A DNA stretch of 60,368 bases, counting the filler, from Circinaria calcarea (lineage: Eukaryota), in NCBI GenBank assembly GCA_051942165.1. It is 4 parts of 4 records of this genome, joined end to end, with 100 filler letters (N's around TTAATTAATTAA, not from the genome) between each part and the next. Parts side by side here need not be neighbours in the genome. Positions count along the whole stretch, not along the records: positions 15,147 to 30,177 come from JAVECS010000392.1; 3 more parts are not named here. One strand, 5' to 3'. The stretch's first letter is position 1; the number at the start of each line of letters is the position of its first letter. Below the pieces are notes generated by a model. That model did not search any database and was not told where the DNA came from. It was given only the letters and a program-made list of their open reading frames with translations. Positions 1-60,368 of the stretch are shown here, piece by piece. Both the position numbers and the translations under genes were made by a program.

Positions 1-280
1 GGATAGGATAGAGGAGGATAGAATGGAATAGGATAGGGTGGGATAGGTAAGAGAAACGGAGTCAGTGATACCGATTCAGGGTTTTGTGTGAGAATCTATT
101 TTCATTATATAAAGGAAGCTATATCAAATAGCTAGCTGATACATTCCATGGGCATAACGGGGGCATCAAGATATTCAAAAAAGAAACCGATAACCAAGTC
201 TATACGACATGGAAACGCCATCGAAAAGGGGGTATCGATCTCCCTGGAACTAACTACCATGGGCAAACAAGAAGCGAAAA

Positions 281-1544
281 CTAAGTTCGACTCCCCCAAG
301 TCCCCGGCCCCGTACTTTGCGAATCGCGCTTCTCCAAGTCCTCCTCGGAATCGCTGATGCGGCGACTTTGGTTCATGCGGCCGAGACAAGAGGTGAGGAT
401 GGGCCGGAGGGAAGGCAGGCAGGCTGTGAAAAGAGAAAAGTCAATGGATTTGAGCGTCCAAGTCAGGCGCGAGGAAATGAAACGCAGCAGGAAACATACC
501 TGATACAATACCCATGTTGACTTCGACTGCCGTCCATGTCGAGGAATCGTTGAAGAGCCAGGTAACATCGAGGGAAGAAGTGCCAAACAGTTGGGTGGTC
601 ATGATGACGAGACGGACAATGGAGATGATGCAGATACTTTGAACATGACACGTTAGCGGAACGGGCGGCTGAGGGCCAAAAGGAGGGATGGGGGGACGGA
701 CAAGCCACCCAGCAAAAAGACGCCGCAAAGAGCAATCTTTTGGGCGCGACTTTGCTGCAGCCGCCAGATGTAGGGGATGGGTAGGATGAGCAAGGCCCAG
801 TCTGTGACGATGTTGGGAACGGCATTGCCGACGAAGAAGGCGTAGACATCAACATTGCAGTTCGCGACTATCGGGTGGTCCCCGAAACGGTCCCAGAAAC
901 CCCGGACCGGACTGCATTGGAAAATGGTGGTCACAATCTATGTGCTTTCTGTCAATATTCCATCACCTAGAGAAAAGACGCCGCTACTTACAACTGATAT
1001 GCCCCAGCCGGTTACAATGGTTGCGAGAATAATTACCGGGATTCGGATATTGGCTTTGAAAATGCGCCAGTAGAACAGTAATATGGAGAATTTGGTAAAG
1101 CACAAAACCAACGTGTAGAATATTTCACACACAAACAAATTGATGAAAAAGTGCTTGACAGCCTCTGGTTGGACAAGTGCCAAGTGCGTTCCAACTCCGC
1201 GATGTGCCCCTAGTGATTCTTGAGCTGGTGCCGTGTAGAATTCACAACCGATAACATACATATAATCATATCCACAAAGTTTGCCGTGGCCATGATCTTT
1301 TGGCAAGATTAGCAATATCCCTTGGAACGCAGATTATGGGAATCGCGGTAAAGAGCCCGCTTCATACCAATGAAAAGAAAATGGCATAATCATCCCACCA
1401 TAGCCCGGCTTTGGATAAGCGTTTTCGAGAGACCACCCGGAGACATATCGCTATCACAGCAAGAAGATATGTTGAAGTGTAGGCGCCGTAGAGTCGTGGC
1501 TGTTGCGATTCGGAGAGATTGACATTGCCCGTTGCGGACGACAT
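281..1544 (-). CDS. Pth11-like fungal rhodopsin-domain integral membrane protein (multi-exon)
   Basis: Spliced fragments give MSSATG...CLRVVSRKRLSKAGLWWDD, FYTLVLCFTKFSILLFYWRIF, FQCSPVRGFWD, NIVTDWALLILPIPYIWRLQ and WTAVEVNMGIVS/ACLPSLRP, which are the diagnostic motifs of the family. Exon borders are approximate. Confidence 0.9.
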
Positions 1545-3119
1545 TGCAGCAGAGGCTGGGCCAGCAGGCAGAAACTCGAAATGGTAACAATTGCTTGAAA
1601 TGACACTCGACACAAAAAAGCAAGACGGCCGCGGGGTCCCGTTATGAATAGCGAAACCGTCAATATGAGGGTTTCCTCGACGCGCATAACAGCCTGTTGG
1701 TTCGGCTGAGAAAGGAAAGGTATATTATGCCATCCCCCCGTATCTTATCCCATATCCGTACGTTCATTTCCGATCGTTATGGAGAAGCGCATCATCCGAT
1801 CAAGAGAAAAGCTTATTCAGGGCTGACTGCAGGGGATGTAGGTAAGTAATTTCGAACTTGGGACTCGGCATCTTGTCGATGCAGCTACCGTGTCGTGCAT
1901 ATATGTGTGTGGACCGGCCCAGCCATCAGGTCTTGAGAGTGCGCACACTCGTTTCCACGACGCTGCTCCATCCGGACTAGAAAAGTGCATAGTAAGCTTC
2001 TGGTCCAAACATGTATAATTACTACTCCCCGTTCATATCGGACTAAGTCGAGAGATTCGCATCTCCCGAGAGATTGGCCTGTCCCACCACACCCACATCG
2101 TTGGCCCTCTCGCTGGTAGCAGCGAGTCACCTTGGCATTGCCGATCAGCTCGAAAGGACCATGCTCATTGGCCGTAAATCACAGCGGCTGGCCCCCTTCC
2201 CCTTCTCTTACCTTTCGGAAAGGGCGTGAGTGAGATCCTTGGGTCTGCCGTGGCGGGTAAAGCTTAGATGATGGATGATGATGATGCTATCTTTGCGGGA
2301 GCATCCGTGATAACCCATGCTCCGTGTCTGTCATAACAGCGCCCATGACCGTCCTCCACCAATAACCACCACCACCCCAGGAGCCCAGTAAGCGCAATGC
2401 TGAGTAGAAACATTGCCACAGAGACGTCGAGACACCTGATAGGCTGACATAGGCTGGGATGAGACGTGAGTTTTCCATTTATGCGCCTTTTGTACAACTG
2501 TTTTGATTTCGATTCCGACCCAGACAGACTGCCTCTCTGATGGCGAAAGGAGATTATCGATGGAGCGCATCGACGCTGTGAAACCGACCGCAGAATCATC
2601 TGCAGTCGACATCGGGTCGTTCCGGGCCTACATCGAGGGACCGTATGTAGGCCTGAGACTCCGGTTCATGCACAGGCGAACCAATTCCCACCCCGGGGAT
2701 GCTGCCTTTGGATGCCAGAAACGCGACCAGTATATTTAGTCGGCTGCCTTAGATCCAAGAGGCCCGTTATGTCCGGTCGGCTTGAGGCAGCTAACTCCTC
2801 CCGTTTGTTACCATGCTGCTCCTACCGCTGCTGTTGCTGCCGTTGCTGTACGAGGCGTGTCTGGCGGGGATCCCCACTGGCTGGGGAAAGTCCTCACTAA
2901 TCCCGAGTCCGGGACTTGGGCAGCGTAAGCCATTCACCGTTTTATAATAATGTTCCCGTCACTGCCAATGGGGGATTGTCATTGACTTCCCTCGGCTCCC
3001 CTTTCTTCTGTTACCCTTCGCACTCTTACCTCCCGTGCAATCTTCCCCCCCCCCCCTTTCGGGGGCTGAGAATAACCCCTTTTACAGTCACTCCTTCTAC
3101 CGTACAAAACAAACGCTTC

Positions 3120-3991
3120 ATGGCACAAACCAGGAAACCAACCATTCTCTTGGTGGCGGGGGCCTGGCTGCGTCCTGCCACCTACGAACCCTTTCTCAAC
3201 CTCTTCAAAGAGGCTGGCTATTCCACGCTCAGCGTGTCGTATCCATCTTTCAACCCCACCGACCCTCACAAAACCGACGTTGCGGCCGATTCCCGCTCGA
3301 TTCGGGAAAACGTGTTGCACCCTCTGGTGGAGGAAGATGGAAAAGAAGTGGTCATCATCATGCATTCCTACGGTGGAATGCCCGGGAGTGTGGCCGCCAA
3401 AGGGCTAGGAGAGAAGCAGCGTCGGAAAGAGGGAAAGCTTGGAGGAGTCCTGGGCCTTATCTTCATCACGGCGTTTGTGATCCAGGAAGGGGCGAGCGTG
3501 GCCGACGGACAAGGGGGAAACTTGCCCCCTTGGGTCAAAGTCGACGACGTAAGTCTCCCGGTCTTTCCACACTCTGTCCAGCTAACGAGACCTCCCAATC
3601 ATAGCCCCGCCCTGGTTTCAGCCTGCCTATGGATCCCGTTCATTTCCTCTCCGCCGACATCGCGCCGGCGGTAGCCAAGAAGAACGCGGCCAACCTAGAA
3701 CCACATGCTACCCTCGCCTTCAAATCGCCCTCACCAGCACCAGCGTGGGCAGATCCTGACTTTGAGGGACGTTTGGCTTACATTGTGTGTACGGAAGACG
3801 AGGCGATCGTAAAAGCAGGGCAGGAAGCAATGATGCAATATTCCGGGCAACATTTCATGGTCAAAGAGTTGCAAGGAAGTCATATGGCTCCCTTCCTGCT
3901 AAAATCTCGTCAGACTGCCGAAATGGTGACGGGCTTTATCAAATCGTTCCGGCAAGCTGACGATGGAGTCCCGGGCCCCAGGCATGCATAA
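3120..3991 (+). CDS. alpha/beta hydrolase (methylesterase-like), intron 3549-3604
   Basis: ILLVAGAW start, nucleophile elbow HSYGG, YIVCTEDEAI acid residue and GSHMAPFL His. The GTAAGT...TAG intron joins the two ORFs in frame. Confidence 0.9.
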
Positions 3992-5640
3992 GGGTTCGCC
4001 ACCGTCAAGGATGGGAGAATCCACATGGGGTTTACCAGCGTCGTGAAATTGTATATAGGGACTTTGATTGTACAATCAGTCAAACAAATACAATTGACAT
4101 CCTACTTAATTTTCTCTACAAACAAACCAAAAAACAAACCGCATGTCGCTTTTCTGCACCGGAAACCCCGGGAGAATATACCGCTTGATAAGCTAGATCA
4201 GATGGGAAAACCCACAAGTCCCCCCTGTGGCATAAAACACCGAGCATCACCGTAGTAAACCGTAGCTGCATGAGGGTCCACTCAACCGCACCACCCACCT
4301 CTTGCCACTCCCGACTTGCCTGTGCCTAGGTAACCCCTTGGAATCCCCTCGTACCAGCAGCACTCCTGCATGATCTTCTCTATGGGGAAAGCTGGATCGA
4401 AAACTGTGAGTCCCTCGTTGTATATTTTACTAAATTCCCGAAGGGAGTCTTTGGTTTATTTGGAGCGACAAGCCGATTTGGGAGATGATGATGATGCTGC
4501 GGGCGAAGTCTGAGGGAGGAGTTTCATTCCATCACTTTCGGAAAACCAATACGAAAACTTTTCTTTGATTACTCTCGAAAAGCTACGGGGAGCATGGTGG
4601 TGGTGGTGAGTGAGTGACGGGGAAAGCATGCGGCAGGGGGGAGGAAAAAGGAAGGGGGAATTCCGGCAACCAAAGTAGAAAAGAATGTTCCCCCCTTTAT
4701 TTTCGTGGGAGATTCGTGGGGAAGTTTGGTCTTACCATATAGCCGCGTATTCGATTCTGTACAACCAACCTTACGCCCTTTTTTCCTTTCCGCTTCCTTC
4801 TCTTGCCATAGCTCTCATCACAACAATTGCAAAAATGTCCCCGCCCCCGGAAACCTTTATGTAGACTCTCGTATACCTAGGGTAGGTACCTCCTAGGTAG
4901 CCAGTGGCCTCCCTGGCTTGGTTGTACAAGGTGTCCCGACGGTTGGATCTTTCTCTTGGACCGCGCTAGAGAATGGGAGATGAGGAATAGGGGAGGGGTT
5001 ATGGATCTATGCCCCAAGTTAGGCTTCGAGCACATCCAAAGATACCCTCGCTGCAATCTTCCCAGCGCTCATGACCAAGATCCGCCGGAACAATAATCAT
5101 CTGCGTATGTACATTCCCCAATCCGAGCCGGCGCAGGGTGTGTTTTCAGTGACAGGATTTCGGGAACGTGCAAACAAAACAGCAACTTTCTTCCCGGGAA
5201 GAAATCTTAAATAGGGGGTCCATATACGTCAGGAAGACTGTTGAGCTAGACAGGGCACCTAATTCCATAGCCGGGCCATATGGAAGGCATATAAATGGTT
5301 TATATCTAATAACTGGCAAAGGTCCCCTCTATATACACAAGTACTTCCCTCCTATACCGAAGATCACCGCACCGAGATAGTTGAGTGATCTCGTCGGGGC
5401 CCGAAAACGCCTGGGGTATGTTGAATGCAATGACCAATGCCTCTAGCAACGCCGACGCTATGCTACATGCCACATATTTATGTCCCGCTATCTCTATATG
5501 TTGAAAATGTAAATGTTGAGAAAGTGTGATGGTGCAAGGAGTGGTGAGAAGATGAATGGTCTGTTGAAGACGCACGTTGATAGCGTGAGTAAATCAGGAG
5601 CCGGATAGACAGTTGCTCAGAAGTCGAACACAGTCGCAGT

Positions 5641-7738
5641 CTATGAGGTGGAAATACCATTCGTCTGTGGAATTGCAGTGTCGTTGGTTTGTGGATGGCC
5701 TTTGGCACTGTCGCCGTTTGTGATCAAGTTATTCTCGATGCCCATGTCCATGTCTGCTACTTCGAGTCCATCGAAAAGCGCAAACACCCCATGGGTTTGA
5801 TGAAAGTCATTGTGGACTGAGAGTCATTGTTAGTTTGTCTTGTGCAGGGAACTATGTTGAAACGAGACCAATTACTTACCAATATTCACCAAGTACCAAT
5901 TCTCCATGATATCGTTTATCAGATGCCTACTGGGACTGGCAATCGAGTGACACCTTGCCCAGTCCGAACCCAAGCGGAAAGCTTCGTCCTTCCACGCCAA
6001 GAAGCTGACAGTCTCCACGATGGTCGGTTGGACAATCTCCTTTCCTGGAAACACTCCCCAAGTTACGGCGTTGGGTCCATCATTGGGAGCATTGGTCTTG
6101 AGATTACCGGCCTTGTTAACGGCATAATAGGTGATATCTTCGTTCTTCGATGTACGGCGGATAAGCTCATCAATCAAGCTTGGAGAGACCAGTAGTTCCA
6201 GGTATGCTTTCTGGTAAACATAGCCACCATGAGGTCCCCAGCCATAAACCGGATGCGAAGACTTCACGCCGTTCACGGACGGTTGGGAGTTAATTGTAAG
6301 AAAGCCCCGGCTGTTCAGGTCTAGGAGTTCTGTCTTTATTGAGTCTGCCTCATTGGAAATGGGTGATTCACTCCAGGGTAGACTTTGAATTTCGTTCTTG
6401 AGAAAACGTACGAAGATGTTAGCAATATCCCTTAGCGAACGAGGCTGTCCCCATAACTTGATGTTTTGCTCGTTGGTCCCCTTCAGTCCGATACCGTAGG
6501 CATCGAGTTCGCCAAAGGCAGGTGATCGAGAATCTCCCCACCGCCCGTTCGGGAATTCGTCCCAATCTTGTGTCCGAGTAATGTACGACTTGTTGCGGTT
6601 TTTCCAGAATATGGGACGAACATCCTCCTCCCTGCGGTTGAGGCCAAGGGATTGTCGCCAAGGCAATGCCTTCTTCGTAGGCGTTCCATCGGATGAGGTA
6701 AGCCCAAGCTCTTCCAAGATCATACGGGTAGCCTGAGCAAGGTTCATTGTGTAGCTACATGATGTTAGCAAAAGATCTACCAAGTGGAGGAAGCTAGACA
6801 CCTACAAATGCAAATGCATAATGCCAGCATTGATAATTCTCCGGCACATCTCCGCCACCAGCCCCTTACCAACATCCCTAACAGCGGCATCGTCATTCTT
6901 TACAGGTTCTAATGCGTCCAACCAGTTCTGAGGAATATGACAATTCGACCACTTTGCCCGCCTCAAAAACGCTGCATGCGTCTGTATGGGCATGATCCCG
7001 GGAACGATAGGTACTTTGATACCACGAGCACGAACTTTGTCTACCCATGCTAGGAAAATGTCAACATCGTAGAACATCTGCGTAACGATGAATGTCCCCC
7101 CCGCATCGACTTTTTCCTTAAGATGGTCCAGGAGGATTTCTGGGTCTTGCTGGTCCTCGGCTCCTTCAGGATAGCCGGCCACACCGATATCAAAGTGATC
7201 CCCATACTCTTGCTTTATGTATTTGACCAAGTCCTTGGCATAATGAAACCCTCCTTGAACAGCTTCCCACTTCTCTTTTTCCCGAGGAGGATCCCCACGA
7301 AGGGCTAGTATGTTTGTACAGCCCGCCTTGTAAGCCTCTTTCAGTGCACCGTCGACCTTTTCTTTCTTCATATCCGTACAAGTAAGATGCATGCAGGTTT
7401 CTAACCCATAGAGTGTCTGTGCGACATTCACCATTTCGCAGGTAAGATGGGATAGCTGGCCGCCAGCACCCCAGGTAACATCTATAAAGGATGGCCCAAG
7501 ATCGTGCATGCGATCCATGCCTTGTGACAATCAGTGAGATGTAAGGGATTTGGGGGGGTAGATTGCATACGATCATAGAGATTTTGCACTCCCTATCCTT
7601 AGAGGTTAGCATCCCATGAATCGTATATGTACTATGACTGAGACGACTCACCTGTGCAGTTTTAGGAGGGAAGAATTCGAATGAGAACATGGGCTTCCCC
7701 GTCCTTTCGGCCTCAGCCAGTTTGTCTTTGATATGCAT
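5641..7738 (-). CDS. MET13: methylenetetrahydrofolate reductase (MTHFR, Met13-like), multi-exon
   Basis: FSFEFFPPKT, FIDVTWGAGG, CMHLTCT, ALRGDPP, GVAGYPEG, TQMFYD and the regulatory domain WDEFPNGRWGDSRSPAFGEL. The last exon VHNDFH...ISTS ends with TAG at 5641-5643. Confidence 0.95.
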
Positions 7739-8599
7739 CGTGAAAGATAGTTGTTGGTCTAGCAGAGAGCCTGACACCTACGTATCAGCTGAAAGCTTAC
7801 CTGAACTACCTGTGTGCAAAGAGAAGAAGGGGGATTTGGATAGAGGTAAAAGTAGATGATTGCACAAGTCGACAGATTGGGCCGATTGATTTGTGAAGCA
7901 AACCTTCAGATAACCTTTCTTCTAGGATGTGAGCATCCAGCTTACCTTATGTTTGCACAGGGCAAAGCTCCGTAACAAGGACTATCTTAGAATCCTCCCA
8001 ATGAAAAAAAATGGTATTCCCACCTCTTTCTACGGCTTACTAGCCAAAGTACCGCTTCCGAGCCCACCTATCTACCTGCTGTCGCAACATATACCACGGT
8101 ATTATGTCTTGATGATTGAGGAGAGTGGTGAGATTCTTCTGCGCTTTTCGGACGACTAGCTGCACCTAGATTTTCAACGCTTTAGTGACTTGCTGCAGCA
8201 ATCCTGCAGTAATCCTGCAGTAGGGTCGGCTAGGTCGCCGCACGTTGCCCACGTCTTACGCTGGAGTGGTGGTATCCAAGTCAACTACTCCGTAGGTAGA
8301 TGGCTTTCCTTCCAGAGAAGAATATGTTTAGAGTTGAATAGCGACGTATGTAAGCAATTAGTCTGCTAACAAGTCAATACTTCATATGTGATAGAAAATG
8401 AACCTAATCCGTGCCCTAATCAGTCAGATTTCGTCATTGATTGGTCCATGCGCACTGAGGGCTGGTCTCCGCTTACACCTGTGACAATCGACGATTATCG
8501 ATATGATACTGTCTTCGCTTTATATACTCGACTCAATGCTCGACTCACAGCTTCATCAAACTCACCAATCTTCATAGCCCGCCCAACAAGTCCTCCGAA

Positions 8600-9340
8600 A
8601 TGGAACTTTCATCCCACACCCCCCTCAGCACATCTACCTCAACCCTCCCCGCCTACAAGTCCGCCTTCCTCCAAACCTGCCTCACCTCATCCGTTCTCAA
8701 ATTCGGCACCTTTACTCTCAAATCCGGCCGGCAATCCCCCTACTTCTTCAATGCCGGCCTCTTCCACTGTGCCTCCCTGCTGCGCGCCCTCTCCACCGCC
8801 TACGCCCAAACCATCATCGCCCACGACCCGCCCCTCCAGTTCGATGTTCTCTTCGGCCCGGCGTACAAGGGAATACCTCTGGCCACGGCGGTGGTGGAGA
8901 AGCTGGCGGATTTGGATAATGAGAGGTTCGGGGATGTGAGTTATAGTTTCAATCGGAAAGAGGCGAAGGACCATGGGGAGGGAGGGATGATTGTGGGTGG
9001 GGAATTAAAAGGGAAGAGGGTGATGATCATTGATGATGTTGTGACCGCGGGGACGGCGAAGCGGGAGGCTATTGAGATCATCAAGAAAGAAGGTGGCGAG
9101 TTGGTCGGGATCATTGTGGCCCTGGACCGGATGGAAAAGATGCCTGCGGTAGAAGGGGAGATTGATGGTGATGGCAAGCCAGGCCCCAGCGCAATTGGCC
9201 AGATACGGAAAGAGTACGGTATTCCAGTGCTGAGTGTCATTACGTTAGAAGATCTGATTGAAGGCATGAAAACTATGGGACGAGAAGGAGATGCACTGAG
9301 ATGCGCCAGTTACAGGGATAAGTACAGGGCAAACGATTAA
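8600..9340 (+). CDS. URA5: orotate phosphoribosyltransferase
   Basis: [43 protein letters not shown] and the PRPP-binding motif [13 protein letters not shown]. Confidence 0.97.
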
Positions 9341-9551
9341 GTCAAGAATTTGTATGTAGCAGTAGATTCTGGACTGTCCAATGATACCCCTCGCATTTTC
9401 ACACGGTTGCAGATGTCTTCGGCGACTCTTTCCTCGTCGCTTTATGCACTTGTCATTTACTCCTAAAGCCATTACCTTCAGCCCACCGGGGATACGATGA
9501 ACCGACGGCAGATCGTCACACGTAAGGCGACGATGAACAAAGGAGCGCTTA

Positions 9552-11619
9552 CTACCTGCGCTGTGTCTTGCCCATCGACCTCTTGCCACTGAAAAGGTGC
9601 TTCGGCATAGCCGCAGGAACATGCCTATCCGCCTCCCCCTGTCTTGCCATCCGGTTCATTTTCTTCTGGCCTAGTTTGGACAGCCTATCAGCTTTACTTC
9701 GAGCCGTGAGACTGGTTACTCCGTCCTCCCTCCTGTTACTTTGACTCCTCGCTCTACTCTTTGCTCTCAAGCCATCTCCTGTACTATCCGGGATATCAAC
9801 GTCCATTGCATCCTCTGTACCTGTCCGACTCCGCAATGCACTACGGCCCCTCGATTGAGACCTCGCACGCGCAGATATGTTGGTCGTGTCGAAACCCAAG
9901 CGATCTAATTGATCTTCCATTGTTGAAAGTTTCTTCCGTACCGCTGTTCGAGGAATCATTGCCTTGTTTTTCAACGACTTCTTCATCTTCGCCTCGTTCC
10001 GAATGAGTTGACGCTTTTCTCGGATAAGCTCCGCCTTCATTCGAATATCGGCTTCGTCGGCGTCTTCAATACTGTTGTCTGATTGATAATACCCTTCGGC
10101 CTCTAGTTTCTCCTCCTCTTCTTCAAGCGCAGCGAGTTTGATCTCGATGTCAGGGTCTATGAAGTCATACACGTTCTTTCCATCAAAGACTTCAGGTACT
10201 CTGTCGTGTTTCCAATCATCGCTTTCTAATAAATAGTTTTCTTTAAGATCGACATTAAACACACCGGCTCCGCCCTCCTGCTCTTCAATTTCTCTGGCCA
10301 AACGGGGTCGATCAGGGTCGTCTTTGTTGAATTTTTTGAGGTTTTTGACAGCTTCGGGTATGTAGGTCTCCCTTAGAACGCCACCTAGTGGCTGCGCCAC
10401 ATGTATACGTGCGAGAACGTCCCCCAACCTGCCACCGATAGTGCCTGCATTGTTTGAACCAGTCTTTAGCTTCTGTGCCACCCTGTCCGCAATCAACCGT
10501 TCACAAGCAGCGTTCTTGACCTCGGTCACCCCTTCGGTGGTCGTGCAGGAAAGCTGTAGGAGTTCTACATCTCCAGGTCTAAGAATCGATTCCAGTTTGT
10601 CCTTCGTCTCTGGGTCTAGGTCTTCGGGCCGCATGATATCGATCTTATTGATGACCACAAATACGAGCTTGTTGGAAAAGAGGGGTTTGATACTTTGGAA
10701 AAGTTGTATCTGTGCCTGTACCGAGTAGCCACACCGCTCAGATAAGTCCATGAAGTACAGAATTGCAGAGCGTAAATGTGCTATTGCCGTGATAGACTGC
10801 ATCTCAATGGTGTTCATCTCTTCCAGTGGATGATCAAGGATGCCAGGAGTGTCAATCGCTTGAAATCGCAAGTACTTGTAATCGAAGTGTCCCACAAACA
10901 AGCTCTTGGTAGTAAACGCATAGGGTTGGACATCCACATCAGCCCTTGTGACGCTCCTCAAGAAGCTCGATTTTCCAACGTTAGGGTAGCCACATATGAG
11001 TAGGGTTCGGGTATTGGGGTCAATGGAAGGGAGGCGTCCAAGATGCTGCCGTACCTGCTCGAGGTATACCAGTGGATCCTTCAGCCTTCTGCAGATTGTC
11101 GCCATTCGCCCGAGGGCGGCTCGTTTAAGCTGCTTGCATTGGAACAAGGATTGCGCATATTTGAGGAGGCGGACGTAGTCACGGGACACCGTCTCGATCA
11201 GGTGCTTGGCAGTGGATAGCTGCCCAAGAGCAATCCGAAAGTGGTCTGCATCGTAGAGAGTATTGAGGAGATCCTTATCTATACGACCACAGGTCAGGCG
11301 GTTTCCCCGTGCATTCCTCCAGATATGAAGACTCACGAAACGGATGTATGTCTTGCAGGCGGGGGAAGCCTTCGAGGATGGCGGATAGCTTTTCCGTAAA
11401 GGTTTCCTGGGTGTACTTGACTTTGCGGGTGTAAAAGGCTGGCAGAAGTTTAGCTGTGTCTGTATGTTCTCGGGGGACTGATAGACTACCTCTGATCCGA
11501 CTGATCTGAAACCCCGATCTAATTTGGGTAGGGAGGCGGCGTTGCGTGCGACTCAGGACGATGTCGAGGAACTCCTGACTCGTCGGTACAGGTTGGATCT
11601 CCTTCCAGGTGGTCTTCAT
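9552..11619 (-). CDS. NOG1: nucleolar GTP-binding protein 1 (two introns near the 5' end)
   Basis: [25 protein letters not shown] (G1), DTPG (G3), NKID (G4) and the C-terminus [17 protein letters not shown]. Confidence 0.97.
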
Positions 11620-13307
11620 GCTGAGCTGGGGATATCTGAGATGTCGCGCTCCAGTGGACAGAGTACGGAGGTGGTTGACAGATGTCGACCCGAACTGAAA
11701 AGTTTTGTGGAGGAAACTTTTCCCGAATGCGGCACGACGATCACCCGTCGGGAGCGCTTGTGGGCCGAATTCCCAACCGAGAGAATTGAGACTGTGCCGC
11801 TTGGCTATCTGCGTCGACTACGGAGTCCTACATGTTTGTACCACCAACGGTAGGCAATCCGCAGTTCCGTCTTGTTTTCTTCACTCAAGTCTGCACTCAC
11901 GACTTCTTGCTTCTAATTGGTGATGGAAGACTACCTACATGCAGGTTAACCTACCAGGTATGTCGGGCTCTCTGCACTCTTCTCTCGTCCTCTCCCTGCA
12001 TCTGCTTAAGCCCTTCAATACCAACCACCCGTCTTTGAGTCCTGTCGTTATCTTATACTAGTCTGTCTCTCGGTCAATGTTTACAATGGGGCTTGCAAAG
12101 TACATCTATGACAGAATCCATTCTTGTTAGACCAAGCTATGTCGGTCTATTGTTGTGTCAGGATGAAAGGCCTTTACGTAATGAGTTGAGATGCGATTGT
12201 ACAGCTCTGTTTCCGCTGTTTATTTTCCGAGTCCTGACGGAACTCTGCATGCTCTTCCTTGAGGGTTCAGCTGATGACTAAATTGAGTGTAGGAGTGATT
12301 GGTGAAACTTGCACCGCTCCTATGCATGTGCTCCTCGGTATGTTCCGGAATAATCACAGTCTCCTCTCGCATCATCATAGCATACGCGGGCGGGGAAAAG
12401 TGATCATGCGCCGTTCGAACAGTATTACTACTGCGTCACTGCCTGCATGAGATACTTGGGTCAATTGTGTGTGCATGGGGAACTAGGATGGCCACTGATA
12501 TGACATCCCAATGGATTTTTCAGAAAGCAAGAAACGACCATTCCTCGGTGTTCCGTGTCGTTACGGTCCGGGAGCTGTGAAAGCCGAACCCATGGACTGA
12601 TAACTGAGACCAGGATCATGCCTACGCACACAAGCCGTTGAAGCTGCCGATGAGGGAGGCTCAAACGTGATCTTCGATCGATATATCCATGAACAAGGCT
12701 GCGGCTCTTGTACATGCTACCCGATATCTGCGAGGAGCGCAGGGCCATGGATCTCGCGTAAGTAGCTTGGGATAGGCCTTCCCAACCCTGTTAGTTAGGA
12801 TGAAAGCAGAAATAATATCCACCGTGCCAATCTCTGACGCGTCGGAGTGCTGATAGAGCTTCCATGGATCTGACCAAGATTTTCCATCAGGTACATCCAT
12901 CTCAGCCAATCTGGAGTAGCACGCATGTACCCGTATTCGAAGCCAGCATCAGGGTCCTATTATTCCCATGCGTAATGGTGTCTATCCGTCATCAAAGTGC
13001 TTGTCAATGTGATTAGCTTGTAAGAACTGTAACACCGCATTACCATTACAAAGCGTGTTATCCCTACTGGGGAGCTTAATCCTTAGCCCCGATTCGCTTA
13101 GCAGTACCATAGTGGGCGAGGGCAGAGCTCCGAACCCAAAAGTTGGCTTCCGTTTAATTCCCTTGATAGCTGAACTCACGACAGATATATATATTCGACA
13201 CATTCCACAGCCATGGCCGACCTCCAGCTGCACCTCTGCGGCCCTCTGTCATTCCTCGACAAAACCCCAATTCCTCCCTACATCCACCATCCAACACCAC
13301 ACCCAAC

Positions 13308-13852
13308 ATGGCACCTTCCTACATAACCCGCGAGCGTCTGTCAAACCTGATCCTCCAATCGCACCCTTCACTGGCCGTCATTGACGTCAGGGACGATGAC
13401 CACGTTGGCGGACATATCTTAACTTCGACCAATGTCCCCTCTTCAACCCTTGACTACAAAATGCCGGAGCTGGTGAGGAAGCTGACGGATAAGGAAATCG
13501 TCGTCTTTCACTGTGCATTGAGCCAGCAGAGAGGCCCGAAAGCGGCGATGAGGTATGATGGGGAGAGGAAGAAGATGTTGCAGAGGATGAGAGGAAGGAA
13601 TACTAGGGGTATGGGAGGAAAACAGGGGCAAGAGGAGGCTGGGGGAGAGGAGGCCATACAGGAACAGCAGATTTATATCTTGGACGGAGGCTTTTTGAAA
13701 TGGCAGGAACTGTAAGTTTGGCCAGGGGATATGCTCCCGACTCACACAACCGAAGGTTGGGCACATGGCTTATGTTGGTATCACCCAGGTACGGGAGGGA
13801 TCCAAGGTTAACGGAGAATTTCGCAGAGGACATCTGGGTGGATTACTATTGA
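13308..13852 (+). CDS. Cdc25-like rhodanese phosphatase / arsenate reductase (Ibp1/Ych1 family), intron about 13712-13788
   Basis: IDVRDDDHVGGHI, active site FHCALSQQRGP (HCX5R), ILDGGFLKWQEL, then spliced YGRDPRLTENF...YY and stop. Confidence 0.9.
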
Positions 13853-14350
13853 AGAAAAAGCCAGAAGTAACCAAACCCAAGGGAAGTTCGAGTACTTTTC
13901 ATGCTGGACTTTCTCTTGTAATCAAAAGTTTCTACATGTTTCCTTGGCTCAGAATGGGCCTGCTTTGAATAAGAAAGTCATCCACGCCTACATCGAGAGT
14001 TTATATGCAAATTAACTCGTCGTTTCGAGATGGACATCTCTCTTAATAAAATGACAGGTACCTGTTCTCACTGCCTAGAGATGCACTTGCCCAGTTCCTC
14101 AAACACGTATCAAAGTCTTACCCTCGTCTCCACAAGCCTTGCCGATTTCGGCAATCCCCAAATTTCCAATCAATAATCCCCATCGAGGAAGGCACCTGCT
14201 CGCTTCCTCGGTTCAAAGCTTTCATTCACCTAGCATTCACATCTCCGCCTGGAAACCTGCTCCCTGGACTACCACGAATCTCGCCACCGGGACGTCTTCC
14301 TAGTACCAACCGCTCCCTCTTTACAGCACCACAACCTCCACACTCACGCC

Positions 14351-15046
14351 ATGGCTTCTCCTTTTCCCTCCCACCCTCACATCCCTTCACCATCCCGTCG
14401 CAATCCCCTGCCCCATTCTAAATCCTCTCAGCAACATCTCCTTCTCCCGCCTAAACCGCTTCCTCCTCTTCTAACCACACCGCCATCTCTATCAAGCGGT
14501 CCGCTCTCGACGCCTTCATCAACGCCAAGCACAGCAAAACAGTCTGCACAAGGTAGCTCATGCCGGACAAGCATACCGGTATCGATATCACTACCAAACG
14601 ATCTCTCCATTTCCGCCACCACTGATATGGCATCACCTGACATCTCCCCCACTACTTCCTCTCCACCTTCAACGTCATCACTCCTCTGGACAACCAAAAC
14701 CCATGCTCGACCGGTCCTTCAACCCCCACCAACAACACCACCACCGTCAACCCGCCCCACAATCTCATTCCAAAATCCCTTCCTCCCCACCTCCAAACCC
14801 AAACTCCCGCTTCCCTCTCCTACCATCCCAGTCATCAACTCCGTCACACCACGGATACCCGACCCCACAGCTCCGATTCCGATTCCAATTCCGACTCCGA
14901 CTCCGCTCTCCCCCGAGGTCGAGCGTATCCTGCGCCACCTCTCGCCGATGAAGGAGGTGTCGAGGGTGGTGCGGGAGAAGAAGCCACGGCCGAGGAATCG
15001 AGCCGGGGTTCTGGGGGCGCTGAGGGAGGAGGTGGGAGTGCTGGAG
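14351..15046 (+). CDS. Pro/Ser/Thr-rich hypothetical protein, truncated at contig end
   Basis: Open frame of 232 codons from an ATG in good context (CGCCATGG) running into the N gap. Low complexity, with a PIPIPIPTPTP hexamer repeat. Confidence 0.5.
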
Positions 15047-15146
15047 NNNNNNNNNNNNNNNNNNNNNNNNNNNNNNNNNNNNNNNNNNNNTTAATTAATT
15101 AANNNNNNNNNNNNNNNNNNNNNNNNNNNNNNNNNNNNNNNNNNNN
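15047..15146. other. artificial contig-joining linker (N44-TTAATTAATTAA-N44)
   Basis: Exactly 100 nt with a palindromic six-frame-stop core, identical to the other two gaps. Confidence 0.97.
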
Positions 15147-15653
15147 CGCTTCATTGATTCATCAGGACCTACTGCATGGCTATATTAGCCATAAGTATTC
15201 ACGGTTTATCATTACTGGGGCGAAGGTTAAATCAGCCGTTGAGGTAGGATTTCCTAACGTTTGGGAAACAATCTGCAGCAAAGCAGACATTGAAGTACCA
15301 GGATGGGTACAGGATGAGAAGGAGGGTGCGCAAGCCAACAGCATCGGCAAAAGGGCTGCACCCGGTATGGTGGTTAAGCTTACTGGTGCAAGGCCGGCTG
15401 GAGCAGCACCTGGGTGAAGAACCCTAACAATATTATGACAATAAGATTAGAAAGATGCCGCCATCGTTGACTGTTTTTCCAGGCCGATCAATAGGACTGT
15501 TTCTTAGTCGCGAAACATCCAGTAAATCTCTACTCCTTGAGTGTACTGCGACCTGCACGGGAGCGCTAATGCTGAGAGCGGCCTCTCAGGTCATGGAGCT
15601 GAAGCGGCCTTAGGAGATACCCAAGCATACACGTGTCCGGGTAAAAGCTGGCG

Positions 15654-16085
15654 TCAGCAAACAGACAGTCTTTTCACCTTTGGAGTGAATGATTTCTGGC
15701 TCTCTCCACCCGTACCCAAGTTTCCAGTCTGATAATTAACGAAATACTCCATCCCACCTTCTGCGACTTCCTTCGAGATCAATTCACTCCCTTGCTTCAC
15801 TTCCCTCTTCAACTGCTCCGCCTTCACCAGATTCAACCAGCCACTAATCTTGGTTTCATGGTTTAGGTACGTACGGCCGCGCGGCCTTTGGCATCGGTAT
15901 TTTGTTCGTAGGGGAAGGGCGGACCGGACGTGTAGGTGGCTCTCATAGGATCGAGCCAGCTAACCTTTTTCGCTTCGTGGTTGTTCCAGTAGGTGCGATT
16001 GGCTGTAGAGTCTTTCTCCTGGGTGAAGTTTGGGGGAATGAACGGGGTTGTGAATATGGAAGAGGCGGAGGGTGGTGATAGACAT
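15654..16085 (-). pseudogene. frameshifted small tandem WW-domain protein gene
   Basis: Minus-strand frames give IPPNFTQEKDSTANRTYWNNHEAKKVSWLDP, then PPFPYEQNTDAKGR/(frameshift)YLNHETKISGWLN, then KEVAEGGMEYFVNYQTG, i.e. 2-3 WW-like repeats. The ATG at 16085 is out of frame with repeat 1, and there is a frameshift near 15870. Confidence 0.6.
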
Positions 16086-16720
16086 GATTCCCCTTATTTG
16101 ATTTGGCTAGTTTATGCCAGTGAAGTTGATGGGATAAGGGGAGTGAAAGTGTAAAGCTAGAGAGGAACGGTCGAAGCGAAAAGAGATATAGGATGTTCAA
16201 AATAGCGAAGTCATCAATGGCTCAACTGGGATATCAGTTCCCACGTCCTCACCCTTCTAATTTTCAGATTGTAGATAGTAAATATAACCTAAGGTAAATA
16301 ATGCGCGTTGAATTATCCGATGATATTCTTGCTGGAACAGAACAAGAGGCGACGAACTAGATAAAATGGCGTTGAACTCGGGGTTGGTAAGGTACCTTAG
16401 CTGGGATCGGGGGAAGGTATGTCCGGTGGCCGAGCGCGTACGGAAGCGAAAGCATTTGACGTGCGTGTATTTCCTAGTAGACCTTCCTATTTCGAGGATT
16501 GCACAGCCTCGTTGCCATCAACTCCCTTTAGATTTCCAGTTTCCCCTCTGTTTCTTGAGTTCACCATGATGAGTATATCTCTTTGGAGGAATCCTCTTGA
16601 TTATTTCTACGCCATTGTGTATAATTATATAATACGAAAGCAATACTTTGCCAAACCACGCATACTATGTATATAAGCAACAGTCAGTCCATATGCCGAC
16701 AGCAGTGACTACGATTTGCC

Positions 16721-19149
16721 ATGACAGAAGTCCCACTTTCTTCGAATGAGCTGTTGTCTAAGATCTTGGATGTGCTCGGTAATATAGATGATAAACTCAA
16801 GGTGCAGGAGGAGCAGTTCAAATGCCTGGAAGCGCTTGTGAAAGCCAACAGTGGCAATGGAGGCATCAACGAGTCCAACGGCTCGGACAGCACGGTGGAC
16901 GACTCTAGTCAGACTATTGCGTCGAAGCACGAATTTGATGGCATTGATGGGAAGTTACCTTCGAGCCCCGGATCTCCTCGGCTACAAGCAGCGGAAGTAA
17001 ATCCTAAGGCCGCTATCTTATCGGTCAAGAGTGATACAACAAAATACCCTTATACGGAATGGGATCGGGCTGGGCAAGTCGTCTCACTCAAGGGAAACTT
17101 AGTGAGCGTCGAGTTCTACCTAAGTGCCTCTGGACTTTTAAAAAGTATACAAGACTACCTGGGAGATTGGTGGGCTATACCCGATGATCATCGAATACGC
17201 CTGACTTTCTCAAATCATGCCTACCACAAAGCACATGAACCTATGAGATTCCTCAGCCAGCCTCCTAGGGCGTATTACTCCGATAGTAGTCTGAGAGCTG
17301 CTCGCCAATTTGACACTAATCTGAGGGCTCTGCCGGGAAACGATTTCTTAGTCATCGACTTCGACGAGCTGAATAACTCGAGGATATATCGACTTGGACA
17401 GAAGGCTGTTGGCAATCCACTCATGGTAGAGAGTGGCTCAGGTTATGATGCGCCGTGGTCAAGATTGATCGTATACCAGGGCATGACATCCGGCGATAGC
17501 ATCAAGCCTAACAAGCAGTCCATAGGATCGTCACGTCTGATGCCGATACCATACTTTAGAAGTGGTGATGCTACTCCTGGATTGTGGCGCCATCTCTTCT
17601 CCCATTTGCAACTTAAGCGCAGGAATGTCACCGTAAACCCGTACACAGATCCCAGCGTTGGCTTTCATACGACGTTTTACGAGATTATACAAGTCAAAGA
17701 CCAACACAACGAGTTATGGAAGCACGGTCCTCTGTACAACGATCCCGCCGGCCGGTCTTTCCGCAAATGTGCTTATACAGTGAGTTTCTTATCCGACTGA
17801 ACCCTAAAGCCGATACTGACGGCGGTTGATAGCTTTACTCCCCTCCTCCAAAGTCGGAATCTCTTTCTCTAGCGGCAGATACCGGTTATTTGTCCAGACA
17901 TTGGACTATACTTCTTATGACGCCAGGCTACTTTTTTGATCAAACCAACAAATCGTTTCCAATGAAAGACTTATCTGCTGACACAAAGCAAACTGTTGGC
18001 CTATCGTTAAGTCAACTCACTAGGTTAGGGGCGGAGATGCATCTGATCAGCCAGGGCCTACAGAGGATCAATGACCGGTGGGCCGACTTCCAGGCATTTT
18101 TCGAATATATTCTTGACAGTGGAGACTCACTAATGCAGCCTACACAACATGATAATCTTCTGTTTGACGATGGGTCGTTCTCCCGGTCCAGACGGTACTT
18201 TTGGGCGATTGACTGCTTGGCCGAATTCGATCTCAGTATAACTGACAATATTACCCAGTGGGAGCTATACAGGGCTTCCCGTTTCTCAAGGGTTGAGCCT
18301 TCTCTTCCGGAACTTGACTACCTTCAGTACAAAAACGCAGAAGAGCAGTATAATATCTTGAAGAACCAGCGCGAGTACTTTAGACAGAAGCTTGCGTCTA
18401 CCAAAGCACTTCGGGACGCTGTGAGCTCTACTAGTCGGTCGATATAATGACGTGCTGACCTAATTTCTGCAGCTCTTCAATGCAAGTGCAGTAATTGAAA
18501 GTCGGGCTTCCACTCGGCTCGGCGAAAACGTCAAACTCCTTACTTTCGTCAGCATCTTCTTTCTTCCTTTATCGTTCTGCACGGTATGCCCAGATTTCAT
18601 ACTCATCTCATGCTATCGCCACTTCCCGCTACTTTGCCGTACTTCGCAGGAATATGACCCTCCTACCATATCCTTCATCGAACCCATCTTACGACCTTCA
18701 TAAGCAACAACACTAACAAACCCCGACAGTCCCTTTGGAGCGTCAACTCCCTCTTCTCAACCACCGCCCTCATCTACACCATCACTACCGTCGGCACCGC
18801 CACCTACCTTATCGTCCTCAACATCAATACCCTCGTCCAATCATTTAGCCGTCTTTACCAAGCTCGCAAATCAAACCTTGTTAACGCAATGAAGACGGAC
18901 CCCGAGGAGCTGTGGAAACTGCGTGGTCAACGCTTTGAGATTTTTCGCCCCAGGCATGAGAATCCACAGCCATCGGAGTGGTATATGTTACTATATGCGA
19001 TGCTGCATCCTTGGGTGTTGCTGGGGTTTAAGACGGGAGGAGAGAGGAACGGGGGAGGAGGGAAGAGGCACCTGACTTGGAGGATATGGCCGTTTGGAAA
19101 AGCGACGAAGGAACCGGAAGAGCGAGATGAGGCTTGGGTAATTGAATAA
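16721..19149 (+). CDS. fungal CorA-like membrane protein; exons 16721-17779, 17833-18420, 18473-18583, 18730-19149
   Basis: LLFDDGSFSRSRRYFWAI and LRDA/LFNASAVIESRASTRLGENVKLLTFVSIFFLPLSFCT/SLWSVN followed by a second TM helix. GT-AG introns with CTRAC branch sites keep the frame. Confidence 0.85.
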
Positions 19150-19580
19150 TCTTTTCACGACCACGGCGGGGGTCATGTAAATATCTACTGTATCTCATCA
19201 GCAAAGTAATCTTCCATGGGCCCGATTGGATTAACTCTTGATTTTGACTTTCGGACCTAACACCATCTGCCAATCCCCCTACCTATCCTTCTTCCACCAC
19301 GCCTTTGGCTACTAAAATCCATCGCGCCAGAACTAGACTAGCGATTTCAAGTCCGCGAGACTCAAACCCAGTTGGCAACTAAAGGTCCGAGGATAGGAGT
19401 GGGAAGGGAAAGTAAGTAGGTAGCTTAGCTAGCTAGGCAGACATGCGCAGCATGACTATCTATCTAATCCACGGTCAACGTGAACAAAACAGTTTCTCCA
19501 CCGCTTAATCTGCTCTGTCAGATGCCATCCACAATACCATGGGGTTAAACATCCTTGACGCTACTCTTGCGTTATGCTAT

Positions 19581-21201
19581 CTACAGAGGGTTTGACTTTG
19601 CCCTTCGCCTAGGCCTAAGCCTAGGCCTAGGCTTGGATAACTCTCCCCACTCGGCTTTCTTCTCCAGTGGTAGCGAGGCCGCTCTAACTTGTCTGGGAGC
19701 CTCGTTGTGCTCCATCTTCACCCTCTTCTTCGGCAATGTTTTCGACGGCTCTACAGATTCAGCTCGATGTTTTAAGTCTTCTTTGACCTTGATGATGATC
19801 GTCTTTGGCTAGGTAGAGTTAGCAGAAGGACGCTTAGTACGAATGGTATCTAGATGCCTTTGGTTTCAACTGGTCGCCCCACGCCATGACCGCTCCCCAT
19901 AAATCTTTAATAGTCGACTGACTTAGAAAAGTGGCGGCGGGCTGCATCTGTATCACTTCCCTAGTGAAAGCGGCAAAACTGTCCTCAGTCAAGGCTTTTG
20001 GACTTTGGAGGGCCAATGGGTAGGGTATGCCTGCTCTCGAAATTGCTACGAAGACTTTCATCAGAGGTGGAGGCTGGATATCGTCAATCGAGTGCGACGT
20101 GTATGATTGGATTGCCTGCCAATACTGATCGCTTTCCTGGTTGATAGTCTAGTAGGCGGATTAATGGCCTATCATGAGGGTACCCAGAGCTCCACATGGA
20201 CCTACCTGCTTCAGACATTTATCAAGGATCTTTGCTCGAACTTCTTGAGTGCTATCGACCATCAGTTTTATCTTCGTCTCCACGATTGCTCTGTAAGCAT
20301 CTCCTATCTGAGCTCGTGACGGTATCTTCGGATGGTTCAAAACAAGAGCAGAAAGGCGGAAAAGCTTGAAATTAGATAGGTCGACGGATTTTCTTGCAAT
20401 GGAAGCTTCGAAACTTTGTGGTATCATTATGACGTGACACTGGAGTTTCGCTTCTTTCAGAATGTCCTTTGACGGGATGCAAGACGCTGGGAGTGTATCT
20501 GGTTTCCCCTGCTGGACGAATGTGTTGCGCAATTTCTTGGATTTCTTGAACCACTTCCTAGCTTCAGGTTCTGACCACGCACACTCTATTGCAGCCTTTT
20601 TATCGTATTCGTGCGCTTCTGAGTAATCTATCCTGATCATGTGCTCCCAGACTAGGAAGACTTCTTGATCTGTAAGTGGTAATTGCCGATTGCACGACCG
20701 TAGCTCTGAGCGCCACCACGAGAAGTCGAGAAATTCAAAGCGTGTCCCCATATAGAAGTATGGCAGATGTACGATCTTCTTCGTGTCAAATATAAAAACA
20801 TGGTTCGATACGCGCTTTATGGGACGCTTCGAGGGCTCGTAGAAGCTTAGTTCGAAGCTGGGTACATTCTGGAGGGGATAGAGCATTCTAAAGAGATGCA
20901 GATTCGCCCAGAAACGTCGCATCCTTGGACCGTAGAGCTATTTGTAACGAATCAGTGCCTCAAGCACTACGTCAGAAACCATCTCTTGGCCTACCTGATT
21001 CAGCCATAGCTCTTGGTTTGCTCGATAAGTCTCATCAAAATTCAGGACTTTGTCAAGCTCCCTTTCACATTGCTCTCTGGTGAGTCTTAGTGGCTCGTTG
21101 CACCTTACCATATCATTCATGAACTTGTACATAGAAAAGGTGCGCTGGGGAGGTGAACGTAAAGGGGGTACCGTCAGCTGTGTACTTGAAGACGATGCCA
21201 T
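19581..21201 (-). pseudogene. orphan gene of about 520 codons interrupted by three in-frame stops
   Basis: ORFs 20938-21219, 20161-20922 and 19834-20061 share one frame and are separated only by TAG (20938-40), TAA (20161-63) and TAG (20149-51). A probable final exon follows a GCTAAC...TAG acceptor at about 19810. Confidence 0.65.
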
Positions 21202-21540
21202 GTTGTGGATCTGATTCATGCATGAAAGGGCGGAATAAACAATCAGATATACCTAACGTGTTGCTCCAGACAAGCACTGACGAGTTTACAAATCGAAAAC
21301 CGCTTTGGTGGAAGCGATGGACTCTAAGCTTGTGTTGTGTATCAAAGAATACGCGAAACTTTGACGAGTCCAACTAGTGAAGGGTCCACAATTAGAAACG
21401 AGAATTCGATCTTTAGAGAATATGGGAACCAGCCAAGCCTTGCAGATATTTGATTTCTGAAATTCACCAAAGTAAGGAGTGATCGTAGAGACCCTTACCA
21501 TCGCGGGATCTGTGAGAAATGCCAAAAAGAAAAGGCCCTC

Positions 21541-21574
21541 CAAAAAAAAAAACAAAAAAAAAAAAACAAAAAAG
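21541..21574. repeat. interrupted poly(A) tract
   Basis: A run of about 30 A interrupted by single C residues. Confidence 0.85.
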
Positions 21575-24171
21575 AACGATCCGAGAATCGAACACGGGCT
21601 GGGAATCGTCCAAATGGTAGTTCCCACTTTGATTACAGCCGAGGTCATCTATTGAAGACACCCTCATTGGGGCTGTACCACCGAAAATCGGACTCACGCT
21701 TCCATTGCCAACGCACTATATATCCAATTTTCATGCAAAGTTATTTCGTTAAATAAGATATAAACATCAAAAGCGCCATTTTAGAACATCAACGCAACGT
21801 AATCACATGCTTATGTTTGTCGACTACACAGCTCTGATAATTAAATTACAAGGCGAATCACACGTCTTGCGAAGGATGCACCATCCACATAACCTATTCA
21901 AAGTTGAAACAAAGAACAGAAGTTCTTCTCAGCATTGAATAAGTGAATACAACTAAGCTAGATACTTGCACTTGCTTAAGAGAGCGAACATAAGAGAGGA
22001 TCCATCGCTGCGCATAGAGCACCATGAGGTTTACTCTACCTGAAGCGCAGTCTACCTAGTCTTATAATGGAAGTCAACTACTAGGAGATATCTTACTTAC
22101 AATACGGCACCAGAGTCCACACATGGCTAGATGATCATATCAAATGCTGCAGTTGAAGAGATGTCGTTGATAATCTCTTCCATAGTCGCGAGCCTACCGC
22201 GTACGGTGGACCAAATGGACATTTTGGAACCTTGTCTACGCGTCTATTTCACCAATCAGGACCGACACAGAATAGTTCGATTGGAATGACCTTGGCACGC
22301 AGACAGCTACTATCCGATTAACCAATACTCCCAGGGCAACTTCAATAAGCTCCATCTCTCTACTTAGCCTATAGAGCCAAGCATACAATGGCATCCGAGG
22401 CCCCCTCCCCAATACAGAAGCCGACCGGCCACAGGAAAGCTCGACTTGTCGTACTAGAATTACCAACTTCCCCGTTGGGAACCCTTGAATCCAATGCTCC
22501 AGTATCGAGAAATCCCCGCGGAACTACAATGAGTGCAAGAAGTGGCAGTATTGTTGATGTGTCCAAGATCGATCCTCCAGCCAGAGCTACCAGCACAGCG
22601 CTGAAGAGAGCTCTATCCACAATTCTAGTTGAACCAACTCGCCCACGGCTTTCCTCCTCATAAAACCCTCCCCGCAGCCTGAATGGCAACTCAGCTGTCC
22701 AAGTAAAGGTCGTACGGGGATAGTGAGGGTCTTGTTGAGCTCACATACGATGTTGGCGAATAGAATCTACAATCTCGGGTCTTTCTGATATCCCATGATG
22801 ATCCTGGGTATGTGGAGACCCTTGGAATGTGCGATTCCGGATAGTAGGCTGATGAAGACGATCGCCATTCAGCGTAGAGCTATGCAATCTCCTCCCGAGG
22901 CCGATTACAGATCCGTCTCCTCTTCTTTCTGAACCTAGCTGCCGGTCGCGACCAGCTGGACCCCATGCTGTGCTCTGGCCGGATGAAAAATCCGTGGGCG
23001 AGTGGAGGAATCGCGAGAAGAGGGAGACTCGTCAGAAGATCCAATAACATGCGTATCGCCTCTTTGCCTAGTGTTCAAACAAGAAGGTTGAGTGCGACGC
23101 TGCTGAAATTCAAAGTCGCGGTTTCCTCGCGTAATCCGTGAGGCATTGATCGAGCGTCTCGCCGCCTATTTAAAGGGAAGGATGGAGAATGGTTTTGCAA
23201 AGGCGACGAACAATTACCAAAGTGGGACCTTCCCGAGCCCCGGCGAGCTTCTAAAGGATTGGTTCGGCCCTCTTCCTCACTCGTTGTATCATAGCTCGAA
23301 GATGGACTGGAACCATCTGCCGTCGACTGTTCCTAGACTAGTACTTCATGCCAATCTCCCTTCTGCTCCCAGCCAAATCTTTTCTTATGTCAACTGTGCG
23401 TCTCCTTTCCCTTTCTTTTGCTAGCTCTGTTTGATTCATCAGGTTTGTTAGTTTGCTGTCCATCCCCTTGTTTCTCTTTTTCACCGTGTCGCAGACATTC
23501 TTTGCACCTGCGCCTGCATTTATATGAGTCGATAATGTCTAGTATATCTGACCCCAGACTTGGAGGCTATCCTTGAGTAGGACGACAAAGACAAGCTTCG
23601 TTCCCGCAACCGCAAGTGTATACGTCAGCCATCTGCTTGAAACCCAAGCCAGTTTTAAATTTTCCCATGGTGACATCGATGTAATGTACATGCCCCAGCT
23701 ATTATATCCATCACAAATTTCCATGTTTGTTTACCTAAGGCTGCCAGCAACATGTCCATCGCTATAATCATCCGGTTCATTGATTGCATCAAACAACGGC
23801 AAGCCGAAAAACAGCTTGATAAACCAGCTCAACATGAATCAAGGTAAGGTAAAATCTAGAATTCTGTCAACTTCTAAGTCTATCTAACCTGCAAAGTATC
23901 GTACGTTCATGACTGGTCATACCGGATTGTCATTGCAACATGATGTTCGTGAATGTTCACCATCACAGTATTTTGCTGCTGGGCTTTCGCGAATCGTGGA
24001 AGATACGTCCTGTTATGTTTGGCTATGTTAACATATTGAGATGTTATTTCCGTCACTATTGCTCTTGGCTTCATATGCAATCTCTGATAACTTTGGGGAT
24101 GCGTCGTGACAATGATGTTGATTGCATAAAATGCTCTCTAGATCCTATGGCATGCATGATAAACATGTCCT

Positions 24172-25434
24172 CTAATATCTAGTATAGACCTGCGTTGCCA
24201 TAACCACCATGATCACCATAACTGCGACCAATATCTCCACCGTCCAACCTCGAGCTAGCGCTCCTAGTAGTAGGACAGGGGAGATACGGTATGCTAATCT
24301 TCTTAGCCTTTCTGTTGCGTCAGAATTGTTGAAAGAGTTCTGTTGTGATACGTCCTTGCAAGGACTGCTATAGAGGTCTTCCCAATTGTGAAGACACATG
24401 GGATTCTTGTAGTAACGGCGTGGCACAGGATGATTATCATAATCACCGCAATACGTGTGAGGGGTATATCGGCTGTGACAATGTATGGGCCATCCACAAC
24501 CACGACGGTACATGGGAGAATCCAAATGGTGATCACGATTGGACGGAGACAGGCAGCCGCCACGGAGAGCTGGTTTGGAGAATTCTTTGTCGGTGTCATC
24601 TGCAACAGATGGTTTCTGGTAGCTTGGTCGTTGGTCGGCGAGGCTCGTAGATTCTACTGGACGGCAACCTTGAGTAGTGCGGTGGTCTTCAAAGTCTGTC
24701 TCAGTAAAAGTGGAAATGGGCAGTGCGGAATTTACTATACCACCGTGTTGACTGTTTCTCTCGTCTCCACCCAAGCGAACGGCATCTCGCTGCGATGAGT
24801 TCTCCCCCACGTATCGATAGGTGCGAGGACGTTTTGTGCGGTTTGCATTCTCTTCATCATCGGAATACTCTTTTTCGGCTCTTTCCTTCCTTCTATCATT
24901 GCTCTGTCCGTCGGCATCATTCCCGTCATCTGCCGCTCGTTCGTGCTCCTGTGCTGCCACAGTGCTCTTCTCAAGCGGATCTGGATTTATATGGGGTTGT
25001 TCCTCTGTAGCTGGCATCTTCTCGGGTTGAGATACACCGCCCTTTTGAATATCTCCATGACTAGATCTCCTACCCTGAGGTCCTCTCTGCCTAGAGGGAG
25101 CAGGCTCACCTATCTCTTCCGTTTCCGGTCCCTGTTGCAGAGTTAAATCCGGCCCGCGTGAAGCCGTCACATCATCAGCTATCCTCTGCTCCCGAACTCC
25201 TTGATTTGGTCTTTGTGTGGCTCGAGTTCCTTGATTCGGTACAAGGTTTCTATTGCCTGTCTCATGGGCTGTTCTAGGAGCGCCACCCCGGCGTGCTGGC
25301 TGGTTGTGGACGTTGAGGGGTTGTATGAGGTCTGAAACTATTGCGATTGATGCCGTTGTGGCGGTGAGGCCTTGAGCGCAGGGGATGAATTTGCAGCCGC
25401 AGTAGGCTTGGGCGTAGGGGAGTGTGCAGGCCAT
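24172..25434 (-). CDS. hypothetical protein (420 aa): disordered middle, Cys/His-rich patch, C-terminal hydrophobic helices
   Basis: Long uninterrupted ORF, upstream ATATAAAA near 25610 on the minus strand, C-terminus ISPVLLLGALARGWTVEILVAVMVIMVVMATQVY. Confidence 0.65.
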   Translation of the reverse strand: MACTLPYAQAYCGCKFIPCAQGLTATTASIAIVSDLIQPLNVHNQPARRGGAPRTAHETGNRNLVPNQGTRATQRPNQGVREQRIADDVTASRGPDLTLQQGPETEEIGEPAPSRQRGPQGRRSSHGDIQKGGVSQPEKMPATEEQPHINPDPLEKSTVAAQEHERAADDGNDADGQSNDRRKERAEKEYSDDEENANRTKRPRTYRYVGENSSQRDAVRLGGDERNSQHGGIVNSALPISTFTETDFEDHRTTQGCRPVESTSLADQRPSYQKPSVADDTDKEFSKPALRGGCLSPSNRDHHLDSPMYRRGCGWPIHCHSRYTPHTYCGDYDNHPVPRRYYKNPMCLHNWEDLYSSPCKDVSQQNSFNNSDATERLRRLAYRISPVLLLGALARGWTVEILVAVMVIMVVMATQVYTRY

Positions 25435-26904
25435 TCCTTTGGTGTGCTGTGGGATGGAACGTTATTCGAGATGTTGGGGGTGTTCGTCTGGGCGTGGAGA
25501 TGAATAAAAGAGGCTCTTTTCTTAGGTGGAAAAGTTTGAGCGGTAAGATGATGTGGTTGAGGTTTTTGCAATGAATCGATATCTTCTATTTTACCTTATC
25601 CTTTGTCTTTTATATTCTTTTTCTTCTTCTATCAAACACTATCACTTTCTAAGTTTTGATGTTTGTACCCGATCCCGCAACCTCAAGCACAAATCAGCAT
25701 CCGGATGACTCTAACTCATAACAAACTTCCATAATGCCCTGCTCGGTTTGCAATCTCGCTCTATCTTCCGACACAGCCACACCATGATGGCAGCAATCGG
25801 GACGATTCATGTCAGGATGCTGGATTACTGGACTATGAAACAAACCTCTTGGATCACAGCATCGACACCTTTCAGAGCATCTAGACAGCATTTCTGCGGT
25901 CCCGACCCAGCCTTTGATCCACGTGCCTAGATTTTATACCATGAACAATTAATCGTCGTACAAAGGGGCTTTTGTAAACCTCAGTCGTCTAACCAGCAAA
26001 CAATGCAAGCTAGGACCCCACTCGACTCTTTTAACCTCATACTCACAACTCACAGTCTACTCCAAAATTATCGGCCGAAGCTTTTCCCTAGACCACACCG
26101 CGCGGGAAAGTCTGGACCAGGTAGTTCATGCCTGTTCGACAGCTTGTTATGGGGTCAGTGCCATACTTAAGGAAAGTTAGCACCGGAACGGAGGAACCAT
26201 GGACCGGTTGTTTAGTATGCTCATGGAGGTAAGCAAGGTGAGCAACGTATTATTATATAGGCAGGCTATTCCCGCTCCTTAGATTAGCATGCTTATAGAC
26301 ACCAAACAACTAGAATAGCAATAGACACATATTACGTTCCAGGTAATTGGGCGCCCACAGAGTGACTCTATCCCTTATATAAGTCTAGCCTATCCTAGCA
26401 CCCTTACAGGTATTTTCCTACATTTAATTTCCGTTAAGGTTAGTATTTAAGCTGTAATCTGGACTGCCAGTTTAGTTTAGACTGCTGGACTAGTGCGGAC
26501 CCTATTTGGAAATAAGAAATAGCATGTTCGAGGGGTATGAGAGTAATTCCTTCGTTAAAAATTGCCTATGGAAGAATTTTCGGGGGATGATTGTGTCAAA
26601 AGGTCTAATCTATAACTATGGAGGTGGTTGGGTTCTATATACCGGGCGTACCAGCCACCAGAATTATGACCCCAGCCACCGTACAAATTACAATACAAAA
26701 CATGGTATCCTTGCTCAACAGGGGTCGCTGGTGTCAAATTCTGACAATCTGGGATAAATAGCAAAACGCGCGCCTATTAGCGCCCATTTTCATTGTTCCC
26801 CGGCGAAGCCGGGTTTAACACTCGCCCTTAGTAATAACGACTGTAGGAAGGTACCGGCATTGCTCCCCGTTTATGTAAACCGCTCCTCGCCTCGTGCAAA
26901 TTTT

Positions 26905-26950
26905 CGGCGTAGGCATCGGCGTAGGCATCGGCGTAGGCGTTGGCATAAGC
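26905..26950. repeat. degenerate 12-bp tandem repeat (CGGCGTAGGCAT)n
   Basis: cggcgtaggcat cggcgtaggcat cggcgtaggcgt tggcataagc. Confidence 0.8.
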
Positions 26951-27176
26951 AGCAGCTACTGCCTCACGTTTTAACAGGATCGAACGACCGGCTTTCTGCT
27001 TCTTATTAGTTTGCAGGCGGGTGCGAGAAGCCGGGCCGGATTTGTCATCATCTGAGGGTGAGGGCGATTTGCGCTTGTTATCTTTGCCACTGCATAGGGG
27101 CCAAGGATGTCAGAAAGAGGAGGATGAAGTGGAATGATTGTGACTGTACAAACAGGAAGGAACTGGGGAAAGTGGC

Positions 27177-27694
27177 TTACGCTGGTTTATCGTCCCAGAA
27201 AAATGCAACCTTGTCCGTTCCTTTCTTATCGGCTTTCTCCTTGGCAGCTGCCATTTTCCCACCTTCGACTAGAGCAGGTAGTTTGGTCAGTAAGAGCTCT
27301 ATATATTTGAACTTCATAGTCAAAGGTTTGGAACGACTGCAGTCCTCGTACCATGCTGTCCCTTACTTCCAACAGATTCGACATGAGCTCCTTTCCCGCC
27401 TTCCTTTAATGATGCATGCGGTTTCTCATCATTCGTCTTTCCAGGATGTGTGGGAAGACCTCCAGTTGTTTCCTTGCGATTTTCATTTGTTACAGCCTTG
27501 TCCTTTGTGAGGTGTCCTAGCTGCACGCCGTGCTGGGCTTGATTCCGAGCTGTATCCACTCCATCTTTGCTCTCGTAGTTGACGCGTACCGGAGACGGAC
27601 TTTTGCTTCGGGAACCAGCTGGACTACCCCCTGGGAGAGCAGAGGCGGATGTGAGGGTGAGGATTGCACAGAAAATGATCGCTGAGAGCTTCAT
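27177..27694 (-). CDS. secreted NucA/NucB (ComI)-family deoxyribonuclease-like protein, 144 aa; intron 27269-27351
   Basis: Signal peptide MKLSAIIFCAILTLTSASA. The core NRKETTGGLPTHPGKTNDEKPHASLKEGGKGAHVESV matches the NucB pattern R..S..G.PT.PG...DE.P.A...EGG.GA.V..V. A GTACGA...CTGAC...TAG intron gives the in-frame exon 2 (V)EGGKMAAAKEKADKKGTDKVAFFWDDKPA and stop. Confidence 0.85.
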
Positions 27695-28597
27695 AGTGAG
27701 TAATGGTGACGTGATAAGAATAACAGGAAATAATAGGTTTCTACAAATGCTAGAACCGAGAGGGAGAATGGAAATTAAAGTCAAGGACCGGCCTTGAGAT
27801 TTTTGATGCTTGGGAGAGTTGAGCTTGTATATCATGGTAGAAAGAGAGGTCAAGCTACTCTTATACTAAAATGTCCGCCTCGAGTACGCTATAGCTAGGT
27901 AGGCGACAGTTGGCGTCGTAAGCAGCATTACAACAGTGGGAACCAACTTGGGTGACTCCCCTTGGTCCCAGTGGATGAAGTTTCGCAAGGAACTATTCCT
28001 CTCTCCTCCATGCATAACATAGGACATGATAGCGAACGAGCATTCCCGATCTCACATCGCGAACGTTGGAAAATTCCATAGTCCATGGGTTGTCTAACCA
28101 ACCTACCTTTAAACGTTGGTCAGCTTCGCAAGTAATTGTCCCGAGACCTCGCGGCTTGCGAGAAGGTCTTCGAACCGGCCCCAGAGGGGGCGGCACAGGC
28201 AAGGCAAACGGGTTTCGAGGGGTTACCGAATAGCAGATAGTACTCTGTATGCAATCATTAAAGCAATTATTCAATACCCTTTTCGCTTCTCCGAGCTAGA
28301 TGATTATACCTCAGAGATATATACGGAGGGGTGGTAGAAGGTCTATGGAGAATGATTTGACTACTCGATAAATTATAATATTATACGTCGGTAATACATC
28401 GGTAATAACTCGGAACCGGCGTGATTTTTGCCGCCCCCTGTGGCCCGTGGTGTAATCGCTAGAATAGGTTTAGCCCCAACAACGCCTTAACACAACTGTT
28501 TTCTGTGAAAACAACTCTGTTGCCGTATCAACTGTTACAGAACGGTCAATCAACTAGTCCATGGAGGTTGGAGCCCAAAGCGGGACTTGAAAGTGAA

Positions 28598-28604
28598 TAT
28601 AAAT
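28598..28604 (+). promoter_or_regulatory. TATA box upstream of the 28769 gene
   Basis: TATAAAT about 170 nt upstream of the ATG, followed by a CA-rich 5' UTR-like stretch. Confidence 0.5.
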
Positions 28605-28768
28605 ATCGGTGCCATAAGCTGATTCATCTCCAGACAATACATACAGCCATCACTTCCAAGCATAAGAAGTTACAAACCTCAGACCAAACAGACACACCGA
28701 ACACCACTTATATCGAAAGAGTAATTTATTTAACCCAGTAATCGATACAATAAACAGCATTTCTCGAA

Positions 28769-29369
28769 ATGACTATCCAGGACACAATTGCTCAAGGGTC
28801 CATGATGTATCCCGTTTTTTGTTCAGCAGAGGTTCCAACTGAGGTACGTTCATAGAACTCAGCGTAATTTCCTAAAAGAGGGTAATAAACCTCACCCTCG
28901 CTAGCTTCTGGACAAACTCATCATGGAATCTCGAAAAGGGCTGGCGGCAATTGGCGGCGCCGGTGCCTTGTTCATCATGCAATCGAATTATATCGTCGCC
29001 CGTCATGGCTCTCGTCCACCCATACAGCCCTTTGAGTCCCCGTGTCTCGGAAGAACTGTTGAGGATATTTACGGAAGCTTTAAACGAGGTGTGGTTCCAC
29101 AGGACTACTTCACCGAGCATACCTTTGCAATTGTTGACGACGAGACCGCTTCGACTAAAACTATTTTGGTCGCTAGTGATGCGGATGGTTCCCTGCAGAC
29201 CGTGCGCAGCGACTTCTGGTCCTCACTGCATGCCATGGTTCCATTCGAGATGAAGACTATCACCGTCCAACAAAGCAGCGCCGGTGGTAACGGTTTAATC
29301 AGCAAGGAGTTGATTAAGAAGCAGGATGCGGACTATGATGCCATGCAGAAAAGTCAAAAGGCTGAATAG
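28769..29369 (+). CDS. hypothetical cytoplasmic protein, 179 aa; intron 28844-28904; candidate nuclease immunity protein
   Basis: Exon 1 MTIQDTIAQGSMMYPVFCSAEVPTE splices (GTACGT...TAG) in frame to LLDKLIMESRKG...PPIQPFESPCLG...FAIVDDET...VRSDF. Globular-looking, with no signal peptide. Confidence 0.8.
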
Positions 29370-29816
29370 GGATCCATTGCTTTACACAATTATGGCAGGT
29401 TCGGGTGGCTTCAAGTGGACATCCCAGAAGACGCTACACGGAACGGTGTGGAGCGTAGATCTGGGAACGCTACTGTATTTGCTTATCGATGCCTTTCTAT
29501 CTGTAGTTTAGAACCTCACCCGTTCATGAGAGCACGAATCCTCTTTTCAACGGCATCCCAGTCAGTGTCCAAGGTTCGGTCCCGGGAGGAGGAAGCCTGA
29601 ATGCATCGAAGCGGGATGAACCCCCTCTCCTCTCCTTGTCCTCTCTTTTCCTTCCCTCCCTCCTTTGGCGCGGAGCCGAGATCTAAACAATACATATGCT
29701 TTCCCTGGAATCCAACTCGTAGCTATGCTCGCTTCACTCCGGAAAAATTGTACCAACGGATGCATAATGATATCCAAAGAAAGTCCGTCCTCCAACTAAC
29801 CCCACAAGTCCCCACA

Positions 29817-30075
29817 TCACCTCCGATCGAAAAACCAGCTACTCCTCTTCCCTCCCTCTTGTCCTCCCAGCAATCCACTCAGCACCGGAACGTTCGGTCC
29901 CCCTGCTCCGGTTCCATTGGTGTTATCAAAGGCACCACCGCCTCGAAGCGGTTTCGCGATGCGGGAGCCCGCGCCGCCGAAACTGAAGCCGCCGGTGGAG
30001 GCGATGGAGGAGCGTGTGGAGCCTAGCTTGGCGGCTTCGAGACGGTCTTTTACGGCGGTGAGTTGGGCTTCGAAA
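29817..30075 (-). CDS. kinA: kinesin-1 heavy chain, last exon only (rest lies beyond the contig end)
   Basis: FEAQLTAVKDRLEAAK...GSRIAKPLRGGG...KRSSWFFDRR and stop: the IAK autoinhibitory tail of fungal conventional kinesin. Preceded by a CTAAC branch site and TAG acceptor. Confidence 0.92.
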
Positions 30076-30177
30076 CTATTGGGACGGCCACAAGGAAAGG
30101 TTAGTTGGTTGTAAGTGTATGGGGGAAAAATGAAGGGAGAGAGGGGGAAGGGTAGGGGCTGGAAGGGCTGATAGATA

Positions 30178-30277
30178 NNNNNNNNNNNNNNNNNNNNNNN
30201 NNNNNNNNNNNNNNNNNNNNNTTAATTAATTAANNNNNNNNNNNNNNNNNNNNNNNNNNNNNNNNNNNNNNNNNNNN
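30178..30277. other. artificial contig-joining linker
   Basis: N44-TTAATTAATTAA-N44. Confidence 0.97.
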
Positions 30278-30657
30278 TCCCCCAACTCTCCAGTTTCTAA
30301 TGTTGTTGACATGAGGCCCGAGAGATCAAGTTCGAGTAGTATCACGGGCAATCCATAGATAGTCACGCCTCCGTGTTTGTGAAAAAGTTACAGTAGTTAC
30401 TTGTGAACCCGAAACCGACCTGGGCCAAGCAAGGCCCTTTTTCTGGATAAATGGAGCCGAACAAAGCACTGGAAACCATGATACTTTTCGTACGGTAACT
30501 GTGTAAGTTTAGGCTTGTGACCTCCTACTGGCCCTTGGACAAGCCCCGTTCTATCTCGAAATATTTTCATCGGCTTTTAACATTTCTCCCACCAAGTTCG
30601 CCCCAGCCAAGCCAGTTGAGATTTGCCACGCATTACTCCCCCCGGATCAAGTGTGCT

Positions 30658-32351
30658 CTACCCGCAGACCATGGCTTCCTTTGGCATTTCCTCTTCCTTC
30701 ATGCCATCGGCCGCATCGACTTTCTCCCGTTCCGATATTGCAATCGGACTCGCCTGCACTTGCCTTTCGACTTGCTCCTTTTCTCCCAGCTTCCGTCTGT
30801 CTTTCTTGCTCAACGTGAGACTCCCTTTCTCCAACGCCTCTTTGGGCAACGGCCGCACATATGGCTGACACACCCACCACGGCCTTTTGCATGCTCGGAC
30901 AGCCGCGACTGAACTATCGGAGTCCGGCCCCTGCACGTCTCCGTTCTCGCCATCGCTGAGATTGATGGATTCTGGGCGTTCCTCGTACTTTTCCGGACCT
31001 GCTTCGTAATCGAGAAGGCCCTCGCGGGTAGCTTTCTCGACCAGATGTAGGACATTCTCAAAAGCTGCCATGTCACCTGCTCGAGAACGCGCCAGTGCAT
31101 CCCGTGCTTCAGTATACTTTGCAACCAAGGGACGGAGGAGATGGAAAAGATGTGCTTGCATGGATAGGAGGTTCGGTGAGGTAGGTTTGGTTTGCTTGTG
31201 GTCCAGCTTCTGCTTCTTTGCTGGAGATTGGCCGTCCGCCTCGTGGACAGCTTCATTCACCAGGGCCACCTCTGTAGTATCAGCTCCTAGATCTGAGGGG
31301 ATGAATAGAGGCTGCCGCTTTGGTGGCGGCTTCTCAAGGACGTATCGATATAGAATGTCCATATATCTTCGGAAAACAGCGTCCACCCTGTATCCTCCCT
31401 TACCATCTCTACCTCTCCAATATTCCCGGCCTCCTTGGCCCGGTGGAGGTGGCTCAGCAAAAATAGCCGGATCACATAAGTTACCTTCCGCGCTCATCAC
31501 GCCGTCAGCGCCTGTCTTTTCTAAGCACGTATGGATGTCTCTGTGCTGCAGTATGTTGCCATTTGCAAAAAGTACAGTGTCAGGCGGAAGGTTGTCCCTC
31601 AAGAAGCGCAGGACGGACCAGTCAGCTAAGCCGGTTTTGTGTCCTTTCTGATCTCTCTGTCGGCCATGGACAGTGAGAATACTGGCGCCCGCGGAGATCA
31701 CCACTTTTGCATATTTCAGGGTATCCTCCTTCGTCTCCAAAATTCGTATCTTTGCTGTTACTGGGATGTCAAGATTCTTGTGAAGATTATTGATCAGCCT
31801 GTAAACAAGGTTCTGGTCCTCCTGTAAAAAGGCGCCGTAGCGCCCTTTCCGTGCAATACCTTGCGGGCACCCTAGGTTTAAATCTACCGCGTCGCAGAAT
31901 GGCTGCACATATCTCGCTGCTTCTAATAGCTCTTCTGGATCGTTGGCGCAGAACTGGACGAAGAGAGGTCGGTCAACAGCAGGGTTTCCGTCCAGATGTG
32001 CTATTTCAACCGAGGGTATGGATGTTAAGCCGGCTCTTACTGGCTGAAAGTGGTGATCCCGATATTTGGCGGTCTCCGTAAACATTCGAGCATGTAACAT
32101 AGGCGTGTAGGCAAGCAGATTTTTAGACGATTCAGGGGCCATGAAGGACCTTGTGAGTAGTCGCCATGCCTACTAAAACCAGTTAGCATTAACAATGGTT
32201 TGAAGAGTGTAGAGACCAAGGAGATCCGTACGAACTCTGACTGATCCACCATCGGGGCAAGAATCAGCTTCGGGCTTCCCAAGCTCTCATAGAAAGCTCG
32301 CCCAATGAGCTTCACTCGGGGAGGAGGCGGTGACGGGTTGATGGAAGCCAT
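30658..32351 (-). CDS. DUS1: tRNA-dihydrouridine(16/17) synthase, one intron about 32171-32231
   Basis: ILAPMVDQSEF/AWR, YTPMLHAR, DRPLFVQFCAND, DLNLGCPQGIARKGRYGAFL, LTVHGR, ANGNI and GVMSAEG. Confidence 0.95.
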
Positions 32352-32749
32352 TTTCCTCAAGTCGCCCAAAGTAATCGGCCTTCTGCATGACCACTTCTGG
32401 TTCTGAAGTCGTTGGAAACCTGGGATTTGGCGGAGATGCCCTGAAGGGCGTCGAAGCAGCAACTCCAGAGCTCTAGCGGAAGACAAATGTTCTTTGTCGT
32501 CCCCTGAGATCCAATATGCAAGATCAGCCAACCATGGACATGCCCGTGATGCTCGAAACCGCAAACAAGATTGGGCGTTTGGACTTGGACTTCTGAAGTT
32601 CTGATTTCGACGACTCTGCCCTGCGGAATTGGGTTTTCGGCCGCCTTCCGCGTGGACCCTGGAAGATCTCACTGCCCCCCTTCCTCGAACTTCAGCTGCC
32701 AACTCGGCTACGTTTTTTCATCTGCTATGATGATTACGAGGAAGGGGCA

Positions 32750-34816
32750 ATGTCAACGGTCAAAAGAAGGAGAGGGAAATCGCTCCATTTGGAGCTGCCA
32801 CATACAGGTACAGAGGAGGAGCCAGCCATTGCTGCGTTGTTTCTCGTCCAATTCGACGTCAAGGCTGGGTAGGATCAAGTGGCTATCTTCGGCCGCTTTA
32901 CAACAGCTAAGAAAAATGAGGATAGATACACGATAGCATGGAAAAGATCAGTCGATGGGCGTTAGTCTTCGTCGTGGTTCCCTTCTTCCTTGCAACTGCT
33001 GATGTTCTGTCTAGTGCAGCTCGCCGACAGTGTCGAATACAAGTCTCTGCCTTCGGGCTTACACAACGTCAAGGAAGATTTGGTGTACGAGGTTACTGGT
33101 TGCTGCAGCTGCAAGGTCATATGGTTGATAAGCTTCACAGGTATTTCCTGCATGACGATGAGCATGCGGGCATCAGTGCATTCGTCAATAAATCCGACTT
33201 GGGTCAGGAGCGTAATGCCTTGATGCTGGCTGTTGGCGCATTAGTACCTCTGAGCAACGGGCTTTTAGGAAGGTGCTGGAAACATGCGGGAAAGCTGAAG
33301 GATCTGGCACAGTCCGTAATAATTGGCGGCATCGAGGGAGAATTTGTACTAATACAACATAAACAGGGAATTACTTCAAGACCCTACGAAGACAGAGTAT
33401 TTGGAGGAGTTCTGGGAAGATAACCGTCTATCAGAAGACGAGGCAGCGGCGGTATCTGATTCACCATTTACGTTTGCACGCAGACAAAGTGAGGGTTCTC
33501 CGAACGGCATTCGAAAGCGCGGCGGTACTGTATCGAGTTCTTCAGCGCCCGGCCCACTCGGTCAAATCCTCGCACCTCACCATCCTGCATTATCATTGCC
33601 TAGTCTTTTCGACACTTTTGGTCCTTTGACATACCCATTGTATAAAGCAGCTTTGCTTCGGAAGCGGATTCTAATGGTTACTCATCCTCCTGTCGAGCTA
33701 CCCTGCAATTTTGGTAAGGTATCAATCTAAGAAAGCTGCCAACAGATTCTGACCGTTTATCTATCAGTCTACGATATCTCTATTCTTTCCAGCATACCAT
33801 CTTATGTCTCCGAGCGTCTCCCACTAGAACCGCTTCCTACCAAGCTCCAACCCCTTTTCTCCATCGGAGTTCATGACATTGAAACTCTGACGCGCGGCAA
33901 CAGACACAGATCGGATGCTAACGGCGATACGTTGGATGAAGACCCTGACTATGGCTGGATCGCATGCACCACCGATGATGTCCTTGCTACCAAGTCCAGT
34001 CTCTATGATGTCTTAGTCACTATTCCTCCTTCCTACAGCAAGCAAGCAAAGGAGAAGGTCTGGCCCAGGATGAGTAACGCGGCCAAAGCCGAGATAAAAG
34101 CCAGCCAACGTGACCTCCGCAGATACCGAACTTTGCGCCAAGGGTTGAGGAGGTTTCAAATCAGAAGTCGAGCCACCTCACCCTACGACTCGGGGCGACG
34201 CCAAAGTGAAGTCCACGCTGACCAGAGTACCCTCCTACCGGTCGCAAACACACAAGAGACGTTCGATGATGCTTCGTCCACTATTGACGAAAAGATGATT
34301 GAACCCTCCTCCTGGTCCTCTCTCGCCTACTCGTCCTTCATGTGGTGGGCATCTGCCGGAGAAAAGCGCGCGGATCTCGATGAAGAAGTCGAGCACGACG
34401 CCGCCTTGCTTCGTGATCCGAACGACTACTCCAATCTCTCACCCAACAGCCCCACATCACGGAGGCGATCGATCCCGAACCCGACGGGGGAAACGGAGGA
34501 CGGATTCTTCCAGATCCCCGAAATGGCCATCATCGCCTACTTCCACCGCCTCACCGCCTTGATCCTGAATACCCTCGCCGACATCGTGGAGGCTTCGGAC
34601 GCGTCGGTTGACGGAGATGACGAGGAGCCGTTGAGAGCGGCAGATGCGGGGGATGAGCATATACGGGTGCGGAGTGAGGATATGACGCGGATGGGCTTGG
34701 ACTCGTGGAGCGAGGGCGACAAGAAGTTTGTGCAGGAGCTGCTGGAGCTGTATTGGGGGCGGAAGGCGGAGGTGCAGGGCGGGAGGGTGGAGTGTTGTGG
34801 GGTGAGGATTGCGTAG
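32750..34816 (+). CDS. DENN-related DUF2347/DUF4484 protein (ANR2/DENND11-like), multi-exon
   Basis: IAALFLVQFDVKAG, VEYKSLPSGLHNVKEDLV, YF.HD.HAGISAF, HHPALSL...FGPL.YPLYKAALLRKRIL, SWSSLAYSSFMWWASAGE and ECCGVRI. Confidence 0.85.
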
Positions 34817-35274
34817 TTGTTTTTGAGATTTACGTGCATGTGTCCATATGTGCGTCGGTGATATAGTTTGAAATTACGTACGCCTTGTCTGTTTCCCATG
34901 TCTTCTTGTTGAGTCTAAAAGAGGCCCATCTCCTTCATTGCTCATACAGTCTCTCATTGCTTCCTATACTCTCATCTCACTAAAAAGAGAGAGAGACTAT
35001 TTCATCGTTTAGGTATAAAACCCTCTCATATCCACTGATCGGCTCGCCTCGCTGCCCATGGCCCACTCCGTCGTATTCGTCCCGTCCGTCCCATTCGTTC
35101 CATTTCCATCCAGCCCTACAAAGAAAGGAGGAAACATCCCAGAATCAGCCTCGTCCCCAGACATGCATCTCCAGCACCAAACACTAGCCACCAAAACCAT
35201 GAAACCAAATACCCAAAAAAACACCGGAAAGGGTGGGAAAGGAGAGAAATGGAAATAGTAAAAGGAAGAAATTA

Positions 35275-36231
35275 TCACAAACCGCCCGTCGAGCCCGTCG
35301 CGATCAGATTCAACCAAGCCGCCAAGCGGTACCCCGCCGTCGCCACGAGCAACTGCACCACCGGGATCGCACTCTGGTAGTAGGCACCGTCCAGATCGCC
35401 CGTCTCCGTCGCGGCCACCCCATTCGGCAATGCGGTACTGCAGACATATTTATTCGCCTCGGTCGCCCAGCCCGTCGCCGTTGTCACCGGATTCTGCAAG
35501 CTCAGCCCTGCCACCCACCCGGCCTTCTTGGTGCTATAACTGCCCGTCTTGATCTGGGCCGTCAGCGTGGTGGCCCATTTCTGGGCGTCGGCGAGGGCGT
35601 GCGCGCCGTGCGTGTAGTATTCCGGGATCGCCGTGTCCCAGACGGCGTGCAGGTTGGTCTTGGAGCCGTTGAAGGTGACGGGGATGGTGTTGCCGCCGAG
35701 GTTGAGGGCTTCGTCGTGCAGGGGCTGGTGGATGTCGCCGATGAAGTGGACCAGGAATTTAAGGGCTTGGAGGACTTGTTCTTGGGGGAGGGTGGTGGAG
35801 CGGACGCGGGAGGTCTGTGGGAAAGGGTCAACATGGGATTATTGGGGTGGGAAGGAGGTCTCCAGGGGAGTATTTTGTAAGTGTGAGTGGAGGCTTACGT
35901 AGTTGTTTATGGCAGAAACGACGCAGCCGCTGGCACCACAGTCGCGGGCGTAGTCCACGTTGCAAGCGGAGGGGGGACTGTCTTCGGCGTCGATGAAGTG
36001 GTACGGTGCACTGTACTTCCCAGCTGTCGTAGTCCTGAAGCTATCGGCCCAGGTAGCCACATTGGCGAGGTAGGATGTGCTGGTGTCGCTCAGAAGACCT
36101 TGGCAAAAGGTCTTTGTCTGAGCAGAGACAAAGTTTTGTGCCACGTAGGCGACTGTCTCATGAGCGAGGAATCCCCAGGCATAGGCGCAAGGGAGGCTGC
36201 CGAGCGCGAGGAGGGGAATAACGGCTTTCAT
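35275..36231 (-). CDS. secreted S1/P1 nuclease, one intron about 35817-35898
   Basis: Signal peptide followed by WGFLAHE, WADSFR, HFIDAED, KFLVHFIGDIHQPLHDE, GGN and NLHAVWD Zn ligands. Confidence 0.95.
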
Positions 36232-37585
36232 GGTGAGTGTTGATACCTCGTTTGTAAGTGCAGAGCTGATGGCCAGGAGGTGATAGGACAAAGCAGCGCG
36301 ACATGTCCTCTCCTTATCAAGGTCATCGTTGCAGCGAGCACGTCCTGTTTCGACCAAGTCGTCCGAAGGTACATGGCGATTGTCGGGGCTCGTCCCTTTA
36401 GTGAGAGTGTGACGATGTCCGCTAACTCTCTAAATGGCTCCAATTAAAAGTCGTAGATCTTCGCACGCAGCTCGGCTGTCCTGCATTAGCGCCGGACACG
36501 GCCCTGGCACATCTGGCAGCTGCTTCCCATCACTCTGATTATGCCACCTGCGACCTTCCCAAAAGTCACCGGAGGTCGTTTGTGCAGTATGACTGCAGTA
36601 GTCACCGATTTGTTTAATGGATTAGATGAGGCATGTTGGGGGCAGACCTGGACAAGGGGGATACTGAGTTTGCCAAGGACCATGATTATTTGAAGACATG
36701 GCTGAAGATGGTTTGCCCGGCTTATACTGATATTGTGCTTCAAACATTAATCGAGGTAGCGATGGGAGGATGGGCTTGAGAACGGACACAAGACACTTTG
36801 CAAAATGTGAAAGATGAGACTGTTATTGGGTGATCTGAGATGGTAGTGTAGCATCGAGGTCTGTTCTTTGTTGATGTTCTGGTGGTGCAGAGGAGGAGGA
36901 TTGAGATGGAAGCGGAGGTTTTGGTCACGGCGGGTTAGAAATGGAGAGGGTGGCGGCGCTAGAGGAGTATTTTGGCATTCGGCTGAGTAGGAGTGGAAAG
37001 CAGGGGCATCATGGGTTTGGGGACAGAGATCTTAGAGGGGGGAGGTCTGAAAGCTTGATACTGCATGTGTATCATCTTGATGTCTGGTGTACCCCATAGG
37101 AACCGTTAAAGCTTGCGCAACCCTATCCTCCTGGCTCGGCTCGAGCATTGATATCTTCTAGAGATTCTGAAACCATAGCTACCAATCAGACTCAACGGAC
37201 GCCTTTTTGGTTGATTAGTTGTGCAACGCACCCGAACTGCCCCATTGGATCCAGGAAAGAGATCATGAAATAAAAGAGGCGTTTCATTAAGAGATAGATA
37301 CAAGAAACCCGAAACGATTCATGCTCTCGACCCCCATGAATCAATGCTTCAAAATATATTCCCCCGCATCCGGATTAGTGGACCCCCCGAAAATATGAAT
37401 GATATCATAATACCCTATGACGCCTACAGTACACGAGCTACTTAAACCCCACCAGTACCAACGTGGGGTACCTTTTTCTCAATCACCATCCTTCTACTCA
37501 TAATCAGCCATACCTCCATCGGCTTCCCCAATTCCCCCAAAACAAACTCCACTACATAAAACCCACACACACGACCCGACAAACC

Positions 37586-38099
37586 ATGGACGGCGACGAG
37601 ACCGCCAAAACCTTCGACGCAGGTGCCAATAGCGCAAAGGTCGCCGGCGTGGATCTGTCGGACGGCATCCACGAGGCCGCCCATCAGGGCGTACGTTCTT
37701 TTCTTTTTTCCGTTCTCATCCCTCCACCTTCGCCCTCCAGCTCCTTCCTCCCTTTCTAGCCAAAGACAAGCTAACCGAACTCTTTTCCCTCCCTCCAGCC
37801 CGCCGCCGGCCACAAAACCACCGGAACGGGCACAAGCGTCTTCTCGAAAGACGGTGCCATCGGCTCCATGTTCAACGGTGAGTTTCTTCGAAATTCCTCT
37901 CTCCCCTCCCCTCCCTCTGCGAAACAACTCACCGACTGACTCGATACCCACAACAGCGGAGGGACCAATTGGCGGCATGGCCCAGAAAATCGGCGGACCC
38001 CTCGACAAGGAGGGCGCCATTGGGAAGAACTTCAAAGCCGACGGGGCGATCGGGGGCACGATCCAGGACAGGCTGGCGAATAAGAATGAGGGTAAGTAG
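37586..38099 (+). CDS. small Gly-rich fungal protein with (D/E)GAIG repeats, two introns
   Basis: Spliced product MDGDETAKTFDAG...AHQG/PAAGHKTTGTGTSVFSKDGAIGSMFN/AEGPIGGMAQKIGGPLDKEGAIGKNFKADGAIGGTIQ, with GTACGT and GTGAGT donors. Confidence 0.8.
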
Positions 38100-38607
38100 G
38101 ATGGATAGCTATGGGCCGGGAGGGGGGATTCTTGGTGCAACATGCCGTGTAAACTAGGTCACAACTAAATGATCACATTCTTGCTGCTTGTTCGAGGGTG
38201 GTAGTTGCGGGTTACGAACGTGATATAAGGTTTTCTAGTATGGTCATTGCATTTATGAGACGTACGAGTGAACTTGGCCTTTGTAATCCATACTAGTATG
38301 TGGTCGAGTCTTCCTTGCATGTAGACTGTATTTTGCGTCGTCTATCATGTGGAGCCTAGGAGGACCTCGGAAAGCTTAAACGCCCTTCCTTTTGCATCCT
38401 CTCACATGTTTCTCCAAAGCCGATTTCAATACCCAAGTACAGCCCTCAAGACCAGCACCTCGGCTTGTATCCCTTCCGGTCCATGTTCTCCGGACTCCAT
38501 ACCATATACCCAAGGGTTCTACCCAACTGCCCCATAAAAGACCATGTTATGCCACCAACCCATCCAGCAGATGAAACACCTCTTTCCCTTCCCCCAAAAA
38601 GCTAACG

Positions 38608-39702
38608 TCATTTCCCAAACATTTGCAAGAAACTCCTTCGCTTGCCCATTTTCTGCACCTTCTCCGCTTTCATATCCAGCGCACTCTTCTGTGTCGGCAT
38701 AGCCGGCATGGGCGGAGCGATCCAAGGCTGAGTGACATCCTTTTCGCTTGTTCTCGACTGGCTCCTTGCCCTGAGTAAGAGATCCTTGCTCTCCTTACTG
38801 TTCTCGTCCCGTCTTCGTCGACTCCGACTCCGTAACCGTGGCTTCGAGTCGCGGTTGTCCAGGACCGGTTCCTTTACGGGGGTTTTGCCTTGGTCTTCTA
38901 TCGCACCCAGCACCGTCACACCGTTCGTACCGAGATTCTCTTCGGGAATCGCGTTGAATCGGACGACTCCCCGACTGGCGGGGACGTTGAGAGATTCGGA
39001 GAAGAAGGATTGGATGAGGGCAATGTTGCGTTTGTTGGTGGTTGGTTGGACTTGAGATGGGAGGGCGGAGATGGTGAGGATGTAGGCGGGATCGAAGGAG
39101 CCGCCGTAGAGGAGACAGGCGGAGTGATCGAGGGTGACCATTATCGAGGAGATTGGGCGGGAGTAGCGTTGGGAGAGATGATTTGATAGATCGGTTATGA
39201 AGCTGTACTCGTCGCTGACCTGAGGCAGAAAGATGGGTAATTAGTCCCTGAGAAGTAGCTCAGATAATCATACGACCAGGATGTTTCGTACAATGACATT
39301 TGTCTTGACTTCCGCAGTGACGACCGAGTCTCGAGCGACGCGGTCCCTTGCAGAAGTATTCGGTTCTCGATACGCAAAGACTTCGCCATAGAACCTGTTC
39401 TTCTGCCTCGAACGCTCCGTGTCTTCCGGTCCACGTTGGACCATGGCCTTCAGATATGCGTCTCCGGGAGCACCTCTTTCCAAGTGTCTGACCATTCCCT
39501 TTTCTTCGCCTCGATCGGCAACAGGCTGTCCTGCTGGAATACACGTTTCCCTGTTTTCGGCATCATGTGTTGACACCAGTGTCCTATCAGGATGCGAAGT
39601 AATCATTAATTGACCTGCTGCTCGAGGGAATGCATCGGGCAAGGCTGGGTTTTTGCCTTCCGGGAGTGGTACCGAGTCTTTCGGAAGGATTGATGCAGCC
39701 AT
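38608..39702 (-). CDS. MIF/tautomerase-fold domain protein, intron about 39220-39288
   Basis: AEVKTNVI/VSDEYSFITDLSNHLSQRYSRP, VTLDHSACLLYGGSFDPAYILTISALPSQVQPTTNKRN and RGVVRF, the fungal MIF-domain family pattern. Confidence 0.85.
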
Positions 39703-40493
39703 AATGGATGCTCTCGATACTTTGAGTGCAATAACGTTTCAGTAACGATACCGGATGATAGACATGGGAACGGTAGAAGGAGTTTTCACTGGATGTGAAG
39801 GGAGGATAGCATTGCGATGGGTCCGAGTCTGTGCACGCTTGTGACTCGAGGAATGCAGTTGTAACTTGTAAGCATCAAGGGTAGACGCAGACACACGGTT
39901 CTGACACCTGGAACTGCGGGCGAATAGACGAGCACCGATTGTTTGCCTGCGTTTCCATTTTTGGAGGATTGGCTGATCCAACATGACTGTGCCAACTCAA
40001 TTAAAAATCCTCTGTAATTTTGGCTTCACGATAGGCATAAGTTTTGTTCAGTCTGGACTAGAAGATTACGTGCCGAGAGCGGTCGGATCTGCCTACTTAG
40101 CTAAAAATACTACGAAGCAGAGTAACTGATAGGCCGTCCGATCGCCTTATCTCTTAGGTTGCACAGCTGAATGCGGAGTTTGGGACCACATTCATGCTCC
40201 ATCCCTGCAAAGGCTTATTCAGCTTAGCCCCTTTAGGTTTCAGATCTGGCCTTCCTAACCGAATCGACGTATTAAATGAGCCATTCGACACCAGATGCTA
40301 CCTAAGTATCCATATTCCGAGTTGGTGGGTGCGCAGCATAAGCCTGAGTTAGTTCTGTACAGGGATCACCGGCGAAAACATTATTGGAAGTCATCCCTCT
40401 GGCTGGCTGAAGTGAGTACCTATCGTAGGGCAGTGCCATTGCATACATAGCTGGCGAGGTTGTTCATAACAAGTGCAATTCTCAAGACTGGTC

Positions 40494-41411
40494 CTATGAC
40501 TGCTTCAGCCGCTTTTCATCGGCCGTCTTCTTTTTCCGTTTCTTCTTTTTATCCACCGCGACATCCTTCGTACCTTGATTTCCTATCGCTTCCCCATCTT
40601 CTTCATCTACGGATTTCCGCTTCCGTTCATTTGGCTTAGGACCGTCTGTAGCCGGATCACCTTGTTCAAAATCCTTCTTGGGTATACCACTAACCTCAGC
40701 CTTGATCGTCGTATCCTCCTTTTCTTCGTCCTCTCCTTCCTCCACTGGCCGTACAACTTTCAGGTTGACCGCACACTGCTCCAGAATCCTTTTCGTCCTA
40801 TCCCACTGGACCCCAAACATCCCGCTATTGATCTTCACGGCCCAGACGTCTCCGATCTCCTTTCCACTAGCCTTTAAGAAGGATAACTTCTTGTGCAAAT
40901 CTCCCATTCCCTTCTTGGTGCTGTCCAGAATTACTTCTGCTGATGAAACTGTGCGGCCATAGCCAAGGGACGTAAAGACGCAGGCAATCCAGTAGTGATT
41001 CGTATTTATATCCGGCTTCTCTCCGTCGTTGTCGTTTTCTTCATTCTCCTCCTCCTCTACAGACTGTGGGGGTATCAACAGTGTAGTGCCTAGTAGGGAA
41101 CGTTGGTGCGATGGACTCGGGGGCGTGTTGCAATATTCATTGTATATCTGGAAGGCTCTTGGAAACTGATATGGTTATGAGTACAATTAGTATTGCGGCG
41201 GAAGCAAGGCTTACCCGTTTCTTGAACTCAAGGGCAACTCCATTGCCCCAGACGCCACGGCAATTGCAAGCATCTAGAATCAAGATTTAGCAGAGAACCT
41301 CTACAGGCACATGTAAAAAATAATTCTGATACAAGTGAGGAACATACGTAAAAGGACACTATTGGGGGGTGCGGAAAATATGTCGCCTACACTCTCTTGG
41401 ACTCGAGGCAT
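40494..41411 (-). CDS. POA1: ADP-ribose 1''-phosphate phosphatase (macro domain), two introns
   Basis: GDIFSAPPNSVL, ACNCRGVWGNGVALEFKK, LLGTTLLIPP, HYWIACVFTSLGYG and KINSGMFGVQW. Confidence 0.88.
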
Positions 41412-42051
41412 TTTGCTTAGGAAACGATAGAGGAGAGTGGTATCCTTTCCGTTCAAATATAAGACCACAGCTGTTATCGTCGGTTCATGTGTATCTGCAA
41501 GCACTTAAATCGTCCAAAACCTTCGCATTCATTTACATTGACTGGAGTCGATAGATGCAATGAGAAAGGTAAGTCAACTTTGCGTTTGCGGAAGACAACG
41601 ATTGTTAGCGCGACTTTTGCCTTACTTGATCTACGCTAACAACCACTCTAAAAAATTGTTTATTTCCCCACATTCGCAACAGAAGTCGAATCGAGGCTGG
41701 TGTGCAAAAGTCGCTGCCGCTGAAAATTGCCATTACCTATCGCGCGAGTCTTTACTCCGTAACAAGACTTCTATACACTCAAGGTCTTGTACGAATCGAA
41801 CAGGCTGTGAATGTGAGGAGTCCTCCAGTATCATATTGGTTTCGGCAACGACTTCTGCTCACTCGCCTCGAATAGGCAGGTACATACCATGGTAGGTAGG
41901 ACTTGCCCAAAAGGCCGCCATGCAGCTTTTGATTCGCCGACTTATATAAAATGGAATCGGCCCTTTCTTCCTATTGCCGTCATCTTCCTCCTGGAGTGCT
42001 TTTGCTCTGGAGGAATCCTCCCAGATTCAAATACATCGTCGACTACCTACA

Positions 42052-44035
42052 ATGGCGTTCGCTGGTCATCAGAACGACCATGACTTAGGCGCAAACGAAG
42101 ACGCCTACGAAAACGAAGACAGCAAGGGAAATGTGGAACACATATCCGACGCTGCTCTCGACCATTCCACAACCACGGGACGGAAAAGAGAGGCTCCCCC
42201 CCTGGTGAGAGACCTATCTTCAGAAGACCGCAAAAGCCTCGAATTCGCCCTCGTACGGAAGATCGATCTCAGGCTTTTGCCAATGGTCATCTTGATGTAT
42301 GTATTGAACTACCTTGATCGCAACAACATTGCCTCGGCAAGATTGGCCGGACTTGAAGATGAGTTGGAGCTCACTAGTGTCCAGTATCAGGTATGCCCAA
42401 AAAGGACATGATAATGCCTTAGGATATCAATTACTGACCCATGCTTAGACGTGCGTTAGTATTCTTTTCGTCGGCTATATCTTGATGCAAAGTACAACAG
42501 TCTGAATCCTTTATCTATCTTCTGTGACTAAGGACAATCAGTACCGTCAAATCTCTTCCTGAACAAGATTGGGAAACCAGCGATCTACCTTCCAACCGTT
42601 ATGATTATCTGGGGGGTGATATCTGCTGCGACTGCTGAAGCGAAGAGTTTTGGTGGACTTCTGGCCATTCGCTTTTTCCTCGGTTTTGTTGAAGCTGCAT
42701 ATTTTGTAAGTATTTAACATCGCCTCTGGGCATGGGAGCTAATGTTGAGGAAAGCCGGGATGTTTGTTTTATTTGTCATCTTGGTACACCAGGAAAGAAC
42801 TCGGCTTTAGAACTGCTCTTTTATACTCAGGCTCCCTCTTATCCGGGGCATTCTCGGGTTTGATTGCCGCAGGGATCATAGAAGGACTAGATGGGCAGAG
42901 AGGTCTTCGTGCTTGGTATGTTACGAAACCCCGTGTTTGTTCCAAAGCTGAAGAACATTCAGGCGCTGGCTTTTTATCATTGAGGGCGTGATTACCGTGT
43001 GAGGGAGACTCCGGTGACAAGATAAGCTTCAGTTAACGTGACTCGTAGAGTCGTGGCCTTTGCAGCATTTATCATTCTGCCAAACTTTCCCCGTACCACA
43101 ACTTGGCTTACCGAGGAAGAACGCCAGCTTGCCGTGTGGCGTCTCGACGAAGACATCGGTGAAGATGATTGGCTTGGGAGCAACGAACAAACGTTCTTTC
43201 ACGGAATGAAGCTGGCATTCTCAGACTATAAAATGTATATTTTGGTCAGTTAGCTTCCCTGTTGGATATCCCCACGAATGTTTGGCTAAAATACTTTAGA
43301 TGGTGATGTTATTCTGCATCGTTGCTTCAGGATCCGTTACAAACTTTTTCCCGACTGTTGTGAAGACCCTTGGTTATAGCAACATCATATCCCTTTTGCT
43401 TACTGCTCCGCCATACGTAAGTATCAACTGCCTGTAACTCGGTGCTTCTTATCTTCTGACACCGTCATAGATTCTATGTGTTATTACAGCTTTTATAAAC
43501 GCCTGGCACGCCGACCGAACAGGGGAGCGATACTTTCACGTCACGCTTCCGTTATACATATGTGTCATCGCCTTCATAATTGCTGCCGCCACCACAGCCA
43601 CCGGCCCGCGTTATCTTGCCATGATGCTGATGGTCCCTGGAGTGTATACCGGCTACGTGGTAGTGCTTGCCTGGATCTCCAATACGCTACCAAGACCACC
43701 AGCTAAAAGAGCGGCGGCGTTAGCAGCTATCAATGCTGTGTCCAACTCGAGTTCGATCTATGCTAGTTATCTATATCCAACGTCTGCTGGTCCTAGATAT
43801 AGTCAGTTCCATTTCAATTTCTAGGAAAGACGAGCTAATGCAAGATATAGTCGTGGCGATGAGCGTCAACTGCGCTACAGCCTTCATCGCAATTTGCTCC
43901 GCCACGCTGCTTCGCTTCATTCTGGTAAGGTTGAACAAGAAGCTCGACAACGGCGAATTGGTAGATGGAGCAATTGCAGAGGGGGAAAGGACTCCTGGTC
44001 CAGCAGACAAGAAGGGCTTTAGATTCTTGACATAG
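42052..44035 (+). CDS. MFS transporter, anion:cation symporter (Dal5/Tna1-like), multi-exon
   Basis: LVRKIDLRLLP, LNYLDRNNIASARLAGL, RFFLGFVEAAYFPG, LSSWYTRKELGFR, GLRAWRWLFIIEG and LLTAPPY. Confidence 0.93.
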
Positions 44036-44723
44036 GGGGAGATGTACGAGTCAAATTTTGTATATAGCAACTGCGTTATTAAGCTACTTGTATATCACAG
44101 TGGTTGAGAAGAGACCATGAATGCCATCAATTGTATGTGTCAATTAAGACTCAGTACTATCTCAGTCATTTCCCAGTTGTCTCCATTACGTACCCATTGA
44201 TATATTGCCTTTGTGTCGATGGATTCTGTTAAAATTCATAACCACCTACCAAATTCCCAGTACCACAGTCACCACGTGCTTTGGAAACCGTTGCCTGAGG
44301 CATACATATCGTGCCAGTGCTATCAAAGGTCTGGCTACAAGGTACAAGGCAATTTTCCAGCGTGAGCTGGCCAAGAGCCAATAGTTTCCCATACCACCTG
44401 AAGAATGGGCTGCATCTATCAGGGCGCCCAGATTCGTCCAATCACCATGAAGTGAGAAGCCGAAGCGAGAAACCCGCGCCCTCAAAATGTCAACCTCGTC
44501 ACCCCGCCTGCACTGACAGAATATTCCCATATAAACCTTTCATCCTCAGGTCCTACACAAAATGTATCTCTCTTCTTCTTTCATATCTTTGAGCAAAACG
44601 TCTCTCTTAAGTCTTCGATCTTGGGAACAAAGCTTTAGAATACACCCAGAAGCCTCCACTATCAACGTGTTACTTGATCACGGTTAAGAGCGTTGAAGGC
44701 TCTTAACTATCCTTTTTTCGAGC

Positions 44724-45305
44724 ATGGATTCCGGTGCGGGCAGTCAGTTGCCCACCTCAGATCTCGTCAACAATGCGGACCCCTTCTTCGGCTACTTTGA
44801 TCCAAGCCCAGATGAAAACTTCTCCATTGGGACGCCATTGGAAGAACTGGCCTTGCTCCAGCCCAAATATACATCCAACTCAGGGCTACAGCCAAGCATC
44901 TCTGCAGGTTTCGAGCTGGACCTTGAGGAGCTCAACTCAAACCCGGAAGGGCTTTTCATGGCACAGAGCATGCGAAGCGCTTCATGGTTGGACGATTTTT
45001 TGGTAAGCGCTTCAAAAGCTGTGGAGCCATCCCTGACCTGCCGCAGATCGATATCAAGTCGCAAATCGATATCGACCACAGCCTAGAGGCCCACCTCGAA
45101 GCCATTGGTAACTCGCTAGATAGCCTTTCTCTTAGCTGTAGTCATCACGGAACTGGTCATTCTCCGCCAATTGCCAACCAGCCTCAACGAAGCGGAAGCT
45201 CATCTAGCTCTGAAGGTAGAGGTAGAACTCCATTAAGAAATGACGACAGACGTCCGGAGAATGCGTCCATTGAGAGACTTGGAGTTGGTGCACAATTTGA
45301 CAAGT
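44724..45305 (+). CDS. hypothetical protein, 5' part only (intron about 45003-45046), truncated by contig end
   Basis: ATG ORF to WLDDFL, then a GTAAGC...CTGAC...CAG intron joins in frame to IDIKSQIDIDHSLEAHLEA..., open to the gap. Confidence 0.6.
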
Positions 45306-45405
45306 NNNNNNNNNNNNNNNNNNNNNNNNNNNNNNNNNNNNNNNNNNNNTTAATTAATTAANNNNNNNNNNNNNNNNNNNNNNNNNNNNNNNNNNNNNNN
45401 NNNNN
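45306..45405. other. artificial contig-joining linker
   Basis: N44-TTAATTAATTAA-N44. Confidence 0.97.
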
Positions 45406-48400
45406 TCACTCCTCCACTCCAATTGCTTCTCGCCGTACTCGTCCGTCGGACTCGCCGTCTCCGGACTGCTGTCATCCAAGCCGAGGGCATCCATCTTCTC
45501 GGAAAAGTTAACCCCGCCATACTCACTTCCCAACTGCAAATCCATCTCCGCGGTCGGCGTCCGATCCCGTCTGGCCTCCCGCAATGCCATAGCTAGACTC
45601 CCTGCGGCATGCAGCCCATTATCGCCGCCATGGGGGATTGTGGGGATTTCCTCCACCGGAAGTCCGTGAGTGAGACAGTAGTTTCGTCTCAGATAACTTT
45701 GCAACCTCTCCACCTCGAAATCCCACCTGTGGCTCAGACTCACTACAGCCGCTTGCATGTCTTGCTCGGTGTAGCCAATAGGTACGCTCGGCTTATCTGC
45801 ACCCCGGGACGAGATCGAGCGCCCGCCGGCCATTGCTGCACCGATAGTCCTTTTCATCGTACTTTTTGCTCCGAGGGGCAAGCTCGATGAACCACCTTCT
45901 CGAAGGCTATCGACCTCGCGGTCAACTTTCTTTCGAGACCACGCTCGGTCTTTGTCCATGTTTGGCAAGTGTAACAAGGATGTATTGTGGTTGACGGCAT
46001 TGACTAATACAGTGAAAGCTTGCAGATTGATCTCGTTATCCTCACAATAAATCTCGCGTAGGGTATTATTCTTCTCCAGGACCAGCGCAAGCGCGCCTGC
46101 TCCAGGAAGACCCAGTGCTTGATTTTCAATACGAAGGATCTTTAGACATTTATTATTGGCGAGACCCTTGAGCGCGTTACTCAATCCACTACCCAGAGTA
46201 ACAGCCTCGAGATGGGATTGTTCGCCAGAAATGTTAAGTTCCTCCAAACTGCCGTTCTTCTCCAGCATTCCTTTTAGGGCGTTGCAAGTTTCTGTGTTTG
46301 CGTCAAAGGGTAGAGAAGTTTGAGATATGTCAAGGTAAGTCAAAGTCGTATTGCGTGAGAGCGCGGTAACCAAAGCCTGAAAGTTGTTCTCGTTTTTATA
46401 CTCCAACATCTGCATCGTGATGCGAGTAGGCGTCATGGACCATCCGATAGTGTTGGACAGCATCTCATGCTGCTGTTCAAGATTATTCTCGCTTACGTAT
46501 AGATGCAATTCCCGGGCTTCATCATAGCCAGTAGCCAATGCGCGTAAAAGAAGAGCCACAGCCTTACCAGTCAAGTTGCACTGGTTGAGGCGAACGCGGC
46601 GGAGAGGCCCGGATTGGGGACTTGAGAAATAAGCGGATATAGCAACAAGGCTCTCATCGTTGAGTTTGATCCCATTCAAGGCAAGCTCTTCAAGCCTCCA
46701 CCTTAAAAGGGTCTCGGCTGCGATGAGGGGTTCGAAGCCAGCATTGACTTGCAGGTTAGAAATATTCAGTTTCCGTAGGTTTTGAAAATGATTGAGATGT
46801 GCGTTGAGTGCTTCTGGGCTCAATCTTGCCAAGTTTCCAGAAATATCAATGGACTCCAACGTAGATTCTTGCTGCAAAACAGCCTGCATAATCGTCTTGA
46901 GGCTCTCGTCGTTTAAGCCACAACGCCCTACCTCTAATGCACGGAGATGACAGGCCTTCTCGATTGCGGCTGCATAGATGTAATCGACATCAATCTCAGC
47001 CAACGTGATCCCTGTAAGAGTAATCCAGTCAACATTCGTCAGCTGCCGAGCGCATAGTGGGAAAAGAGCCTCGCATATGCCAGACCCTTGATCACGACCA
47101 GTCTCTATATCAGTGGGTTTCCGTGTCAGACTGTGCGAAAAGTCCAACCGCCTTAACCTCTTACTCTTTAGTGCAAGAGCCTGGATCTCTTGTACTATCA
47201 ACCAAGGATAAGCTTGCTGGGGAATGCTGATCGGGCTGCCAGATCGCGTGGTAGATAGCAAGTGATCTATATCTGATCCGTGGGGATCATGCAGGCCGTG
47301 TAAAATGTCCAAACTGACACCACTGAACGAGATAGTACGGAAGAACTCGTTGTAGCGTAGTGCTCTCATGACTGCAAGCAGTTCCAAGAGGGTGTACTTG
47401 GAGCGCTGCGGATGAGCCGGTGTCAGGAGCTGAAACCTAGGGGCATCTTCGCATTCGTAATTCACCGTGTATCGTACATTCGATGGATCTACGCCGTACC
47501 CAATAGAGTATGCTGTCAGCGTCCGGTCAAACTGAAAATAATCATCTCCTTCAATGGACGGTGTTGGAAGTAGATCGTTATCAAGGCAGGGTGGAACATT
47601 CCATTTGAAGGGTAGTTCAAGCCACTCGGGTCTTATGAACTCGGCAGTTTGTCGGATGCAGAGAGCAATATCATTCGCCGTTGAAGAGGCAAGGTACAGT
47701 AACGAAGGTCGACAAAGTGGTAATCGAAAGGCGAGCTGGAAAGCATCATCAAACGACTGTACGCACAGGGAATTCAGCGTGGCAATGGTGAAAGACTCCC
47801 CAGTCAAGTCTGATAGTGATGTGCTTGAGGCAGACTTCGAAGACTTCGGTAGAGGCACCAAATGGATTTTATGGACCCCAATCGCTAGGTAACAAACGCT
47901 GGACGTTAATTTAGCTAGATCATCTGAAGACGAACGTGCACCCGATTTGGTCGCTCTTTTGACAGCCTTAAACATGCGAAACTGTTGGGGTTCATAGTCA
48001 AATTCCTGTTCCAGCGCCCTGGCAACATGTTCGATTGTCTTTTGTTCAAAGGCTAGAGGATCCATCAATCGTAAATTGGTAATGGCCGCACGCATCGACG
48101 AGAGCCAAAGGTCAGATTCCCTAGGATCATTCAACTGCAGAGTCATGGTAGATGCACGATTTGAAAGTTCGTCAAGCACAGCAACATCGATGCTGAAGTA
48201 TGGACGCCCATCATCCAATTTATAGACAGCAACGACTTGACTGAGGGCGATTGCTTGATGAGTATCCGTGGAGATCTGAAGTTCATGCATGGATCCAATT
48301 GAACTTATCCGCGAATGACGCGTAGTATTGCTCCTGCCCAACGATATCGGTATGCAGGGAAAGACCTCCGAAGCCTTTCCTTGATTCTTGAAGCGTAACA

Positions 48401-48884
48401 GATGCGTATTGGTGAGAACTAGATACTGTTGTCTTTTTCGGAACATGCCACCAGTTGTTTGTACCTCGCCGTGGTGAAGCACCACCATATCGGCCACGTC
48501 CAGCAGCGTTGAAGACTCCTCGTTCAGGGAAGAATGCCTTGAGTTTGACCGTACCATGTTCTCCTTTTCATCTTGTGGAGGCTGCGACGTTCGCAGAGAG
48601 CCAAATATACTCGAAGGCCGCGAGATCTTGTGCAGGGTTCGGGGTCTTGACTTGGGAGACGATGGTATACCAAAGCTGCTCTGCGAATGGGTACGCTCAA
48701 AGACGGGACTGACGGGACTGGAAGGACTGGAAGATCTTGACGGTGAAAAAAAAGACGAGGCGCGACCACTTTTCATGAGCATTCTGGATGGTGCACTATC
48801 TGGACCGTTGTCCCCAATGGATGTCAGGCCCTTGAGGGTCGGTTTGAAGATGCTCAAGCTCTTACGCCTTCGCCGTTCTGACAT
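45406..48884 (-). CDS. PH-domain plus RNI-like leucine-rich-repeat protein (about 1160 aa, stop codon lost at contig end)
   Basis: PH-like GEVQTTGGMFRKRQQYLVLTNTHLLRFK...ESDLWLSSM. LRRs include LRRLDFS, LESIDISGN, LTYLDISQT, LEELNISGE, LKILRIENQ and LREIYCEDN. Confidence 0.9.
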
Positions 48885-50145
48885 GCTTGGAGATGTAGGA
48901 GTCTGAATTATACCCTACCCTACTGGCAGGTGAAGATTAGCTGTGGTTACGTTAACCTTGTGCTCGAGCTCTAAGATACCTGAATTGGCCAACGGAGCTC
49001 ATCAAAGAATACCCGCCTTTGTTCTTTTATTTCTGCCAGAAGCTTAGGACAGGATACACAAGAAGTAGATAGGCTTGAGCAACGCAACGTCACCAGCCGT
49101 GCGTTTGCTGGGGATTGCTGTCAACGGGAGTCATTGACAGCAGCCATACCGGTCAAGAATCAGAAGGATGATACACCGACAAGGCTCCATTGTTGTCATG
49201 ACCAAAAGGGAAGCCTCAAGCTTCACGTTCACAGAATAGTAAGTAGGGTTGGAGTGTCATTGGGTGCAGGGAGGTAAAGTAACCGCGGATGCGGTAAACT
49301 CTATCTCATCCAAGCTTGTACCGGCAGGGATGTGCCACTTGGAACAAAGATGTTGTACCTTCCACGCTACTCACGCATATCTGCATCTCATGGCACAAGC
49401 CATGGACTGATTCGCAGTACAGTATGACACCGACAGCAAATACCTTAATTCAAACCAGGACAACATTGACCTGGTAGCCGTCAATTCCGCAAACGCTTGG
49501 CCTCGCGATTAAATCCGCCTAAATCCGAGTGGATCTAACAGCCGGGCAGGAGAAACAGGCAATGAAAGGCTCAGGTGGGATGTACTTGACTGGATGTACT
49601 TGACTGGATGGCCACATTCATCATCCTTTGCGGAGCTGCATGCTATGGCTGATAATGTTGGGGACGAATCAGAATGACCTATTATCACCTTATGCATATT
49701 CAACCTACCAGTCGCAAGGTTGTCACGGCAATATCTGCGCGAGTGATCTTCCGGCTTCTACCCAAAGGACAAGATCCTGTTTGTCGTCGATGACGCCCTA
49801 TGGGCAACCCCATTGAGATTTTCAGTATCGGCCATGAACGGTGCCTTCAGCCACAATGCGCCGGTCGAGACGATTAATGCCGAGAAATATACCATGTACG
49901 ATCAGCCTGGTCCGGAATTTCTCGCTGACAAGATTACTTCGATGTCTGTCATAGATATACACCTTTCGCGGAGAAGAAGAAACGAGAAGAAGTTTCCATG
50001 GCCTCTTTATCGATTCTCTGTGGGCGATAACGTTCAAACCAAGAACCTCAAAAGAGCTCCTATAATGGTCCAACAATGTACCCCACAACGTGATCATCCG
50101 CAGCAATTTGCCCTTCCTAGCCGCAGACACCTTCCATCACCTAAA

Positions 50146-51192
50146 TCACCACTCTCCCTCACCCTTTACAGCTTCATCCGCTTCCCTCGCCTTCATCAAC
50201 CTCCCCCAAACTCTCGGGAACACTGACCATCCAGAATCCTTATCCCTCTCCTATGACACTCGCTCCCATTTTCCCGCCTCAAGCAAGTACCTTTCCATCT
50301 CACGATTCAATTGACAGTTCACAACTGCAAATGACCAGACGGGATTATAAATGCCTATACCCGTCAACCACTGCACAGCCCAGGAGACACAGTAATAGGA
50401 GAGATACATACGCTGTACCAACCTAGAGATTACATCTGTGCTCGCTACATGCTCCCAGATGACCATTTCGCCTCCGGGCTTCAATAACCTATATAACTCC
50501 CTCACTACCTCCTGCGGCCGGGGAACCGAACACAGCACTTGGATACTAACCACACAGTCTACCGTACCCTCGGTAAGTCCATATCTTGACAAAGTCTCCG
50601 CTTCCTCAGTTCCGCAAGGAACGATCTCGTACACATCATCCAACTTGGCTTTCTTGACCGCTTGCCGCAAAGCGGGATGAAGAGCAAATGTGGGTTCGAC
50701 GCCATAGACTTTGGTGATGGTGCCAGAGGCAACCAAGGCCGTGAAGTGAGGGAGGTGGGAGCTAGAGCCTGGACCAATTTCGATGACAGTACCGTGAGCA
50801 GAGGAGACTAGAGCAGGGACGGCGGTAGTCTCGTCTTGCGGGCTAGGACCTGAAAGAGTCAGGTAATTAGGTGAAAGGGTGTGCCCCGAGGTTTTGGCAC
50901 GATGGCAGGCAGGATTGGGTTTGGGGGCGAAAGGGAAGCAAGAAGGGACGACAGACTGAATACCCTGAGCCACAGTTTCGCGAAGGCGCGATCGCGAAAC
51001 TTCGAGCGGGAGAGGGAGGAGAAATCGCAGGACCAGATAATATCAACAAGGACGAGGAGGGCAGCTAGAAGGAATGGGTTAAACACGTGGGCGTGCCGCT
51101 GGCAGGTGGAGTAACAGACCGTATGCGGCAAACACAAGTATCTGGAGCGGTTCGAAATATGACTGGAAACGTAGTTTTAGTTGTGGTGCCAT
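50146..51192 (-). pseudogene. METTL7/type-11 SAM-dependent methyltransferase with premature TAG at 50251-50253
   Basis: Spliced MAPQLKLRFQSYFEPL...RDRAFAKLW...GTVIEIGPGSS...VYGVEP...VDCVVSIQVLCSVP...LKPGG...EHV. After the TAG the same frame continues ERDKDSGWSVFPRVWGRLMK, the family's usual C-terminal strand, to TGA at 50146. Confidence 0.75.
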
Positions 51193-51675
51193 TCCCAGGA
51201 TTCGGTAGCTTCTATGCCAATAGTCTGGAAATAGTAGTCTTGGGATTATTGTACCCTATACCTGAAGTGTATTTTGCTAATCTTTGGAGGCAAGAATAGA
51301 AATTTTGAAGGAATCCAGGATTATTGAATAGGAATAGAACGTGACGGCCGGCGTAGGGGATAAACCGGCCCGAAACATCGATTTGGGCAAGAGATACGTT
51401 GGGTATGCCAGTTGCAGGCATGAGCAAGCCCTAGATATTTCAGAAAGCAGACTACCAAAGAAGAGAGCCTTGCCTCAACCGCACATGCCAGTTTCAAATA
51501 AGCGCTGATTCTTTGATCAGACCCATGAATGGATGCTGTGCTGGTGAAAGACGGCACGACATAGCAGTATAGAAGTACGCCGCGGATAGCAAAAACGGCT
51601 CTTGTGCTAGTGCTTACCTTAGGTTGCTATGCGGCATCGTAGTTAAACATCCGCATACAAGCAACGTCATGAAGT

Positions 51676-52940
51676 TCAAGTAACCATCATCCCCGGCATC
51701 GTCCCTGGGAGCACCCCCGGCATCTCGACGCCTCTGCCTTCGGCTCTGCCTCGCCATCGCAAGCCCTCTCTTCGCTCTTCCTCCACTTCTCTCCTCGCTT
51801 CTTCCTTCAAGTCCCTCTCGACTCTTGCTCCGCCACCCACTTCATCTGCATCAACAACATTTTTCATCCGTGGCCACAGACTTGGCACCCCTACTTGCTG
51901 CATCCTGGGCTGGACGCATCTCTCCTCAAACCACGTCCGTAGCCTTGACTCTACCACTTGGGCGATTTTAGGAACGTCCTGAAGGCGTGATCGGGAACCG
52001 AGAAGAGAACGAGTGGAGAGTGAAAGGGTGTAGGTTGGTAGGAACGAGAACGCAAGGGTGGTTGGTGTAGAAATGATCTGAGACGAGGATTCTGAGGATG
52101 CCGGCGAGGGTGAAGAGGAAGACGGTAAAAAGCTGATCGCCAAAGTTCCACAAAATCTTGCCACCGACACTGAAAGGGCAATTGGTAGAATAGCTGTCAA
52201 TGGTCTTGGATAATTGAGCACTATCTTTGTCTCCACGCCCAGAGTGATGAAATCGCTAAGGTCAACGTCCATTCGAGCTTGGAGCCTTCCGGCGCCACCA
52301 TTCTCCTCGTCCTCAACCGGATGTATGCGGCAGTTACTAAATATTGGAAAGTCTTCCCCAAGGCTTATCTCACTAACTTTGATCTCTGCCAAGAATTCGG
52401 GTTTCAGCGGCCCATTCAAGAGGCTGTTAAGAGACTTAAGTATTGCATCGTCAGCATGGGCATCTGTGCGGAACTGAGCGATTGTCTGGGCGATAAGAAC
52501 GTTGAACCAATCCAGAGACTCTGGCTGGTGGGAGTGTACATTGTAATAGGTTTTTGCGAGTATGGTAGCAGGTGTCAATATTGGGGGGGTACGAAGGACG
52601 TGTGGTGCAGAGCGTTTAGCATGAAGAGATCTCTGGGCGGATGAACTGATGGAGATGGAGCGTTTTCGGGAGGAAAGAATTGGGTCGGGAGAGGGAGCCT
52701 CGCCAAAGATGAAAAACTTGATGAAAGCGCCAATTAGGATCACGACAGAGAGTTGACCAAGGAGAAAGCCTTGAGTAAAGGACAGCCTGAAACCATATTA
52801 GCATCACTAACAAGGAGAGACTCGTCCGTACAACTCACGACGACTGCTGTGGTACATTCTGAGCTTGAGCATCTAAGAATTTCCTGTCAGTAGCTTCTGT
52901 AGGGACAGGTCAAACATCACACACTTTGCGGGGTGGTCAT
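51676..52940 (-). CDS. MMM1: ERMES subunit, maintenance of mitochondrial morphology protein 1 (two 5' introns)
   Basis: [57 protein letters not shown] and [18 protein letters not shown] (SMP domain). Confidence 0.95.
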
Positions 52941-54014
52941 GCTATCATGGCTTGAAGATCTCCCGTATTTTTCAACAGATTCGTAACCGCTTTACTATTC
53001 ACTTCATACTTGAAGATGATAGAACTGGAACGTGGTTACTGGTAACTCTGACACTGTTTCCACCGACGACGTCAGTGTGATACCCCTGAAACTAGGGCTG
53101 CAGCACTAGCCCATTGAGCTTGAGTTAGGTGAAGCTATCCCCCCCGCGGTTTGACATGTCATGCATTCTTACGGAGTACTGGTTGCAGGGGCATAAATTG
53201 TTAGCGCGGTTTCCAATCACCCCCCCCGGTATAATCAAACATATTATATAAATCTCAGGCGAAAACAGATGTTATGACAAGCCTACCGCTTAGAAATTAC
53301 TTCGATTTTTCTTATGAATTTAAAGTGTGATTTGGGCTTACTGCAGCTATTCTATTAAAAACCGCGCTAACAGCTAATATACTTGTAAACCAGTACGCAT
53401 AGCGAAACCATTTTGGATAGTCGTTAGCATCAACGTTGTAAAGAGCGATTATTGAAAGCTAGAATCTATCGTGATCCTTGAGTACTGCATTGCCCAAAAC
53501 AATGTATCTCGAGGTCTTGACACCCTCGTCATAAAGGTATCTAAGCAAATGCTACACTTCTACGAGAGCTCTGTAGACAGACAAACCCATCGTTTTCACT
53601 CCCAAGTCGCTTCAAGAAGAGTATATGAAGCAGTGCCAATAACCGAAAGTAGCTGGCCAGACACTGTGGGAATGCGAAGATTTGTACCATATGCATACAA
53701 ATTAAGTTTTGGCCTGTGGATCTCCAACGGGTACCTTGGATATAGCAGTTCTACATGATACCAATATACACCGAATTGGGACACTAGACGGACTCCAAGC
53801 CCTTTGCCTCCCAATGCCAATCGTGCACAAGACACCGGCAGAACAGGTTCTCACGCCTGACACCGTATTAGGACTTCGCAATGAAGGAAAAGCTAGCGCA
53901 GTAGCTAAGATGGGATCTCCCTTTTCTGATCGTCCTTGCCGAAACGCCTTTGGAATGCATAGTTTTGTTAAGCATTCACTCGTACAAAGAGTACTGCGAG
54001 CAAACAAAGAAGAG

Positions 54015-55325
54015 TTAGTTCTTCAGAGAGTCCCTCGTACTCTGGCTACTTGCACTAGTGACCGGGTTCGAAGTCGGTAGTCCAATGGTCTTCGATTTGG
54101 ACGTATTCATCTTGGCTACGGCATATACAATCCCACTTGCGGACCCGATAGCAATCGCTGAGACACTCGGCACCGTCACGGGAGCGTCGAAAAAGATAAG
54201 TCCGCTCAGCGCTATGGGTATCTTATTTAAAGCACCGACCATGGAGTAGGTTGCTGCCGAAGTGACACGTACACACCAAGCGGAAGTGTAGGAGATGAAA
54301 ATCGACGTGACACCAGTAATGACCATGGCGAAAATCAAGGAGTTACGTTGTTCAGGGGGAAAGTTCTTGATAAGGTTCTCCGTAGACCAGTTCTCAAGGA
54401 AGAGGGAGCAAGCGATGAGGACAGGAATGGTGAGGAGATTATTGTAGAACATTGCTGCAATAACAAGGTCAGTGAAACGTAACAGGGTTATTGGGAAACG
54501 GCAATGACTTACTATCGAAGTCTTTGAAATTGGTGAGCTTGATTCTCTTCCGCATGCCCAAAAGATATCCTGAGGTGCAGAAGCAATTGATCATCATCCA
54601 CATGTAGCCAGCATTTAGCGTCGAGATCTTTTCTGATGCGGCAGTACTGGAATGACCGTGACTTTGAAGCGCGTGCTGAATATCTGCCCATGCAGCAATC
54701 ACAGAACTGAGGACTATGAGTCCAAAGGAAAATAAGGTCATCCGTGAGATGGAGCCCCCAAACCATAACACCTCTCCATACGCGGTTATAATAATTGTAA
54801 GGTTCTTGAAGATGGTATATACGGGTATTGAGAGAAACTGGAGCGCTTTCGTGCCAGTGTATATCATTCCGACCAGGAGAAGGGAAACCGGGAACCCTAT
54901 GATTACCGTTCAGTCTGAGCGAACGGCAGTAAGACGCCATAACCTACACTTCTTGGCTTCATCTGAATTGAAGTCCCGATATGTGATAATCCCGAGGGTC
55001 TTGCAAGCCTGTATCGCAATTACACAAACAACCGCCTATCCATCTCCATAAGCCCAAAGCTAATATCCACGCACGTAGTCGAACATACCTGCACTACCAG
55101 CAGAAAGAAATTCAGATTGAAGTCTAGCCCCGACAGCACATATTTGTTGCATACGGTCATGAGGATGGATGATCCGCAATAACTAAGGATAGGAAGGATA
55201 GGATTGTTTGCGACGGAAGTGAGTGGGGGCGCAGTTGGACGTGACAGTTTGGGCGGTTCGAAATTATTACCGCTGCGGTCACCCATCTCGATGGTGTACT
55301 CATCTCTCTTTTTGACGTCTGCCAT
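54015..55325 (-). CDS. VRG4: Golgi GDP-mannose transporter, multi-exon
   Basis: [52 protein letters not shown] and the GALNK motif. Confidence 0.96.
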
Positions 55326-56455
55326 GGTGAATGTAGAGAGGTTCCTTGATATGAGATATTAGGAACGGGGCTGCCAATGCTTGAATTCGGAAGCCTGGAT
55401 TGAGATTAAAGAAGCGGGCTTCCTCCCAGAAGGAAAGATTCAGCAAATGAGCGTAATGAGGCGAAGTCGAGATGTAGCTTGCTAGACACAGGCGCACACT
55501 CAATAAGGCATCACCGGCGATGTCGTGTCATACAAGCCAATTTTCAAAGGAGTAGAATGTCGACTAAGCAATTTAATACGGAGCTAATAAAAGTACCCGA
55601 CCCCTAAAATCATCACAGCCAATCGGAAACACGATAACCCAGAGTGCTAAGCTACGCCATCCCAGTCTACGGAGTACTTTGTACATTTGAAGCTGAAGTA
55701 AGTCGGTACCATACCAAAGCCATGGCTGTAACGGCCATCATGCCTATGCGCAGGAGTGAGAAAGGAGGAATCAGGCCACTCACTCTCGAGGCAGGTCATG
55801 AGATCACGTTGCTCAAGGTCACCTTATAACGCTGGAGGTACTCAACCGGGAAGATGATGTTACCAGAACTAGCAGGAATGATACTCAATTGTACATCAGA
55901 GATTTAATAAGCAAATGCTACTCTTTCCAGACCATTGGCGTAAAGATAGCCTATGCTGTCCGATACTCTCAAATTGCGAACCTAAGAAAGCAGTCCGAGT
56001 CCGACTGGTAAGTACTGGTGTGGCCTGGCCGATTCAAGGCGCAAGGGTCGAAGGTGACTGCGGGTTTCCTGCTACTCATAAATCGGTCCATGTGGTACCA
56101 CGTAAGAAAAAATTCCGAAATAGCAACGACTGTAAACTGCTCGGAATTCCCAATCAAACGTCTATATCATTACACGTGGGTACCAACTTTCTTATCCTGT
56201 TGCCATTGAGTAATTACTCAATCCCCAGCTGGACCTCGTTCCACTGGCTATCCTGGTCGACGGCCTGTTTAAAGCTTCTCGAGATGTGGAGAAAGCATAG
56301 CATCATCAGATAATGATCTTCTTCCACTGTGGCTTGCAGCATTGGAGTACGAGCCAGAGGAATCCCAGAGCGACAAAAAGGTATGATGCCCGTAACTGGG
56401 AAATATCATGTTGCTCAGCCCCAGCTCCAGCCGTCATCTGAGTTCCTTGATGATC

Positions 56456-57900
56456 ATGTATTTTCAAAGCATAATACTCGCAGCCGCTACTTTGAGCGGG
56501 AATGCCTTTGCCAATGAAATGGGCAGCAGAGTCTAGAAGTGTAGCTGTTTTCAGCGTCGATGACTTGTACAGCAGCGATGTCACCAAATAAGTTGCGATA
56601 CGCCCAGAGCCTTCCATTGCGGCACTGCTAGCAACGGGATATGAATACACAGACACCTACACTTCAGCCCCGTCAAATTCCTTCTTAGGCGCGCTGAACG
56701 TACTCACCGGTGCCAGCCCAAGGATCACTGGTGTCTGGTACGAAGACACATACGGCCGCTCCTTCTACCCGCCGTTTTCTGTTGGTGGAGGCTCCTGCGA
56801 TGGGCCCATGGGAGCTGAGGGTTAGAGTTTCTCGCCTTGAAAGCATAAGTTTCGAGATCATGCTGACTACGTCGGTTCAGTTTTATATTACGAGAGTATA
56901 GATTTTAATGCTACCGAGCTCTTCTCTAACAACGTCAACCCTACCCATACAAACGTGCTCGCAAGCCAGTGGTAAGGAGACCGCGTATACAGATAAGCAC
57001 CTGCTTATGATCTTTTCGGGGGACCATCCGGTCAGGGCCTGACTGTGAGCTAGTTTCCTGAGATCGCAGCTGTCGCCAATACCGATAATGCTACGATCGC
57101 CTACATGTCAAAGCTGTTCTTAAGTGGATTGATGGTCAGACCCGGAGCATTCCGAGGTTCAGAGCAAGGGCTTGATCATCACTCCGGCTCTATCCGGTGG
57201 GAATTTCCAAGCTGTTAATATTGCGCAAAAGACACACGGTTACAAGAACGGCAGTCTCGACTTTACTACCGAGCTCCTCCAAGCTGTTGACTTTGTCGAT
57301 GCCTCTTTTGGCAAAGTCGTCGCAGCTCTTAAGGCGAAGAAGATCTACGACGTTACCCTAGTCATTATTGCCTCCAAACACGGTCAAGCGCCTATTGACC
57401 TCTCGCTATTCAGGAAAATCAACTCTAAGCCAGCCCCAGCTGCGACGGAGGCCAACGTGTCTTCCGTTACAACCGACGGCATTGCTTTGATCTTTCTCAG
57501 CCAATTCACTGTCGCCGCCGCCGTTGACAATTTAAACCGTGACCGCAACACCCTCCAAATCCAAGATATCATATCCCGCGAGCGCCTGACCTACCTTGGC
57601 TATGGTAACCCCAAGACCAACCCCGCGGTTCCTGAAATTATCGTGTGTCCAGAGCTGGGTATTATCTATACGACATCCAAGTCAAAGATTGCCGGGAACA
57701 TGGAGGGCTGAGCGTTGACGACAGGGAGGTGGCGTCTTTTGCGAGCAGTCCGAGGTTGAAAAGGAAGGTTGACTCCCAGTAGGTGTCAACTAGGTACGTT
57801 GCTACTACCATTTGGAAAGGTTTGGGCTTAGATCCATGTGCCTTGCATGGAGTTGTGGTTGTGGCGAGGGGACACAGCTTCTTCCCAGCTTCTGAGTCGT
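56456..57900 (+). pseudogene. decayed secreted type I phosphodiesterase / nucleotide pyrophosphatase (alkaline phosphatase superfamily)
   Basis: Signal-like MYFQSIILAAATL, VAVFSVDDL...TK(stop)VAIRP...GYEYTDTYTSAPSNSF...TGASPRITGVWY, GGNFQAV, FVDASFGKVV, ASKHGQAPID, and KIA(G)-HGG frameshifted. Several stops and frameshifts; end approximate. Confidence 0.85.
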
Positions 57901-58359
57901 TGGAAATATAAATGGATAGGTCGTGACAATACAGAAAGACATGGTGGATGGCGCTCAACTTATATTCACAGATAGATAATTGAGTACACTTTAGCTTGAG
58001 GTCGGTGTGCAGAGATCCGCATTGATGAGAGACAAATGGGCTCATTAGGTACATGATAGATCTTTCAGCTAAAAACTGAACCTTTGAGAACCTTGAAATA
58101 TTAAAATAATAAAATTTATCTACACTGAACAGGTTCTCGAAGGTTAGAGGATTGCTTTAGTGGTGTCTTCTCAGTTATTTGCTATCCCTTAACCTGTCGC
58201 TCTCGGTACAGGGGGTTTCGGCCACTAATAAGAATATTAATTGTGGCCAATCAGCGGAGAAAAAATGCAGTACAGAGTAATTTGGCGGGAGAAACTAAAA
58301 CCCGCCTCTACTAGTATAGCGTGCACGGTTCGTGCAGCCAGTCTTGTCACTAAAAGTGC

Positions 58360-58475
58360 CACGCGGGTGACAGAAAAATGCGACACAGCCCCGGTAATTA
58401 CCCCGCCACAAGCGACATTTTCCACCAACACCACATATAATTCTACACACAAATTGGATGCATGCTGTCGTGATT
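58360..58475 (+). repeat. left terminal inverted repeat (about 116 bp)
   Basis: Reverse complement of 59647-59763 with scattered mismatches, mostly transitions. Confidence 0.9.
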
Positions 58476-58492
58476 ATCTTTTAATATACGAA

Positions 58493-59604
58493 ATGATTAA
58501 TCCTCGTTCTATTACGTCTGTTTTGGAGCCTCATAATAGTCAAAAGCATTATCCTACGCCTAATAAATCGAAAGTTCAAGGCGCTTGCGAATATATGGAT
58601 GCTAAAGGCATTCCATATATGAGAGACGATGTTTTCAAGCATTTCAACATGGAAAGAAGCATCGGATACCGCATCCTGAAAGGCGAATCACGTCGAAAAC
58701 ATTAAATCAACGAAACACGTGGGCGAAAGTCAATTGTTACCCCGGAATAAATACGTGAAATGGAACAGCTTCTTGAAACCGAAAGCATGGAGGCGCGTGT
58801 ATTAACATGGCAGCAGTTAGGCATGGAAGTCAATGTGGAAGCTAGTGGCAGGACCATTCAACGTGTTATGGGCACTATGGAATATTATAAATGCATTGCA
58901 TGTCAGCGCGGCTGGGTGAGTGCTTAATTGGCCGAACGACGCGTTGAGTACGCCGAATGCATGCTGGAGCGGTATCCAGATAAGGAGGATTAAAAGCGTG
59001 TACGATTTAATGATGAAGTTCATTTTAGATAAGGCCCGCAGCATAAACTACGCATTATTCGAAAGCCTGGAATGAGATATTATAATGATTGCCTACAGCA
59101 TAACGATAACCCGAACACAAATAACGAAAAACGCTTCCATTGCTGGGCTGTAATAGAGTATAATTTCAAGTCACCAATTCACTTTTACGAGATGCCAAGT
59201 AATACCAATGGAAAAATGACACTACAGGTTTATAAAGCGCTATTCTGGAGCCTATAGTGAAGCTATGATTACAACAGAGGCAGGATTTCGTTTTAGAAGA
59301 AGACCGGGACGGTGGGCATAGAACGGGGAAAACAAATATTATACGCACGTGGAAGCAGCAAAATAGGTTAAAATCCTACTTCAATTATGACTCTTCCCCA
59401 GACCTTTCTCCTATTAAGAATTACTAGCAGCCACCGAAGCAGCATATAAAGAAATACCCTCATTGGGACGATGCAACAACCACAGGCCTTATTTATAATA
59501 GGTGGAAGACTATATCTCAGAAATTCATTAACGAGCGTGTACTACAGATGCCGGAGAGATTACAAGCTGTCATCGACAGCGAGGGCAAGATAACAGGCTA
59601 TTAG
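58493..59604 (+). pseudogene. Tc1-like DDE transposase, multiple stops and one frameshift
   Basis: ETRGRKSIVT, LTWQQLG, RTIQRVM, RVRFNDEVHF (FSDE-like), [27 protein letters not shown] (SPDL.PIEN-like) and MPERLQAVIDSEGKITGY. Confidence 0.93.
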
Positions 59605-59646
59605 AATACTGCAATTTAGTATAGCCTCAATCATAAATATACATTA

Positions 59647-59767
59647 AATCACGACAACATGCATCCAATTTGTGTGTAGAATTGTATGTGGTGTTAGTAG
59701 AAAATATCGGTTGTGGCGGGGTAATTACCGGGGCTGTGTCGCATTTTTTCTGTCACCCGCGTGAGTG
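59647..59767 (-). repeat. right terminal inverted repeat
   Basis: Ends ...CACCCGCGTGAGTG followed by CATA. Confidence 0.9.
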
Positions 59768-59958
59768 CATAGTCCACTTTCCACTACATGCAATCATTCG
59801 TTTCCTTATAAGCAGTTCAGGCTACTACTGTATTGATACCCATTCCTTTGTTTATGCTTAGTTCGGGCTTGTGTGGAAAAGCATGTAAAAGGTACATTCA
59901 AAATGAGACTGCTTTTATATCAGCTTACCTAGATCTCTAATAGCAAACACGTCTCACT

Positions 59959-60368
59959 ATGGCTCATCAACAATGGGTGAAAACCGCGATCCGAGCTCAA
60001 CCTCGACGCCATGCTCTATGCCTCCGACCTAGGCCACCAGAAGCTCGTTATGCCTCATCTTTTGCCGACCTTCGATTGGAGATGATGTCGCGTCAATTCC
60101 CTCTTCTATACGATTATCTCACACCAGTCAACAACCACCTACTCGGCCATAATCTTGCAGAATTCCTTCCGCCCCGCCTGAAACCCATCCCATCAAAGCT
60201 CCCCTACTCAAACGCTTTCTATCCGGGCCGTCACCTGGTTCACTTTCCACCCGTCAACCCACCATCGTCTCTTCTGCCAGATGGAACAGACCCCGGACAA
60301 TCTCCCGGAGATCCTTACGTTCGTCGAATGTGGGCTGGTGGAAAGCTCCAAGTCAGAAACACCGTTGA
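59959..60368 (+). CDS. HTD2: mitochondrial 3-hydroxyacyl-thioester dehydratase, 5' part (runs off the window)
   Basis: Open frame MAHQQWVKTAIRAQPRR... (Arg-rich presequence), YDYLTP, HLVHFPP and LLPDGTDPGQSPGDPYVRRMWAGG. Confidence 0.85.
   Translation, partial: MAHQQWVKTAIRAQPRRHALCLRPRPPEARYASSFADLRLEMMSRQFPLLYDYLTPVNNHLLGHNLAEFLPPRLKPIPSKLPYSNAFYPGRHLVHFPPVNPPSSLLPDGTDPGQSPGDPYVRRMWAGGKLQVRNTV

Follow-up and report, generated by a model that had tools for sequence, protein, structure and literature searches.

A predicted secreted NucB-family protein with an altered active site and a helical C-terminal tail in the lichen-forming fungus Circinaria calcarea

Background

A locus in the genome of the lichen-forming ascomycete Circinaria calcarea was read, from the DNA sequence alone, as a nuclease gene of bacterial appearance, related to the small secreted enzyme NucB of Bacillus and altered at positions around its active site. 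Is this a genuine fungal gene, where does it come from, and can its product still act as a nuclease? We analysed a window of 60,368 nt, in which four parts of four records of this genome are joined and neighbouring parts do not necessarily adjoin in the genome; all positions refer to this whole stretch.

Results

Gene structure

The gene is encoded on the minus strand, with the ATG read from the sequence at position 27694. Exon 1 (27352..27694) covers codons 1-114 plus one base and, judged by its translation and the match to NucB, encodes a signal peptide, a low-complexity linker and the larger part of a NucB-like domain; its translation agreed exactly with the one quoted in the original prediction. 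Judged by eye, the N-terminus is a eukaryote-type signal peptide (residues 1-19, 27638..27694, minus strand) with presumed cleavage after Ala-Ser-Ala, and AF2 modelled residues 4-18 as a helix. The 83 nt intron 1 (27269..27351, minus strand, phase 1), already proposed at exactly this place, carries the signals GTACGA...TACTGAC...CTAG, and its predicted removal restores colinearity with a homologue from Xylographa (P0006) and with bacterial NucB. Exon 2 (27181..27268, minus strand) would supply the rest of the domain, a helix remnant and the last β-strand.

The gene was originally thought to end at this point, giving a protein of about 144 aa. The supposed stop codon (TAA, 27179-27177) sits inside the GTAAGC donor of a second intron of 91 nt (27090..27180, minus strand; signals GTAAGC...CTGAC...CAG), and the gene is therefore longer than first read. 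A third exon (26828..27089, minus strand, including the stop codon at 26828-26830) encodes an 86-residue C-terminal tail. From the sequence evidence this exon is real, and the predicted product has about 230 aa rather than about 144 aa. The reading frame of exon 3 contains no ATG until its last 12 codons, and the tail is also present in a public 240-aa model of the protein (P0015). In DNA contigs of an 89%-identical relative, intron 2 has two +1 insertions (at 27113 and 27156), while the indels in exon 3 sum to three and its reading frame continues without interruption to the same stop codon. Furthermore, the local alignment score between the tail and that of P0006 was 52 versus 29.1 ± 5.8 for shuffled sequences, and only 2 of 1000 shuffles reached 52.

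The public model P0015 differs in its first intron, for which an acceptor at 27299/27298 was chosen. The resulting 53-nt intron leads to an insertion of 10 residues in the catalytic helix, which appears as a gap in the alignment to P0006, and a profile built from bacterial homologues only spans the whole domain only if the 83-nt intron is spliced out (43.7 versus 40.7 bits). The insert is probably spurious. Two gene models are thus corrected here, the first one, which ended too early, and P0015. A search of sequencing runs returned one DNA run carrying the locus (small share, 0.06), with no RNA run listed.

The source record is a metagenome-assembled genome from a lichen, and lichens are rich in bacteria, which would fit bacterial contamination of the genome bin or, alternatively, a dead gene. 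A protein deposited for a C. calcarea genome bin matches the window sequence with 100% identity. The ORFs noticed on either side of the gene in the window are an unassigned one of 429 codons (24172-25461) and Dus (30658-32169). Against an artefact stands that the gene lies amid eukaryotic housekeeping genes in the 60-kb window, where MTHFR, NOG1, Dus, DENND11/DUF4484, S1/P1 nuclease, MIF and MMM1 were found, and that it combines two spliceosomal-type introns with a eukaryote-type signal peptide at ordinary GC content. In addition, the frame is intact in the 89%-identical relative, with a net in-frame indel in exon 3, and an orthologue of the same architecture (P0006) exists in another order. 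We regard contamination or gene death as extremely improbable; the locus is a real nuclear gene with three exons, belonging to a lichen-forming ascomycete.

Relationship to NucB

The predicted architecture comprises the signal peptide, a short low-complexity linker, a NucB-like domain at about residues 46-144 and the tail. When exon 1 was compared with 177,635 PDB sequences using phmmer, three matches were obtained at E ≤ 10, all of them B. licheniformis NucB (E 2.3e-6 to 4.4e-6), and a profile of four fungal sequences gave its best E value (2.3e-8) with the NucB N117Q mutant 9FJ7. The bacterial-only profile, derived from the best 120 of 1299 hits (mostly Bacillota), gave the spliced protein the score of 43.7 bits mentioned above. 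Identity to Bacillus NucB is about 26% over the domain, and the colinear likeness to NucB noticed at the outset is upheld by these searches.

Assignment to the Pfam family PF14040 was less uniform. With a gathering score of 23.8 bits, exon 1 and P0015 remained below the threshold (18.9 and 15.9 bits), while the orthologue P0006 exceeded it with 31.3 bits. The expected profile match was thus obtained for the orthologue and not for the C. calcarea sequences. This cut-off is not decisive, because P0011, a NucB homologue of the Bacillus type, also falls just short of it (22.9 bits). An NCBIfam search returned nothing relevant.

When two AF2 models were compared with the PDB using Foldseek, the only matches at E ≤ 0.001 were the NucB entries 5OMT, 6EJS and 9FJ7, as had been anticipated for a superposition on the NucB crystal structure. 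For one model, NucB accounted for three of 59 matches at E ≤ 10, with TM scores of 0.72-0.75 on the target; for the other it made up three of at least 500 matches, with an rmsd of 2.6-2.7 Å over 96-98 columns. The predicted models thereby match the NucB fold, a small α+β domain with a ββα-metal core. Agreement in fold and agreement in sequence are not two independent lines of evidence, since the alignments used by AF2 consisted mostly of NucB homologues, and in the model of the Xylographa protein residues 108-132, around the Gln-carrying helix, had a pLDDT below 50. Altogether, profile and fold predictions place the protein as a diverged member of the NucA/NucB (Tox-ComI, PF14040) family.

Active site residues

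Active site positions were compared in an alignment of 124 rows, four fungal and 120 bacterial (the best 120 of 1299). Asp89 and Glu90 (27425..27430, minus strand) align with NucB Asp93 and Glu94, which are described as metal ligand and general base, respectively (PMC5758888, in part). The Glu90 column is invariant in all 124 rows and the Asp89 column contains Asp in 123. Equally invariant in all rows are Arg73 (27476..27478, minus strand), at the position of NucB Arg77, for which a contact to the scissile phosphate is reported (PMC5758888, in part), and Glu98 (27401..27403, minus strand), the Glu of the 'EGG' motif. The latter is the third conserved acidic residue that, together with the DE dyad, forms the Tox-ComI signature as far as given in PMC3482391; D89, E90 and E98 provide this signature in the C. 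calcarea protein. Gly, Pro and Ala residues of the NucB scaffold are retained as well.

Other positions have changed, in the way recognised originally: the DE pair is kept, Asn takes the place of a His and the 'SDN' position reads KGQ. Gln113 (27356..27358, minus strand) occupies the position of the metal ligand Asn117 of NucB, a column with Gln in all four fungal rows and Asn in all 120 bacterial rows, and the NucB motif DNRG reads Gly-Gln-His-Val in the C. calcarea protein. Although the fungal rows are only 33-37% identical to the Xylographa protein, Gln113 does not vary among them. Asn51 (27542..27544, minus strand) replaces His53; the latter is present in all 120 bacterial rows and in the fungal proteins P0004 and P0006, whereas P0003 shares Asn with the C. 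calcarea protein. As judged from this alignment, the change from His53 to Asn is specific to a Circinaria-like lineage. Within the DRDE motif of NucB-type endonucleases (Basle et al. 2017), Asp91-Arg92 is represented by Thr-Asn in the C. calcarea protein and replaced in 4/4 fungal rows while being kept in 120/120 bacterial ones. Arg92, for which a contact to the -1 phosphate is reported (PMC5758888, in part), Arg70, Arg118 and Trp95 are lost in every fungal row, whereas 109-120 of the 120 bacterial rows retain them.

The positions of NucB Cys66 and Cys100 are both Leu in the C. calcarea protein, whereas 113 of the 120 bacterial rows have both Cys residues. The only Cys of the whole protein lies in the signal peptide, and the mature protein is indeed free of Cys and rich in Lys, as had been noticed (residues 20-144: 13.6% Lys, pI 9.5; core: 15% Lys, pI 9.2). 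The Cys66-Cys100 disulphide is not essential, because reduction of the NucB disulphide is reported to leave activity unaffected (PMC5758888, in part). Nor is the absence of Cys a fungal novelty, since bacterial toxin-tip and other homologues outside the Bacillota clade also do without the pair, and their residue at the Cys66 position is Leu, as in the fungi.

The C-terminal tail

In the tail, a basic Ser/Pro/Asp linker is followed by a predicted helix rich in Ala and Tyr and by a Tyr-rich C-terminus, and structure prediction suggests one long helix rich in Ala and aromatic residues. Candidate roles are a processed pro-segment, self-association or anchoring in a matrix. Comparison with the 89%-identical relative revealed 18 non-synonymous against 10 synonymous changes in the tail, from which dN/dS is roughly estimated at about 0.6. 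A perfect tandem repeat with a 12-nt period (2.9 copies, 26904..26938) encodes the Ala-Tyr-Ala-Asp units of this segment, and two synonymous differences are spaced by 12 nt. Because of this tandem organisation, the conserved Ala-Tyr repeat says less about selection than it otherwise would. When the tail alone was used as query in the ESM Atlas, no usable match was obtained.

Two further ideas about the tail were rejected. A Kex2-processed pro-peptide was considered on account of a Leu-Leu-Lys-Arg site, and this site is not retained in the 89%-identical relative, where Lys-Arg is changed to Asn-Arg; a second dibasic site is retained there as Arg-Arg, which is too weak to claim processing. An acidic stripe of the helix as DNA mimic was dismissed as well, as the equivalent positions in Xylographa are mostly Lys.

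Distribution and origin

A search of about 15 billion proteins with the fungal profile yielded only four relatives; two of them are named, and both come from lichen-forming fungi within the Ostropomycetidae. The same profile gave 597 pattern matches in JGI metagenomes, none of which was confirmed by tblastn. Using phmmer against 1.84 billion representatives, 11 proteins were obtained at E ≤ 1e-3 that were bacterial apart from three fungal relatives and P0005; the non-lichen matches were, besides P0005, eight bacterial NucB-like proteins or RHS toxin tips, and no other fungal PF14040 protein was found at this threshold. P0005 (1908 aa; last 130 residues viewed) was discarded as a relative, as its nine short matching stretches all fall on query residues 30-71 and represent a low-complexity match.

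In the phylogenetic tree the fungal clade (100/100) was placed beside the RHS tips P0009 and P0014, with P0007 and P0010 coming next, and did not fall within the Bacillota NucB clade (100/99). This tree is unrooted and does not include non-lichen fungal PF14040 proteins, and 83 of the 120 bacterial rows were left out of it because they were at least 78% identical to a kept row. Search and tree are consistent with a bacterial origin of the lichen clade, and the family as a whole traces back to bacterial toxins or competence nucleases. As an event specific to this lineage, the old horizontal transfer from bacteria proposed in the original prediction is a candidate only, compatible with the placement beside toxin tips in a tree of lichen-fungal and bacterial sequences.

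One possible reading, to which we give a little less than an even chance, is that the lichen clade goes back to a transfer of its own, in which the tip of a bacterial Tox-ComI toxin entered an ancestor of the Ostropomycetidae separately from other fungal PF14040 genes. The almost purely bacterial phmmer result, the small number of relatives found with the fungal profile, the position in the tree and the Leu that the lichen clade shares with Cys-free bacterial forms at the Cys66 position all point in this direction. Against it, the fungal branch is extremely long, and in an unrooted tree without non-lichen fungal PF14040 proteins the attachment point may be the root. Moreover, the nearest clusters in the ESM Atlas were PF14040 proteins of Ascomycota (score 0.81-0.84, to be taken as a lead only) with 258-269 aa, near the length of this protein.

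The latter result favours the view that the lichen clade is a fast-evolving offshoot of PF14040 genes widespread in Ascomycota, with no lichen-specific transfer, which we consider to have close to an even chance. Table 2 of a 2012 survey lists Tox-ComI in Ascomycota and Basidiomycota and counts it among laterally transferred toxin domains (PMC3482391, in part), and fragments of NucA/NucB domains are reported from yeast linear plasmids (PMC8472843, in part). That phmmer at E ≤ 1e-3 retrieved members from bacteria and no further ones from fungi speaks against such an offshoot, although the long branch weakens all matches.

Discussion

We propose, with about even confidence, that the locus encodes a secreted, Cys-free and Lys-rich NucB-family protein of about 230 aa with a helical tail, which is most likely a nuclease with a remodelled active site. 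Once secreted, the protein would most likely still cleave extracellular nucleic acid irrespective of sequence. In this mechanism Glu90 would serve as the general base, Asp89 together with Gln113, in place of Asn, would hold a divalent cation and Arg73 would hold the scissile phosphate, while lysines may stand in for the lost NucB residues Arg92, Arg70 and Arg118 in DNA binding. Both replacements would keep a similar chemistry: Gln retains the amide oxygen of Asn, and Asn can form a hydrogen bond to Asp as His53 does. We infer from these replacements and from the invariant dyad that selection has continued to act on a working site.

This nuclease reading has to be weighed against the report that the B. 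subtilis NucB variants H47A and N111A (His53 and Asn117 in B. licheniformis) have no significant activity (PMC5758888, in part), because the C. calcarea protein differs at both positions. Catalysis might have been lost, and the secreted, Lys-rich protein might instead bind nucleic acid or some other polyanion, such as extracellular DNA in the thallus matrix, or serve as a DNA-binding effector, as proposed in the original prediction. The loss of Arg92, Arg70, Arg118 and Trp95 throughout the fungal rows, the very long branch of the clade, the Lys content and pI of the core and the roughly estimated dN/dS of the tail would agree with this. We nevertheless consider a mere binder less likely than a nuclease, though a serious alternative: in a clade of about 35% identity there is no variation at the catalytic Glu, the Asp that binds the metal, the third acidic residue or the Arg that contacts the phosphate, a binder need not retain these residues, and the replacements are chemically conservative.

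Among known systems, NucB of B. licheniformis and B. subtilis (5OMT, 6EJS; PMC5758888, in part) is closest in its small secreted ββα-metal fold, predicted in our case and the sole PDB fold matched. Unlike Bacillus NucB, the C. calcarea protein has Gln for Asn117 and Asn for His53, lacks Arg92, Asp91, Arg70, Arg118, Trp95 and the disulphide, and has a Lys-rich basic surface; its gene has a eukaryotic signal peptide, two introns and the segment for the helical tail. The Tox-ComI tips of RHS and other polymorphic toxins (Zhang et al. 2012, PMC3482391, in part; P0009, P0014, P0010 and P0007), nearest in the tree, resemble the fungal protein in lacking the Cys pair, in the Leu at the Cys66 position and in the DE dyad with a third acidic residue. 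In contrast to the fungal protein, the bacterial tips keep His53, DRDE and DNRG and are fused to RHS repeats, whereas the fungal domain stands alone behind a signal peptide and no ComJ/Nin-like gene was noticed in passing beside it; the toxin tips are described as paired with immunity proteins (PMC3482391, in part).

The 'deoxyribonuclease NucA/NucB domain-containing proteins' of Ascomycota (the Atlas clusters, with 70-121 members) are likewise fungal PF14040 proteins, likened to the lichen protein by language-model features only. The extracellular DNase of Cochliobolus (PMC6401486, in part) was rejected as a parallel, as the enzymes described there are TatD-type and DNase-I-like and not NucB. 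NucB N117Q (9FJ7) has Gln at the metal-ligand position as the lichen clade has naturally, although here the change was engineered and the rest of the scaffold is that of the Bacillus wild type, unlike in the lichen proteins. Mutants of this kind are often made to slow an enzyme; a literature search found no paper on 9FJ7 or NucB N117Q.

Taken further, a lichen-confined lineage may have taken up a bacterial toxin-tip nuclease, rebuilt its active site with Glu kept as the base, Gln for the otherwise universal Asn and Lys for the Arg clamps, and added a self-associating Ala/Tyr helical tail, a combined scenario that we rate as rather doubtful.

Through secreted nucleases, organisms shape biofilms, acquire phosphate and neutralise traps of extracellular DNA; in a lichen thallus, where fungus, alga and bacteria live together for a long time, such an enzyme could matter. 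The lichen clade is an experiment of nature on the active site of NucB, with Gln where all 120 bacterial rows have Asn and with one sub-lineage that is also devoid of His53. If these proteins are active, they would extend the known chemistry of Glu-type ββα-metal nucleases and provide a scaffold without disulphides, related to an enzyme under study for use against biofilms; if they are inactive, they would exemplify a toxin domain that has become a binder.

Homology of the window protein to NucB

The window protein, encoded on the minus strand from the ATG at 27694, is a relative of the nuclease NucB, as seen in PDB sequences, a fungal profile, a bacterial-only profile and the fold. When exon 1 was compared with 177,635 distinct PDB sequences using phmmer, three matches were obtained at E ≤ 10, and all three were NucB of B. 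licheniformis, with E-values from 2.3e-6 to 4.4e-6 and query residues 62-113 aligned to chain residues 34-85. A profile of four fungal sequences improved the PDB NucB match to E 2.3e-8, and a profile built exclusively from 120 bacterial homologues gave 43.7 bits for the spliced window protein, in an alignment that was colinear from the N-terminal helix through the last β-strand. In Foldseek searches with AlphaFold2 models, NucB entries were the sole matches at E ≤ 0.001. The model of the Xylographa soralifera orthologue P0006 (mean pLDDT 75.6) reached TM 0.72-0.75 on the NucB target, and that of P0015, the public 240-aa protein deposited for Circinaria calcarea (mean pLDDT 70.1), an rmsd of 2.6-2.7 Å to NucB across 96-98 columns; since the AlphaFold2 input alignments consisted mostly of NucB homologues, these fold matches do not count as evidence separate from the sequence matches.

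The original prediction had proposed a cysteine-free, lysine-rich member of the NucA/NucB family. At the superfamily level the assignment held by the PDB, profile and fold matches, whereas the Pfam model PF14040 scored the window protein at 18.9 and 15.9 bits, below its gathering score of 23.8. The orthologue P0006 passed with 31.3 bits, and because a Bacillus-type homologue (22.9 bits) fell just short too, this cut-off settles little. The mature part as originally set (residues 20-144) indeed contained no Cys, 13.6% Lys and had a pI of 9.5; the sole cysteine of the protein is located in a hydrophobic, signal-like N-terminal peptide, as judged by eye.

Gene structure and C-terminal tail

Exon 1, an open frame of 114 codons from ATG 27694, was exactly as quoted originally. 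For the predicted first intron (27351-27269, minus strand, 83 nt, GTACGA...TACTGAC...CTAG), the originally proposed boundaries fit better than the 53-nt intron (27299-27351) in the P0015 model. The shorter intron adds 10 residues immediately behind the Gln in the active-site helix, at a gap position in the alignment with the Xylographa orthologue; these residues halted the alignment to the bacterial profile and lowered the score from 43.7 to 40.7 bits. The fungal relatives P0003 and P0004, both called as genes in prokaryote style, read into apparently the same intron just past this Gln.

It is the 3′ end of the gene that differs from the original prediction, which was otherwise largely right. 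The stop proposed at 27179-27177 is a TAA within G/TAAGC, a consensus fungal splice donor. Exon 2 (27268-27181, minus strand) would be followed by a second intron (27180-27090, 91 nt; GTAAGC donor, CTGAC branch site, CAG acceptor) and a predicted third exon (27089-26831, 86 residues, stop at 26830-26828). The open reading frame of exon 3 has no ATG before its last 12 codons and therefore cannot stand alone. Three lines support this putative exon. Firstly, P0015, which is 100% identical across exon 1, contains it. Secondly, its 86 residues could be aligned to the Xylographa orthologue's C-terminal tail at a local score of 52 (shuffles 29.1 ± 5.8; 2 of 1000 reached 52), and both tails share a plan of basic stretch, Ala/aromatic-rich segment and Pro-Ser-Tyr...Tyr C-terminus. 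Thirdly, in a relative of ~89% identity, represented by one biocrust-metagenome contig spanning 26767-27968, exon 3 carried a 2-base and a 1-base deletion five positions apart (net -3) as well as 28 substitutions (10 synonymous, 18 non-synonymous), and its frame stayed open to the same stop; intron 2 carried two +1 insertions.

The tail was predicted by AlphaFold2 as a single long helix (residues 158-201 in Xylographa, pLDDT ~80-90; residues 173-227 in the window-gene model), and it evolves fast (rough dN/dS ~0.6). Within the coding sequence, a perfect 12-nt tandem array of 2.9 copies (26904-26938) gives rise to the Ala-Tyr-Ala-Asp repeat of the tail; in the ~89% relative, two units of this array are altered at matching positions (26909, 26921), each time synonymously. 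Searching the ESM Atlas with the tail returned no look-alike.

Relatives and origin

Relatives of the window protein are scarce. Among 1.84 billion representatives, phmmer found 11 proteins at E ≤ 1e-3: eight bacterial, two fungal-looking (P0004, 62% identical, and P0006) and one low-complexity match, P0005, which was dropped as a relative. The fungal profile picked out four of 3772 word candidates (P0003, P0004, P0015 and P0006). Both named relatives form lichens and belong to the Lecanoromycetes, subclass Ostropomycetidae, but to different orders (Pertusariales and Baeomycetales), and they share the architecture of signal peptide, domain and tail; thus, the gene is older than the divergence of the two orders, unless it passed from one to the other.

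The family was defined as Tox-ComI by Zhang et al. 2012 (PMC3482391), where polymorphic toxins from several phyla of bacteria are listed as carrying it, along with Dictyostelia, Ascomycota and Basidiomycota, and where it is included in the toxin domains that fungi acquired by lateral transfer. By that listing, its fungal presence and bacterial origin are already published. In an unrooted tree of 43 rows (4 fungal, 37 bacterial representatives picked from the 120, and 2 RHS tips), in which bootstrap values had not settled and these four were the only fungal members of the family, the fungal clade was monophyletic (100/100) on a very long branch. It fell outside the Bacillota NucB clade (100/99), adjoining the toxin tips P0009 and P0014, in which Pfam found RHS repeats. 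In the ESM Atlas, the nearest clusters were PF14040 proteins of Ascomycota, 258-269 aa long (scores 0.81-0.84), which is no more than a lead; none of these proteins was recovered by phmmer at E ≤ 1e-3. The transfer from bacteria suggested originally is plausible and not new for the family as such; for the lichen clade, a lichen-specific transfer and descent from the older fungal stock appear about equally likely.

Genomic setting

The window is eukaryotic throughout, with Pfam matches to MTHFR, NOG1, Dus, DENND11/DUF4484, S1/P1 nuclease, MIF, MMM1 and others, and GC content near the NucB-like gene is ordinary. The S1/P1-type nuclease gene (35275-36429, minus), split over two ORF pieces with PF02265 matches at E 1e-48 and 4.5e-21, is situated ~8 kb away and likely encodes a second nucleic-acid-degrading enzyme close by. 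The ORF 57133-57711 (plus) matched type I phosphodiesterase/nucleotide pyrophosphatase (PF01663, E 9e-8) and may encode another phosphate-scavenging enzyme. No Pfam match (E ≤ 1e-3 and 1e-5) was obtained for the ORFs 16709-17800 (plus, 363 codons) and 24172-25461 (minus, 429 codons), the latter being the next long ORF (≥120 codons) on the low-coordinate side of the NucB-like gene. At 26583-26767 the contig of the ~89% relative skips 183 window bases and has 27 other letters instead, so that the 3′ flank of the gene contains either an indel or a stretch that has been replaced.

Active site and putative function

In NucB, as described in PMC5758888, Glu94 is the general base, the metal is held by Asp93 and Asn117, His53 positions Asp93, and Arg77 and Arg92 contact the scissile and the -1 phosphate, respectively. 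Alanine mutants of Glu94, Asp93, Asn117 and His53 had no significant activity, and the Cys66-Cys100 disulphide was dispensable. We aligned the four fungal proteins with 120 bacterial ones, the best-scoring among 1299 hits and mostly from Bacillota. Arg77, Glu94 and the Glu of the 'EGG' motif were present in all 120 bacterial and all four fungal rows, and Asp93 in 119 and four. Arg70, Asp91 and Arg92, kept in 120/120 bacterial rows, were replaced in every fungal protein, and Arg118 (120/120) in three of four; Trp95 (109/120) was Lys in all four. His53 (120/120) was retained in P0004 and P0006; the window protein and P0003 carry Asn there. Asn117, likewise invariant among these bacterial rows, was Gln in all four fungal proteins. 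Hence, the originally noted changes (DE kept, His to Asn, SDN to KGQ) were confirmed, and the wider pattern in the alignment is an Asn-to-Gln switch across the whole fungal clade. So far, lichen-forming fungi and unnamed environmental contigs are the only sources in which the Gln-ligand variant has been met. Both cysteines, present in 113/120 bacterial rows, were absent from all fungal ones; bacterial homologues outside the Bacillota NucB clade are likewise cysteine-free, with Leu at the Cys66 position.

The window protein combines a secretion-type N-terminus and the NucB fold with four retained residues: the catalytic Glu, the Asp that binds the metal, the third acidic residue and the Arg at the phosphate. 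Once secreted, the domain would bind a divalent cation, coordinated by Asp89 and by the Gln113 amide oxygen; Glu90 would activate water, Arg73 would stabilise the phosphate, and the abundant lysines would substitute for the lost arginines. Retained nuclease activity is the favoured reading, with roughly even chances of being correct, because the replacements are chemically similar and because the dyad, Arg and Gln are invariant in proteins otherwise ~35% identical. The main rival, a protein that binds nucleic acids without cutting them, is a more doubtful possibility; it draws on changes at two sites where alanine substitution leaves NucB without activity and on the loss of several DNA-contact arginines. 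The natural substitution of the lichen clade is exactly that of an engineered B. licheniformis NucB, N117Q, which was crystallised (PDB 9FJ7, released 2025); our literature search found no paper on its activity, which also leaves room for the binder. Overall, the lichen proteins form a new and natural Gln-ligand version of a nuclease family already known, extended by a tail.
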